In this document: positions 1-64,000 of the stretch, one piece after another
Position numbering within the stretch: the stretch's first letter is position 1
How the letters are laid out: every line of letters starts with the position of its first letter
DNA from: Phoronis australis
Lineage: Eukaryota; Animalia; Phoronida
NCBI GenBank assembly: GCA_002633005.1
Contig: NMRA01000228.1
Coordinates: 53,881 to 117,880 of the forward strand
Direction of reading: 5' to 3'
Length of the DNA stretch: 64,000 nucleotides
Notes under the pieces: model-generated
Database searches by the model: none
The model's input: only the letters and a program-made list of their open reading frames with translations
What the model was told of the DNA's origin: nothing
Program-made: the position numbers and the translations under genes

Positions 1-185
1 GTTCAGATGTACGTAACTCTGAGACCTTCTTAGTTCACGGCCTTTATTGCTGAACATCGTTTTTACAACAAATCACAGAAAAGACTGGGAACTGTGAGTA
101 GCTGTTTCTTATCAATGATTAACACAAGAGGAGACACAAATACCATCAAAAAGACAGTGCTTGTTTTAAACATCAATGACTATAC

Positions 186-275
186 CTGCCATTTTCTGTT
201 GGCTGGTTCATGACTCTCGTCTTAATGACATCAGCCGGTGTCCCTAGTAAGGCTGAAGTGATTCCTGAACAAACG
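186..275 (-). CDS. UCP4: UCP4 coding exon 8 ([30 protein letters not shown]); remaining exons lie beyond position 1
   Basis: Third carrier signature [13 protein letters not shown]; 90 nt, phase 2-2. Confidence 0.95.
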
Positions 276-902
276 CTGAAAACAACAACACACGAGTTTC
301 TTAAATGTACACGCTGGCATGTCAAAGCTTTTAGCAGTAGATCACACCATCTGAGAATTGTACATTCAAGAAATTTTCAGCAACAATTACCCGAGATCAA
401 AAAGGATATGTAGAAAACCCTTTTGTCAGACTATTACTCCGAGACCAATATCACAACACATGACAAAAAGTTAAATACATCATAAAATCAAAATCAATGC
501 CAAAAATTTTTTTTTCTCATTTTCCAAACTTAAAGGCATAGACCCAGACTTTTCCTGACTTTACATAAATTCATAAGCTGTACTGAGAAAAAAAGCACGT
601 CCCACGAACTCCCCGGTCTTATTGTCACCTCAGTAGTGAGCATGCTAATATTGGACAACTGTTGACAACAGACTCAGACTAAACTGAAGACAATCTCATA
701 CACAAGTCATGTTGATCAATGTGTGCCACTTTTTGGCTAACACAGGGTCTTAAGGCAACTCAAAAATGAAAATAGCAAAATAATAGCGACTGTTGTCGTG
801 ACCACATAGACACACACAATTATGTAGATTGACGACTCAAAAACACAATTACTAGTAGTGCGACTAATAGAGGACATACATAAGAACAACTTAAAGTCTT
901 AC

Positions 903-987
903 CTGGCAAGAGTATGTGAAACCCATGTATCACCTAGATTTGTCTTTCGTATTATTAAATGTTTTGCTGTGTCGTAAGTTGCTAGGT
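903..987 (-). CDS. UCP4: UCP4 coding exon 7 (DLATYDTAKHLIIRKTNLGDTWVSHTLAS)
   Basis: DLxTYDTxKH motif; ttttag| acceptor and |gtaaga donor; 85 nt, phase 1-2. Confidence 0.95.
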
Positions 988-1539
988 CTAAAACAGAAAA
1001 TAACCTGACATTTAAAAAACTGCGAAATAAAATGCATAAAAACCTTGTGCAATTGAGAAACTTCACTTTTACTACTACAAATGATTATGAAATGTGATTT
1101 CCTCAAACAAGACAAAGATATACAATGATATAGTCATTACCAAACAAAAAGCAATGCCATGTGCCCATGGGAAGTGCAACAACACAATTTAACAATAGAA
1201 AAGTTTAGAACTTGACTTAACAACTCTCCTTAATTTTTGCCTAGGATGTCTCTGGCGACATAAATCTTGGAGAAAAGAGTACAAGCTTCCTCTGCAATAA
1301 AACGTTAATAAAACAAGACCAGTGCAACGTGCTGATATGCCCTCACAGAGCACCGCAAACAGTCTGTTTCTAGGGGTACTTATCAGCTCTGTGTAAGGTA
1401 CAAGGAAACAACAGTTTGGTTACAAGGGGGTGCAATAGTCAGAATTGACAAAAAGACGTTTATGCACCCCTTTTTAAACTAACATCAAATCAAGAAGTTC
1501 ACAAAATGAACAGTTTTTAAAATTTTCAAAAAAGAAATA

Positions 1540-2950
1540 AATGAAAGCACTCCGAGGAGCAACACCTGGTAAAATCAAATAAAAATTTAAAGGTGAGGTA
1601 GACGACGAACAGCAACTACCGACGATTACACCAACACATTAAACAGACTGTGAGAAATTTGAAAAGGTTGGTTCAAAGGAGCTAGAGCTCCAAAAAACAC
1701 AATTAACAAAATGGCTGCCACAGCGACATCTTGCCTCCAATTTCATTCAAGAACAAAAGTCCTCCGGCTATTGACTAAGTAAACACTGTATATAACTTTC
1801 ATGTTGATCAGACAACAATGCAATCTCTAGTGTATTATCAAATATGGCAGGCTAACAAAGAGCAGATATAACTAACTAGTCAACAAAAGAACAGTCATCT
1901 GAGCAGTAAATCTCAAATAACGCAAGAACGGTAAGTCATAGCAATGCTGATACCACTTGAAGATTTATCCACATGCCAAATTTCAGACAGATATGTCAAT
2001 GGATGCCGAAGACACGGCATAAAAACTAAGTTAATTTGAGACTCTAGGTAAGAGCTGGAGAATAGCAAATGACACATTAGCGATAGCCTTTGAAATGATC
2101 TATCCACAAAAATCGGAGAAAATCCCACTAGAAACAGCAAACCAAAAAGGGAAAAATGGCCGCCACAGCGCCAGCTTGCGTCAGATTTTAGCCAAAAGCA
2201 ATAGGCATCAAGGCATTCACGAGACACATGTTGTGCATAAATTTCACATTGATCCAATAGCGATCTGTAGTGAGGGAACAAAGAAATAAAGAAAAAAATT
2301 ATGACCAAGCAACATTCTTGGAGAAATTTCATTTCACCAAGTAAAAATGCCACAAAGGAACACTAGGCATCTAGTTCAAATCGACTTTTTTCACAACAAT
2401 CATGAGGACTGGTATGGTAGATAAAAAGACAGACACAAAATGGCATACAGGGACACACCACTTGTTGTTGCTCAACTCCAAAATGGAATGGTCAACAGGA
2501 AGCACTGCAGTAGTCAAATTTGCTCAAAATTTGAATCGTGTCAGCATTTTTGTCACATCGTGTCAGGTTTCATTGAAAACCCCTAATTGGTTCTCTATAG
2601 AGATCCAGAATTGCTCTTTACCCAAAAATACAAAAAGAGCCCTTTCTCTAGACTAAATAAAACACAGTGGTCGAGTCCAAATTGCCATCACATGCGTGAG
2701 TCAAGTTTCAGTAAAACCTATCAATCGTTTCTCAAGGCATCACTCAGAAACACTCTTCCCAAAAACACTGAAAAGCTTCACCCCTGGCCCCAGGACACCG
2801 GCAGATTGAAAAGTGGCATGCAACGCCCTAGAGATGCTCTACACTTTTGTGCCAAATTTCATCAAAATTCACCATTTTTTGGGATACCAAGCGCACACCA
2901 GACCGGATGACAGTAATATCCACCCACATATACAAACAAAGGTGCGTATA
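1540..2950 (+). repeat. Old satellite-like/HINE-like element in UCP4 intron 6
   Basis: Degenerate recurring AAAATGGC(T/C)GCCACAGCG and CCAAATTTCA motifs; 3' end resembles that of the family at 8851-10710. Confidence 0.45.
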
Positions 2951-3645
2951 AAGTAAAACAACATCAGAATCAGTGAAGAAATGAGTACAATCACATAAGT
3001 TCACATCCGCGTTGCCACTAGCAATCTGTTTCAAAAAGATGCACAAAGTGAACTGATGGTTAACTTCAATTAATTCTAAATGAGTTCCTACAGATATCTA
3101 AAGTGGGGTGTCAAAGAACTTTGACTTTTCTTGAGTTAAAGCAATTTCGAAGCATAAACGGATCAGACCTCTTGACCTAAGTCTAGGTTGTCTTTTCAAC
3201 GTAGGAACAAATATGGTCGCCAGAGCTGAAGCAGTGGAAGTAGGCAATTTCTTCAAGTATTAAAACTTGAATGGCTAACCTGCATGGAGGTGACAGGTTG
3301 TAGAAACATTCTTCATTTTTTAATATTAAATCACTTTAAAGCATCGAAGAGATCACATGAAGGATTTATGAAACTACTACAGTAGAATATCTCCCACCTG
3401 CTTCTGTATGGCGCTGCATGTCTCATGACATCCATGCAAAACTTTATAAATTCAATAATATTTGTAAAATGATATTTCAGGGTCGTACAATTTGGTCGCG
3501 CTTCAGGAAATACACATCTTATCAAACTGAAGGGTATCGCGTTACTTGTGTAGAGTCCGTGATAGGTTATTTTCCTACAGCCGCTAGGTGCCGCCACTGC
3601 ATTTGTAATATACCAAGGGTAAGTAAAGAAAGTCAGTTATCTTAC

Positions 3646-3758
3646 CACCTAAATTAACTAGCGCGGCTCTCTGTACGTTGGGTACCCAGCCTCTCCATAG
3701 ACCTCTGTAGCCACTATCTTGGATGATCTGGCGGAATGCATGGGCCATACTCTTCACT
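3646..3758 (-). CDS. UCP4: UCP4 coding exon 6 (VKSMAHAFRQIIQDSGYRGLWRGWVPNVQRAALVNLG)
   Basis: GLWxGWVPNxQRAALVN is characteristic of UCP4; 113 nt, phase 2-1. Confidence 0.97.
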
Positions 3759-3939
3759 CTGTTGTTAAAATGATTAGAGAATGCATAGGTTAGGTGCAAA
3801 CATACAGCATTGTGAACTCAACAGAAAACAGATCTGAACAATTGATAAGTATCAAACACTTCAAGAGCACGAAAAACTGATGACACAGGGATATAATAAT
3901 AGTAATAATAATAAACTTTATTTATAGAGGATAAAATAC

Positions 3940-4125
3940 AATACTACTTAAACATGCTTTAGCTAAAGGCTAATATACGGCATGACCCTCTTGCAGCAAT
4001 AAATTAAATAATTTAATTTAATTTAACTTAATTTAATCTAATTTAATTTATTTTATTTAATTTATTGCTGCAAGAGGGTCATGCCGTATATTAGCCTTTA
4101 GCTAAAGCATGTTTTAAGTAGTATT
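3940..4125. repeat. Near-perfect inverted repeat (~72-bp arms, ~41-nt AT-only loop)
   Basis: 3940-4011 is the reverse complement of 4053-4125 except for one extra T. Confidence 0.95.
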
Positions 4126-4971
4126 TAATTGAATATAACTTAATTTAATCTAATTTAATTTATTTTATTTACAAATTGAATTTACAAATTGAATTAAAAA
4201 TAAATTATAACGTCTACATAATATATACAATGAATTCTACAGAGGACAAATGACTGAAACAAAGGGACAACATAACGTCATAACCATCCGCTTCCTTCAG
4301 GCTACTTGGTAAGTGGAAAATTCTGACACACAACACCTGAATCCGATTTCCACAAAAAGAATAAGCTTCAAGCTATTCACAAGACACACCGTTTGTATAA
4401 AAATTTCATGTCCATTGTGTACGAAATGCAACCCGTAACATGTGAACAAAAAACACAAAAAAGTTGATGACAAAGGAAAATATTTGACATTTGGCAAGCA
4501 ACGAAATAGCTCAAAGGGGTATGTCATTAGCTGAAAAATTGGCGAGTGCCCTTTTTTCCTCAATATAAATCTAGCTGTTAGATTTCATAGAAATACTTGA
4601 AGGACTTTGGTACAGGCAGATAGAGACACAGATACCGAAACAAAAAAGTCTAATCAAAAGTAACCAGTACAGGACAAAGTTGGGCTTGTCCAAAAACTGA
4701 ATTGTGAAGTGCCACAAACTTAAGTATTAGTACATACTGCAATAGAACAATATTATCTAGTTACGAATAAAAAACAACATTGCACTTTGACTTTTATAAA
4801 CACGCACCACAAATCTGTGTTTCCCTATAATGTAAACGGCACTGAGGGTATTGTTTTTTTCCAATAAAACTGGAAACGAGAGTTCGAGACCTACACATTG
4901 TGAAAGAGTATGCGCTAACAATACATACCCTCCCAGTAGATCATCAATTTCCATCTGACAGTTCCACTTAC

Positions 4972-5094
4972 CTAGCTGGATGTCCTTCCAACCTTCGTTT
5001 TCCCTCCATCTGCATCTGTACTTTGACTATGTCGGCTGGACTAGTAATAAACTGGGCCAGACCGCCAGCAGTCAAGCCACCAAGAGCAGCCTTC
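4972..5094 (-). CDS. UCP4: UCP4 coding exon 5 ([41 protein letters not shown])
   Basis: UCP4-diagnostic [13 protein letters not shown] and second carrier signature; 123 nt, phase 2-2. Confidence 0.97.
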
Positions 5095-5494
5095 CTGGGA
5101 AATACAAAGTGTACAGATCAACTAGAACTTAATGCTTTAACTGCTAGTGGAAACGAAATATACAACATGAAAAATTCATAGAATGCATTCATGGGACACA
5201 TGAACACATATACTGAGTATGCAATAATGGTTTACGACTACCTCTACTCAAGTCAATTCTTATATGTTGGGCTGATTCTAGGGATAATGAAAGAAAATAT
5301 CACATCCACAGATACTTCTCGAGTTCACACAACTTTCTGCCATCGAAATTGCAGCAATAAGACTTTGCTGGCATTGGAAGGTTAAATATCGTTAATGTAG
5401 TAAAGAAAAATTTGAAAAAGAAAGGTACGGACAAGAGACATGAGAAACCTCCGCTGATGCACTATTTTATTTTGGTGTACGTAAGGTTGCATAA

Positions 5495-8400
5495 TGTTAC
5501 ATATGTAATCAGGCTCAAGCTTCTTATACAACCGACATTCCGGTACTATCCGGCCTTCTTGACATGAACCGCTATACTGGTAACGCTTACAACGCTAACG
5601 ATGTTTTCATGGAGCCTAGAGCCTATATCATTGCAAGTTTATACTATTTTTCTCATATTACCGTAGAATTCACTGGCTGTTTCTCGTATTGTGTATGACT
5701 GCTTAGCCCATGCTATATTACATGGAATATCTTCATTGTATTGCAAAGTGAACGCTGTATTTCCCAAAACTTATTATTCGTTATATTTGTTTCAGTGAAA
5801 CCGGCCTCGTCGTACAGTAAGCATTCAACATCAACTTTGTTGTGAATAAACGTATCATATCCGACTATCCCGTGTGTTCAATGCTCATTGCTCCTACATA
5901 TATTTTCACATGAATGCTCAAGAAACGACCAAGAGTTTGGACATGAATCCAGGAACAGTGGACGAGTTTCACAATGCCCCTATTAACCTCGATACCGTGA
6001 ATAGGGAGCCAACCGAGCGTGGCCTAAGAACCATTCAACGAGCGAGGAAAGCTGAACTGCAAATTAAGCAAGACATTCCGAAACGACAACAAGAGTTGGT
6101 TTTAGAAGAACTACGTTTGGATGCGGAACGACGCTAGGACAGTATAATATGTTTCAAGCATCAGGAACTTGAGATTCACGCCGCGTTAGCTGAATTGGAA
6201 GCCGGGTTCGATGACATTAGTGAGCAGCATACCCCTCTAGCAACCCTCACAGTTCGCCACTCAATGTATCTGCATCAGAATTTGTGCCCGTATCTTCGTT
6301 ATGTAATCCAGTAACTGTGACTATGTCGACACCTGCTGTGTCTGCAGTGCCTGGGTTCGCATCAGACTTTGTGCCTGTATCTTCGTTATGTGATCCAGTG
6401 ACTGTGACTATGTCGACACCTGCTGTGTCTGCAGTGCCTAGGTTTGTACCTTGTGATCCAGTGACTATGTTGACACAGGCTGCATCCGCCAATACCACAT
6501 TAGCGCCACCTGTTATGAACTGTCATTACAATCCACCGGCTACATCGTCCTCGCCCGCACTGGCGCCACCTGCTGTTAACACTTGTTACTATCCGCTGGC
6601 TGTATCCGTCACTCCTGCATTAGCGCCACCTTCTGTGAACTCTCGCTATTTTATGCCAAGCACCGTAAGCATTTCGGGTATTTTGGACTTCGTTGCTAGA
6701 AGGACCTTGCCTACACCTGAGATAAAGAAATTGAACGGGGATGCAGACCAGTACCGCCAGTTCATCAAGGCGTTTGAAGTTCGCATAGAAAGCAAGCTGG
6801 ATTCCGAGATTGATAAACTTTATTATCTAGAGCAGTATACCTCAGGAGATGCGAATGAACTTGTGCGAAGCTGTTTACACATGCCAACGGACAATGGGTA
6901 CGCCTTGAAAGACATTAATCAATTAATCCAACTTGATCATCCCAAAAATCTTCAAAAACTCATGTCAAAAATGCCTGCGCCTTTGCAAAATAGATGGCGG
7001 CACGAGGCCAGTAAGATTCGCGGCAGATTTACTAAGGATTTTGTGAACTTTGTTTGTGATGAGTCCTTCATTTTTTCTGACCCAGTATTCAGTAAGCGAC
7101 CAACTGGTAAATTAGAGGTGAACATTACCCAGCACCAAACTGTCTCTTGCATATACTGTAACAGCAACCATCGCATAGATGTTTGTAACGCCTTGTGTGC
7201 GAAACCTTACAAGGAAAGACGACAATTTGTGATTGAACGGAAATTATGTTTCGGTTGTTTAAAACCCGGATATTTTTCAAAAAATTGTAGATCCAAAGGA
7301 CAATGCAAAAAATGCAACAAACGACACCCAACCATACTGCACATCGGCGGGTTTGAAGTTCCCAAACGGCAACCCGCAGCAGCCAAACAGAACAAGCGAC
7401 AAGATGACGCTCAACAAGAACGCCGAGATGCGACCACGAACACAGAATTAAGTGACCGTGGAGATGATTGCAGGGGTACATTCGCCACTACGTCATACAA
7501 CACTACAGCAATGATGCTGATCATACCTGTGCGCATCAAAAAGGTGGATTCCGAAGACAGCATCGCCACCTATGCCTTCCTTGAGAGTGGTTCGTAAGGC
7601 TGTTTTGCGACAAATGATCTGTTAAATCAATTGAATGTGAATGGTGTGCCGAGCAAGCTTCAGCTCACAACCATGCACGGACAATCAGAGGCTGAAACGG
7701 AGGCAGTCACTGGACTGCAGGTAGAGGATTTGACTGGCCAAAACGTTACAAACCTCCCTGCTGTATACGCCCGCGACGAGATTCCTATATCTCGAGAAGG
7801 AATTACCACCGCTCAAGATGTGGTCAAGTGGTCTTATTACCTCATATAGATATTCCAGATGACCACTCTGATGTTGACATCGGCCTTCTTATAGGCAGTA
7901 ACTGCGCCAATGCGACTGAACCACTACAGGTTGTGCCAGGCAGAGACGGTGGCCCATACGCGGTGTTGACTCGGCTCGGATGGTTGATCATCGGTCCCGT
8001 TTCCATAGCACTGCAGAACTTGTCAACGCGTGTTATTTCGTGTAACTATGTGTTTATGACGGAAAACCTAACCACAGAAATGACTAGACAACTGTCAATA
8101 TACGACCACATGAAGGATGTCAGTCAAAGCCAGCTCCTTCAGAAATTATTCAAATACGAGTTTTGCGAATACGCTACTAACGAGAAGGACGACGCCGTCT
8201 ACTCCCAAGACGACAGATGATTCATACATGTTGTGAATCGAGGCGTTCAGCATGCAGATGGTCATTGCCCTTTCGAGAGGGAAGTGATACTCTCCCGAAC
8301 AACCGAGAGATAGCCCAATCGAGAGCAAGAGGCCTTAAAAGAAAGTTGTTGAGCAACTCCACCTATCAACAAGATTATGAAACCTTCATGAACGACATTC

Positions 8401-8850
8401 TGAGCAAAGGCTACGCTCGTAAAGTACCTCCCGACCAGAAACCTATGGAAGGCAAAGTATGGTACATCTCGCACCACGGTGTTTACAACTCCAATAAACC
8501 AGGCAAAGTACGGGTTGTATTTGACTGCAGCGCCAAATGCCAGGGGAAAGCGCTAAACGACTGCCTTCTATCTGGGCCAAATTTAACCAATTCTATTGTT
8601 GGTGTGCTTACAAGGTTCCGGGAAGAGAGTCGTAGTCATGATGGACCTAGAGGCCATGTTTCATCAAGTGTGTGTACCGCCACACGACTGGGACTATTTT
8701 CGCTTTCTTTGGTGGCCAGATGGTAATTACAGCGCTGAGCCAGAAGATTTCCAGATGGTTGTCTATCTCTTTGGCACATCGTCATCGCCCAGTTGTGCTA
8801 ATTTTGCACTGCGCAAGACAGCAGATGATTTTGCGTACGATCCAGTGGTT
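5495..8850 (+). mobile_element. Degenerate, 3'-truncated BEL/Pao LTR retrotransposon in UCP4 intron 4, antisense to the host
   Basis: Putative LTR TGT...ACA at ~5495-5898 with AATAAA at 5845; gag with DUF1759-like LYYLEQYTSGDA and three Zn knuckles (CIYCNSNH, CFGCLKPG, CKKCNKRHPTILH); protease TYAFLESGS*; Pao RT motifs [43 protein letters not shown]; stops and frameshifts. Confidence 0.92.
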
Positions 8851-10710
8851 TGCCACTAGGAGGCGCCACAGTAGTTGACGTCATCGGAAAATCATCATCA
8901 GCCATCCTCTTCATAGTAAGAACATACATGCCAATTTTCACAATTATCATTAGAACGGTTTGGTTGATAGAGGGGTGGACGCCAAAAAACAGACTCGAAA
9001 ACAGTAACAAGAGCAACGCAGAGCGTTGAAATGCGCCCACAATTGCACCGTATACAGTATTCTTCTAGGGTTGTTTATTGGTACCATGAAGTGGCCAGTA
9101 GAGGGCATATATGTAGTATGTTGTACTTTGCAAAATGGAAAGGCATGGTCATTGTCTCCTCAATAGGCTAAGGGGCAAAATGTGAGTGATCTTCATAATA
9201 CAAGCACATCCTATACATCAGTTGCTTAAAGCATCACAGAAACATAGAATTAAAAAAAAAATTACCAACATACGAGATTAGCACAGCATTAGAATGCCAG
9301 AAACAAATTTCTACTTGGAACTTTTCCTTCATAGTCACGAAGTAACACAAAGTANNNNNNNNNNNNNNNNNNNNNNNNNNNNNNNNNNNNNNNNNNNNNN
9401 NNNNNNNNNNNNNNNNNNNNNNNNNNNNNNNNNNNNNNNNNNNNNNNNNNNNNNNNNNNNNNNNNNNNNNNNNNNNNNNNNNNNNNNNNNNNNNNNNNNN
9501 NNNNNNNNNNNNNNNNNNNNNNNNNNNNNNNNNNNNNNNNNNNNNNNNNNNNNNNNNNNNNNNNNNNNNNNNNNNNNNNNNNNNNNNNNNNNNNNNNNNN
9601 NNNNNNNNNNNNNNNNNNNNNNNNNNNNNNNNNTACATACCAAATTTCATGAAAATCCGTTCAGGACTTTTGAAGATACAAAGGTAAGCGTAAAAAACTA
9701 AAATTGCCACTAGGGGGCACACCGGTAGTCGGATCCGTCCAAAAGTCGTCATGTTTCGTTGTTACCATCATATAAATATACTTACACAATTTCGTAAAGA
9801 TCCTGCGAACGGCTTAGGAGATACAGCCATAGGCAAAAAAAAACAAAACTGCCACTAGGAGGTGCCACAGTAGTCCAAATTGTCTGAAAATCATCGTCAA
9901 CCGTCCTCTACATAGTAAGCATATACATGCCAATTTTCACAATCATCCTTTGAGCGGTTTGGTTGACAGAGGGGTGGACGCAAAAAACAGACTCGAAAAC
10001 ACTAAAAATGGCCACTAGGTGGCACAAACTATGTCGAATCCATCTGAAAATGGGAGGATAGCGTCATCTTACTAATAGGTGCCTACATACCAAATTTCAT
10101 GAAAATCCGTTCAGGACTTTTGAAGATACAAAGGTAAGCGTAAAAAACTAAAATTGCCACTATGGGGCACACCGGTTGTCAGATCCGTCCGAAAGTTCGC
10201 ACATGCCGTCCCATTCATGAATGGAACATATGTGCCAAATTTCATGAACGTATGTCAAAGGGTTTTGAAGATAGAGCTGCGGACGCCGAACGGACGCCGC
10301 CCGTACGGACGGACGGATGGAGATGACGGCATAATGCGTCCACATATAAATATGTGGGCACATAAAAATGGCCACTACATGGTGCAAACTACATCAAATC
10401 CGTTCAAAAACGGGAGAATAGCGTCATCTCACTAATAGATGTCTATATGCCAAATTTTATGACAATATGTTGTGGATCTAGGGGGCACACCAGAACTCGG
10501 ATCTGTCTGAAAGTTTGCTCATGCCGTTCCATCCATGAAAGGAACATAACTACGTGCAAAATTTCATGAAGATGCGTCAAACATTTTTGGAGCTAGACCA
10601 GCGGACGCCAGACGCCGGACAGACGTCACCCGGACGGGCGCCGCCTCGACAGGCGCCGCCTCGACAGGCGCCGCCTGGACGGAGATATAAGTATGTGGGC
10701 ACATAAGAAA
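8851..10710 (+). mobile_element. Non-autonomous Helentron/HINE-like element(s) with ~150-bp tandem monomers; spans the N gap
   Basis: Recurrent CCAAATTTCATGAA and GCCACTAGGNGGC motifs; 450-bp repeat (9635 vs 10085); (GGAC)n tract at ~10290-10320; 3' stem-loop CCACATATAAATATGTGG followed by CATAAAAA. Confidence 0.65.
9355..9633. other. Assembly gap (279 N)
   Basis: Run of N; further single-N joins at 33617, 55366, 57302 and 59665. Confidence 1.
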
Positions 10711-11861
10711 TTGCCAACGAAACGCTATGCAACCATTGTCAGCTGCATGTGACTTTAAAGGTACTGAAAGCAACTCACCATTGTGTACAATGCGAACATT
10801 ACAAGCATCAATTGCGAAACCAAAAAAAAAATAATTCGACTATCAGGGTACTCGAAACTTTTTACTTTAGTAAATAAAACACATAATAATGCATGTGCAA
10901 ATACTACTAAATTTGAATGTTTTAAAATGTGAGAAATTTTAACAAAACTTCAATATTCAAATCACTGTCTTAAAATTGAATACAATGTATTACTAAGTGC
11001 TGTTGTGTGTCATGTTTTTAAAGCACCGTTGAGTCAGTGGCCATGTATGCACAAATGATACTTTTTGTGGTAATACTACTAAAAAGCTATAAATTTTAAA
11101 TTACTAGTTACACACAGTTGTATGCTGATATTTTGCCAAAATCCAATTTTTACGGTAACTACACGTTAAGTAAAACAATCAGTTTTAATCAAATACAACT
11201 TCTGATAGAAACGACATCTCTCCCATGACGTGACAACGGGTAACCTAGTTTCAGTGTATGAGTCACCTGCACTGTAGTGGACTATATCTTTTAACATGAG
11301 GTTTGCTTACGAACAATAGGAATAGTGAATATGGTTAATTTCCACTTTATTAACTTTGAGGTACATTCCCCTCATGAAGAACCCACTACTGGGAAGGTTA
11401 ATGTCACTAACAATCAACTCTGGTAACGGGGAACTTCACTTGCGCTCCGTCGTCATGACGGGGCATAACGGGTCATTTGTTTGTCTTTTGTCTCGTACTG
11501 CCCACAAATCTTTCTGAAAATAGGTGGGTGTCACCCTATCCTCAACAAGAAAATACAAGTCATGTTTCACAAAGGTCAGTTTTAGATAAAAAGAAGCAAA
11601 ACATTGCAGTTAAGAAGCATAGCATTTTACACTTTAGTCATTTTTATTAAAAAATTGATGAATATTAACACCTTCCCTTCGTAGACACAAGTTTACTAAG
11701 TTTCACCAACTTACTTCAAAATTTTCAGTTGGTAGGCTGATGCTGGGTGCCAAAACAGATGATGGCGGCATGCACTGAGATACATATATATGAACAGGTA
11801 CATGACAAAAACAGCTGCAGAGAAGAATGCCAGATCGTTTTGTATCACAAGACATACTTAC

Positions 11862-11946
11862 CAAACAGGGAAAGTGCCGTCAGGTTTTTTGTGTAGTATA
11901 TTTTCTCTAAAGAACTCGTAAAATCCCATTCTAAATCCAGTGTAAA
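11862..11946 (-). CDS. UCP4: UCP4 coding exon 4 (VYTGFRMGFYEFFRENILHKKPDGTFPVW)
   Basis: Matches UCP4 VYSGGRMVTYE...YPLW; ttgcag| acceptor and |gtaagt donor; 85 nt, phase 1-2. Confidence 0.95.
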
Positions 11947-12189
11947 CTGCAAAAGAAATGTGAAACATTTTCACAAAATATCAATGATGTGACTGCTAAG
12001 AATGCTCACAAACTGAGAAGGAAAGAGAGTGACATGATATTACTGTAACCCAAGAGTCACGCATCCCATCGTTATTAACTCATTTGTATTTCAGATTATG
12101 AAACTACGAAATGTCCCATATAATACACTCACGGTTTAACATGGTTTGAAAGTCTTGAAATACACGATCATCATAAATAAAACATTCAA

Positions 12190-12650
12190 TTAACAGAAGA
12201 AGAAGTATTGGAGAACCGCCGTGAACGTGAAGCGAAGGAAATGGACTAGATGGACACTTGTGACCGATTGGATGACTTGTCATGGTACAAGTGCATGAAC
12301 TGCAGAGTAATGGAAAATACCGAAGCTTGTGATTGGCGTTATGAAATTCGAGAAAACTGAAATAGAATGGCTTTTTAGGAAAAAACGATGGACGTGTGTG
12401 ACGGACGACCCGGATTTTAACCTGAGGTGATATCCGTCACTGTAATCACTGTCGACAAAATGCTGTCTGCAAACACGTAGCTAATTCACTATGTCATATT
12501 TAATGTTGACTGGAAACCTTTCGTTTTTAACCGCCACAAGTCACATCCGAAACATTTCGGAATCTCAAGGCAGCCGAAAAAATGACATCCTCGCTTTCCT
12601 CGCAGCTTCATGATCCACACAACCAAGAACGATATACCAAACCAGAGCAC
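12190..12650. mobile_element. Kolobok-like transposon relic: P2X7-ballast/KolX-like fragment (+) converging on a THAP fragment (-)
   Basis: Plus strand RLDDLSWYKCMNCRVMENTEAC..CVTDDPDF; minus strand GC...SFFRLP*D...*LVAV...LRVCRQHFVDSDY (THAP pattern); several stops. Confidence 0.6.
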
Positions 12651-12659
12651 AGTCCAGCG

Positions 12660-12714
<55 letters not shown>
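12660..12714. repeat. (CA)n microsatellite
   Basis: Read directly from sequence. Confidence 0.98.
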
Positions 12715-12715
<1 letters not shown>

Positions 12716-13230
12716 CGTAAGATGCGATGACATCATCACATAGTGTGCTCACCTTCCACACCAGTTAATGTGACACCTATCGGGTCAGTAAGATCGACCA
12801 AGTATGAGGTAATGTAGATACTGACTGATTAAAACATTGAAAAACAAATTAAATAAATCGAGTGGCATTAGCCTAATACCATTACATACAAAAACAAACG
12901 GTTCACCAAATTTGTTTCGATTTGAGCATTTTTGCAGTGCATACCAGCATACCAATACGCATATTTTGGGTATGGTATGCAGGAATGTAATTTTTTTGCA
13001 ATAGACTATTTCTGTAACAGGTGAATGGGAAGCAACGTTTTCTTTTACTCACCAGACAGAGCTGCGTAAATTTTATAATTATGCTTTACCCTGCTGGAGC
13101 CTAGAGGAAATCTTTATCCTACATTATCCTTTTTACCTCTGCAGTATCTACCTATCATATTTATTCACTGTAAACATGGTTGATGCACTTTCATGATCTT
13201 TAGCAGTGTTTCTTGAAGATGTAGACTTAC

Positions 13231-13293
13231 CCACTTGGCGAGTAAGAGCAGGACTTAAACCTTGCCATAGTTTTAACAATCCTTCTTCTTGCA
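13231..13293 (-). CDS. UCP4: UCP4 coding exon 3 (VQEEGLLKLWQGLSPALTRQV)
   Basis: EEGxxKLWQG carrier motif; AG and GTAAGT boundaries; 63 nt, phase 1-1. Confidence 0.95.
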
Positions 13294-14071
13294 CTAGAAT
13301 TAGAAAATAAAATGGGAGCCACAATGATTAATGAAGAGTTTATATAGAATGTATTTTCATGCTCCTAACTATGCTAATGTTTAGCAGGAACTAAATGACA
13401 ATGCTATTTGAACACCATCTAAGCTAAACAAAGTGCAGTGTTGTATTCATTGACAACTTGCAAGTGTGAAAACAAAAAATGCTGCAAATAGGTGACCTTT
13501 GCACTAATGACTATCCTTGGGGACTTGCATAACCCACATCATGCAGTGTTATTCGTCAACACCATGTCACAATTGAATTTACTGGACATGGTTAAGGCGT
13601 ATCATTTTCCACGCAAAACTTGTTCTTAAGAACATTTGGCAATTTTCAACCTACTTCATATTCACATCGTCGCTATGTGTTGTGTTTCTAACAAATTATA
13701 CCAAGCAATCGCAGAGACAAGGAATTAGCTTGCAAGTTCCACTTTAAAGGTAAAAAAGTCAAAAAAACTCGAGAGTTATATAATATCGATGAACCCAAAC
13801 AGCAGATTATCTCTTTTTACTGAATTTAGACAGGACCCATTCACTGAGTTATGCATTTAAAATTATTGTCAAAAGGCTGAAAACTGAAAAACCTGATTTT
13901 AGCCAATTTAAGACTAGTCACGATGAAGCAGTCTCCAACAATGCACTTAAAAATTGCCAAGTGTAGTAATGAAAAATAGAGATGCCATTTTAGGCAATAT
14001 CTGAACATTGCATTTTTAAGAAATCCACAAGATTTGCCAAACTAAATACCCTCTCAAGCATTAAAGCTCAC

Positions 14072-14179
14072 CTATGCCTAGGGCAGTACGAACCATTCTT
14101 CTTTGTTCATGTTTGGGCACGGATTTGACTTCACCTTGTATTTGTAGCCTGGTCTTGGTCAAGTCAAGAGGATAAGTGA
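14072..14179 (-). CDS. UCP4: UCP4 coding exon 2 (VTYPLDLTKTRLQIQGE...MVRTALGI)
   Basis: First mitochondrial-carrier signature PLDLTKTR; ttttttag| acceptor and |gtgagc donor; 108 nt, phase 1-1. Confidence 0.95.
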
Positions 14180-14338
14180 CTAAAAAATAAAACAACAACT
14201 ATTACATTGTGTCCAATAAGAATCAAGCTTTTGTCAACTGATGGTGAACACTCGTCACGTACCATTCCCCTGAACTGTTCAAACCAAGAAATTTCCAACC
14301 TCACGACCTGATCTAGTGTCACGTTCGATTAAACTTAA

Positions 14339-15238
14339 AGGCGAAGGCAACCTTTTTTCATGTCTTTTTTAGCAAAAATAAGGTTCGTTGGTTATCCCAA
14401 AAATATTTTCCCCTTAATTACAGCTTTTCGTAATTTGATTAATTATTTGTTCACTGCTCCAGAAGTGACGTTTTGGGAGGCAAGAATTTCCAGCCTATTT
14501 CTTTTTGTATAGTCTGACTGTGAGAGCTGCCCAGTCAGTCATTTTTCTATCTCGCGGTTTTGATAAGTTCGGTTATCGTGTGCTTTTGTTTGCGAGTCAG
14601 TCAACATGCCACGCTGTTGCTGCGTACCGGGACGTACTCATTATCGTCCCACGGACAGAGGAACAACTGTCCCACTTGGCCGAGTGTCCGCGACACACTC
14701 CCACTGATAGTGACTTGAGCACGCAAACTGCTTACACCCTGCCGTGGGACACCCTCGCCACATACCTGGCACCTTCTAAATAGCTTCAATACTTAAGACA
14801 AGTCCACAATAAACTTATCAAAGTTTGGCTCACTGATCAGTTCATTGAACGACGAACTGTCCTCTTCACTGGGTGTCGAATGGGGCCTACTAGAACTTAA
14901 TATCGCAGCAGGGCTGCTTACAGGCTTTGGGCCATAATGAGTACATCCCGGTAGGCAGCAACAGTGTGGCATGTTGACTGACTAGTAAACAAAAGCAAAC
15001 GACGACTGAACTTATGACAACCGAGGTAGATCTATGACTGACTCGTCAACGCTCATATAGTCAGACTACGGGAAAAGAAATTGGCGCGAAATCCTTGCCT
15101 CCTAAAACGTCACTTCCAGACTAGAAAACGATAAATTAATCAAATTACGAAAAGCTGTAATTAAGTGGAAAATATGTCTGGGATAATCAACGAACCTTAT
15201 TTTTGCTAAAATGACATGAAAATAGGTTGCCTTCGCCT
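14339..15238. mobile_element. 900-bp MITE with ~310-bp TIRs and TTAA target-site duplication (Kolobok-type)
   Basis: TTAA|AGGCGAAGGCAACCT...AGGTTGCCTTCGCCT|TTAA; inverted similarity extends to ~14645/14935. Confidence 0.9.
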
Positions 15239-16359
15239 TTAACAAACAAGCCAGTTGTGTCGCTACCCAATGCTGTGGTAGTAAGCTGGTCAGAGCTTAC
15301 AGTCACATAAAGGCATCAGCAGGTGAAAGTTGTCTAACTTCTCTGCAAGTCAGCAGTTTTTTTCTGTTTCAAATTTTTTGGTGATAGTATTTCACACAAA
15401 ACAAATCTTCTTCATGACATTTGTCGAACGCCGTTTGTAAATAGCACTACTACTTTTAAATATTGGTAAGCATCAGGCGTGCTGTTTACAACATAATTGC
15501 TAGAATACATGAGCTTATCAGATGAACACAGACAATGAAAGCAGTCGATTATGTAAACATTGGTATGCCAACTTTCTCCCCTTGCTATCACTATCAAACT
15601 GATAACGACACAGCCGTAACCCAAGTTCCCACATCTGCGAAATTGGGAAACTCACCCGACAGCTCGGGAACATAACCTTTTTTCAAGTTGTGTAAGACCT
15701 TATCAAAAAGTCAATGTAGCTCCATACCATAAAACCATATACAACGAAAAGTTAAGACCCAGTGAAAATTGATATTTTACAATCTGCCATCAACTGGGTC
15801 ACCTGATCAAATGTTTTAGTAAAATTTAGCAAAACATGAACTAAGAACATTATGTATCAAGAAATCCAGTTTCATATAAATGTTCAGCATAAAACATCAG
15901 AAACACTGTTACAGTTTTCTAAAATATCATTCACTTTATTTTCATACCATGCAAATTTTGAGTTTTTTCATTAAAATCATAAAAGTCCTGCATCATCGCT
16001 TTCGCCAATGTCATACCCACGTAGCAATTAACGCTGCAAATCATAGCCAGGGGACCATGTGCCCCGCATATTGTAAAAACGCATGTCCCAACAGTGGATT
16101 TTTATGTTTGATTAAAATGAAATGCAGTAGAACCCATCACAATATGAACTGGGATAGGAGACAAAGTCACACCTGAGATACAGCTTAAAAATCAAATCGG
16201 AAAAGGACAGACGAAATTAAAATGAGTGACCCAGAGTTTTGGGTCTCTGGGAATCATTTGACAGGCAAGTTTATCTAAAATCATCCCTGTGCTGGTGCTG
16301 CTCTTGATAGTAACATATTCTGAGGTTTTGCAACCAATTTGAAATTTTATCTACTTCAC

Positions 16360-18660
16360 TTCACAGTAGGAACATAGTGCATGCCAATTTCCACAATCAT
16401 CCTTAGAGTGGTTTGGTTGACAGAGGGGCGGACCCCAAAACCAGACTAGAAAACAATAAAAATGACCACTAGGTGGTGCAAAATACCTTGAATCAATCCG
16501 AAAATGAATGGATAGCGTCATCTCAACAAAAGATGCCTAACTGCCAAATTTTATGGAAATACGTTGAGGACCTTTGAATATTCAGCGGTAAACGTAAAAA
16601 AAATTGCCACTAGGAAGCACACCGGTAGTCCAATCTGTCTGAAAGTCGTCGTTGTCCGATGTCGTATTAATACATTTGCTAAATTTAATAAAGACCCTGT
16701 AGAGCCATGGGCACAAAAACAAACAAAACTGCCACTAGGAGGTGCCACAGTATTCAAACTCGTCGGAAAATCAATGTCAGCCTTCTTCTTCACAGTAAGA
16801 ACATATAGACCTAATTCACGCCGACAGAGGTTCGCTACGATAGGTCTGTTGGCTTATCGGTATACTGGGCTGTATTCCGTGTTGCTCGAACGTCCAGAAA
16901 AATTACGAACACTCAACTGTCTGTTTTACAATCCCTAAGGACGTTGATATTAGGAAGCGTTGGGTCGTTGCCAAAAGCCGCGACGAAGGAAAATATGTCC
17001 GTATAAAATTTATAAATGTTTTCGAAAAGTTAGATCATATTTTGTCGCATCTCGGTTGCCGACTGGAGCATCATAGCACTGACGACCAGAGAACCTTCGG
17101 CCAGCCAGGCTGTGTTTTTATGACTACGGGTTGAAACATGATGCATTTTTCATTCCAACAACGACAGGGCCCTCAATACCTCGATTTTGGGGCCGAATAT
17201 CGGCCCTATTCCCCTCTCCGGCAAAAATATTGAAAAATCCACCGAAATTCCCACACAAGGTCTAAACATTCTATGCCCTAATGATTGAAAAGTTCTCTCC
17301 GAAGTTCAAATCACCTGTAATCACACAGGTGACACTTTGAAAGAGCACAAAAATGCTACTTGAGACAGAGCCTATGAGAGCTTACAGGTAGATTTTTCCC
17401 CTCACTCGGTGAAAAAATTCCTTCTCAGAAGGCACAGGCACCGTTCCCCAGGATGCACGAGGCCCCTGAAAAAGCAAGATAACTATGCCTGCTCTGTCCA
17501 CAAAATTGACCTCTAAGAAACGAGGTTGTGCTTTGGACGAACGAATTAGGTGTTTTCATTTTAAAATTCAACTTGGCCCAGATTGATATTTGAAATCTTA
17601 CACATGAGACGTAAGAATTATTAAAACTAAGAAAGCAGAATTGATGGTCAAATAATTTTTATTTTCAATTATGAGCCTGTTTTTTATTTTAATAGAAAAT
17701 ATTTAATAACATCAATTATTCTTTCAGATCAATGACAAATCAACTGTTAGTCCGGGTAGTCCCTACCTCACCAGGACCTAGGTTATTGATGTTCATATTC
17801 TTGATCAACAAATTAACCAGATGTGACCAATTGACAGCAATACAAGCAGATGACCTGGTGCGTGTAGAAAGCATTTTTATCAACAATTTATAAGAAGAAA
17901 CGTAACCATGAATTCAGCATAATATCTGATCTGTAATATGATCGCCGCAGTTTGGTCATATTTACTTTTCAGGTTTCGAACCTAGTTTTCTGAAAAAAAA
18001 ACTTAATACCCTTTCATCAGACAACTCTTTGGTGCATTGACTTGTTCTCTAACGTATTTTTCTATGTCTCTGTGGTTAATTATCGACACATTTTTACGAT
18101 TTAATATCCAGGTTGGACTCGAAAGACCGGCCATTTAACTCACGCAATGTCAACTTCCGCTTTGTTTATCGCAGTGAGCCTCGCTTTGGATTTTAATGTC
18201 TGCCGCGTGAATTAGGTCTATATACCAATTTTCACAATCATCCTTAGAGTGCTGTGGTTGACAGGAGGGCAGACACCAAAAAACAGACTTGAAAACAGTA
18301 AAAATGGCCACAAGGTGGCGCATGGCGCAAAATACCTCGAATCCGTCCCAAAATGGGAGGATAGCATCATCTCACTAATAGATACCTAACTGTTAAATTT
18401 TATGAAAGTCGGTTAAGGACTTCCGAAGATACAGAGGTAAGCATCAAAAACTAAAATTGCCACTAGGGGGCACACCTGTAGTTGGATAGGTCCTAAATTT
18501 GTTGTCACTCGTTGTCAGCTTCATAGGAACACATTTGCCAAATCTCATCAAGGTTCTGTGAGGGGTTTACGTCATGATACAGCTGCAGACGCCGGACGCC
18601 CAGACAGAGATGATGGCAATATGCATCCACATACAAACATATGTGGCTGCATAAAAATTC
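16360..18660 (+). mobile_element. Second copy of the same ~150-bp-monomer HINE-like family, split by an insertion at 16806-18220
   Basis: Aligns by eye to 9850-10370 (ccaattttcacaatcatcctt...tgccactagggggcacacc) and has the same 3' stem-loop. Confidence 0.7.
16806..18220. mobile_element. Non-autonomous TIR DNA transposon nested in the HINE-like repeat
   Basis: 16-bp perfect TIR TAGACCTAATTCACGC plus subterminal similarity; TA on both flanks; host repeat resumes exactly after 18220. Confidence 0.8.
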
Positions 18661-18744
18661 TTCACATTGAACAAAAAATTTCACCAGATTGCCCAAATGA
18701 ATATTCAATTCCAAGTTCACACATACATAATGTTGAGATTAAGC

Positions 18745-19230
18745 AGGATTCTGAGTTCGCGCACAAGCTTTTCAGCGAATTTTGCCTCACACGGGCCGGT
18801 TAAACCATCAGTCACGTTTTATATTTTAAGCACCTTTTGAGCACAGAGGGACACCATCGATGTCTTTAATCTCTTCCGGCAACTCAATCAAATCCTCCCG
18901 TAATCAAACTTGAACTTTTTTCAAGCAGTCCTTCATTCAGTTGCCCAAATTGGCAAATGACCATTACTCTGCTTGCGCAAGATATGACGTCACATCCCAA
19001 TGGCGTGTGAAGGGCAAAAATGGCCAGTTGCTAATTTGGGTAAGTGAATAAAGGACTGCTCAAAAAAAATTATTACAGGTCTGGAGTATTTGTTGAGTTG
19101 GAATGAATTGAATTGACAGCGTCCTAAAACTCCTAAGGTGTCCCTATGTTCAAAAGGTTATAAACGTCACTTTGATGTTTTAATCAGTGTGAGGAATAAT
19201 TCGCTGAAAAACTTTGAGTGTATGAAGTTC
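18745..19230. mobile_element. Degenerate palindromic MITE centred on TGACGTCA
   Basis: Paired arms, e.g. ttttcagcgaatt/aattcgctgaaaa, agcagtcctt/aaggactgct, cccaaatt/aatttggg. Confidence 0.7.
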
Positions 19231-19661
19231 CTTTGGGAGTTTCATATGCCCGAACCTTTTTGAGCTGCATGTCCAGACGGTGGCACCATAGACTAACATC
19301 TATGGTGGCACTGACTTTTTTATGCCTTGAAATGAAGAATAGGTTTTAAAAGAGGCAAATCTGAGTTCCGATGTACCACATGCATGCACTTTTAATGCTC
19401 GCTATGACACTACAAATATAGTACAACAAGTGGTTGATAAGAGTGTCTGCGATCAGGTGACGCACTAGTACCATGCATGCCCATGGACATGGTTATGGCC
19501 TGGGCTGGGGGGCGAGGCTGCGTGCTACCGTGTCATTGCATTTAACTGACCGGTCTAATGACTGAGTGTCATCTACCCACCCACGCATTTTTCAAAGGTT
19601 CCCGGCATGACTGTAACTCTAGTTACACGAAGAATTTTTTGTTCAATTATCTGCTCCGTAC

Positions 19662-19755
19662 CTGTTTCTGCGACAGAAGCTGCACAGGCTGAAAGAAAAT
19701 ATTTAAATGCAAAGTTTCTAAAAGGTACACGTTTTTGCTTCGCATCTTGACCCAT
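19662..19755 (-). CDS. UCP4: Mitochondrial uncoupling protein 4, coding exon 1 (MGQDAKQKRVPFRNFAFKYFLSACAASVAET)
   Basis: ATG at 19755; KYFLSACAASVAE matches UCP4 helix 1 (human KFLLSGCAATVAE); phase-1 donor ACAG|GTACGG. Confidence 0.9.
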
Positions 19756-20227
19756 TTTCAAGTCCTTATATTCACCACTAGAGGGCAGCAACACCTACAC
19801 GTTTTGCGAGTATTCCTACGACCTATAATAACACGTCTATGCATATCCGATCAAATTAAGTGTCAAACCTGCAGTAAGATTGTTTTCGTCGCAAAAGTAA
19901 ATATAAACTACCCATTACTAGTTCAAGGCTTTTTCAATCCAATAATTCATTAATACTGAGTCTAAATATGCCGGGCATGTGGCGCAGTAATTTTGAAAGT
20001 ACTACTTTCTGAATGGCTGTTTAGTGTCGTTTATTTCCTGGCTGAGACGGTTAATTAACACACATCTTCTACTTGTTTTAATTATTTGTACTTTTACAGT
20101 TATTAGCTGAGTGTTAACTTATCACAGATTGACGACGATTTGACTGTATATTAAGTATACAACCAAGTGTTGGGACTTGGGAGTGCAGGACAATTGTGTG
20201 ATTCGGTGAAATCAGAAATCGAGGGAA
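19756..20227. promoter_or_regulatory. Putative bidirectional promoter between UCP4 and GRB2, containing the CTCF-like motif CACCACTAGAGGGCAGCA (19773-19790)
   Basis: Divergent start codons are only 472 bp apart; the motif fits the CTCF core CCAC(C/T)AG(A/G)GGGC. Confidence 0.6.
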
Positions 20228-20305
20228 ATGGAAGCGAGAGCCAAACATGACTTTAACAAAACAGCTGAGGATGAACTGGCCTTCAAAAAGAACGATGTCC
20301 TCAAG
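20228..20305 (+). CDS. GRB2: GRB2/Drk adaptor, coding exon 1 (N-SH3 start, MEARAKHDFNKTAEDELAFKKNDVLK)
   Basis: Closely matches the GRB2/Drk N-terminus MEAxAKxDFxxTAxDELxF; 78 nt, phase-0 donor AAG|gtttgt. Confidence 0.95.
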
Positions 20306-23300
20306 GTTTGTAAAAGGCCTTACCCTTTAGCCAAAAATGGTTTTAGTGAAGTGAGGTGTGACGTCCGGATTCTATTCTTCTCTATGCCCTCTCCACTGGC
20401 AGTGTGGGGCATAATCCGTCTGAGTGCGTGAGCGTGGATGTAGCGGTACCCTGATTTAGGGAACAGGCAGTTACAGATTAAGGGCCGGTTATGAGCAGAT
20501 TAAGTTGATGAAATTGGTTCTCAAAATTCAGGGACCGCTATTTTCGACTGAAGTGGAGCTCGTCTTACCGTTGTTTCTAGACCAGGGTGAGAACATAATC
20601 TGATATAGTGATAGTGATTTAGTGTTAATTAGTGAGTGATGAGTCATCAGAGAGTCTGAATGTTTTCTCTACTGGGTCCCATTTTGTCAAATATTGTTTA
20701 ACGGTCCAATTTGGCGTGCTGAAATTGCAGCCTTTGACGACCTGAGCTTAAGGCTTACTTGCTAAATGGGACTTCAGCTTTCTGTTGCTCATTCAGTCAT
20801 TGCCTGATGCGAACTCAGTTTCCGACAATGGTGGACAGTGCCATTCTCACGCTTGCTAAACCATGTCAGCCGGGTCAACTAAAACTCACTAATAAAGTAG
20901 TGGCGAGAAACAATTGAAAATCACTCAACGCCTGTCTGCTATTGTCGCCATCTGCCGATCTTGGTTAATCCAGATGCGCTCGAAAAACAACAGTGGCACG
21001 ATAATAGGGTAAAGTGCAAACACACATCTTAAAATGTGTCGATGTAATCAACACATTTAGTTTTGCGAGGGAAAACCCGCCAAAACTTCCTGATCGTCGC
21101 ACGGCCTGCACTTAAACCACCGGCGCTTTCTGTCGTGGGGCGAAACAACGAGTGTGCACCTGTCGAAACTTCCTGATCATCACGGCCGATCACCGACGCT
21201 TTCCAGCACTGGGCGGAAGAACAGATGCGGAAACCTAAAATCAGTTCTCCGCCAACCAGGGGGTCAGGGACTATATCGTGACGTACCTGTGCTCCCTGTC
21301 TACCAATAGCCAGTGCGGAGGCCACGGGTTGGCGCCGATATAGCCAAAAGTGGACCGCGGCACTCGAACAGATACACATGTAGGGACACGACTGCTAAGG
21401 CCTTAATGCAGCGTAGGTCCAATGGACCACTAGCACTAATATTGCCGCCCTGGCAAGGAAGCCCAATGTATCATTTGGATGCCCACTATCAATAGGAACC
21501 TTTCAAGTTTGGACACACAGTGGTGGCTCATTTTTCAAAGCAGGAAGGCATACAATACAAAGTATATACAAAGTCTTGGTCTACACAGTTTTTTAGTAAA
21601 AATGCTCACTACAGAAGGCTGTTTTGTAAATCTAGATGTAAAGACCTTAGTCAATGCATTTTTTTGTAAAAAAATCTGTGTGTTTGGGAGGATTGCTGGG
21701 GGTGGGGGGTTATGCGGCGGAATCATGGACGCCCTGGAATATTGCAAACCCCATTTTGGACACCCTATTTTCGAAATCCTGGATAAAGGCCTGGCGGGGA
21801 CCGCAACGATAAGCCCAGTCAAGAGCCGAATCGGAGCAGACCATCAACTGAAGACCTGGCGTATGCTCCCTGATGACTAAAATCGATTTCGCTGCCTGTC
21901 TCCTTTTAGAAAGCAACAGAGATGGCTAACAAACGACACATTTCAAAGTACCCAGGAATGTATTGTTTACCAGTCATTTGTGTCGCTTTCTCGAAGGAGC
22001 CTTGAAAACATAAAGGCAAGCAAATGGATACGGTGGTCTACATGGTGAAGTTGGTTTGCAGGGTCTGGCCAGGACGAAGCGCTGCAGTCCTCCATAGTCC
22101 CTGCAGATACGATCCTTCGTATCTGTGAAAAATTTTTAGCATAGGGCTTCGTGCTGATTTTTTCAAGCATTCAGAAGGGAGTATGTAGTCTAAATATGTT
22201 TGGATAGAGCTTTGCTCACCAATATATTAGACGAAAATCTATACCATTCAGTGTTTCCCTTCCATGCACGCCCATCTTGGAAGGTACGGTGTGAACTCTT
22301 GACATTTCAACATGTATCAGGATTCAGGGGCAGGGACATAGGGAAATGCAGCCCATGCGATGGGCCCTCACAAATCGGGTCATGAAGTGCCAAACCTTGG
22401 TGATGACCAGCTGTGACACCAGGGGCGAAGTTAGAGATCACAGGAGGAATAGTAACGATCAGGGGAATTGTGGTTGTTGTGGGAGGAAGAAAATAATGGC
22501 TACAGGGGTAAAAGGTTGTGGTTACGGGGGAGTGGCAGCAGTGGCGAACCCCTGGGGGTGAAAACAATGGCAACCAGAAGAAGAGAAGTTGAGAAAGCTG
22601 AGTTACAAGGAATAGTGACAGGGAAAAAATGGTAGCGGCCTGGCGGAGGCAAATGATATTTGCCCTCAATAATATTTACCTTTCTACGTGCCTGGAAACA
22701 ATGACGTTCTTTCATATTTGCAGACAAACTTGTCTTTAGATTGTTGAATATAAAGCTCCATAGACTTATTGTTTTTCTAAACTAGTGGTTTGCATTTTCA
22801 TAAAAATTGACTGAAAATATAGTATCTCTGTGGCGCAGCTCTGATCATCTGAGATTTCTCACACACCACCCCCCCATCGCCGATGATGTCATGCAGCCTC
22901 AGGCCCTCCAACCAATACTGTTTGGACCATCCCTCGATGGTTCTCCCTTCCCCGTTAGGGTGCCACACGCCTCACTTCCGGGATGCGGCCTGAAGAAAAA
23001 ATTTCTTTTAAGTTCAAAATAAACTTTAATGTGAAACAAGATCTGCTTTTAGATTGGTGCCAAGTTGACAAGGTTTCTCAGAAAAAAAAATTCTGAGCCT
23101 TGCACCCTCCAACCTTGTCCACTTCAATTGCTGTCAGACGACAATTGTTTTGTGCCTTTATTACCGATAATGCATTAAAGCTGTCAATGTCTTTTAAATG
23201 GGAACTGCATTTTTACAAGGCGTAAATAAAATGGAGGATGAAAGCGTCTTAATCCAAGGTGTCTAGTTACAATGGACATGAGTATGCACATCTGTGGTGG

Positions 23301-23545
23301 GACCATCATTCTGTTTCATTGACTAGACTGCTAATGAACCTCTGTTTAAGGAAAGATAGTTAGGAACTTAGGACCTTTCTCTACAGTTCTGTGTGTGAAT
23401 TGTGTGCACAGTGCAAGTACATTGGAAAATGTATTTACATATTATGTAAATGTGTTTTAATATGATGATAAATATTCAGTTGTGAGAATTGTGGTTATAC
23501 AAGGGGACAGCAGTCATGAAAATCTGGCTGTGCCGATCGCAGATG

Positions 23546-24571
23546 CCGTATTCGCCGTAATAACCGCCCAGGGCTCTTAGAAAAGTCCATTCCAGGGGGG
23601 GCGCTTATAACCCAAGGCCCATTGAAAGCCAGTCTCCGAAACGGGTGAAATCGAAAGCTAAGATTCATCATATTTACGCTCTGTGACGTATCTGTAATCT
23701 ATGAAAGACTTTCTACGAAACCGTGGTGCATTGCTATCAAACTTTGCTGCTAAATTACGATCGTTTTACAGAAAATTGTGCTGAAATCCCTAGGCGAAAA
23801 CTCACCGACTGACTGCCTCGCAATCGTCGATGTGGTGACTTGAATGCTTGAATAAAATACAGTTTCGACTCAAGCAAATTACCTGAAATCCTCTTTAAGT
23901 TTTCCATGTAGTGTCCCTAAGATTTTTAAGTTCCCATGGGGTCGAGATTAACGACAGGTTTAAGTAAAAATCTGTGTTACAACGTGCCATCTACATGTAT
24001 GATCGGCAACATGATAAAAATATCTGGACGAACACACATGTTGTTGTCACATGACATTTGTTTTGAAGTTCGTCTGCGTTTGTGAATAAGCGAGCGCATG
24101 CGTGTTACCAGAGTTCATTTGCCAGAGAAAATACCGTCTTTTGGCCAGAGCCACGCATTCTAACGAGCTAGATGTGCATTGTATCTAAAGAAATTTACTC
24201 AAGCAGTAGGCCTAAACCAGACCGTGTTTCACTACTTCTGTTCTGAAAGGCCACTGGCAGACCACTGGTCCTCGCAAGATCAAAACTTTTTGTGTTCGTT
24301 TTGAGGCATGGCGGAAGTTTGAAGTGTATAGTCACGGCTAAATACCGACATAGCGGCGAGGCTCGTGGTCTACAAAGTCTGCGCACAATGATTTTTTTCA
24401 GGACTGTCGGATATTGTTGATAAATTGAAGACGTTATTGTAGAATTTTAAGATTGTAGGTAAGGCATTTTTCGCACGTACACGTTCATGGACTGGGCGCT
24501 TATTTTAGCAAAGTCTGAAAATGCGTGGGGGGTGCTTACAGGGGTATGGTCGGTTATTACGGCGAATACGG
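23546..24571. mobile_element. Tc1/mariner-pogo-type MITE in GRB2 intron 1
   Basis: 21-bp perfect TIR CCGTATTCGCCGTAATAACCG; TA on the right flank, TG on the left. Confidence 0.85.
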
Positions 24572-26779
24572 TAAGTTGTGATAGCTTGTCACAGCAAGAT
24601 CATGATTGTCGCAGTCATTAACAGCTTAGACGATTAAAGCGAGACCGAGCTGCACCTTAGGGAAATGTGACGATTCTGTAAAGCGCTTTATTCTAACGTG
24701 GCTGATTACAAAGATGTTGCATATAATGGAATTATACTCATGCTTACTTTCTAGTATAACATTAAGTAACTGAAAAGTAATTAAAAAGCACCATTTCTCA
24801 CTGTAACAGTCACATTTCTTTGGTGTTTTTTGGTCATGACCGGCTAAACCTAGATCCACCACCACAGTAGTGTTGGCATCACAACTGTCACATGCCAGAT
24901 GTCTGCGGCACTAAAAATTTGCCGACTTCACAACTGAAATGGCAAGCTGAGATTTTACCCAACTCGTCAATTGCGAGTGGGCGTTTTCTTACGTCGGACA
25001 CTGTATGAACTGTTGTAGCTAATGCTAATATTCTCAAATCGCAAAAAACATATACTTTATTTCTGTAGGTACCCAGCCAATAATCTATCAAACTTTTGAT
25101 TTTTAGAGGTATCCACATTCTGATTACTCCTTGTGTTATTCCTTGGAAAACCAATTGACCACACAAACTAGTGAACAAACATCAAGACATCGTTTGACTG
25201 GCTGAAATGATTTTTCAGAGAGTTTTTTGAAAGGAAATTCACACTTAAACATAATCACTTAAAACTTCACAGTGGTGTCTCCATAAGCAGTGTGAGGAAG
25301 GAAAATTGTCTATATGGTACTTGTAGACTCAGGGAACAAGGAAGTCTTTCGGTTGTTAGTCTAGGAATGTTGTGTTGGGGTTTACACTCTAGTGCTAACA
25401 TTTATAATTATATTCTATATTGTTAAAGCAGTAAACTCACCGCACAATATTTGTAGTTTGAAGACTAGCTTACCCTACCCTACATTTAAGTTAGGTTTCA
25501 TTTTCTATTCTCAGATAGTGATTCTGATAATCTCTCGGCTGGTTATCAGACATTATTTGCATGTGGTGTGGCCACCTTCAACTAGATAAGGTTAGCTCTC
25601 ATTCCAGTACCATGCTGAATGTGAACAGAATTACAGTAGACATGTCTGGCTGGCAATGACAGTAATGAATGACATTAACTGGTGGCCTATTGATTGCAGC
25701 TTTGAATTAATATTTCTTTGCATCAGTTTCATGTACAATTCACCTATCAGTAGTTGGAATATCGTCCAATGAAATTTTGCTCTTGGTGTCACCGTTTTGT
25801 TAAGAGTAGACTTTGTCTGATTTTTTCTACTTTGTTTAATCATGATGTATATAAACTCTCTCACAATGCAATGGTGGCTGTATATTTAAACATGGCACAA
25901 GCATCATTACGTGACCAGGCTGTTGAATTTGTGTTGAGCAAATGTAATGTACAATACGTTCCAAAATTAAGGAAGTGAGAGCCAAGCTCACTTCTATGTC
26001 ATGTCTGATAGGTATAAACGCAATTCACCATAAAAGTAGCTAGAATGACCGGTTGTAACAGCAGTCAGGGTTCTTTATCGCCTGTTTTAGTAGGTAGTTG
26101 TGGGCTATTTTTCCTTTGATCTGTTTAGATAGCACGCTATACAGTTGATTTTATCATTTTGGACAAAAAATATCATTTTGGGTCTTCACTTTGATATGCA
26201 TGCGCGCTGCCCGCAGTTAACATTTTCAAAGTGGTTGTAAACGCAACCTGCATTTTTTAGTGTGGAGGAACACAACTTGTTTAGCGAGTTAGGGCTATCT
26301 TGCGTTGAGTTTGAAAACTGATGCAACGAGTTTGAAATATTGGGAATAAGATATTTTGAACTTATGGTGCCAGTTCAATGTAAATTTCCAAGACTTAACA
26401 CACAAATTCCCCATGATACAGACACAGACTTAGGAACATAAATTTTGTAATTTGTGGAGTTTGAATTTTATATTGTGGTGAACATTGAGCAACTCAGAGT
26501 GGACTGTCAAACACACATCAGCTCCTTCTGTCTGACTGCTTCAGTTGCCTGGTAGTGATGTCACAGGATGAGCCAAGAAGATCTATTTATAGAATACATT
26601 CTTTATTGTCTCTGATGCTGGTCTAAAGCATGTTTGTTTCACTTATTTCCTTTACAGTAAAGTATCCTCAAATTCGAAACAAATTGTGAGTTTTCTATTT
26701 TTCAAAAGCTCACCGTTACTGTATTGTTAAAAGGATACTAAAGACTGTTTTGACGATTTCAACATATCCTCATTCAGTC

Positions 26780-27100
26780 ACGTCAATCTTGAAAGGTAAT
26801 AGCAGGAATCACATAAAAATTAGTATTCCCTATGTCGCAGGTTGGATGTCATGGTTCTTGGTGGGTCTTCTTTCCCCACAGCCCCGAAATTCACCAAAAG
26901 TTTAGGTCATGCTTTCCCATTTAGCAGAATTCGAAAGCAGTTTTCAAATTTTCCTCCAAACTTTCAAGGGTTGTCGAGGATCACAAAGCATTGCTTTGTT
27001 TCAGGGCATTGGATGCGAATGTCGTTTTTAATATCTGTTAATAGGCTAAAACCTGGTTTGGTATCCTTTTCAAGAGCACACATTCCATTGTGTGTTCGTT
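26780..27100 (+). repeat. Dispersed repeat family; other copies at ~30725-31520 (interrupted) and ~56610-56900
   Basis: Shared cgtcaa..tgaaaggtaa.agcaggaat, taggtca, tcaaattttcct.caaactt, ggttgtcgagg blocks. Confidence 0.7.
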
Positions 27101-27959
27101 AATGATAGCTGCCCAGGCATAAATTGCGCAAATGATGAAGGAAGATTTTCTTCCTATATGTTACTGTTGATCATTTTGATAAATTGTGTTTGACACTTCT
27201 TCTATATTTTGGTTTAAATTGAAGAAACTTTAACTGCAGTTGTGTAACCATAGTAATGCACTTAGAAGTGGTTTTCTCCCCACGTTATTAACTTGTTGAC
27301 TTCATTCCTAGAAAGGAGTCACATTCTCAATGACCTCATACATTAATAGTTCACAGAGTTATCATGTACTAATGCTCTCGTTGTGAGCCTCAATTTTTAT
27401 ATGTGGCCCTGTATTGCTGTCATCTTTGTCTGGCTTCCATCTGTGATGTCTAAGGCTTTATTTCATGAATCGTTCACAAGAACGTCATGAACTTTGGAAA
27501 GCGTATTTCTATGAAAGTGACAACAGATGGCGACAACTTTCTACGGATCTGGCTGCCTAGTGGCACTTTTATATTTTTTTCCGTTTACCTCTGCAGCTTT
27601 GGAGCTCCTTGATGGAGGCTTTATTGGTTTGCTAGTACTGCTCCCTCTAGTGAGAATACTTAAATAATCATATTGTTCCCTTGTGTCTGTCCTGAAGTGA
27701 TGCACATGGTGGGCACATATCAATGTTCTGCAGTGCTCTTGTTAAAATAACGTCTGGTTTGATATGTATCATCGCAATCTTCTCTTTCAAGTTGTTGATG
27801 ATACTTCAAAAGCTTTGAAGAACAATACGTGGTGGTGGTGATACTTTATTCGCGTGCCATTAATCCCATTGAAGCAGCTCTCTCCATTTTTAACCTATTC
27901 CTCAATGAAGTGCCCTTAAACATTAATGGGGGTGAGCACTTTTCTGAAAGTTATGGTGA

Positions 27960-28076
<117 letters not shown>

Positions 28077-28810
28077 TAAGTGTTTACTTGCATGAGGTGA
28101 ATTTATGTTTATTTACTTTTAGTCCTTTAGCTCTATGTTGTGTCCTTACTCTTGCAGTTACTGTGTTTATAATGAGGTGTAAGACACATTTTACTAACCT
28201 CGCTGCTCGTTTTCTTCCAGTGTGTCTCTGGCATATGCTTACTGTGCTATGTAGCCTATTTTCTTCCCATGGGAATGTTTGTGTCTGTCTGACCTTGTCA
28301 TTATGTTGCAGGTTCAAAGTAATTGTTTATATTGCCCAAGTTGCTTCATTGCTTCAAAAGTTCTACTGCGGTTGTTGTCATATTTGAGTGTTTTTTGGAG
28401 CTCTTCCTAATATCTATTGGTTAAAACACGGCAAATGAACTTTTTTCCTGGTCACACATTTTAAAGTTCATTGGGAACCTTGACCACGTGATTTTATTGG
28501 TCACATTTGAACTATGTTGGTTTATCAAAATCTTGACGTGAAAAGACAAAAATAGTTGCATGTTATTACATAGCATGCCAGTTTATACACATGACCTTTG
28601 AAGGTTTATGTTAAGTATGTGATGGACAGTTCATTATATCTGAAAGTTGTGCGAAAAACTTGGATATTTCTGTTGGATTTGGATAGGTCAGTAGATCCTC
28701 AAGTTCAGGTTGTAAACTCGTAAAAGTTTTCTTTTTCTGAATCCTCAGTGTCTAAAATATCCATGCTTTTCCATATCTTTTTAGAAGTGTGTCCCTTGAT
28801 TTACTCTCAA

Positions 28811-29314
28811 GGGCCTTTCATACTAACGTCGACGCGTCGATGGTTTGGGGAGTTGCGGTCAGTATGAACGCTTAACTCCGGTCCTGGATCGCAGTTAAGA
28901 GCTCCAGTTAACATCGCAGTTAATAGGTGGATTAAGACTGCAGCGTCGACGCTGCGGTGCAGTATGAACGCTTAACTCCGGTCCAATCGAAGTTATCGCC
29001 AGGTGCCACTGTTATCATCAACAGTTACAAAGTAGTGCCGTCACTAATAACTACTTATTTTTGGGTTTAATGATAACCAATCGATTTAAAAATGAGTTTT
29101 ATGTCATTTAGCACATTTAAATGTTTCAAATTGTCACATTGAAATAAATCTTAGCGTGCAGCGCTACCTTGCGATAACTTCGATGACGTCAGGGTCACCA
29201 ACCCTTTACTTCGATGGTCATTAACTACCGAAGCCAGTATGAACGGTCCAGTTAACTGCGCTGTTTACGTCGACGCTCCGCTCAGACCGGAGTTAAGTCA
29301 ATATGAAAGGGCCT
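28811..29314. mobile_element. PIF/Harbinger-like MITE
   Basis: TIR GG(G/C)CCTTTCATA(C/T)T, TTA on the right flank, internal CAGTATGAACG repeats; deleted sibling at 59686-59958. Confidence 0.75.
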
Positions 29315-29714
29315 TTAGACAACAGAGATGTTGTCCATCAGCTTCCTGGCGCTTAGCTATTGACAGCTAATGATGATAAATAGTAAATCATAGACATGCT
29401 TGGGTCTATCAGTGACCATGAAATGAATGTGAAAAATTCGCGTGTATCAATTCATGCATTGAGGGGAAATTAAGGTTCAAAACGACCCAAGGCTTTTAAT
29501 CAAAAGATCTGAAAATGGATGATACAGTTTTGACACACTGTTGTAGTCATTGTAAGTCATTCTAATCAATTCTTATGTTTGGCATGTAATAATTAATGCG
29601 CTTAAAGAAAAGTCCAGGGTACTAAGATGAAAAATATTATGTAATGATCGAAATTTGTTCTCAAAACCTAAGTGGGTGTGAATTTACAACAATGCATCTC
29701 TCTTTCCTGTCTGA

Positions 29715-29882
<168 letters not shown>

Positions 29883-30415
29883 TAAGACGGTTGATTGTCC
29901 TACGTTTTAGCCAATTAAAAGGTCCAGCGGGTCTTTAGCTGGAGTCGTAATAAAGTATAGGAAATCTGATGAGATTCAGTAGCACTTTATACTATTTACC
30001 GCCTTAGGAGAAGGAGAGAAGCTCGTAATCTGCACTGGTGCCTAAATGAAAGTTTATTGCTGTAATTTTTTGCCTATTTAGCACACAATATGGCGAACAA
30101 GTGAATCTCTTATTTCATCAAATTTCAATAAAAAAACTGTTAAGCAAATTTTGTTCCACTGTAAACTTGGTTTGTAGTGTGCAGGTGGCTGAAAACACTG
30201 TTTGTTAAGGTTATTTCAATCAAGGTAATTGGCCTTTGAAAAATGTAAAAGTAACATTTTCGGGAACTATGTTTGTGCAGAATAAGTAAAAAATTAGAGT
30301 GGAGCCTCTGATAATGATGTTACTGTTTGATATATTAAAGGTTTTCATTTGTCACCTTGTTTAATTGTGTTCTGGTGTTTGGTTTTTGTTGTTCATTGTA
30401 CTCACTTTGTTGCAG

Positions 30416-30608
30416 ATATGGTAGTACAGTTCAGCATTTTAAGATAATGAATGATCTGGCCGGTAAATATTTTGTTTGGGTGGTCAAGCATACGTCTATC
30501 AATGAGCTTGTGAAATATCATCGTGAGAACTCAGTGAGTCGTGACCGTAAAATACTCCTGAAAGACATGGTCGCCTCAACTCCAGCACAACCAATACATC
30601 CAGTACTG
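30416..30608 (+). CDS. GRB2: GRB2 exon 4 (SH2 C-half plus linker)
   Basis: VQHFK..D.AGKYFxWVVK..SxNELVxYHR..SVSR; donor CTG|gtaggt is the best phase-0 site, but the 3' boundary is slightly uncertain. Confidence 0.92.
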
Positions 30609-31001
30609 GTAGGTTTGTTTCAGCCTGTGTGCACTGCAGGTTGTGTATGTGCCACTTTAAGGATACTAAACCCTATTTTCATGATTTCAACCAATCCATG
30701 TTGTGTCACCTGCTAATGCATGAGTGGCGTCATTCCTGAATTATAAAGTAGGAATTACTGGAAAATTCATACTCCCTTTGTCATAGATTGGTTGCTGGTT
30801 GGTCTTTTCTCACAGTTGCCGTGTAATTCGCTAAGAACGTAGGTCACACTTGCCCATATAGCAGACTTTGAATGGAGTTTTCAAATTTCCTGTAAACTTT
30901 TGAGAGTTGTAGAGGGTTACAAAGCATTATTTTGTTTCAGACAACTGGATGGGAAAATCGTTTTTAATGTCTGTTAATAAGCCAATACTGGGTTTGGTAT
31001 C

Positions 31002-31508
31002 CAGGGCTTGGAATTTTCCGCGGAAACGCGGATTTCCGCTTTTTTTAAATGTGCTTTCCGCTTTTTTTATAATATTTCCGCGTAAAAAAATCGGATTTGA
31101 TATAAAATTTCCGCGGCAAATTCCTTTCTTACCGCGGCGTTGCAGACGACGTTCACCTCGAAAAGCGGAAGTTGCTCTTTATGTTCAGAGGAACGTAAAT
31201 TGTCAACATTGCCGGGTCATCTGGGATAGCGTGGTGTGATTTTCAATGGCGTCTCGTGTTATTGTTAAGCGCGGCGACAAATACTACTGCTCTGCAGCCA
31301 AAAATGTGTGGGTTGGGAGTAGACGGGCGAGCTAAAACGACGCAGACGCATGCTAGTGATGGTGGTAACGTTTTTTTTTTTAGTCCTCCCGATTTTTGTC
31401 GGGGAAAGGTTCACATTGACCAGTTCTAGGCTGGTTACCGGGCGATGATTTGGGCAGTAAAAGTTTCAAAGTTTCCGCGTCTTTTGTCATTGGTCATTCC
31501 AAGCCCTG
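31002..31508. mobile_element. hAT-like MITE with a 6-bp TSD (GGTATC)
   Basis: TIR CAGGGCTTGGAA; empty site tttGGTATCctttt present in the paralogous repeat at ~27057-27070. Confidence 0.85.
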
Positions 31509-32705
31509 GGTATCCTTTTAAGTTTAATAGTAGTTAGTTTCATAAATAAAAGTGAGACTGCAAGTTTTCAGTGTCCCAAAAGCAATGAATTGATACTAAA
31601 TGGAACAACTTTAGGATGATTTATCATGCCAAAAATTCAGAAGGCGTTAAAGTCGTCTTATTTCAGATATTGTGATTCTTTCTTTTGACAAACACAAAAT
31701 CAAAACAAGACTCCTCCTCACATGCGCGCCTACATTGTGGACGCACATTGTTAAATGATATATAGGTATACTCTCATCAGTGGTCATTTAGTCAGAATAT
31801 TTGAACGTGAAATTGGCGAAATGAGCAAGTCGGACTTCCGTCAACACTTATGGAAATAACCATGTGTTGGTTACAACGGAGATCTATGTTCATCGTGAAG
31901 CACAAGCCATAGAAAATTTCAGAAGTTGTTTATGGAAAAATTGAGTTTAATTCTTTCTCTAACCACACAACCTGCTTCAAACACGGGTGATCGGGCACTT
32001 ATTTATTTTATCCACCGACAGCTAGTGTCGTGAGGTGGCGCTAGCATCTGACTTTACCATGTGGTACTTGTAAATTTGTATAATATGCAAAGACTATAAG
32101 TATCCTTTGCTTGAATAGTTCCAGAAAATAATTCATCAGACACTGAATTTACTGCGGTCAGCCTTGAAACTTTTTACTCATTTCCTGTTGTCATTTGCAA
32201 TTTTACAGTGTATGTTTATGATTGGTATTGTGTATTTTTTGTCAAATTTCACTCTCATCTTAGTATTTTCTATTGCTTGCAGAATAAAACTCTTCATTTT
32301 GTTTGATACTACATGATTTAAAGACTTAACACTGAAAATTTTATGCAGATTTACGGTACTGTTATTTTTTAATGTCTCGTTTTTGGACAATTTTTTTCTG
32401 AAATCGTGTTGAGCAGTAGACAAAATTTCTGAGTTTAGTCAAGTTCCTGTTGATTAGCATGACAAGGTTGTAAAACTGTCAAGTGCCCTACATCTGCATA
32501 GCACTGCAGGTAAAACATGGCAGAATCAGAGAGGGCACTGTGGTATTTCGGGATGTGCAGACACTTCCTTTGTTTCAGTGACATCACATTGCAAGAAACA
32601 ATCAAAATTTTAATAAGTACAGTAGTTCTGGCTTATTTTTGCCAAGTTGGTTACTTGAATGCTGTCCTTTTGTTCTTGAATGTAGAAATAACCTCAAAAC
32701 TAGTT

Positions 32706-34118
32706 AGGACTGATCCAGCAAAATCCATATGGAAAGGGGGGACGGCAGTTGAAATAAAAATTTATGGGTGGTGGTCCTCAGAATAAAACTCAAATTATGG
32801 GTGGTCGGTCTTGTAAGAAGTAAAGCATTAAAACTGGGTGGTATTTTTTGACCTGTAAATGTTGACAGATTGATATTTTTAGCTTAACACATATATCAAA
32901 AGAAATCAAAATTCACCAAAAATTGACTTGGAAGATACCCAAACATATTCCAAAACATAAAAACAGCTCATGTTTCTAGTGTACTGAGTGCAATATGTAC
33001 ACTATGCCATCACTCAAGTCATGGGCAACCTGATAACAGGCACACGTTGTACTGCTGTCATATTAGAATGAAAATTACTGCAACACTAAACTGGTGTTAA
33101 CACGTCTAAGAAAATTGATGATTTTTAAGTAAAAAGTATGCGGAGTCAGAAAGACAAGTTCCAATATTCACTTGACATAGCAGTCTAAAAGCATTCATAG
33201 AGACAGTTTGAGATTTATAGATCCATGAAATTGAAAAAAGCTTATTGAAATTACAGAGACACATAGTGGACAGAGACACATGGTGGCTGCCAAAAGTATT
33301 GCTCACAGGTGTCTTTGAAAAGCAAGTTTCTGGTAACTGATATGAGTTGTGATCTCACATGGAATTTTTCTGCACCCACAAAAACTTTGTAGTCGGTCCA
33401 TCTGTCATCATTTCTTGCTCATCAATTATCTCAAGAACCGCCTGGCGGATCATGATGAAATTTGGTATAGAGGTACTTGGCGGGGATGCGCCAGTACCAG
33501 TCGATTTTCAGGCAGATTTGGCAATTGACTTGGTACCCCCATGTTGGCCGCTTTAGTTTTCGACAAGCCACTCCTTGTGTGTTGATTATCTCAAAAACTG
33601 CTTGACGTATTACGATNAGATTTGGCAATTGACTTGGTACCCCATGTTGGCCGCTTTAGTTTTCGACAAGCCACTCCTTGTGTGTTGATTATCTCAAAAA
33701 CTGCTTGACGTATTACGATGAAATTCGAAACGAAAGTACCCTTTTTGGCAAGAATGTGCCGGCACCAGTCAATTTTTGGATGGATTCAACACTGTGGCAC
33801 CCTGTTTGTTTTCGACTGCTCAAGTCATTGTTTGTCGACTATCTTGAAACCGCTTAACGGATCATGATGACATTTGGCATAGAGATAGACGGCTGGCATG
33901 CACCAGCACCAATCGATTTTTGGACAGATTTGTCTATCGTAGCACCCCCTGTTGGTCATTTTAGTTTTTGACAAGACTGGTTGATTATCTCAAAAACTGC
34001 ATTTTTTATTTCAACCTAATTAAAAATTATGGGTTGGAGAAAGAAAATAAAAATATGGGGGTGGTTAAGAAATAAAAGTGCTTTCCCCCCTCCCATACAT
34101 TTTTTACTGGAACAGCCT
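32706..34118. mobile_element. TIR element carrying a nested reverse-oriented HINE-like repeat (~33360-34000)
   Basis: Imperfect TIR ggactgatccagcaaaa / ttttactggaacagcct; AATTATGGG subterminal repeats; GAAATTTGG monomers inside. Confidence 0.5.
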
Positions 34119-34311
34119 TCACTTCTTTTTATTTCTTAACTTATTAACTGTGTGTACATTTATGTCACGCATGCGCTGTGGTATTCAAACCTGGCCCTCT
34201 TATTCTCTGTGTGCACTATGCTAAAACTAGCGCAAGCTGTTTTAGTGCAAATGTAAGAATGAATGCCGAATGTTCTGAAATTACTCGCTGTAATAATTGT
34301 GTCATTTTCAG

Positions 34312-34485
34312 ATGTACGTAAAGGCACTGTACGATTTCGAACCACAGGATAACACGGAATTGAGGTTTTGTAAAGGCCAAGTTATCGGAGTTACCGACAA
34401 TTCAGATATCAATTGGTGGACGGGGGAATTGAACGGAGAAGTTGGACAGTTTCCCAAAACATATGTGGAAGTCATGAATTCGTGA
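34312..34485 (+). CDS. GRB2: GRB2 exon 5 (C-SH3 and stop)
   Basis: YVKALYDFEPQ..ELRF.KG..I.V.DNSD.NWW.G..G.FPKTYV*; attttcag| acceptor; five exons total 690 nt = 229 aa + stop. Confidence 0.96.
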   Translation: MYVKALYDFEPQDNTELRFCKGQVIGVTDNSDINWWTGELNGEVGQFPKTYVEVMNS

Positions 34486-35477
34486 AATACTAATTAGAGA
34501 CGTTACACAAGGCAAAGCGTGCATGTGGACTTCCCCTATAGAGGGAGTCTGATTTCAGGCATCTACTAAATTAAAGCTTTGTGAATAGCTATATTGCATG
34601 GCATCTTGTTTTTTGATAACTCACACTCTTGGCAATCAACCTGTTTTAAGGTTAAGACTTTGCTTGTTCGTGATGTGGACTTCCACTAAATGTTGTGAAG
34701 TTGACACAAAACTCAATGGATGAGTTCTAGTAATGGTTTAAACAAGCCTTTTGAAATTTTGATTAGCCCTTGACCTAGTTGGTGTTACCAGGTTGACAAT
34801 TTTAAAGCATACTACGAAAAATTAATTTAGTAATGCAACTTTTTGTAGCTTGTTTTGCTCATGAAAAAGTTGCACTGTATTTTGGATTTAAGTCTTTAGC
34901 TCATGCTGTGCAGTTTTCAGTTGTCTTTACCACATTTGCATTTTTCTCCAAAGTATAAGGTCACAGTCTAACTCTATATAAGAATTATTTGTCCGTGACA
35001 ATTTCACCAATTGTTGAAAATAGGCATGGTATCTTCCAGCCACCAGTTAATCATTGCTGTGTGGTTTGGTTGCTTCTTAGTATCATTCAGAAATGACTCT
35101 TCCATTGTGCCATAGGTGATTCTTTGGACTTCAAGAAATAGACAGTGTAGCTACGTAGTTTCCATTGCTGACCCTTGTTTATAGCTTCAATAGTTACGGC
35201 ACTTCATTGGCTTGACTTCATGCCTCTTGTATTTGTGATATAAACAAACATTAGTATTTTAATACAATTTAAAAATTGTTAACACTGTGTGTAATGAATT
35301 ACCTGCGTATAACAAAACGTTTAGGCTTATCTGCTGGAGACCCCTGTTCACAAAACATTTCTCTTGCTATAACCCCCTCCTGCACTATTTTTTCATGTCT
35401 CGGTGACATATTTTTTTACTCGAGCATTATTTCTGGCTGTGATGCTTGTTCTCCGCTCACATACAAACTCATTGATT

Positions 35478-35575
35478 GAGGTGCTTATTGAGACATGAAA
35501 AGTAGTGCAAGGACAGGAAATATGCAGAGGTGCTTATTGAGACATGAAAAGTAGTGCAAGGACAGGAAATATGCA
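35478..35575. repeat. Perfect 49-bp tandem duplication downstream of the GRB2 stop codon
   Basis: gaggtgcttattgagacatgaaaagtagtgcaaggacaggaaatatgca x2. Confidence 0.95.
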
Positions 35576-37204
35576 TATGTGAGTGAGAAATAGTTTACAT
35601 GAGAGAAGAGTTATGTGCGTGGGTGGCTTGGGTCATCCCAGGGAAATTGAGGTGCCTTGTATAATTGCTCTAGGATACTTCTTAAGTCTTCAGTTAATAT
35701 GGCAGTGAAGTATTGAAATTGGAACTTTTTACCTTTGCATGGCTGACAGTGCTGCATTAAAGTCGGCATAATCAGTGCGTGGGAAAAATTGTAAAATGGC
35801 GCATTTAATCGCAAGTAAAGGCTCATTTGCTTTGTTGAGGTATGTCATCACAGTTGTGTGTTATAAATGACTGTGAGAAACTGGCCTGTAGTCTTCTTAC
35901 TGCTGTGAGGCGTTTAAGCAACGAAAGGTGTGTTGGCATCCCTGTTTTTGTCAGTGCTGGCCATTCGCCACATTTGATGATAAGAGATTGTAGCTCATTA
36001 GAAAATTAGTTAAATGATATCACGTGCATAAAGTATATTGTTTTGCTAAATAAATATGACATAAATCATGCATTTTTACTTTGCTATGGTGTGAGAAACC
36101 CCCTATTAGGAGTACTAATCCCCACCCCCTTTTGTGGGGTAGATTTTTCTACCTCACCCCCTTTTGCACGGTATTTTTGCTGGTCCACCCCTAAGTCTGA
36201 GGGATATTTTCAAAAGCTAACAGCACATATTGGAGGTGCTCACATTTTGACCTACAAACCCAAAAGAACGCACTGGAAAATTCGGAACTTGATCCATTTC
36301 GACCACATGTGGGCAGTGTCCCAATTGTTCTTTGATTCTATCTTATTTCCGTAGTTCTTATTCTCGTTGTACTTATTTGTCTGAATATCATAATGAAAAT
36401 CAATGCTGATGCCTGTTACGGTAGGAAGACGGCCAGTGCGCCTTTTGCGGGACTAATACCAATGCAGTGGGCCTTTTACGGGGACGAAATGAAAATTTAG
36501 GGGCCTATTGGACCCCTTAGCTGTTGTTCGTCGCCCCATGTTTGCGTGGGATCGCTGGGTCAGACATCATACACTGTGTGCTTCTAGGTGTATTAGGTGG
36601 GAGATTTCCAGGCGCCACAAATGACATTGACTTCATTGTTGTGATCACAGAGAAATTCAAGTGGGGAAAGTGGTATCTCTAGAACAGAGCTTTATATTTT
36701 TGTACATTAGTATTGTGATGAAACAGGTCGGAGCGGCTCTATGGCGATTTGCACGCAATGTTAGGTGGTGGTGTGCATGTTCTGTTAACGCATTCGTGGT
36801 GGGGTTATTCTCTCGGTAGTGAGAACAGCATTTATGTTCGACATATGTCCTGAGTAAATTTAGAACATCGATGAAAACCATCAGCTACTCAAGAAAATTC
36901 TTCAAAGTTCAATGTGCTGGCCAACCTTACACTTAGCGAATTCGAAAATGGCGCATGTTCGCATTGATTGCGGCTTGAGTAGCTGGCTCGTTCGACGTGA
37001 GCGTGGTAATGTCTTCAACCTCTGAGCGCTTAAGAATTTCAACACCGATAGTGCGACATTGCTGAAATGCCCATTCCCTCACGAACCGTTGCTATGTTGT
37101 GTGTAGCAAGAATACAAATCCCTAATTATCTTGGAAAAATATTTTACCTGTTAACTGCTGTAGCCCTGGCGTAGCTTAACGATCCATGGTACAATATATT
37201 TCGA

Positions 37205-38600
<1,396 letters not shown>

Positions 38601-39129
38601 TGCTATAACTGAATATATGAACTTTATTGACTCAAGGTGTGTGTGCGCGCGTGCGGTGATATGCTAAGATCTACAACAGACTAAACAGGTTAAACAACTA
38701 AAGAATTTTCACAATCAAAAAACAAATAGTATTATTAATGTCAACATTTCACTGAGATTAGTTAAACCTGCATTTCGCCTTAAGTAACTGATAAAAACGG
38801 AATTTGAGGACTTTTGATTACAAAATCGGTCTCGCAATATTCCTTGCCGTGATAGGATTCTATTCCCTCAAGTCATAGACAATGCTTATATGCGCCAATT
38901 TTGAATTCGCTATTTTGGAGTTCGCCAACCTCAATAAACGATGGTGATTCGGATGTTCTTGTAGTGACGCCGAAAGTAGCAGAACCTTGTCACGGTTAGG
39001 AATGCTGTGAAACTGATTTCATAAGAGTAAAAGGCCTAATTCGATTTTCTTTTTTAGCTAGCTAAAGAAGACGAAATGCAGCTTTGCTATATAACCCTAG
39101 ACTGAAGTGAGACGTACAGTAGGTGAAGA

Positions 39130-39277
39130 CCCGGCGTGCGTTCAGTAAACGCTAGGACCTAGCTAAAACCTAGTCAAAGTCACGTGTTCTCATTTAAAAT
39201 GCACGGCAATATCTCACGTAATCTCGCGAAGTCTTGCTTTTTAGCGAGGTCCTAGCGTTACTGAACGGGAGGCCGGG
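39130..39277. mobile_element. Short hairpin MITE; partial second copy at ~57160-57242
   Basis: Arms cccggc..cgttcagtaaacgctaggacct / aggtcctagcgttactgaacg..gccggg. Confidence 0.75.
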
Positions 39278-42200
39278 CTGTGACTGCAAGAACTACGAAG
39301 TTGGCCCGGAAATTCGATCGTCGACAATCGATGAACTTTGGCCATTCAAAAGGTGCTTCGCTAATGCACGTGTTGTCTCGTGATATATTGCATTTGCTTA
39401 TTGTAAAATTCTACCCCTCCCATCCCGCTTTCTCCCACAACTTGCGTGTGTGACCCCGTCTCCAAGCCTGGCCGCTTCCTACTCAAACAGATTTCTGCCA
39501 ACGTAAAACAGAGGAGACAAGTTACTGAGATTTCGGTAAGCGCGAATCCTAACAAAGCATGCGCGCAACCAGCCTTCAATATTGGGGGGCTGGAATTCCT
39601 GACGTAGTAGACCTTTGGTAACAAAAAAGGGGACTGATTAAAAAACAAACGGGGGACACCACTGTGCGTTTGTGTTTGTTTCGCTCGAGCCCCGCGAGAC
39701 CCCTGGGTGCGCGCATGTAAAGCGCTAACAGGTCCTTTATTTTCGTAAAAGCGTCAATGAAAGTTTCTTTCTATCGGTGAGAATTCAACAGACTACAGTT
39801 TGTCAACTTTTCGTAAGGTCTATTCTTACCCGACTAGAAAATAAGCAGTATTTCCTTAGTTGAATGAGCAATAGACTATACCTGTGACTTCTGTCAAAAA
39901 CTTTGGGCCACTTAATTACTGATGAAGTCAGTCTCATCTGGCAGCTGGTTACGTTTGACGGTGACTTGAGAAGTGATGGGCTTTTGGGTATTTTTCGGGG
40001 AGAACGTTTACGGATAACACATAGATACAAAGAGGTGTGCAACGGCAATGCGCCCGTAATAGTTGATTTTCGGGCAGAATTGCAGCACCTCTTAGTGTCC
40101 GTTTCACCTGGCAGAATGATCGCAAAGACAGAAACGACCATCACCCCAGAGAGTTTATGGTAAAGTTAACTTTATAGGGTGAGGGAGCCCGTTAGGGTTA
40201 GCGTTAGGTTTGGGACGGGGGGGGGTTAGGATTAGCCTTAGATAGGCCTACTATTAGTGTTGGGTTTAGATATGAGCTCATGTGACGTCATTTTACTCGG
40301 AGTCTAAATGGCGAACCAGAGACCATTAACGTCTTTGGCCGAACCCATGGGTGGTACTACTGACACGCGTGTATTTTTGTAGCCTCAGTAGTCTTTCATA
40401 TCAGCGTATGTGCGTCGAAAGTCAATCATAATAGCAAAGAAATTTTGGTCAGGAGACGGCTAAATTATGAGGCCTGGCAGCTGCCTGTGCTATAGCAATT
40501 GACTAGGACATGTACAATTTTTAGTATAAATTCCTATACTATGAAATGGCTGCAGTAGATGGCCTAGGACAGTTTGATATCTACAGAATACGACGACGTT
40601 GGACAGTGAGTCACTTTTTGATAAAATTTGCGAAAACGAAATTCTGATCCCGATACATAATCTTTAAGTCCAGTCATAAGGCTGTTATTCGCAATTCACT
40701 AATCCTAAAATGCTTTCGACAAGCTGGAAAGGCCACTCTAGTGCGATTGACGTTGCTTAGCAGTGTATCTGAATTCTCACTTTTAAGGTTTTATGTACGA
40801 CCTTACTGACCCGAAGTCGGTGAATTTAGCCACAAAATTACAAAATGTAAGACGGCAAAGGTGTGTATTTTGTGAAAGTAGGTAATCACAACTTGATATT
40901 TAGCTGTAATCTGACATTGATTGGGTCACGTGACTACATATTTTTAGTTGATTTTAGCAAAAAAAACCGTACATCCATAGCAATACAATGGACAATGATA
41001 TTAATAACACGATCAAATTTCATTTGATATCAATAGTCAAGGTGAAATTTCAAAAAAATAGAATATTTCGTGTTCCTAAGTTTGTGTTTCTTCACAAAAT
41101 CATGAAAGTACTATTTTGATAGCCCTCGTGCCAAAGTGCACCATTTTAAAAACAATTCCTAATGTTTTAAAGAAGTGCCTCCAAGCATACGTGAATGTTT
41201 CATGCGCCAATCCGATCAGCCGTTTGTGAGATATGACGTTCACTAGCCAAATTTGGAGATTTTTCTAGGGTCCTAAACAACGTACCTTAATTGTGAGTTT
41301 CCATAGCAAACGTCTGCAGATGTGCTGTTTTTGAGACAAGTTAAGTTAGCTGTAACATAACAATCTTGTTCTTAGGTTGGCTACCTACTGCTGCCATCTG
41401 ATGATGTATGAATCATAGGGCAGCAACCACACACAATTCATAATAAGAACTATACATTTCCCAGTCAACTGTAAGTGAAGATTCCTGTAGGATCCTTTAT
41501 GAAATGCACTGGTCGTGCTCCAATGATGACCAGATAGATTTTATGAACTTCATGGGGATTTCGTTTGAATGTCTAATGAGATTCTTCACAGATCGTTGGT
41601 CTCAAAACACTAAACAACGTAAGTACCTAGCTGGTACAGACAACCTCTCACTCAAACCTAAAAAGTGGACCTTGCACGCTATTTTCTTACCTTACGATTG
41701 CTTGGCCGAATTAGTTGGAAACACAACATATAGCGAAGATGTGAATACGAAGTAGGTTGAAAATTGCCTACAGGTTTTGAGTTTTGTCAAAAACGATCCG
41801 CCGTAAATCACTGAACCGAATCCAGTAAGTATCGTGACGTGGTGCTAGGGAATAGCACTGCATGATGCAGGTTATGTGAGCCTCCATGGTACGTCATTAG
41901 TGCAAAGGTCACCTGTTTGCATATTTTTCTGTTTTCACATTTACAAGTTGTCAATGAATACAACTGCACTTTGTAAAGCGTAAATGAAATTCAAATAGCA
42001 TTGTTGTGCAGTTCCTGCTATACATTAACATTGTTAGGAGCATGCAAATACATCTTAAGAATGAAATAACTCTTCGCCATTTCACCTCCGGTTGTATGAA
42101 TGCCTTATTGACCTTCAGGTGTAAGGCAGTGAGAGGAATACGCTGCAGTCCAGTGGAATTCCCACAAAAAGGACACAATAAGTGCAGTTCAAGAGTGCGA

Positions 42201-43246
42201 CTTTCCGACTACTTTCACTGAGAAAGACACCTATTCTTACAAAATTCCCCACCAATAACGAAAAAATGTCTTTTCCAATTTAATTTCCCGCATTTAATTG
42301 TTCCACTTTGGGATTTCGAAACTTTAGACTTTATTCTGACCACACAAATCAGCAGAAAGATAAGGATACAGCCTTGTAACGTTTCAAACTTAGACCTATT
42401 GAGTTAACCCTAGCAAAGGGTTGTTTCTGAGACAAAACCCAACGAAATAGTAACTTTTCATTGAGTCTCTTTACAAATGTGCCGTAAACCTTCTAATAGA
42501 ATTAAAGCCGGGTCTCTAATAAACGCATCATTTTAATAGAAGCACAGGGTCCAGACACGCTGAAATTAATAAATGACGGGACTCTAATATAGAAGCCTCC
42601 CTCTAGCCAGGTCTCCACAGTCCCGTCCACGCACACCCTACCCTCAAACAACTTACACTATCTCAGAGTTGCCGCACGATGGCATACACTGAGCCGATTC
42701 CTTATTTTGTGACTGAAAGTCTGAGGGCAACCAGAAGCGTATAAGAACGTATGCAGAAATGAAAAAACAACGAATTCACAGCCATGATCATGAGAGATTC
42801 TTATGCCAACGAATGCTAAAAAATTCAAGTAAGCGGGGGTACGTTGACTTAATTCATCATAGTGCCTTGAAAGCGTTCGACATAACCAGCTTTGACAATA
42901 TTAGAAAGGCACGCAAGAGTTTTTAACACTCCATGGTTAGCACGCAAAGTCTCGCGTCACAGCCCTCGTCGGGAGTTGCAGAGGCTTACTAATGATAAAA
43001 TGTTTTTAAGAAAACAGTGTTTTCTTATTCAATCCCGTCTCGGTTAAGGGAGAATTCGTAGCAATATGGCATGTAGACTGAAACAAAATTCCCAGTCACG
43101 AAAGACATACAACGAAGTGCATTTTGGCATTGTGATTATGCTTAGGTGACGATAATGAAATATCGGAAAATCGACATTTTAGAAGTTTAATTTATGCATT
43201 AGTGCCAAACTTATTGCTACCATACACCTCACACGACTAGAGAGTT

Positions 43247-44865
43247 CTAAGTCCGATGTTTTGTGGCCTTTGATTTACCTTTAACCTTTTTTGTTTTTGT
43301 TTTTGTATGCCCTTCATGGTCACTTTTTTCGCTTAATAATGATTTTTTTGAAGAAGGAACGCGGCTTCCGCTCTTGGCGATGGCCAACGATAATCCGGAT
43401 ACTGAGAGCCTGTCTTTACTGGGAACCGGCCTTATTTGTCCATCTAGTGCGCTGCCTCGGCGACGTTTACGAGAGGTTTTCTCGGCTTTGTTGTCTTGCG
43501 TTTGATTGGCGGTTACCAATGAATTTTCTCTGGACGTACAGGGAGTATAGTCGTCCATTTCCAAAGATTTTTGTTGCTCTGCAAACAGCGTCCTCAGCTT
43601 GCGCTCATTGACTATTAATTTCATGTCAGATATTTCTTTAGTAAACGAATATAGTTGTCCGACAGCGTAGTTAACCTCACTAACCTCGGCCTGGTCGTAA
43701 GGCTCTAGTATTTCAAGACAACGTTGTGACACTTGTACTCGCAACTTTTTAAAGCGGAACATCTGGAGCCGTTTGGTCAGTACCTCATAGTTGCACAGAT
43801 TTTTGCAGTCACTCCATTCCCGTACCCGGCGCTCAGCCTCACCCAGCGTCAAGAAGGTTGCTACAAGAACATCGTGAATCTCTTCTGGCACAGGATCAGA
43901 GTTTTTAACTTGTACAATCACCAGCGGATCAAGTGACGTTAGCAGGTTCTTCCTCAGTAGTTCTGTACGCGTCAGAGCTTGGTAAAGTTTTGATACTTCC
44001 TGGATTTCTATTACTAAGTCGTCCGCGTATTCGCTTTGTTCGGCATCTTGTATTGCATCCCGGATTAAATTAGGGTCATCGAGCTCACTAGCTTTTTTCA
44101 TTTCCTCTTTCAACTTCAGCACTTCTAACACGTGATAACACCTTTGAATAACAGTGATATCAAAGTTGGATTGTGATTCGTAATCTGCTTTGTTGGTCTC
44201 GTATTCCTTCAACGCTTTCGAAATGACTTCTTTCTCGTGTGAATCACACGCAAACTTAAGCGTATTTAAGAGTACATTGCACTTCCGTTGTAATTCCTTT
44301 GTTTCCCTACTAACAGGAAGGCACGGTGAAATGTCAGGTGTGGACTCAGAAGACATAATGGTGGGAAGGCACATGTCAACTGGATCCACGTTGTAACCAG
44401 TTGACGACGGTTCTGTCTGATTCTCAGAAGAGCTTGGCTCCGTTTTCGTCGACTCTTTCACCGACTTATTCCTCATCGCACTCACTCTCTGGAAGCGGCT
44501 TTTGCTGCGTCTTTTAGTTAGGAAAAGAGACGACGTTAGTTGTTTGAATGTTTCATTTAATGCTGCATTATGTTTCACAACGTCGAAATTGATCGTCGTA
44601 AAATCACTGACCTCCACAGAGTAGCGTTTAGGATATCCGTAATCACATGAGAGGCGAACTTTGCCCTGCGTCATGCGTTGCTGTTCGCGATGCATTGCGA
44701 CTTGATTTACTATCTTTTCGTATTCGATTTCAAAGACTTCCAGAGCTGGGTCTCTAGGATGTTGCACTCGGTGTACTTCGAATATTCCCGCAAGTATTGC
44801 ACACAAGACCAAAATCACACTCAGCCGTGTTGCCAAATATTGGAAGAAGAGAGAGGCAGTCTCAT
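43247..44865 (-). CDS. Large terminal exon: TM helix, helical-repeat region, dynein-stalk/MTBD-like domain and basic tail; uncharacterised membrane protein
   Basis: Uninterrupted 1.6-kb frame. The listed start is TTG and there is an in-frame stop just upstream, so splicing is needed; phase-1 acceptor ttccgcag|44865 (alternative phase-0 site at 44881); TM LSVILVLCAILAGIFEV. Confidence 0.85.
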
Positions 44866-47226
44866 CTGCGGAATTGGAAAGCTAGGATAACAATTAGTTA
44901 TGTCAATATAGGCGATTACGTATTACTAAGTAAAAGTTACAAGTGTGTCTTTGAACTATTAAAAAGGTAAGGGCACTTTGTGTTTGTTTGCTTCTAGTTT
45001 CCAAGAAACTGAGAAAATGAACAGTATTCCTGCGTGAACCTACTCAGAAGGAATTAAATTCCTGATATAAATTTGACATATCTTTAAACAAATGTCTCAA
45101 GGTAACAGAAAATCTCTCTACAAAAAGTTAAGAGACGAAAGACACAAGATGGATGGTACACGCGAGTTCACTGTTTCAGGCAGATGGCTGAAGCTTGGTA
45201 TGTTGAATTGACGGCTTTGAATATCTTTCAGGACCTAAAAAACGAAATCACTAAATTAACTCTCACATACTTGTCTCAAAGTTTCCCTTGTCATGTTATC
45301 ATGTTTTCGGGTTCTTCCGGTGAAAAGAAGTGAAGGGTCACCTGCCACTGATTTAGAACTGTTCAATTATGTACACTGGAGTATGATAACCCATCAAAAT
45401 GTGTTGGCTTTTTGAAAAACTTTTTACTTGTTGACTCCCTGATCGAGTGACATGTTTGTCACAGTGCTGAAGAATTTGAGACATCGCTTGTGTTCTAGAG
45501 TTACGTATTCTATTATTTACATTTTAGAAGGAGAATAAAAAGGAAAAACGAACAAACAAACAAAAACTTAGTGACAGAGCAACATACTTGGCGAAATTTA
45601 TTTCGCCAAGTAATTACATACATACATAAAACGCCCAAGTTGAGTGTCACCATTTTAGTTGCCAATTGGTAAAAACAGATTGCGAATCTGCAATTAAGAC
45701 AGACAGACGCACACAGACAGACACAGAGAGACAGTGGCTTTTCATATGTTTATATGCTACATCTTTTGACCAGCATTCGTAGTACTATTTTCAGCCGGAG
45801 GACGCTGCAATGATGATTAAAGAAATTTAATCTTAACTGGAGACGATACAGCGACTAATTGGTCGTAACATCTCTTGGAATAGCCTAACAAACCACCTAG
45901 CTACACACTAGTACGCCTTAAAACATGTAAGTATTTAAAATGCTTACAGAGTTACACAACACATTGTCCTCCTGTTGTTTAATTGATCCAGTCAGGTTTG
46001 ATTTGAAGAAAAGTCTCCGAGCAGCCACGAGGACATTAGCGCGGAATCGAATATGCAATCAACCCCCGGGAAGGCAGATTAATGCGCAGCTGTCGGAGAT
46101 AAATCCAAATTGATAAAAAACAGAATAGTACAAGCCTCTTCACTAAAGTCACCGGCGAGTGTCTGGCTGACAACGGCAAGAATTCTGTAGTGTATTTAAG
46201 CTGTATTTCGCCATGAATAGTAGGCTAAAACCGAAAACTGGCCTTTTACTCTAAAAGTTAGGTTTCATACTCCTTACCAAGATAGGATTCCATTTCCATT
46301 ACCAAATCAAGTCACAGACAATTCGTACATGCGCCATGCCATCTCCGAATTTGCAATTTTAGAATTCGTCAACTGAACCACTTTCTTGAGTCCGTGGTAG
46401 TTTCGATCTTCTCGTTGGTTACGATAAAGGAACCCTATCACGGCAAGGAATATTATAAGACCGATGTTATGGGAATACAATAATTAATCTTGTTAAGCAA
46501 GTCGAAATGTAGCGTTATAGCCGCTGCTTGTGGTGAAGATGGTCGTGAAAGCAGGCAATTGAAAAAAAAATTGTTTTAAACTTGCACCAGTGTATGCGCG
46601 CCCGCTGAAGTACCGTTAGAACCCATTGTGTGTCGTAATCAGTCTATTCGGCGCTACTGGCGCACGCGCTTTTTGTCACAACGCCTTTGCGACATGAGGG
46701 CGCTGCCAAGAAACGTACGTCTATTTCCAGACCATACACGTCACACAGATAGTCTAGTTGTTTATGTTACAAACAGTGCATGAACTTGGTCTCTCCCATT
46801 CAACAGTAATCCCCACATTGCGTTTTAGTAGTTAAGCCGACAATGTCTCTTTTAACCTTTCAATGAACTCATCATAGTTGCCCTGCACCTTCTTACTCGA
46901 CGTCGTCTTTTCTGGAAACGGTCTTACTTCATAGTAAGATGCTCATTTAAAATACAAATAAATCAAGAATTTCTTGCACTGAGAACACAGTCGTTATAGA
47001 TTACCTTCATGTGTCAATTTTCTTGGAAATTAGGGACCAACATGAAAGTACACTTACTTTTTTACTAGTTCATACATGTAGGTGCAAGAGTCGTTTCATA
47101 ATCACAAACAGCGGTATGAATTCTTGTGTCTAGTGGCAGCTGCAAGGCTTCCGAGAAATTATGAGAAATTGTGCAATGTACACAATAAATAAATAAGTTA
47201 GAATTTAGTACAAAAACAAAACTCAC

Positions 47227-47535
47227 GTTCTGGAATAATCTCTATGTTTATGTAGGTTGACGACTTGAACTTAGTAACTTTAGAGTTAACCGCCTCGCAA
47301 TAAAGTTTCCCACTTTCTTTGGGATGGAAGGATATAGTGCTTTTTAATTTGCCTCTTGCTATCTTGGGCTCCGCTTTCATAGGACGCCCAGACTCCTGGC
47401 GGAACCTGAAGTATGCACCCGGATTGACATCTGTCGCCTCACAGTGCACGTTAACCAGGGTCCTTTCCTTTAGCTGGAATGTTGTATTTCTTGTCTTTTG
47501 CTTCTCAATCGTCATAAGGAGTTCGCGCGGCCCAT
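47227..47535 (-). CDS. Ig-like (C2-set) domain exon 2
   Basis: VNVHCEATDVNP...SGKLYCEAVN; ttgttaag| acceptor and |gtgagt donor; 309 nt, phase 1-1. Confidence 0.85.
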
Positions 47536-47715
47536 CTTAACAAAACAAATTACATTATTTAAACTGATACCCTACCAAATTGTAATCAGCCTTCTTACTA
47601 ACATTAAACTTTAAAAAAACCATGCATACAATCACTGCATTATTTATCCTCCATCGTATTTTGTGAGAGAAGTTGTCAGACAACGGGTGCTCGTTTTCCC
47701 GTGGTTAATGGTAGA

Positions 47716-47850
47716 ATGATGAAGCGTTGCGTTTGTGGATGTACAACATGAATTTGACCACGCTGTGACTGTTTTCATTTTCCCGAAGCACGTCAGAGAA
47801 GCGCGGATATGGCACGAGTTTGCACAATAAACTCGCGTGTTGGTGGTCTT
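47716..47850 (+). mobile_element. Degenerate THAP-domain fragment in the intron between the two Ig exons
   Basis: MKRCVCGC...FIFPKHVREARIWHEFAQ*TR, frameshifted. Confidence 0.45.
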
Positions 47851-48216
47851 GAATCACTGGCGCTGGGCACCTTCGTACGTCACACTCATATCCGTGAAGC
47901 TAAGGATGTTTCAATTAAGTGTCGTCTTTTCTACTTTCTTGATTTTGAGATGTTGAATTCCCGGTTATGATGTGCTGTTCTGCTAAGGAGTGTTTATTGA
48001 TGCAGACAATGTATTTACTTGTCAAAACAAAACAAATGGTGTTTTACACATTAAAGGGTTCAGAAATTCCCCCAGGCAAGATGGAGGAGAGTTCTATTGA
48101 CGAACAATCTTCTCCATGGAGAATAATTTGTGATAGGAAATATCACTAAGTGTGACTTGATGACGACGACCCTAAGGAACTGGTCTTGCGCCACTCGATC
48201 TCGGTTAGGTACTCAC

Positions 48217-48444
48217 AATAGACTCGTTTCATGACAAAATGAACTTGAAGTTGCGCTCCCTCCTGCACACACACCCATTTCTTGTGCAGCATTTCTCTGG
48301 TTGGGATTATACGCAGCTCTTTGTTGTGGATGGGCATTTGGTCCTTGGAAGATTTCCACCATACGTTACCGTCCAAGTTACAGTAGCAAGTGCGAGGCTC
48401 GTTGGCCACGAAGACTGTGTCATCGTTGCAAGTCAGTTTATCAG
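48217..48444 (-). CDS. Ig-like (C2-set-like, shortened) domain exon 1
   Basis: ttcccag| acceptor and |gtgagt donor; 228 nt, phase 1-1; C..W..LRIIPTRE..KWVC pattern; splicing to the next exon recreates the inter-Ig VYYGP motif. Confidence 0.7.
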
Positions 48445-50613
48445 CTGGGAAGTAACAGAGATGTGGTCAAGAAATATGAATTGCCGTCAAATTTGTAGGT
48501 ATCTACGGACCTAAAATGTGGCGCCAGGAAGTAGCAAAGTAGAGGCCGACATTTGTTCTGTTACTTTCAAATTTGCCCGAAACAAACTTGGTTAGTGTGT
48601 TTTGCTGCATCAACTAGTTAGGACAGAGCCGGGCGGGACGAGATGTTCACAAAACGGTCTCGATCATGTTTATTCACGGGCTGCACTAAAATCCCGCTTC
48701 AGAAGTTAAGGAAATCGTGGAGTGTGACCCCCGGCCTCTGCGGCGAGAGTAATTGTTGATTCATTTGTCGGCGGGAAACAGAAGACTGAAAACGTCCTCA
48801 GAAGACAGAGATGAGACAGTGCAGCTCTACAACTGAAAGAACAAATAGCAAACTTCTCACAGTTCTAGATCTCCGACAGTAAATAATTTATATTCCAGTA
48901 GAAATCTGAAATTAGTGGAGAGAAGATGAGGGGAGGGTGAAAAAACGAAGGTCTTCATTCCGCTAGTTACCTGATGAACTCATGGTACCATCCGTTCTGA
49001 TTCGGCATCCAATATGCCCAATGAAATTGTTGGAAGGCACCAAAATTCACTGAACCACCAGCATTTTACGAGACTTGTTTATCACTGGCAAAAAATAACA
49101 CTTATGCATTACTCGGCGTTTGTAGATACCAGCATAAAGTTGTTAAAAAGGCACACACAGAGCGCCTTTCGATTTTTTGCACGTAGACTACTTATTAGTG
49201 TTAAATACTTTTTTCAAATCTGTATTTCACATTAAGAAATTTTATGCGATTTGTGAAGGCATACGCACGATGCCTTACGGGCATGGGGTATATCTTAGTG
49301 GTTTGAGGAGTTGATCTTCCTCAATAAATTTTCAGAATTTACGCGTGTTCATACCTGTAACAGCCTGCTATGACTTGACAGTTAAACCCGTACTTCAAAA
49401 AAACACAGATTTTTTCTAAAACAGGACGCCGGCGGGTGTGAAGTAATTCTTGGTATCATCACTAGGCCCACTCTGTCTATCCTGGACCTCATTTAATGTA
49501 TAATCTATACTGCAATATGATTTTGTGTAACAAATTCCGCCCAGAATGTATGGACGGATATCGTTGCTACCTACCCCGTTTCAACAACCTCGAGTGTCAC
49601 GTTATCGTGAAAATGACGTTTTTCTCGAAATCATCGCTCGCTAGCTGGTTCCCTGCGTGCTTAGCCCAGCCAGCCCGCAGGTAATGGGTATCACGCAGTG
49701 GCACGCGCTTTAGCATTGGTCGATGTAACCTTGGCAGTCATTGCATGGTTAGCTTTACAACACCCTGAAAAAATGGCGGACTGTGAACGATTTTTAGCCT
49801 TGTCACGCAAGTGGCGTCGCAACAACTATTTCGTTTCTGCAGTGATGTTTAATATCCGCGTGCTTGGAGCACATGCATGCCAACACACATCTGGCCTATT
49901 TAACCGGTGTGTTATTCATACTGTATGAATACAGGACACTATCGTAAACAAAAGCCATCGACCGTGAGTTGAAAGATGCATTCCGAAAAGTCGCAATCAC
50001 AATTTCTAGGCTTCGCATTTCCTGAACATAAATTTTAAGCACCGATTTGTCTGTACAACAGAACACATTTACACTTCAGTCCATCAGTCATGCCAGTTTG
50101 TTTGCGTAAAGCGCTACCTATTGAGAATTCGACTAGCCAATCAGAAACGCCGGTGAAAAAAGTTTCCCGAGGAAAATAAGTGATACCTGAGAGATACCTG
50201 CGTGCTGGCGCGGCTACCACCCCATCTAGCGGCACGCAGGGAACCAGCGAGAAATCATCGAGGCTATTCAAATTCAATTAAGAAAAGTGCCAGTAGCTTT
50301 TACTGACATTAATTTTGTGTAAGTTTTGTTTTACCCAAGTCACTTTAATACCCAAATAGTTCCAAAGCGTCAACCGTACGTTTACAAGTAGGCTACCGAA
50401 GCCGTGTCTCCCCAGGACTAGCCGGATGCCGGGACGCGCCGGTGTTTTGTTACTCTTTCACAGTGTTACGAAAGGTAAAATTTTGTTATCATAGCTTCTC
50501 ATTGGTTTAAGTAATGAAACCGACGTCATAACATTTAGCCATTCCCATTGATTGAAACCAGGGAAACCTCTTTCAGTTACGTATGGTGACTACTTTTGAC
50601 TTGAACAGCTGCA

Positions 50614-51349
50614 ATTTATGCTCGGAATATGTCCCGAAAATAATAGGTGCGTCGCAAGCTCCGTTTCCAGAGATACAAAGGAGACCGTGTATAGGCGATA
50701 TAAGGTCATTTATTATGACTGATAAGGTACAGAAATATGAGAGTACAAATAACATAAAGATAAAATAATAATATCTGGAAAGATGGGCAATAAAAAGCGC
50801 CAGCACTCAGGTAAGAGGAACTACCCAAAGTAGAGGGTGGTAGAGCGTGGGAAAAATGAAGAGAGATTAGCTCGAACCTAAGTGCTGCAAAGCGAATTAC
50901 AGATGGCAGGAAATATAACTTTCTTGAGAACAAAGGAGCCCTATGACACGTGACAATCATCAGCCTATGGGAGCCAGGAGCCCAGTGACCAAACTCGTGG
51001 CAGTAATACAAACGAACCAATAGTGAGGCTGGAAATGGAATGTCCTAGTGCCTTGAGTGCAGGAGGACCGCATGCGAATCTACACAAGGGGTTATTGGAC
51101 CAGTCCGAAAGAGGGACGAGTCCATATTCTCGCATAAATATATTTAACGAGTGAAATATCATTTATGCTCGGAATATGTCCCGAAAATAATAGGTGCGTC
51201 GCAAGCTCCGTTTCCAGAGATACAAAGGAGACCGTGTATAGGCGATACAAGGTCATTTGTTATGACTGATAAGGTACAGAAATATGAGAGTACAAATAAC
51301 ATAAAGATAAAATAATAATCTCTGGAAAGATGGGCAATAAAAAGCGCCA
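50614..51349 (-). mobile_element. Two 189-bp direct repeats (50614-50802, 51161-51349) around a 358-bp spacer; probable DIRS/Ngaro split-repeat end
   Basis: Copies differ at about 3 positions; share AGATGGGCAATAAA..GCGCC and ATATAACTTTCTT with the relic at 60280-62230. Confidence 0.55.
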
Positions 51350-52147
51350 CGAGAGATGTTGAATTTATTAAAACGGGTAGTGATCGAAGTAAACAACGTC
51401 GATCCCGTAGCTAAGCCCAAACAAGTACAGTGCATGGAAGTGGTGGTGATATGTTCGATAAACTTCCGACCAAGCATGTGCATTGATGCCCACACACGGA
51501 ATTCCGTGTGTGGTTCATCATGGCTCCACAAGGCCACTTTTCAGTACGTGGCACTGTGTCAAGAGGGTGGTGTTTTGTGCGGGCGCAGCCATGTTTCAAG
51601 CCAGACTTACAAACATGGTTTTCTACATCTCGGTGTTAGGATGACGTACTGTTCAGAAATATATTTCTTGACGACAGACCTGAGTTATTTGTGCCCAAGT
51701 CGGTTGTGAACATCCTCATTATTGTGCTTTCCGAGTTCTTTCATGAAAGTGTTTTAAGACTAAAGACTGAAATTCGGTCGTACACCTCCACTTCACAAAA
51801 GTAATGTCATATTTTTGCATCTCTACTTTGGTTAGATTTATTTGTTTATACCAAGCCCAAATTCTTAGCTTTTGTCACGTTTTTCAAAGAAACCAACTTT
51901 GTTGTAGACCCCTATTGCTGTGAAACAGTTCTCAACTTATGTCAGTATTAGATGGGTGGCAATGCTTGACGCATAAAATGACAAGCCAATTTCTTGAGCC
52001 TGGGTTGTATCATGTAGACACAAGACAATGTAGAATGAAGCTGATGAATTTATTTCACGAAGGAAGCGGTCTAAATCACAACTCGTTTCTGTCGTAAGGT
52101 TTGTGCCATTTTGAAGTCGACGGTATGGGTCGTATAGTCTGGCTTAC

Positions 52148-52207
52148 CGTAAGACATTGCGTTTGATGCTGTCACAAGGGCACATACGAGGAGACATTTG
52201 ATCCAAT
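52148..52207 (-). CDS. Putative signal-peptide exon of the Ig-domain membrane protein (xWIKCLLVCALVTASNAMSY); ATG-containing exon not located
   Basis: Strong acceptor ttttcttctttcag| and donor |gtaagc; 60 nt, phase 1-1; hydrophobic core with an S-N-A cleavage-like site; joins in frame to 48444. Confidence 0.55.
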
Positions 52208-52579
52208 CTGAAAGAAGAAAATAGATAGCCGATGATAATGCCGTAGTGGGAATGTAGCCTACCGAAATTTTTAATAGGACTTGAATTTATAATTAGGTTT
52301 CGGTTGGCAGGACAATGTGAAGGTTCTACAGCGATAAAACCACAATACGCTTCGAGAATACTCAAACATATTAGCACACGAAATCACTGAATACTGAATA
52401 CAGGACCTGAGAACATTACTGGTGTATGTCTTCGATAGTCAGCAAAACACATTGTGGTAATCCCGAACTGTCTGTTTTTAAAGTCATACACGCGCAACTG
52501 AGAACAACATCTCACGAAGAACGCATATTTTGTTAACATTTTTGGGAACATAGTTGAATCCGGCTATATACCTCATTCT

Positions 52580-52746
52580 CGCAGTCGCCATTTTAAAAGT
52601 GAGCCTCTTTTTAGGTTTTAAAAACAATGCACTCTGCGCTTAATCAAAATGCAAAGCGTGATTTTTTTCGCGTGCCCCGTTATACTGTCTCAAATGCATT
52701 GTTTTTTAAACTTAAAAAGAGGCTCACTATTAAAATTGCGACTGCG
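52580..52746. repeat. Inverted repeat/mini-MITE (~55-bp arms)
   Basis: cgcagtcgccattttaaaagtgagcctcttttta / taaaaagaggctcactattaaaattgcgactgcg. Confidence 0.8.
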
Positions 52747-53567
52747 TAAATAAGATTTATGGTAAGCCTACAAAAAAAAAATAATAGAATAAACGGATTC
52801 CCCAGGCCTACTTTTTGGCAGGCTCTAGAGTGACGGCAATCGGTGGAGCGTCGACTGAGACCGGCTGAGGTACTTCGTATTTTGATATCATGTGTCAAGG
52901 ATTTGCATGTAGCGTTGTGTCAACGTAATTAAAAAGTTCTGTTCGCTAACTTATGAAGTAAAGTAGACTACAAGAGAGATAAAGTAGTTATAAAAATGAG
53001 TCTCTTAAACACACCAGTGCATATGATACGATGCATCATCGCCGACAAAAATCGCTTCGTGTCTTCTTCTTTCGATACGAACCTTTGTACAATCAATTTA
53101 CAAGGCAACCCAATATAAAAAATGAAAGGAGACACAATGTGCAATTCAAGTGTCAGGGATTAATAGTCAATTGATCCGTAAGGTATATGCGAAGGGCACC
53201 CTGGAGAAAAGGTATTCCAAGGTGTTTGGGCCCTCCCCATAACATATTCAGACTGAATTCGGGCTCATGTACGTTGTTTCAGTCTAGTGGTAGCATGTTA
53301 CGGAATTGGAACATCGGAAGCATTTGTTTGGGATTGTCTTGAAATAAAAAAATTGGCTTGCACATTATCATGAAAAGCGTGAGAAAATCGCAATAGTATA
53401 TGGTAGTATGTCAATTTCACCGTGTCCAAAAAAAGAACATTTTGATGATGTAGTAGTGTGGCGGGACAAACCTTCAATATAAAAATAGGTTATTTAAATT
53501 CGCTCTATAGTCCAACTACAGGGTGCGATTTTTTCCTTTTCAAAGCTCTTTTGATCTTTCAGACGCA

Positions 53568-54225
53568 GGGTGTTCCATCGAACCTGGAACTCCGGTGTAA
53601 AACAGATATTCCGGAGTCGAAACCAGAATCCTGCACCGCAGCTAACCAGCCCTAAAACACGAATCCTGACCTTTGAAACAGGAATCGCAGGCTTCTGACA
53701 GGAAATCCGGGACCGAAACACCACTTCTGCGCTTTATGTCTATGTAGATTTTGTACAATGATTGGAAGGAACTTGTGGAGATATCAGTAATGTTGCTCTT
53801 TTGCCAAGTATTCTGGTGCCAATCGAGTTCTGGCCGTTCAACCTAGGACATGTTTTATACCCTCAAACTAGGTCAAATGAAGAGCTAAGTTTTGTTTTAT
53901 AAATTGAAACAAGACAGCGTTTTTTATTAAAAATTTGTCATACAGATTACTGGCAACAAATGAAGAAAAATTTCGAAATCCGGTCACTTCGTAATCCCAG
54001 TAGTCTCGAAGGATTTAATTAATTGACATCTAGTGTTTATTTTTCGTACCAGTTTCAACAGTCTACGAAAATTTGTCCGGGTTTCCAGTCCCATCCCCGG
54101 GATTCCTGTTTCAAAGGCTAGGGTTCGTGTTTTTAGGAGTGGTCAGCTGCTTTGAATGTGCTGGAGTCAGTTTTCGACGCCGGGATATCTATTTACACCG
54201 GGGTTCCTGTTTCGATGGAACAACC
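53568..54225. mobile_element. MITE with ~130-bp imperfect TIRs (Harbinger-like termini)
   Basis: ggtgttccatcgaa...cctttgaaacaggaatc mirrored by gattcctgtttcaaagg...ttcgatggaacaacc. Confidence 0.8.
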
Positions 54226-57200
54226 TGAGACATAACGATGAGAAATCTACAAACCAAAACCAAGGTACAGATAGCCAATGCAAAATTAATATTGTACCAG
54301 TCCAAATGCTGCACTAATGAGCATCCGTCATGTATGATACGTTTGGTACCAAACAAGGCCACACTACTGAGACTTTTTAGAGTTAACTGTTATTTTGTTT
54401 TATTTTTTCTAGCATTCTTAACACTGATAGCTACATCCTGGCTATTAGATATCCTTAAAAAGCTAGTGCAAGGTTACATCGTTAAATTCAAACTGGGATA
54501 AACCAAGTTAATTAGCTTGGTCATAGCGGATCAGGGGGTCCGCCCCCCTCCCGTTTCCTTTGGTTTTACTGATATCAAATCTAGAATTTTCAAGTTGTTG
54601 ACTTGGATGTCCCTTTTTTAAAAAATCCATGATCCGACTCCCCCACCCTTTTAAAAAATTCTGGATCCGCCCGTGGAGTTAAAGAAATTGGGCAGAGGTT
54701 CGTTCCTATCTCTGTCAGGATTACGGTAAAAATTCGCTCTGTAGTATATCTGATTACTGCTGCTCTGCCCAGGCTTTTGCTGAGGTCGGAGAATAACGTT
54801 GCACCACCTAGCACCCAATATTACGCCAACTTAGCTGACGTCCTCTAGTCGTAGCTATGTCAACGCACGTTGCTGCTGCTCCCACTCAACTCTAGCTAAT
54901 GGGCATGTCGATGGTACAGTCATGAGCTATCGATTTATTCGGAGATTGGAATGGAGTCGCCAAAGGTGATCATAGAAAATTGTTACGCTCACAGAAGTCT
55001 TGTTTTTGGCTTGAAAAGCGTAGTATTGGGATATTCGCAATACAAAGTCATTCAGTTTAAAGAGTTCCCACCATGCATTTTCTTACTTTTTCAGGTTTCA
55101 GTTAGCTAATATGAATCGAATGCCATAAAATCTTGCTAAATAGGCACTTTTATGCCAAATATTGGCAACTTCTTTAATTTTGAAGAAAAATTACTTATTT
55201 CTAAGTTTCCCGCCAAATGATGCAATGGGTGGAAGATGGTTGGCCGCTTGACAATCATTTGCATTGTCGGAACACTGCAGGTCAGAAGACAATGACAATA
55301 TTAGGCGAGAATTGGACAATTATTATGCAGTCCGACAGGAGAGTGGATACGGGCACTTATACTCANACGGTAAAAATTCGCTCTGTAGTATATCTGATTA
55401 CTGCTGCTCTGCCCAGGCTTTTGCTGAGGTCGGAGAATAACGTTGCACCACCTAGCACCCAATATTACGCCAACTTAGCTGACGTCCTCTAGTCGTAGCT
55501 ATGTCAACGCACGTTGCCGCTGCTCCCACTCAACTCTAGCTAATGGGCATGTCGATGGTACAGTCATGAGCTATCGATTTATTCGGAGATTGGAATGGAG
55601 TCGCCAAAGGTGATCATAGAAAATTGTTACGCTCACAGAAGTCTTGTTTTTGGCTTGAAAAGTGTAGTATTGGGATATTCGCAATACAAAGTCATTCAGT
55701 TTAACAAGACTTTTCTCCCATTGGGGTCTCTATAAGAACGAAAGTAACGTAAATCTGGCCAACAGAAGTTGCAATTAAAATAGATAATACATAGGCGGAT
55801 TTAGGGGGAGGGAGGGGCAGGGGGCACGAGACCCCCCAATTTCAAGTGTTAAAGTCGGAACACGGCGCAATCGTAACGGAACTATGGCTAAGTATAGGCT
55901 CTCCCGCGATATCCCAGGCGACCGGCAGTGGCGCTGCACACCACGACTCCGTTTCCGTCGTCTGCTCCACAGTGCAATGAAGAACATTACTTCATTTTTT
56001 AAAGAAAGTGGAAGCTGAGTGGCGATGAAAAAACAGAAGCTGCTGGTAAGATGTGAATTTTAATCGAAGCCTTAGTGAATCACTCAGAAACTCATAATTC
56101 TCTCTTTTGTCAAACCTTAACTTAAGACGATTTCCAAAGGCGTCATTAATGTCAACACGAAAAACGGATTTGGTCTTTTGGGCAATTGAAGACTATTTTA
56201 AACACAACAAATTTGTTACGAACCGATTGCAAAAAAATTAAAAGGTGTAATAAGCATTACAAAAATAAGTAGGTTTCGCGCGCAAACGCTGTGGACAATA
56301 AGCAAGTAGTTCTTTTCATCAGTAGTAAAGCGTTAAATCGTGGTGATGTAGTGGTAAAGCACGCGCGCTCAATCCGCCAGGTTTCAGTAACGTTTGGTGG
56401 ACTGCATAATATTTTCTTGGTTCAGAAACCAAACATCTCCAAAAAGAACCAGCTTAAGTCCACAATTTATGTTAACCAGTAGTGCTTTCATTGTCAATGA
56501 CGTCAGATTCACGGTAAAATACTCTGTTCTAAAGGACCCTAAAAAGATACTAGAACCCATTTTGATTCAACCAATCCTCTTTCTGTCACCTAGTGCTAAT
56601 GGATCATTGGCGTCAAAGTTGAAAGGTAAAAGCAGGAATGAAAAAAAACTCATGTCACCTATTTCACAAATTGAACCCGCGACGGAACAACTGAGGTAGC
56701 AGTTTCCCACACGGTTGCCGTGTAATTATCTAAAAGCCGCGGCGTAGGTCACGCGTGCCCGTTTAGATGAGACCTTGAAAGGAGTCTTCAAATTTTCCTT
56801 CAAACTTCAGTTGAGGTTGTCGAGGGTTGCAGAGCATTAATTCGTTTTAGAGAACTGGACGACTAAAGTCGTTTTTAGTCTGTTAGAAATTATGGTATCC
56901 GATGGAAAGCAAAGCGGAACATTTTCAGGACACAAATGTTTTATGTAAAATTTAAAATTCTCTGCAGGACCGGCAAAAATATATCCAAAACCAAAACTTC
57001 TCGCCCCAGGAACTATAAGTCATTACGTCAGGACCCGAAAATTAATGTCAGGGCAGAATTTTTTCAGCCGCTCTTCAGCTTGGCGCGCTTTCGCAGTTAC
57101 ATTACGGGGTTGACTCGGAGTTCATTAGCTGTCTCGCGCCGAGAAAGTAGCCAAAATCATGTGTTCTCACACGGCAACATCAAAGTAATCTCGCGAAGTC

Positions 57201-57899
57201 TTGTTTTTAGCGAGGTCCTAGCGTTACTGAACTCTACCCGGGTCTTCTTTCGCGCCTAGGCCTATCAGCGCTGTTCAGTCATGTGAGGTACTCGTCATGT
57301 ANGTTGGGTACACAACAACAAATTGGAATGTACACCACCAGAAACACAAACACCCTTTGAGGATGAAGGAAAATATATGCAAGAGTACTTCGCCAGTTAC
57401 TAACCTATTCGGCTATGGAATGTTTACAAAGTGGAGCACCTTTCGATTCAGTTGGGCAAAATGGAGCACTTCGTAATCGTAATTCCAGAAACTGAAGAGC
57501 ACGGAAATTTTCTTGAAACATTCAAGGCACTGTGATCAATTTTATCCACTTTAATTGCGCAGATATTCACAATCAATATAAATGCTATACTTCTGCGTCA
57601 TCAAGTTTAAAGGAAACTCCGCCAATATATAAGAAAGAGACTGAAATTCTTCACGTTATAACGGTTATTTGAAGTAGCCATCAAATTTCCACTTCTCGCA
57701 AGATTTGGGCCAATCACATGAAGGTGCTGAAGATGGTGCTCGACTCCAGTACGGTACACTTTTATAACTCAATAACGACACAGTATGAAACACTAATTAA
57801 AAATACTAAACATTAAATGTATATATTATAGATAAATTTACTGTTATTAGTACTTTGAGTTCCTCTGACAACTGAATATGTTGCAACAGAAGTCTTGAT

Positions 57900-59664
57900 A
57901 TTGAGAGTGCCAGTGTAATTTCCGTTCAAAATAGCGGACAGTGAACCCCCGGAGAAAGTAAGAAGAGGACCTTATGGAAAGTACAAAGTAAACTCATCGA
58001 GTGCTGTACCGAGGCAAACTGCGTGGAGATGGAAATGTAAGAATAGTGCAAAAGCAGCTGAAGGGACGAGCGAAACACACCACGACTCTATCGACCCAGC
58101 TTGCGGGTCGGACCTTGCTGACAGCTGACGAGGCCAATAATGTCAATGACGAGCCGATCTTTGATGAAACGTGCGAACCTGAGGCGAACAGTGCCGACTC
58201 AGAAAATCAAATGATATTTAGTGGAACTCGGATCACGCTTGCTGTCAGCCATCTCCTGTTACTAAGCTTTGTTATGCGACACGGGCTGTCTCATGAAGCG
58301 CTTGGTGACCAGCTAACATTGATCGAGTTACATCTAGTTGTACCGAATACCTTTAATACTTCAAAACAGGCATTTCATAAATTCTTTGAGAGCTTGAAGA
58401 AGCATGTGCGAAATTTTTTTTATTGTTCGCACTGCCACCACTTGAATGGGGAGGATAATAATGGCCACTGCACGATAACGGCTTGTGGTAAGAAGTTACC
58501 AAAAGACTCGAGTATGGCGGAGTATATCTATCTCTCAAGGACCAGCTTCAAGAAAAAATCATTAGTAAGTACTTAATTTCAATTTGTGTGGAATACATCA
58601 TGAAGATCAGAAGACTACCAAACTTATTAGAAAGCAAAACTAGTAATGTCTATGAGACCGTTTCACTGCACCTTTCTAATCACGAACAAACACCCCTTCA
58701 ACATATGCTAACTTTAGTGCCTGTTACACTTAGAGGGAGAGTCACAATAGTAGAGCACATTAAAGCTGTCTTTTCAAGTTGTTTATGTCATCATGCACTG
58801 CTAATAATTTAAAACAACTATGTCAGCTCTAGAACAATTCTGCAAAATGACTTAAGCTGTGGATTCCACAAAATGCACAATTGTTATGAAGTGTTCTTGT
58901 TTTTTGTATACTTTTTGTATTAGACTGCCATTGTTAATTGCGACTTAAAAATGGATGTGCTGTATTGTTGAAAAGGAGTTTACAAATAATTGTTCTTTTG
59001 TTGCCTTCACTATGTAATGTATAGATATTGTCAACTTATCTGCTTGGTTTCTGTAAATAAATAATGATTAACATAAACATACATGTATGGCATTTGTATG
59101 TATCGTACTTAAAACAGTTGATGACACAACATTAATTAATTAAGGTCAATGGGCAGATAATGTATTTTTGCATGTTGAGGACAAAGTAAGGCAAGGAATT
59201 AGAGTTTCATCCCTGACATTATGTGTTGGGGTTGATTTTCTATTTCGTTATGCTTACTGCTAGCACGTTACATTGTTATTAATTATCAGTCACTTCTGTT
59301 TTGAGATATAATTAAGTCCTCTGCTTGTGGATTGGATCACATGTAAAATATTTGAAGAGATTTCAGTCATCATTCAGTCACATCTAGAAAGTTTAAGATA
59401 ATTCAGTCATTAATCAGTCCTATGTTCAGTGATCCAAAGAGATTTCAGTCATCATTCAGTCACACTTTGAAAGTTTAAAGACAATTCAGTCAATGTTCAG
59501 TCACATCTAATGCATTCTAAGACTATTCAGCCATAATTCAGTCACACCACCTGTGTTAGACATTTGTTCAGTCACAGGTTGGTCATGACTGAATTGGTCA
59601 GTCACTTATCAGTCACAAATCAGTCATGACTGAACGATCAGTCATGACTGACTGTGGGTAAGGG
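57900..59664 (+). mobile_element. EnSpm/CACTA-like transposon relic: truncated transposase N-terminus (58001-58576) and right end with TCAGTCA subterminal repeats
   Basis: LLLLSFVMRHGLSHEALGDQLTLIELH...FFYCSHC..C..C fits animal CACTA transposase N-termini; roughly 20 TCAGTCA/TGACTGA units; terminus GTAAGGG. Confidence 0.7.
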
Positions 59665-59685
59665 NCAGCTCTCTAATTGTCTTTA

Positions 59686-59958
59686 GGGCCTTTCATACTA
59701 ACGCTTATATTTTACTCTAATAATCACCAATTGATTTAAAAATAAGCTTGATGTCAATTAGCACATGTAAATGTTCCCAAATTGTTACTTTTAAAAAAAT
59801 CTTAGCGTGCAGCGCTACCTTGCGATAACTTCAATGACGACAGCGTCACCATTTACTTTGATGTTCATTAACTATGGAAGCCAGTATGAACGGTCCAGTT
59901 AACTTCACTGTGTACGTCGACGCGCTCAGGCTGGAGTTAAGTCAGTATGAGAGGGCTA
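59686..59958. mobile_element. Internally deleted copy of the MITE at 28811-29314
   Basis: Same left TIR and shared tcttagcgtgcagcgctaccttgcgataacttc block. Confidence 0.8.
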
Positions 59959-60279
59959 TTTGTTCATCTGATCAGCTCACGTAATCTAGCAGTTGTGTTG
60001 TAATTAGCTCGCATGACGCTAACCAACATTAACTATTTCCCAACGATATTCAACAAATGTTGTGAAGATGTGTTTTTTGACATACTATCATCAAAAAATT
60101 TCAAACAGAGAAATTAGACTAACTTTCAACTGCTGATTCCTTTGTGTGATTTGTCGCTCTGACAGCTCACTACCACAGCCTTGTGTACCAACACAATAGG
60201 CTCGTTTAATCAAGTTTAATCGAGCGTGATTCTAGATCAGATCCTTATGTTGGAATTATATTTCTTGGTTTTATCAGTG

Positions 60280-62230
60280 AATGGTACATAATCAGACTTG
60301 CAAACCCATTTGCTGGCAACAACTGGCTGATACATTCATAATGGTCTCGACATAATTAGTTGAATTTGTGGGGCAATCCTAGACTATAGCCATTGAATGG
60401 TTTACGTTTCAGTCCCATATGGAAACCAAGTCCGTCCATTTTTTATTTGGGTTGGTCCTTGTGTTAGGAATCCGCGCGGTTCACTGGTAAATGTTGTAGT
60501 TGGACAATTGCTTCTCTATATCAACCACCGTGGCTGTCCACCCTTGATATCTCAAAAGTTTTTTTCTAAGGTCCTATTGTGTGGATAGAGCAATTGTCGC
60601 ATTAGTGATATATGGCAGGGCAATGAAATACTGGCTGAATTAAATTGAAATGTCAAGGACAGAAACTGGTAATTTTTTCAACACGTACGACTTCTGAATT
60701 TGAATTTGGTGTGTAAAGTTAGTGTTGAATCCTTCTTTCGCGAAAGAAATACGATGGAAAAATTAGCCTAGGCTGTGGTGGGTTTTTACTTCTTGTCAGC
60801 TGTTTTGAGTCGATGTGTGTTTACATTAATGTATTCATTCTGTATGGTAGATAATTGACATTAGCCTCGTGACTTTGGACAACAGAACGAGTCTGGGGCT
60901 TAACAAAAAAAAGATTGATCAGTATCAGGCCTCTGAAAACTGGGTGTTGTCTGGAATAGGGACCTAAACAGGAGTAAGTTGTAATGACAAGGAATTTTAA
61001 AAAAGTTCTTAGGAATCTACCTTGATGACAGGCTATATTGATGACCCCTTTGGAACACATTCACATGAAGGCATACCGATACCTTTTGATTCCTGTCACT
61101 TCCTTAACTCCACCTTTTCAGTGGGAGACTTTTAGGGTATAATGAGATCTGATCACAAGATCTGGAATCCGGTCGCTGCATATTTATTACCGCGCTGTCC
61201 TGATAACGTAAGCTGCTAGTTTAACGTCCTAAATAACCCTGATGGCTCAGTCGTGGTTACAGACGGGCCGGGGAGGATCCTTACTGACCAGGAGCTGCCT
61301 AATTTATAGCGGGCGGAACCTCCCAATGAAACTGAATAGTCTCTCCCACTGCCACTCGCGACGCATGGCCCTCTCAGATTACGGCCATAAAGAGAGGTTA
61401 TAACACGATCGCCGAAAGCCGCTACTTCTCGATGCATTTCTGCCGGGGGGCAGCTCACGCCCTTTTAAAGATTGTCAGCTGGCCGGTGGGAGTGTAGCTT
61501 CTCCTACGCCCTTCGCCGTTGAAGTATGGTATATAACTTTCTTCCGCCGTTGATTACTGACATCCAACACTATTTAACCCATAGCTGGGGGTTAGAATGG
61601 TGAGTGCCAGAGCATGTCCAATCGCCGGTGGGTCATGCACACTGCACCTTTAGGGCTCCAACCTGCTCCAAGATCCTCTATGCAATTAGCCTGGAGCCAC
61701 AAGGGTATCCAGTTTATGTGTGTTACCACGGAGAGGTAAAACATAGAAGTCTTGGTGAGTAAGAGGCTGTGTACTGGCAGGGAAGGCTGACGCACTCTGC
61801 TTCCTTTTCACTTGTGCTAGCCAGCGGCACTTTACAGAGTGCAAGGTGCACAAAAGCGGATATACAAACGAAAGTGCACTAGACGCGTCCCATCACTCTG
61901 TGCTTTACAAAACCAATACACAAGAGATGGGCAATAAAGCGCCTCATAGAGCGAGAATGGCAATACGGAGATGCAGCAAAAACTCGTATCAGGGGAAAAG
62001 ATCAAAGAGTGTGTAACCAGCACGAACTTGGATGCATCTCCAAATTTACATTGTGTGCGATACTGGAAGGAAGAGGGCCAGAGACTATCCCGGTGCCTAC
62101 CCTCTGACGTCACCACAGAAACAGAAACGGATCATAAGAGACCAATGGGTCTTATCAAGCCCCTGGCCCATGACAGACCCTCCGCTATTCAAATTTCACT
62201 GGGTTATTTGGGTGTGCATTATTCAGATTA
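60280..62230 (-). mobile_element. Highly degenerate tyrosine-recombinase retrotransposon (DIRS/Ngaro-like)
   Basis: Minus-strand fragments NCP...QGP...NGRTWF, GL....FNGYSL (cf. GHSFRIG) and MG.KSD (cf. GRWKSD); compact ATTGG-CCGCCC-TATAAA promoter at 61329-61303. Confidence 0.45.
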
Positions 62231-63250
62231 CTCTCTGATAAGGGGTGGTGCACACAAGTCAAGTCCTTTATTTTGTTACTCAGGCATTTTATTACACAAT
62301 AGAAGTTGGGACATCTTAACAACTAGACAATGGTTTCAGTGGGCGTTATATCTCTTTTCTTCTGTTGTAGTGAACTTTTTTGCTATTTAAACAATGAAAA
62401 AGGCCAATTTTCAATGACAGTTTTTATACAAAAGAATCCTATATTGACCCTCTAAATGTCTAGGATTGGGCAACTGGACCAGTTTGCTCACCACAAAATT
62501 TAATTGCCAGTTCAGGTCAAAGACATCACGCTGTTGTGGTTTCAATATCAAAATCGCCTCAGGCTGCTGATGTTATTTTCTTGATTATGAGACCATCATA
62601 AACACATTAGGGGCAACAATAGTATTTTTAAATTTTCATTTTTAAAGTTTGTAAATACGGTAGCATATTTGAATAGTCTGTGAAAAGTACATGTGATTAG
62701 CTTTTTGAATTTTGAAAACTGGACAAGGAATGTGACTTTTACAGCCTAAAAATTTGTTTAACGTTGCAATAATATGTTCTCATTAATTCTGCTGGGTGTG
62801 CAACATAATTAGGCCAATTACCAAACCAGCAGGCAGCAGTTGGATTTTGAGGTAAGCCAAGTGTCATCCTGGCATGGAGAAAGAGAATGATGTAGGGTAT
62901 ATAATGTAGTCAGGAGGTACTTCTTCACAGTGGATGGTCCTGTTTACACTATAAAAGTGGACAGGGATCAGCTGACATAGAACAGTTAGCTACAGATGAT
63001 GGGGTGCAAGTATATGTGTATAAACAGAACTGACCTGGAGCAAACTATCATCTTGGTGACATATTTTCTCACCCGTTTGAAAGGTCTAGCAAGTTGCACC
63101 CAATCATCTTGCTTGGTGTCAACTATACCTCTAAATGCAAGACTGGGGCAAGGGATGATCTCTATTGTGCTTTCCCAAAAACAAACATATACTGGTGATC
63201 ATTGTCACAAACTTTCTACGATTGACGAGTCAGGTGTTCAATGCCTTGTT

Positions 63251-64000
63251 TACTTGGCGGAATTCCGTCAAGTATGTTGGTCTGACAGCAAGTTTTTACT
63301 TGGCGAAATAAATTTCGCCAAGTATATTGCTCTGACACTAAGTTTTTTTTTTTTTACTTGGCGGAATTCTTCGAATTCCGTCAAGTATGTTGCTCTGACA
63401 GCAAGTTTTTTTTTTTTTTTGTTTGGTCGCTCTCTACAGGTCGCAATTCTGGTCCGATTTTCACGAAATTTGCACACAACATGTAGATTGGGAATCACTG
63501 GAACGCTATTGTTTTTGGTCATGATCGGATACAAAATGGCGGACGTGGCGGCCATTTTGTATCCAATTTCACAGTCAAATACTCGTAGAGGCCGCATTTT
63601 TCGACCTACATGGCTGAAAATCAGTACAAATATACTACAACGCATGTTCTACAATGGTGCAGAAAATCGTTGACTTCCGGTTAAAGATGGCGGAAATATT
63701 GGACGTGGCGCATGCGCACCCCGAAATATGGCTAAAAACGTTTTCTCCTGTAGAGGGCGCAATTGCAAACCAGTCACTTTCAAACTGGTCACGTGTTTGT
63801 TGAGTTTAATAAGCTTTTATAAAAAATTATTGAACCGGAAGTCACCATCAAGATGGCGGCTGTGGGGCATGTTCACACGGTTTCAATCGCTCTGCTGTCG
63901 CATTTTTTATGGGAAGAGCAAATGACGTGAATTTTTGCATGTGGATTCCTTGAAGTATGGCCTTTCAAAAAGTCTGCGAGAGCCTATTTCTCAGACTTAC
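63251..64000 (-). mobile_element. HINE-like element with three stacked terminal hairpins; related terminus at 45570-45615 (+)
   Basis: TACTTGGCG..CG(C/T)CAAGTA stem-loops followed by ttgctctgaca and poly-T; internal AAAATGGCGG and GAAATTTG motifs. Confidence 0.6.

Follow-up and report, generated by a model that had tools for sequence, protein, structure and literature searches.

A predicted two-Ig surface protein of Phoronis australis with a dynein-MTBD-like tail, a new domain combination in an invertebrate family of motorless MTBD-fold proteins

The gene described here lies on the minus strand of a 64-kb stretch of DNA (the window, meaning the whole stretch analysed), is real, spliced and expressed, and encodes a protein of 741 aa. 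Two Ig-like domains are predicted to follow a signal peptide, and a single hydrophobic helix separates them from a tail of 510 aa. On the evidence of structural modelling the tail is predicted to take the MTBD fold, with six helices between CC1 and CC2, and the gene is a new domain combination within a family of proteins that share this fold. The favoured reading, to which we give a probability of about one half, is that of a single-pass surface protein in which the Ig pair binds a partner and the MTBD-fold tail serves as a static docking scaffold, with no dynein-type grip.

The original prediction placed four exons with canonical AG/GT ends, all in phase 1, and these hold on re-examination of the sequence. 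Its joining of the Ig exons to the large exon, predicted at that time, is confirmed by stranded reads from three raw-read RNA runs (X1, X2 and X3) chosen by species label, two of which show expression of the gene: the joint 47227>44865 is spanned by 6 reads in X1 and 2 in X2, 52148>48444 by 18 and 19, and 48217>47535 by 22 and 13. The ATG exon had been missing from the model and is now located by RNA reads (joint 52407>52207, with 30, 10 and 1 reads in X1, X2 and X3), which takes the product from about 738 to 741 aa; a stop codon lies in frame upstream of the ATG at 52416. The short reads show the junctions one at a time rather than one molecule with all five exons. Depth over exon 5 is continuous and stranded at about 12-32, and its stop-free frame of 544 codons compares with a longest frame of 230 in 200 shuffles of the window, in which tblastn found no second copy of the gene.

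Table 1. Features of the gene and its transcripts, in window positions
Feature	Position	Strand	Basis or remark
Exon 1, coding part	52416-52407	(-)	ATG at 52416; exon 5' end unmapped
Exon 2, remainder of predicted signal peptide, aa 4-23	52207-52148	(-)	joints on both sides; by-eye call
Exon 3, first extracellular domain, aa 24-99	48444-48217	(-)	joints; Ig-like from Cys/Trp pattern only
Exon 4, second extracellular domain, Ig-like, aa 100-202	47535-47227	(-)	Pfam Ig_2 E 0.0014; FcRL5 PDB match
Exon 5, main acceptor: TM helix and entire tail, aa 203-741, stop	44865-43247	(-)	joint reads, depth
Predicted transmembrane helix, aa 213-231	44836-44780	(-)	Kyte-Doolittle peak; helix in model
Helical bundle, aa 388-499	44311-43976	(-)	pLDDT 94-98; second half is the family helical repeat
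Dynein-MTBD-like domain with short CC1/CC2-like helices, aa 500-640	43975-43553	(-)	profile, model, fold matches
C-terminal tail, basic, likely disordered, aa 661-741, net +18	43492-43250	(-)	
Alternative acceptor and frameshift stop	44881-44862	(-)	16 nt upstream of main acceptor; stop 44864-44862
Minor GT-AG joint within intron 4	45948>45234	(-)	4 reads, 2 starts, X1 only

Outside the membrane, the two Ig domains that had been proposed fare unequally. The second is recovered weakly: its score against Pfam Ig_2 (E 0.0014) is 19.3 bits for a cut-off of 27 bits, and its best PDB match, to the Ig domains of FcRL5, reaches E 3.8e-15 when summed over six repeats, the best single domain giving only E 1.3; it also carries C131/C179 and a G-x-L-Y-C motif. 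The first (76 aa) matched nothing in Pfam or the PDB and is called Ig-like from its Cys/Trp pattern. The proposed type I topology agrees with hydropathy, since the Kyte-Doolittle plot exceeds 1.6 only at aa 213-231, where it peaks at 2.38, and the helix predicted there includes an Arg. The signal peptide is a by-eye, predicted assignment. Neither a transglutaminase-like core nor KY Ig-like domains were matched by Pfam in exons 3, 4 and 5.

The dynein-MTBD-like fold that had been read from the tail is upheld by a family profile and by the structure matches of an AlphaFold model. A profile built from 56 homologues matches dynein MTBDs at E 1.2e-11, and the domain is modelled at a pLDDT of about 96 (95.7). 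Dynein MTBD structures are the best matches of the model (Z 14-16), ranging overall over Z 11.8-16.5, and the top five VIA matches are all dynein stalk/MTBD structures (Z 12.3-16.5), with 6l4p_B superposing at an rmsd of 2.5 Å over 123 residues (Z 14.4); the top Foldseek ranks are also dyneins, though the best E is 0.003. The tail sequence by itself gave no direct Pfam or PDB match to the dynein MTBD and stays below the PF12777 gathering score; in a single-sequence AlphaFold run aa 506-741 stayed unresolved, and fold searches with that model returned generic helices only. Pfam finds no AAA match in the 741-aa protein and the flanking helices are short, so that the protein does not qualify as a dynein heavy chain. 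Ahead of the domain, the family repeat profile matches aa 448-504 at E 3.6e-13 and aa 403-425 only at E 0.2. Pfam matches to ER, RIG-I_C, MLKL_N and Swm2 fell below cut-off and were dropped, and the 'MTBD-like' region of TTLL11 papers is a different motif.

Rather than a lone fragment of dynein, this tail is a diverged copy of a module common in invertebrates. It has 62 homologues at E<=0.001 (best 2e-16), with best identities of 20-36%, and query-free profiles score its MTBD-like domain at 75 bits and its helical repeat at 36 bits; the single true dynein included in the comparison scored 43 bits against the 75 of this tail. The family hallmark, a helical repeat followed by an MTBD-like domain with a PP..VH..M.AT..LLG...W pattern, is present here. 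Of the 62 homologues, 18 are KY/hillarin-like and 16 begin with MGxxxS, a motif of the myristoylation type. Transmembrane helices are clear in 6, whose ectodomains are of other kinds (VWA, MS4A-like). The module is already found C-terminal to other ectodomains and membrane helices, and a Pfam match to an extracellular Ig domain was seen in none of the 62. When the homologues were scored for PF12777, 7 of 62 reached E<=0.001 and 3 exceeded the cut-off. The alignment-profile search spanned proteins of 2264-5000 aa and returned one dynein; other Ig-bearing family members would lie at 450-2200 aa. A quick tree of the module requires 3 changes of the TM label among 8 rows, and these rows may go back to one origin. 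Word-based protein searches and a metagenome scan found no close relative of the tail, which is also absent from the ESM Atlas, where the homologue P0003 leads to unnamed mollusc clusters and MT-domain structures. The literature searched held no description of a membrane-anchored, motorless MTBD-fold family, and the widespread invertebrate family of membrane-tethered proteins to which this gene belongs is apparently undescribed.

The original prediction went further, coupling the receptor directly to microtubules, and this now appears doubtful. The yeast dynein residues K3117, E3122, R3124, R3152, R3159 and R3201, which form tubulin salt bridges from H1, H3 and H6, correspond here to P516, Q521, K523, S554, N561 and E599, in alignments at 10-25% identity; only 1 of the 6 charges is kept, and a dynein-like microtubule grip is therefore doubtful. 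The H6 arginine position is reversed in charge to Glu, and the net charge of H1, H3 and H6 together is -4, the second lowest among 53 rows. Axonemal dyneins DNAH6 and DNAH11-like keep 4 of the 6 contact charges each, and family members span 1-5. In the yeast MTBD, neutralising any basic contact residue lowers affinity more than 2-fold, and in Dictyostelium mid-H3 residues serve as substitutes at the contact (PMC7042235); by analogy Lys557, in mid-H3, could substitute in the same way. A direct tether, in which the MTBD-like domain, the basic tail and receptor clustering tie adhesion sites to cortical microtubules, is a tentative alternative. It draws on the confidently modelled fold, on the net charge of +18 over the last 81 aa, on the motorless same-fold chain 9ya2_L, located on Toxoplasma intraconoidal microtubules, and on the family's best-kept surface pair, which is the H1 Glu/Arg contact of dynein with tubulin (50/52 and 45/52 homologues) and of which Lys523 preserves the charge of the Arg, the Glu being replaced by Gln in this copy. 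Set against it are the acidic interface with its lost charges, the yeast neutralisation results, and the length of the branch of this tail, 1.48, which no other branch of the family tree exceeds once outliers are set aside.

The divergence could also mean that the gene is a young lineage-specific chimera whose tail is decaying without selected function, the working product being perhaps mainly the Ig ectodomain. The absence of a close relative, the alteration of several family-invariant residues, and the confinement of the TM helix and entire tail to one intronless exon would fit such an origin, as would the tail-less form that accounts for a third of the reads at the fourth junction: acceptor 44881 is used by 4 of 12 (joint 47227>44881; 1 read in X1, 3 in X2) and the in-frame acceptor 44865 by 8. 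However, the frame of 538 codons is intact, the core residues Pro528, Leu543, Gly544 and Trp553 are kept, the model is well packed, and missing orthologues weigh little in a comparison without a closely related genome; we regard the chimera as unlikely. The 44881 form is frameshifted, has 208 aa with two domains and no TM, ends just before the membrane helix and, judged from its sequence, is predicted to be a secreted two-Ig protein. Within intron 4 the joint 45948>45234 possibly marks an internal transcript for the tail without Ig or TM, with a frame of 482 aa that opens at an internal Met. The large exon might then work mostly apart from the Ig exons, the latter yielding the secreted protein and the former, from a start in intron 4, a cytosolic tail-only protein, and the totals for junction 4 (7 in X1, 5 in X2) do lie below those for junction 3. 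Yet the in-frame joint is the commoner, depth is only 1.5-3 on the intron side but about 12 where the bin includes the exon start, and the internal frame is preceded by short upstream ORFs and several upstream ATGs, which makes separate products very improbable.

Under the docking-scaffold reading, the likely Ig pair would engage an extracellular partner, and the module would have been shuffled behind an Ig-Ig-TM front end, as suggested by introns that are all in phase 1. Without an AAA ring there would be nothing to drive the CC1/CC2 helices between affinity states. With the tubulin-facing charges lost, the helical repeat, MTBD fold and basic end would recruit cortical or cytoskeletal partners, and the product of the frameshifted splicing would be a secreted ectodomain in competition for the same ligand. 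In favour of a scaffold, the MTBD fold is also found in non-motor chains such as radial spoke 7jtk_C, and relatives are often membrane-anchored by MGxxxS starts or TM helices. Against it, true dyneins vary at the contact positions too, substitution by Lys557 could offset the losses, and the basic tail could restore microtubule affinity; the low identity of the residue mapping and the Arg within the predicted TM helix are caveats.

Adhesion receptors usually reach microtubules via adaptors. A bolder proposal, which we hold to be rather doubtful, is that a motorless dynein-MTBD family extending from sponges to tunicates sits on membranes via lipid or TM anchors, and that this gene is its first IgSF receptor, holding microtubules adaptor-free and tuned by the secreted form. 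If this is true, microtubules would be pinned to the cortex in a new way, by a receptor that carries its own dynein-type tip. Even if this copy no longer grips, it draws attention to a family of motorless, membrane-anchored proteins with the MTBD fold that is widespread in invertebrates. Their domain of about 120 aa, retaining from 1 to 5 of the 6 contact charges, offers a natural series for binding comparison.

Among known systems, two-Ig type I surface proteins of the IgSF (FcRL, CD22/Siglec and nephrin-like C2 sets) have a signal peptide, a TM helix and domains that each occupy one phase-1 exon, and their tails are short, with ITIM/ITAM or PDZ-binding motifs. The predicted front end here follows that plan, and domain 2 resembles FcRL5 Ig, whereas domain 1 is short and unmatched and the tail is a folded MTBD-like one. 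With the dynein heavy chain stalk/MTBD (PF12777; 6KIO, 6RZB, 6L4P, 5AYH) the protein shares the predicted six-helix fold between stalk-like helices, and sequence homology is seen through the family profile; unlike dynein it lacks the AAA ring, its stalk is short, and one tubulin salt-bridge charge of six remains. Motorless chains of the same fold are known from structures of the radial spoke (7jtk_C, Z 12.4, rmsd 6.8 over 167; 7jrj_I), the bovine sperm axoneme (9fqr_Xl) and the Toxoplasma ICMT (9ya2_L, Z 9.6, rmsd 3.3 over 124; probably ICMAP2, from length and numbering compared with PMC12819142), all soluble axonemal or conoid proteins, unlike the predicted surface protein here. The closest sequence relatives are KY/hillarin-like proteins (PF01841 + PF23265) and small proteins with an MGxxxS start, which have the same helical repeat and then an MTBD-like domain near the C-terminus; the present protein differs from both in its predicted TM helix, extracellular Ig-like pair and more diverged contact surface, and from the former in having no transglutaminase or KY Ig-like domain. 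The same module also occurs in uncharacterised membrane proteins of Styela clava (XP_077966891, VWA + TM), Branchiostoma (XP_066272931, MS4A-like; XP_066263927, mucin-like) and Adineta (CAF0857834, multi-pass), where it follows the membrane helix by 150-420 aa, behind ectodomains that differ from the Ig pair of this gene.

It is very probable that the five-exon membrane form of this gene is present as mRNA. The four exons of the original prediction are borne out in their coordinates, AG/GT ends and phase 1, and their linkage, previously only predicted, is now seen at all three internal junctions in RNA reads, following the mapping of three raw read runs (X1-X3) and a contig set (X4), all under the same species label, to the locus. 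The ATG exon that had been missed is located by its joint to exon 2, and its ATG has an in-frame stop upstream, giving a protein of 741 aa, and the stop-free frame of exon 5 extends over 544 codons versus a maximum of 230 in 200 shuffles. First mates lie on the plus strand in X1 and X2, as most stranded libraries would show for a transcript from the minus strand. Depth in X3 is zero over exons 3-5, so expression varies between samples; the X4 contigs do not reach the exons and are uninformative either way.

Features of the locus and of the surrounding window, with supporting reads
Feature	Position	Strand	Reads or remarks
Exon 1, coding part	52416-52407	-	ATG at 52416
Exon 2	52207-52148	-	
Exon 3	48444-48217	-	domain 1
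Exon 4	47535-47227	-	domain 2
Exon 5	44865-43247	-	membrane helix and tail
Joint 1/2	52407>52207	-	X1 30, X2 10, X3 1
Joint 2/3	52148>48444	-	X1 18, X2 19
Joint 3/4	48217>47535	-	X1 22, X2 13
Joint 4/5	47227>44865	-	X1 6, X2 2
Second acceptor	44881	-	X1 1, X2 3
Minor joint	45948>45234	-	X1 only, 4 reads, 2 starts
Variant, V387D	44313		reads differ from window, 39/39 (X1), 16/16 (X2); allele or assembly error
Variant, silent	44648		
Variant, D472N	44059		minor
Fold-back element, 195 bp	52566-52760		MITE-like; 150 bp upstream of ATG; draws repeat-derived reads
Broken frames, gag-like Cys/His stretch	6224-8723	+	motifs like those of BEL/Pao retrotransposons; nothing above Pfam cut-off
Frames with CxxC pair	57992-58809	+	resembling DNA-transposon proteins; nothing above Pfam cut-off
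Direct repeat, 338 bp	54723-55060, 55367-55704		99.4% identity
Assembly gap	about 9350-9640		N total in window 283

The second acceptor accounts for 4 of the 12 reads at donor 47227; it shifts the frame and brings a stop directly ahead of the hydrophobic helix. The predicted product, of 208 aa, comprises the signal peptide and the two extracellular domains only. The last exon seen contains this stop, and junction-dependent decay would therefore be unexpected. The minor joint, with an intron depth of 1.5-3, hints at an internal transcript encoding the tail alone. This goes part of the way towards what the original prediction named as grounds for rejecting it, but as the minor form.

At the front of the protein a signal peptide is predicted, judged by eye, and aa 213-231 form the sole hydropathy peak above 1.6 (2.38). 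Domain 2 matches Pfam Ig_2 below the cut-off (E 0.0014), and its top PDB match is FcRL5, with a score summed over six repeats. Database searches returned no match for domain 1, whose putative Ig-like character rests on a Cys/Trp pattern and on C2-set motifs.

The tail sequence alone matched neither Pfam MT nor dynein. Exhaustive phmmer with aa 388-647 (E<=0.001) recovered 62 proteins sharing this module of helical repeat and domain like the dynein microtubule-binding domain (MTBD); 18 carry KY Ig-like domains, 14 a transglutaminase core as well, 16 an MGxxxS start and seven a PF12777 match, and in none of the 62 did Pfam match an extracellular Ig domain. Hydropathy peaks above 1.9 in seven of them, or six once P0035 is removed, its Ala-rich N-terminus explaining the peak; in P0022 a weaker helix can be made out by eye. 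Membrane homologues include a Styela VWA + TM protein and a Branchiostoma MS4A-like protein. The organism was named for 20 of 30 homologues looked up, and each is an invertebrate animal, the groups being sponge, rotifer, leech, molluscs, brachiopod, lancelets and tunicates; on this basis the host of the window would likely be an invertebrate too. Layouts differ within the family (P0001, P0048, P0021, P0046, P0059): a Pinctada KY-like protein has the module in three copies, a Branchiostoma KY-like protein has a CARD ahead of it, and the N-terminus of a sponge member is weakly EF-hand-like. The domain combination is new, inside a family apparently undescribed: searches of the open full-text literature yielded no description of an Ig receptor whose tail is MTBD-like and no account of the module in KY/hillarin-like proteins. 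InterPro may already carry automatic structure-based annotation of such domains. Hillarin is located at the axon hillock and works with septins, according to PMC3081291.

The proposed dynein-MTBD-like module is supported as a fold. A profile was built from the query together with 56 homologues out of the 62 (P0001, P0010, P0026, P0048, P0051 and P0054, very long or very short, were left out). At E<=1 it matched 82 PDB sequences, of which the top 50 are dynein heavy chains or MTBD constructs and the best is the yeast MTBD (E 1.2e-11). The AlphaFold model built with this alignment (pLDDT 95.7, pTM 0.83) ranked dynein stalk/MTBD structures top in VIA-align (5ayh, Z 16.5, rmsd 7.0 over 148; 6l4p_B, Z 14.4, rmsd 2.5 over 123; unrelated rows Z <=8.5); Foldseek agrees in ranking, yet with no E-value down to 0.001. 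A query-free profile scores the query at 75 bits versus 43 for a DNAH11-like dynein, placing the tail nearer to the module family than to dynein. Such modelled likeness by itself shows no function.

The leading reading, with a probability of about one half, is an Ig-type surface protein into which the module would have been shuffled as a static scaffold, its tubulin face having decayed. Direct tethering to microtubules, as originally suggested, is the main rival and a tentative one, unproven and doubtful for this copy. The charge of +18 on the 81 C-terminal residues speaks for it, as does a motorless MTBD-fold chain sitting on Toxoplasma microtubules; against it, mapping of the six yeast salt-bridge residues through the profile alignment (query P516, Q521, K523, S554, N561, E599) leaves one charge retained and one reversed, and helices H1+H3+H6 carry net -4 (homologue mean +0.6), where neutralising each basic contact costs the yeast MTBD more than 2-fold in affinity (PMC7042235). 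Among 52 complete homologues E3122 is retained in 50, R3124 in 45, R3152 in 15, K3117 in 10, R3201 in 4 and R3159 in none; 27 retain two contact charges and six at least four. DNAH6 and the DNAH11-like protein retain four each, so genuine dyneins vary as well. A decaying chimera is improbable beside scaffold or tethering, and separate products, which the minor transcripts bring to mind, are more improbable still.

Among known systems, the Toxoplasma chain 9ya2_L is probably ICMAP2, from its length and numbering against PMC12819142, whose main text contains neither the term 'microtubule-binding domain' nor mention of a dynein-like fold; PMC10774369 found no recognisable domain in ICMAP2. This chain lies on intraconoidal microtubules and its fold matches the model (Z 9.6, rmsd 3.3 over 124), and radial-spoke chains also share the MTBD fold (7jtk_C, Z 12.4).

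Follow-up and report, generated by a model that had tools for sequence, protein, structure and literature searches.

The microtubule-binding domain (MTBD) at the tip of the dynein stalk is generally regarded as a part of the motor only. Excerpts of work on the yeast MTBD bound to tubulin describe an interface held by salt bridges from K3117, E3122 and R3124 of helix H1, R3152 and R3159 of helix H3 and R3201 of helix H6 (PMC7042235), with E3122 as the sole acidic residue on the dynein binding face (PMC7042235; PMC4298687). In the passages available from two further papers, the H1 glutamate and the H6 arginine are conserved across dyneins (PMC4298687; PMC12706001), and the face by which dynein-2 binds microtubules is described as neutral to slightly negative in charge (PMC12706001). 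A non-motor helix bundle that sits on the intradimer tubulin groove is described for TTLL11; the excerpted passages do not relate it to dynein and use the term 'MTBD-like' for TTLL6/7 (PMC12366701). In the literature searched, which lies mostly outside subscription journals, we found no dynein-type MTBD described for hillarin/KY or membrane proteins.

Here we analyze a window of 64,000 nt from Phoronis australis (contig NMRA01000228.1, positions 53,881–117,880, forward strand), in which open reading frames are sparse and genes are spliced. The sequence-only reading of this DNA had singled out a 529-aa ORF with a dynein MTBD-like segment. This ORF does not form a gene of its own: raw RNA reads place it in the last exon of an expressed, spliced, five-exon gene on the minus strand, and its TTG codon is therefore not a start. 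All four exon joints are RNA-supported, GT–AG and in frame, and the reads are strand-specific. Over the 529-aa ORF, RNA covers one strand only at a depth of 14–32 in two of three raw-read runs, and the remaining run from that study has zero reads there. The spliced product is a single open frame of about 741 aa, counted from the ATG closest to the first joint; further in-frame ATGs lie up to 45 codons upstream, leaving the start codon uncertain. An ATTAAA motif occurs at 43191, beyond the stop of exon 5. What stands out most at this locus, and was missed by the sequence-only reading, is that the ORF closes a gene combining Ig domains with a predicted membrane helix. The locus comprises the following features.

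52407–52595, minus strand: exon 1, 5′ end approximate (read depth stops at about 52595); joint 52407/52207, 40 reads; by translation it contains an upstream ORF, 35 codons long and out of frame, as well as candidate start codons
52148–52207, minus strand: exon 2, 60 nt, GT–AG joints on both sides; a hydrophobic, signal-peptide-like segment, judged by eye
48217–48444, minus strand: exon 3, probable first Ig-like domain; joints 52148/48444 (37 reads) and 48217/47535 (32 reads)
47227–47535, minus strand: exon 4, Ig-like domain of C2/I-set type
44866–44881, minus strand: alternative splice acceptor, 16 nt upstream of the main acceptor of exon 5; 4 of 12 junction reads
43247–44865, minus strand: coding part of exon 5, comprising the 529-aa ORF and 10 further codons, through the stop; joint 47227/44865 from the Ig exons, just 8 reads, from runs X1 and X2
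44780–44836, minus strand: predicted single transmembrane helix, ORF aa 1–19; Kyte-Doolittle 19-residue mean 2.38
44297–44779, minus strand: linker, ORF aa 20–180, partly Ser/Thr/Glu-rich; no Pfam match
43946–44296, minus strand: two helical repeats, ORF aa 181–297; AF2 pLDDT 95–98; repeat HMM 18.8 bits over aa 245–288
43622–43945, minus strand: dynein-MTBD-fold head, ORF aa 298–405, with H1–H6 and a CC2-like helix, assigned from profile, AF2 model and Foldseek
43250–43579, minus strand: tail of the last 110 aa, basic (26 K+R against 12 D+E) and probably disordered; no Pfam match

Use of the alternative acceptor at 44881 shifts the frame, and by translation the predicted product is a 208-aa protein of the Ig exons alone that stops before the membrane helix. 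Inside intron 4, a CT..AC joint at 45232–45946 (minus strand) is spanned by four reads with two starts from one run, with low minus-strand depth nearby, and may mark a minor transcript in which exon 5 is included and the Ig exons are left out. At position 44313, all 55 of 55 RNA reads disagree with the window, changing ORF V175 in the linker to D; the mismatch may be an allele difference or an assembly error. An inverted repeat with 66-nt arms that are 86% complementary lies at 52566–52760, where the transcript appears to begin.

Elsewhere in the window, an SH2-domain exon at 30339–30716 (plus strand; Pfam E 1.4e-05) belongs to another spliced gene, and we take it to resemble GRB2/Drk. A broken retrotransposon-like element at 5850–8859 (plus strand) carries gag-like and pol-like frames in pieces and is presumably BEL/Pao-like; the two of its frames that were scanned gave no Pfam match at E ≤ 0.01. 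A THAP-like frame at 16844–17134 (plus strand; Pfam E 0.0064, under the cut-off) is a possible P-element-type remnant, and a 194-codon open frame with a Cys/His cluster and no Pfam match at 57992–58576 (plus strand) is, we assume, transposon-like. Two near-identical direct duplications are present, one at 50614–51349 (98% over 189 nt) and one at 54723–55666 (99% over 300 nt) that has N at its junction and may be an assembly artefact.

From N to C terminus, the product reads as a signal-like start, Ig domain or domains, a predicted membrane helix, a linker, helical repeats, an MTBD-fold head and a basic tail, an order that predicts a single-pass Ig-superfamily membrane protein of type I topology. 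One Ig domain is clear and one is probable. Exon 4 encodes an Ig-like domain: it matches Pfam Ig_2 at E 0.0014, under the curated cut-off, its best PDB sequence match is FCRL5 (9loc; whole-chain E 3.8e-15, summed over weak repeats), and Ig families occur on 8 of 10 Atlas clusters among the matches listed, at 0.92–0.94. Exon 3 has no match in Pfam or the PDB and appears Ig-like by the spacing of its Cys and Trp residues, judged by eye. The hydropathy peak at ORF aa 1–19 is the sole peak above 1.5 in the spliced product. No Pfam match to a transglutaminase-like core or a KY-type Ig domain was found in exons 3, 4 and 5.

The homology of the head to the dynein stalk tip emerges through its relatives. 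The Pfam MT search on the ORF itself, proposed as a check by the sequence-only reading, came back negative, and phmmer with the ORF alone recovered no dynein in the PDB. A phmmer search with ORF aa 180–420 against 1.84 billion representatives (E ≤ 0.001) yielded 62 relatives at 20–36% identity, and 13 of these match Pfam MT at E ≤ 0.01, three of them exceeding the curated cut-off. The profile of a family alignment comprising the ORF and 60 of the 62 relatives (the two longest, P0028 and P0048, being omitted) matched dynein sequences in the PDB, with E 1e-11 for the yeast MTBD and 5e-11 for DNAH6. A second profile of 26 sequences gave the same outcome, and the motifs agree all the way from H1 through CC2. 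With the ORF excluded, an HMM of 60 relatives scores aa 299–404 at 73.4 bits and the reversed protein below 0 bits; the 73.4-bit score is partly circular because the relatives were collected using the ORF. The independent links are the match of the family profile to PDB sequences, an indirect route to the dynein stalk tip, and Foldseek.

With the family alignment, AF2 predicts six short helices between two long ones at pLDDT 96.8 and pTM 0.87; a single-sequence model reaches pLDDT 49, with the head below 50, and the confident model therefore leans on the alignment. In the predicted model, H1–H6 lie between CC1- and CC2-like helices and superpose on dynein structures, and the last repeat helix continues into the head at the place of dynein CC1. 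The best 10 Foldseek matches are all dyneins or dynein-containing axoneme entries at probability 1.00; 6rzb and 6kjo have TM-scores by target of 0.71 and 0.69, rmsd 2.7 and E 0.016–0.25. Foldseek E-values are weak overall, the best being 0.005 and none ≤ 0.001. TTLL11 is absent among the matches listed. In the Atlas, mollusc-rich clusters appear at 0.92, and one cluster at 0.78 carries MT on 25% of its members, which we treat as a lead only. A chance or convergent likeness of a small helical bundle could be argued from the weak Foldseek E-values and from the ORF's own blank results in Pfam MT and the PDB, but the 13 relatives that match Pfam MT and the family-profile E-value of 1e-11 have largely refuted this explanation, which we find hardly credible. 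On family-profile evidence from sequence, joined by Foldseek comparison of the predicted model, we conclude that the resemblance to the dynein MTBD is real homology, as the sequence-only reading had proposed for aa 298–405 (43945–43622, minus strand). Its suggestion that helical repeats precede the head also held up, with AF2 helices over aa 181–301 and the repeat HMM matching the second repeat.

The head belongs to a family of modules in which one or more helical repeats of about 45 aa directly precede an MTBD head; its whole-head and repeat scores fall in the lowest-scoring tier of full-length members. The module is C-terminal in nearly all relatives, and 18 of the 62 are KY/hillarin-type proteins with Ig-like_KY (15 also with Transglut_core), in line with the similar module that the sequence-only reading placed at the C terminus of such proteins. 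The best two relatives, Pinctada KAK3098481.1 (E 3.6e-16) and Lingula XP_013404632.1 (E 5.8e-13), are both of this type. Among 30 looked-up proteins, the 19 with an organism come from molluscs, annelids, a brachiopod, a rotifer, amphioxus, tunicates, a ctenophore and a sponge; none of these 19 is from vertebrates, insects or nematodes. The Pinctada protein (P0002), itself KY-type, carries three near-identical repeat-plus-head modules in tandem. A separate 832-aa protein, P0073, has many copies of a similar helical repeat without an MTBD head, and the repeat may thus exist apart from the head.

Candidate membrane anchors occur in 23 of the 62 relatives: seven have a predicted membrane helix and 16 a myristoylation-like start, the latter an uncalibrated count by pattern, in a set where many relatives are fragments and kin are not independent. 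A hydropathy peak of at least 1.8 N-terminal to the head was required for a membrane-helix call; eight relatives passed, and the peak of P0036 was dropped as a likely artefact. An additional search added two membrane-type members beyond the 62. The membrane helix is N-terminal to the head in all membrane-type relatives, and their ectodomains are unrelated, being VWA in Styela, mucin-like and CD20-like in amphioxus, three-helix in a rotifer and Cys-rich in ctenophore and other records; domain scans found no receptor-type Ig domain in the other membrane-type members. In an unrooted tree of 62 rows, made without fragments and near-duplicates, the P. australis sequence sits on a long branch that finds no firm place, with 1.62 changes per column where the median is 0.54, and holding the membrane-type rows together with four neighboring rows is rejected (p-AU 0.013). 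These sequence data lend weak support to repeated fusion of the module to membrane proteins, weak in that the group was chosen once the tree was in view and the tree has no root. Protein-sequence searches and metagenome contigs returned no close orthologue of the Ig plus MTBD gene.

To compare the binding face with that of dynein, we mapped contact sites by sequence alignment, with yeast chain position 3107 corresponding to profile column 137 and all named residue types falling at the expected offsets. At the six yeast sites named in the excerpts, the head has P304, Q309, K311, S342, N349 and E387, keeping one of six; in the same order, the sites are kept in 11, 55, 49, 17, 6 and 5 of 57 full-head relatives, and 53 of the 57 retain at least two. 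A basic residue one place off is found in 41, 28 and 25 of 57 relatives and is absent from the head. The net charge of H1, H3 and H6 is −3 in the head against a family median of +1, with one of 57 relatives equally low, and the head deviates at 14 of 23 conserved columns where the family median is 4. Four replacements picked out earlier by eye fall in such columns, namely Q309 (E in 54 of 57), V316 (P in 53 of 57), N389 (S in 51 of 57) and F398 (W in 53 of 57). By alignment, H3 and H6 already differ from dynein in the family as a whole, and the P. australis head has lost the H1 glutamate as well. The low face charge is itself compatible with binding, because the dynein-2 face is neutral and the H1 of DNAH6 is acidic in the profile alignment. 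The head probably no longer grips microtubules as dynein does, and the earlier suspicion that binding is altered or lost appears likely on these residues and this charge.

Our preferred reading, to which we give a probability of roughly 45%, is that the gene encodes an Ig-type, type I membrane protein whose MTBD-fold head docks a cytoplasmic partner and has no dynein-type grip. The Ig domains would bind a ligand or a neighboring cell, and a rigid two-repeat arm would keep the head at a distance from the membrane. The head may have kept its fold and lost the charged tubulin-facing surface, from which we infer that it now recruits another partner; any residual microtubule contact would be weak and would need help from clustering or from the basic tail. 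The shorter of the two splice forms could act as a secreted, Ig-only decoy. The main rival to docking is a working membrane-to-microtubule tether, in which, with the Ig domains outside, the head, the basic tail and clustering would statically hold cortical or ciliary microtubules. We regard a tether as possible but doubtful. The predicted fold is intact, equivalents of E3122 and R3124 are present in most family members (55 and 49 of 57), anchor candidates recur among 23 of 62 relatives, and the tail offers 26 K+R in 110 aa. Yet the head has lost the E3122 equivalent with four other contacts, its binding face is among the most acidic, a four-residue H1 mutant of yeast dynein serves as a weak binder in the excerpts of PMC4046564, and the literature searched reports no microtubule binding by any member of the module family.

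The membrane helix, repeats, head and tail all lie within one exon, as they would in a young chimera formed when an Ig gene captured an intronless repeat-plus-head module that has since been drifting under relaxed selection, with no specific function, and the long unplaced branch and lack of a close relative in the searches described above fit the same history. Such a chimera is nonetheless improbable, given that about 741 codons have stayed open despite about 75% divergence from any relative, that the hydrophobic core is retained in a confidently modeled head, and that expression is stranded and sample-restricted. It is very unlikely that the protein is secreted or inverted, through a hydrophobic segment that fails to stop translocation or the lack of a signal peptide: a signal-like segment, a Cys-bearing Ig region, one helix and a long tail are the standard type I order, and the membrane-type relatives share the helix position, even though the segment is moderate in hydropathy (2.38) with few basic residues downstream and the uncertain start codon allows up to 45 extra in-frame residues before the signal-like segment.

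The new points are the design that joins Ig, membrane helix and MTBD and the repeated pairing of the module with membrane anchors. In invertebrates, the MTBD appears as a mobile module, often with a membrane anchor, and here it lies in the tail of an Ig-type receptor. We tentatively suggest that such proteins may make up a class not described before, in which dynein feet without a motor are attached to a membrane, that of the cell or of the cilium, and pin microtubules to it. The class would reach from sponges and ctenophores as far as amphioxus and tunicates, and its module would have been joined on more than one occasion to unrelated partners, namely VWA, mucin-like, CD20-like, Cys-rich and Ig regions. 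If so, an Ig-type surface receptor would tie cell recognition straight to microtubules by way of a dynein-derived domain. Membrane-type members that bind microtubules would be simple candidates for linking membranes to microtubules, both in cilia and at the cell cortex, and would offer natural MTBDs in a fixed state for study of the dynein affinity switch; if the head has lost binding, the gene would be a clear example of a motor domain turned into a receptor scaffold. In both cases, many KY/hillarin-type C-terminal domains gain a structural assignment mostly missed by Pfam.

Like the dynein MTBD (middle of PF12777 MT; 6kjo, 6kio, 6rzb, 3err; DNAH6 8j07, 9fqr), the head has six helices between two long helices, with the motif order from H1 to CC2 common to both. 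Dynein has an AAA+ ring and a long coiled-coil stalk, whereas this five-exon gene of about 741 aa has neither: no AAA family was found in any exon scanned, the product is not a dynein heavy chain, two helical repeats replace CC1, and the head follows Ig exons and a membrane helix. As in Ig-superfamily type I receptors, there is a signal-like start, Ig, one predicted membrane helix and a possible soluble splice form; unlike those receptors, the gene places a folded, dynein-derived domain in the tail, a combination for which our searches found no other case. KY/hillarin-type proteins (PF01841 and PF23265) share the C-terminal repeats and head but have a transglutaminase-like core and KY-Ig that the present gene lacks, its Ig being of receptor type, and many have a myristoylation-like start where this gene has a membrane helix. 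Several uncharacterized invertebrate membrane proteins also share the module, with the membrane helix N-terminal to repeats and head as here: Styela XP_077966891.1 (VWA and TM), Adineta CAF0857834.1 (3 TM), Pleurobrachia EP00116_P002106 (Cys-rich and TM) and Branchiostoma XP_066263927.1 (mucin-like and TM) and XP_066272931.1 (CD20-like, 4 TM). The six membrane-type members shown retain the H1 glutamate, which the present head has lost, and most membrane-type members stop shortly after the head, whereas the P. australis gene adds a long basic tail.
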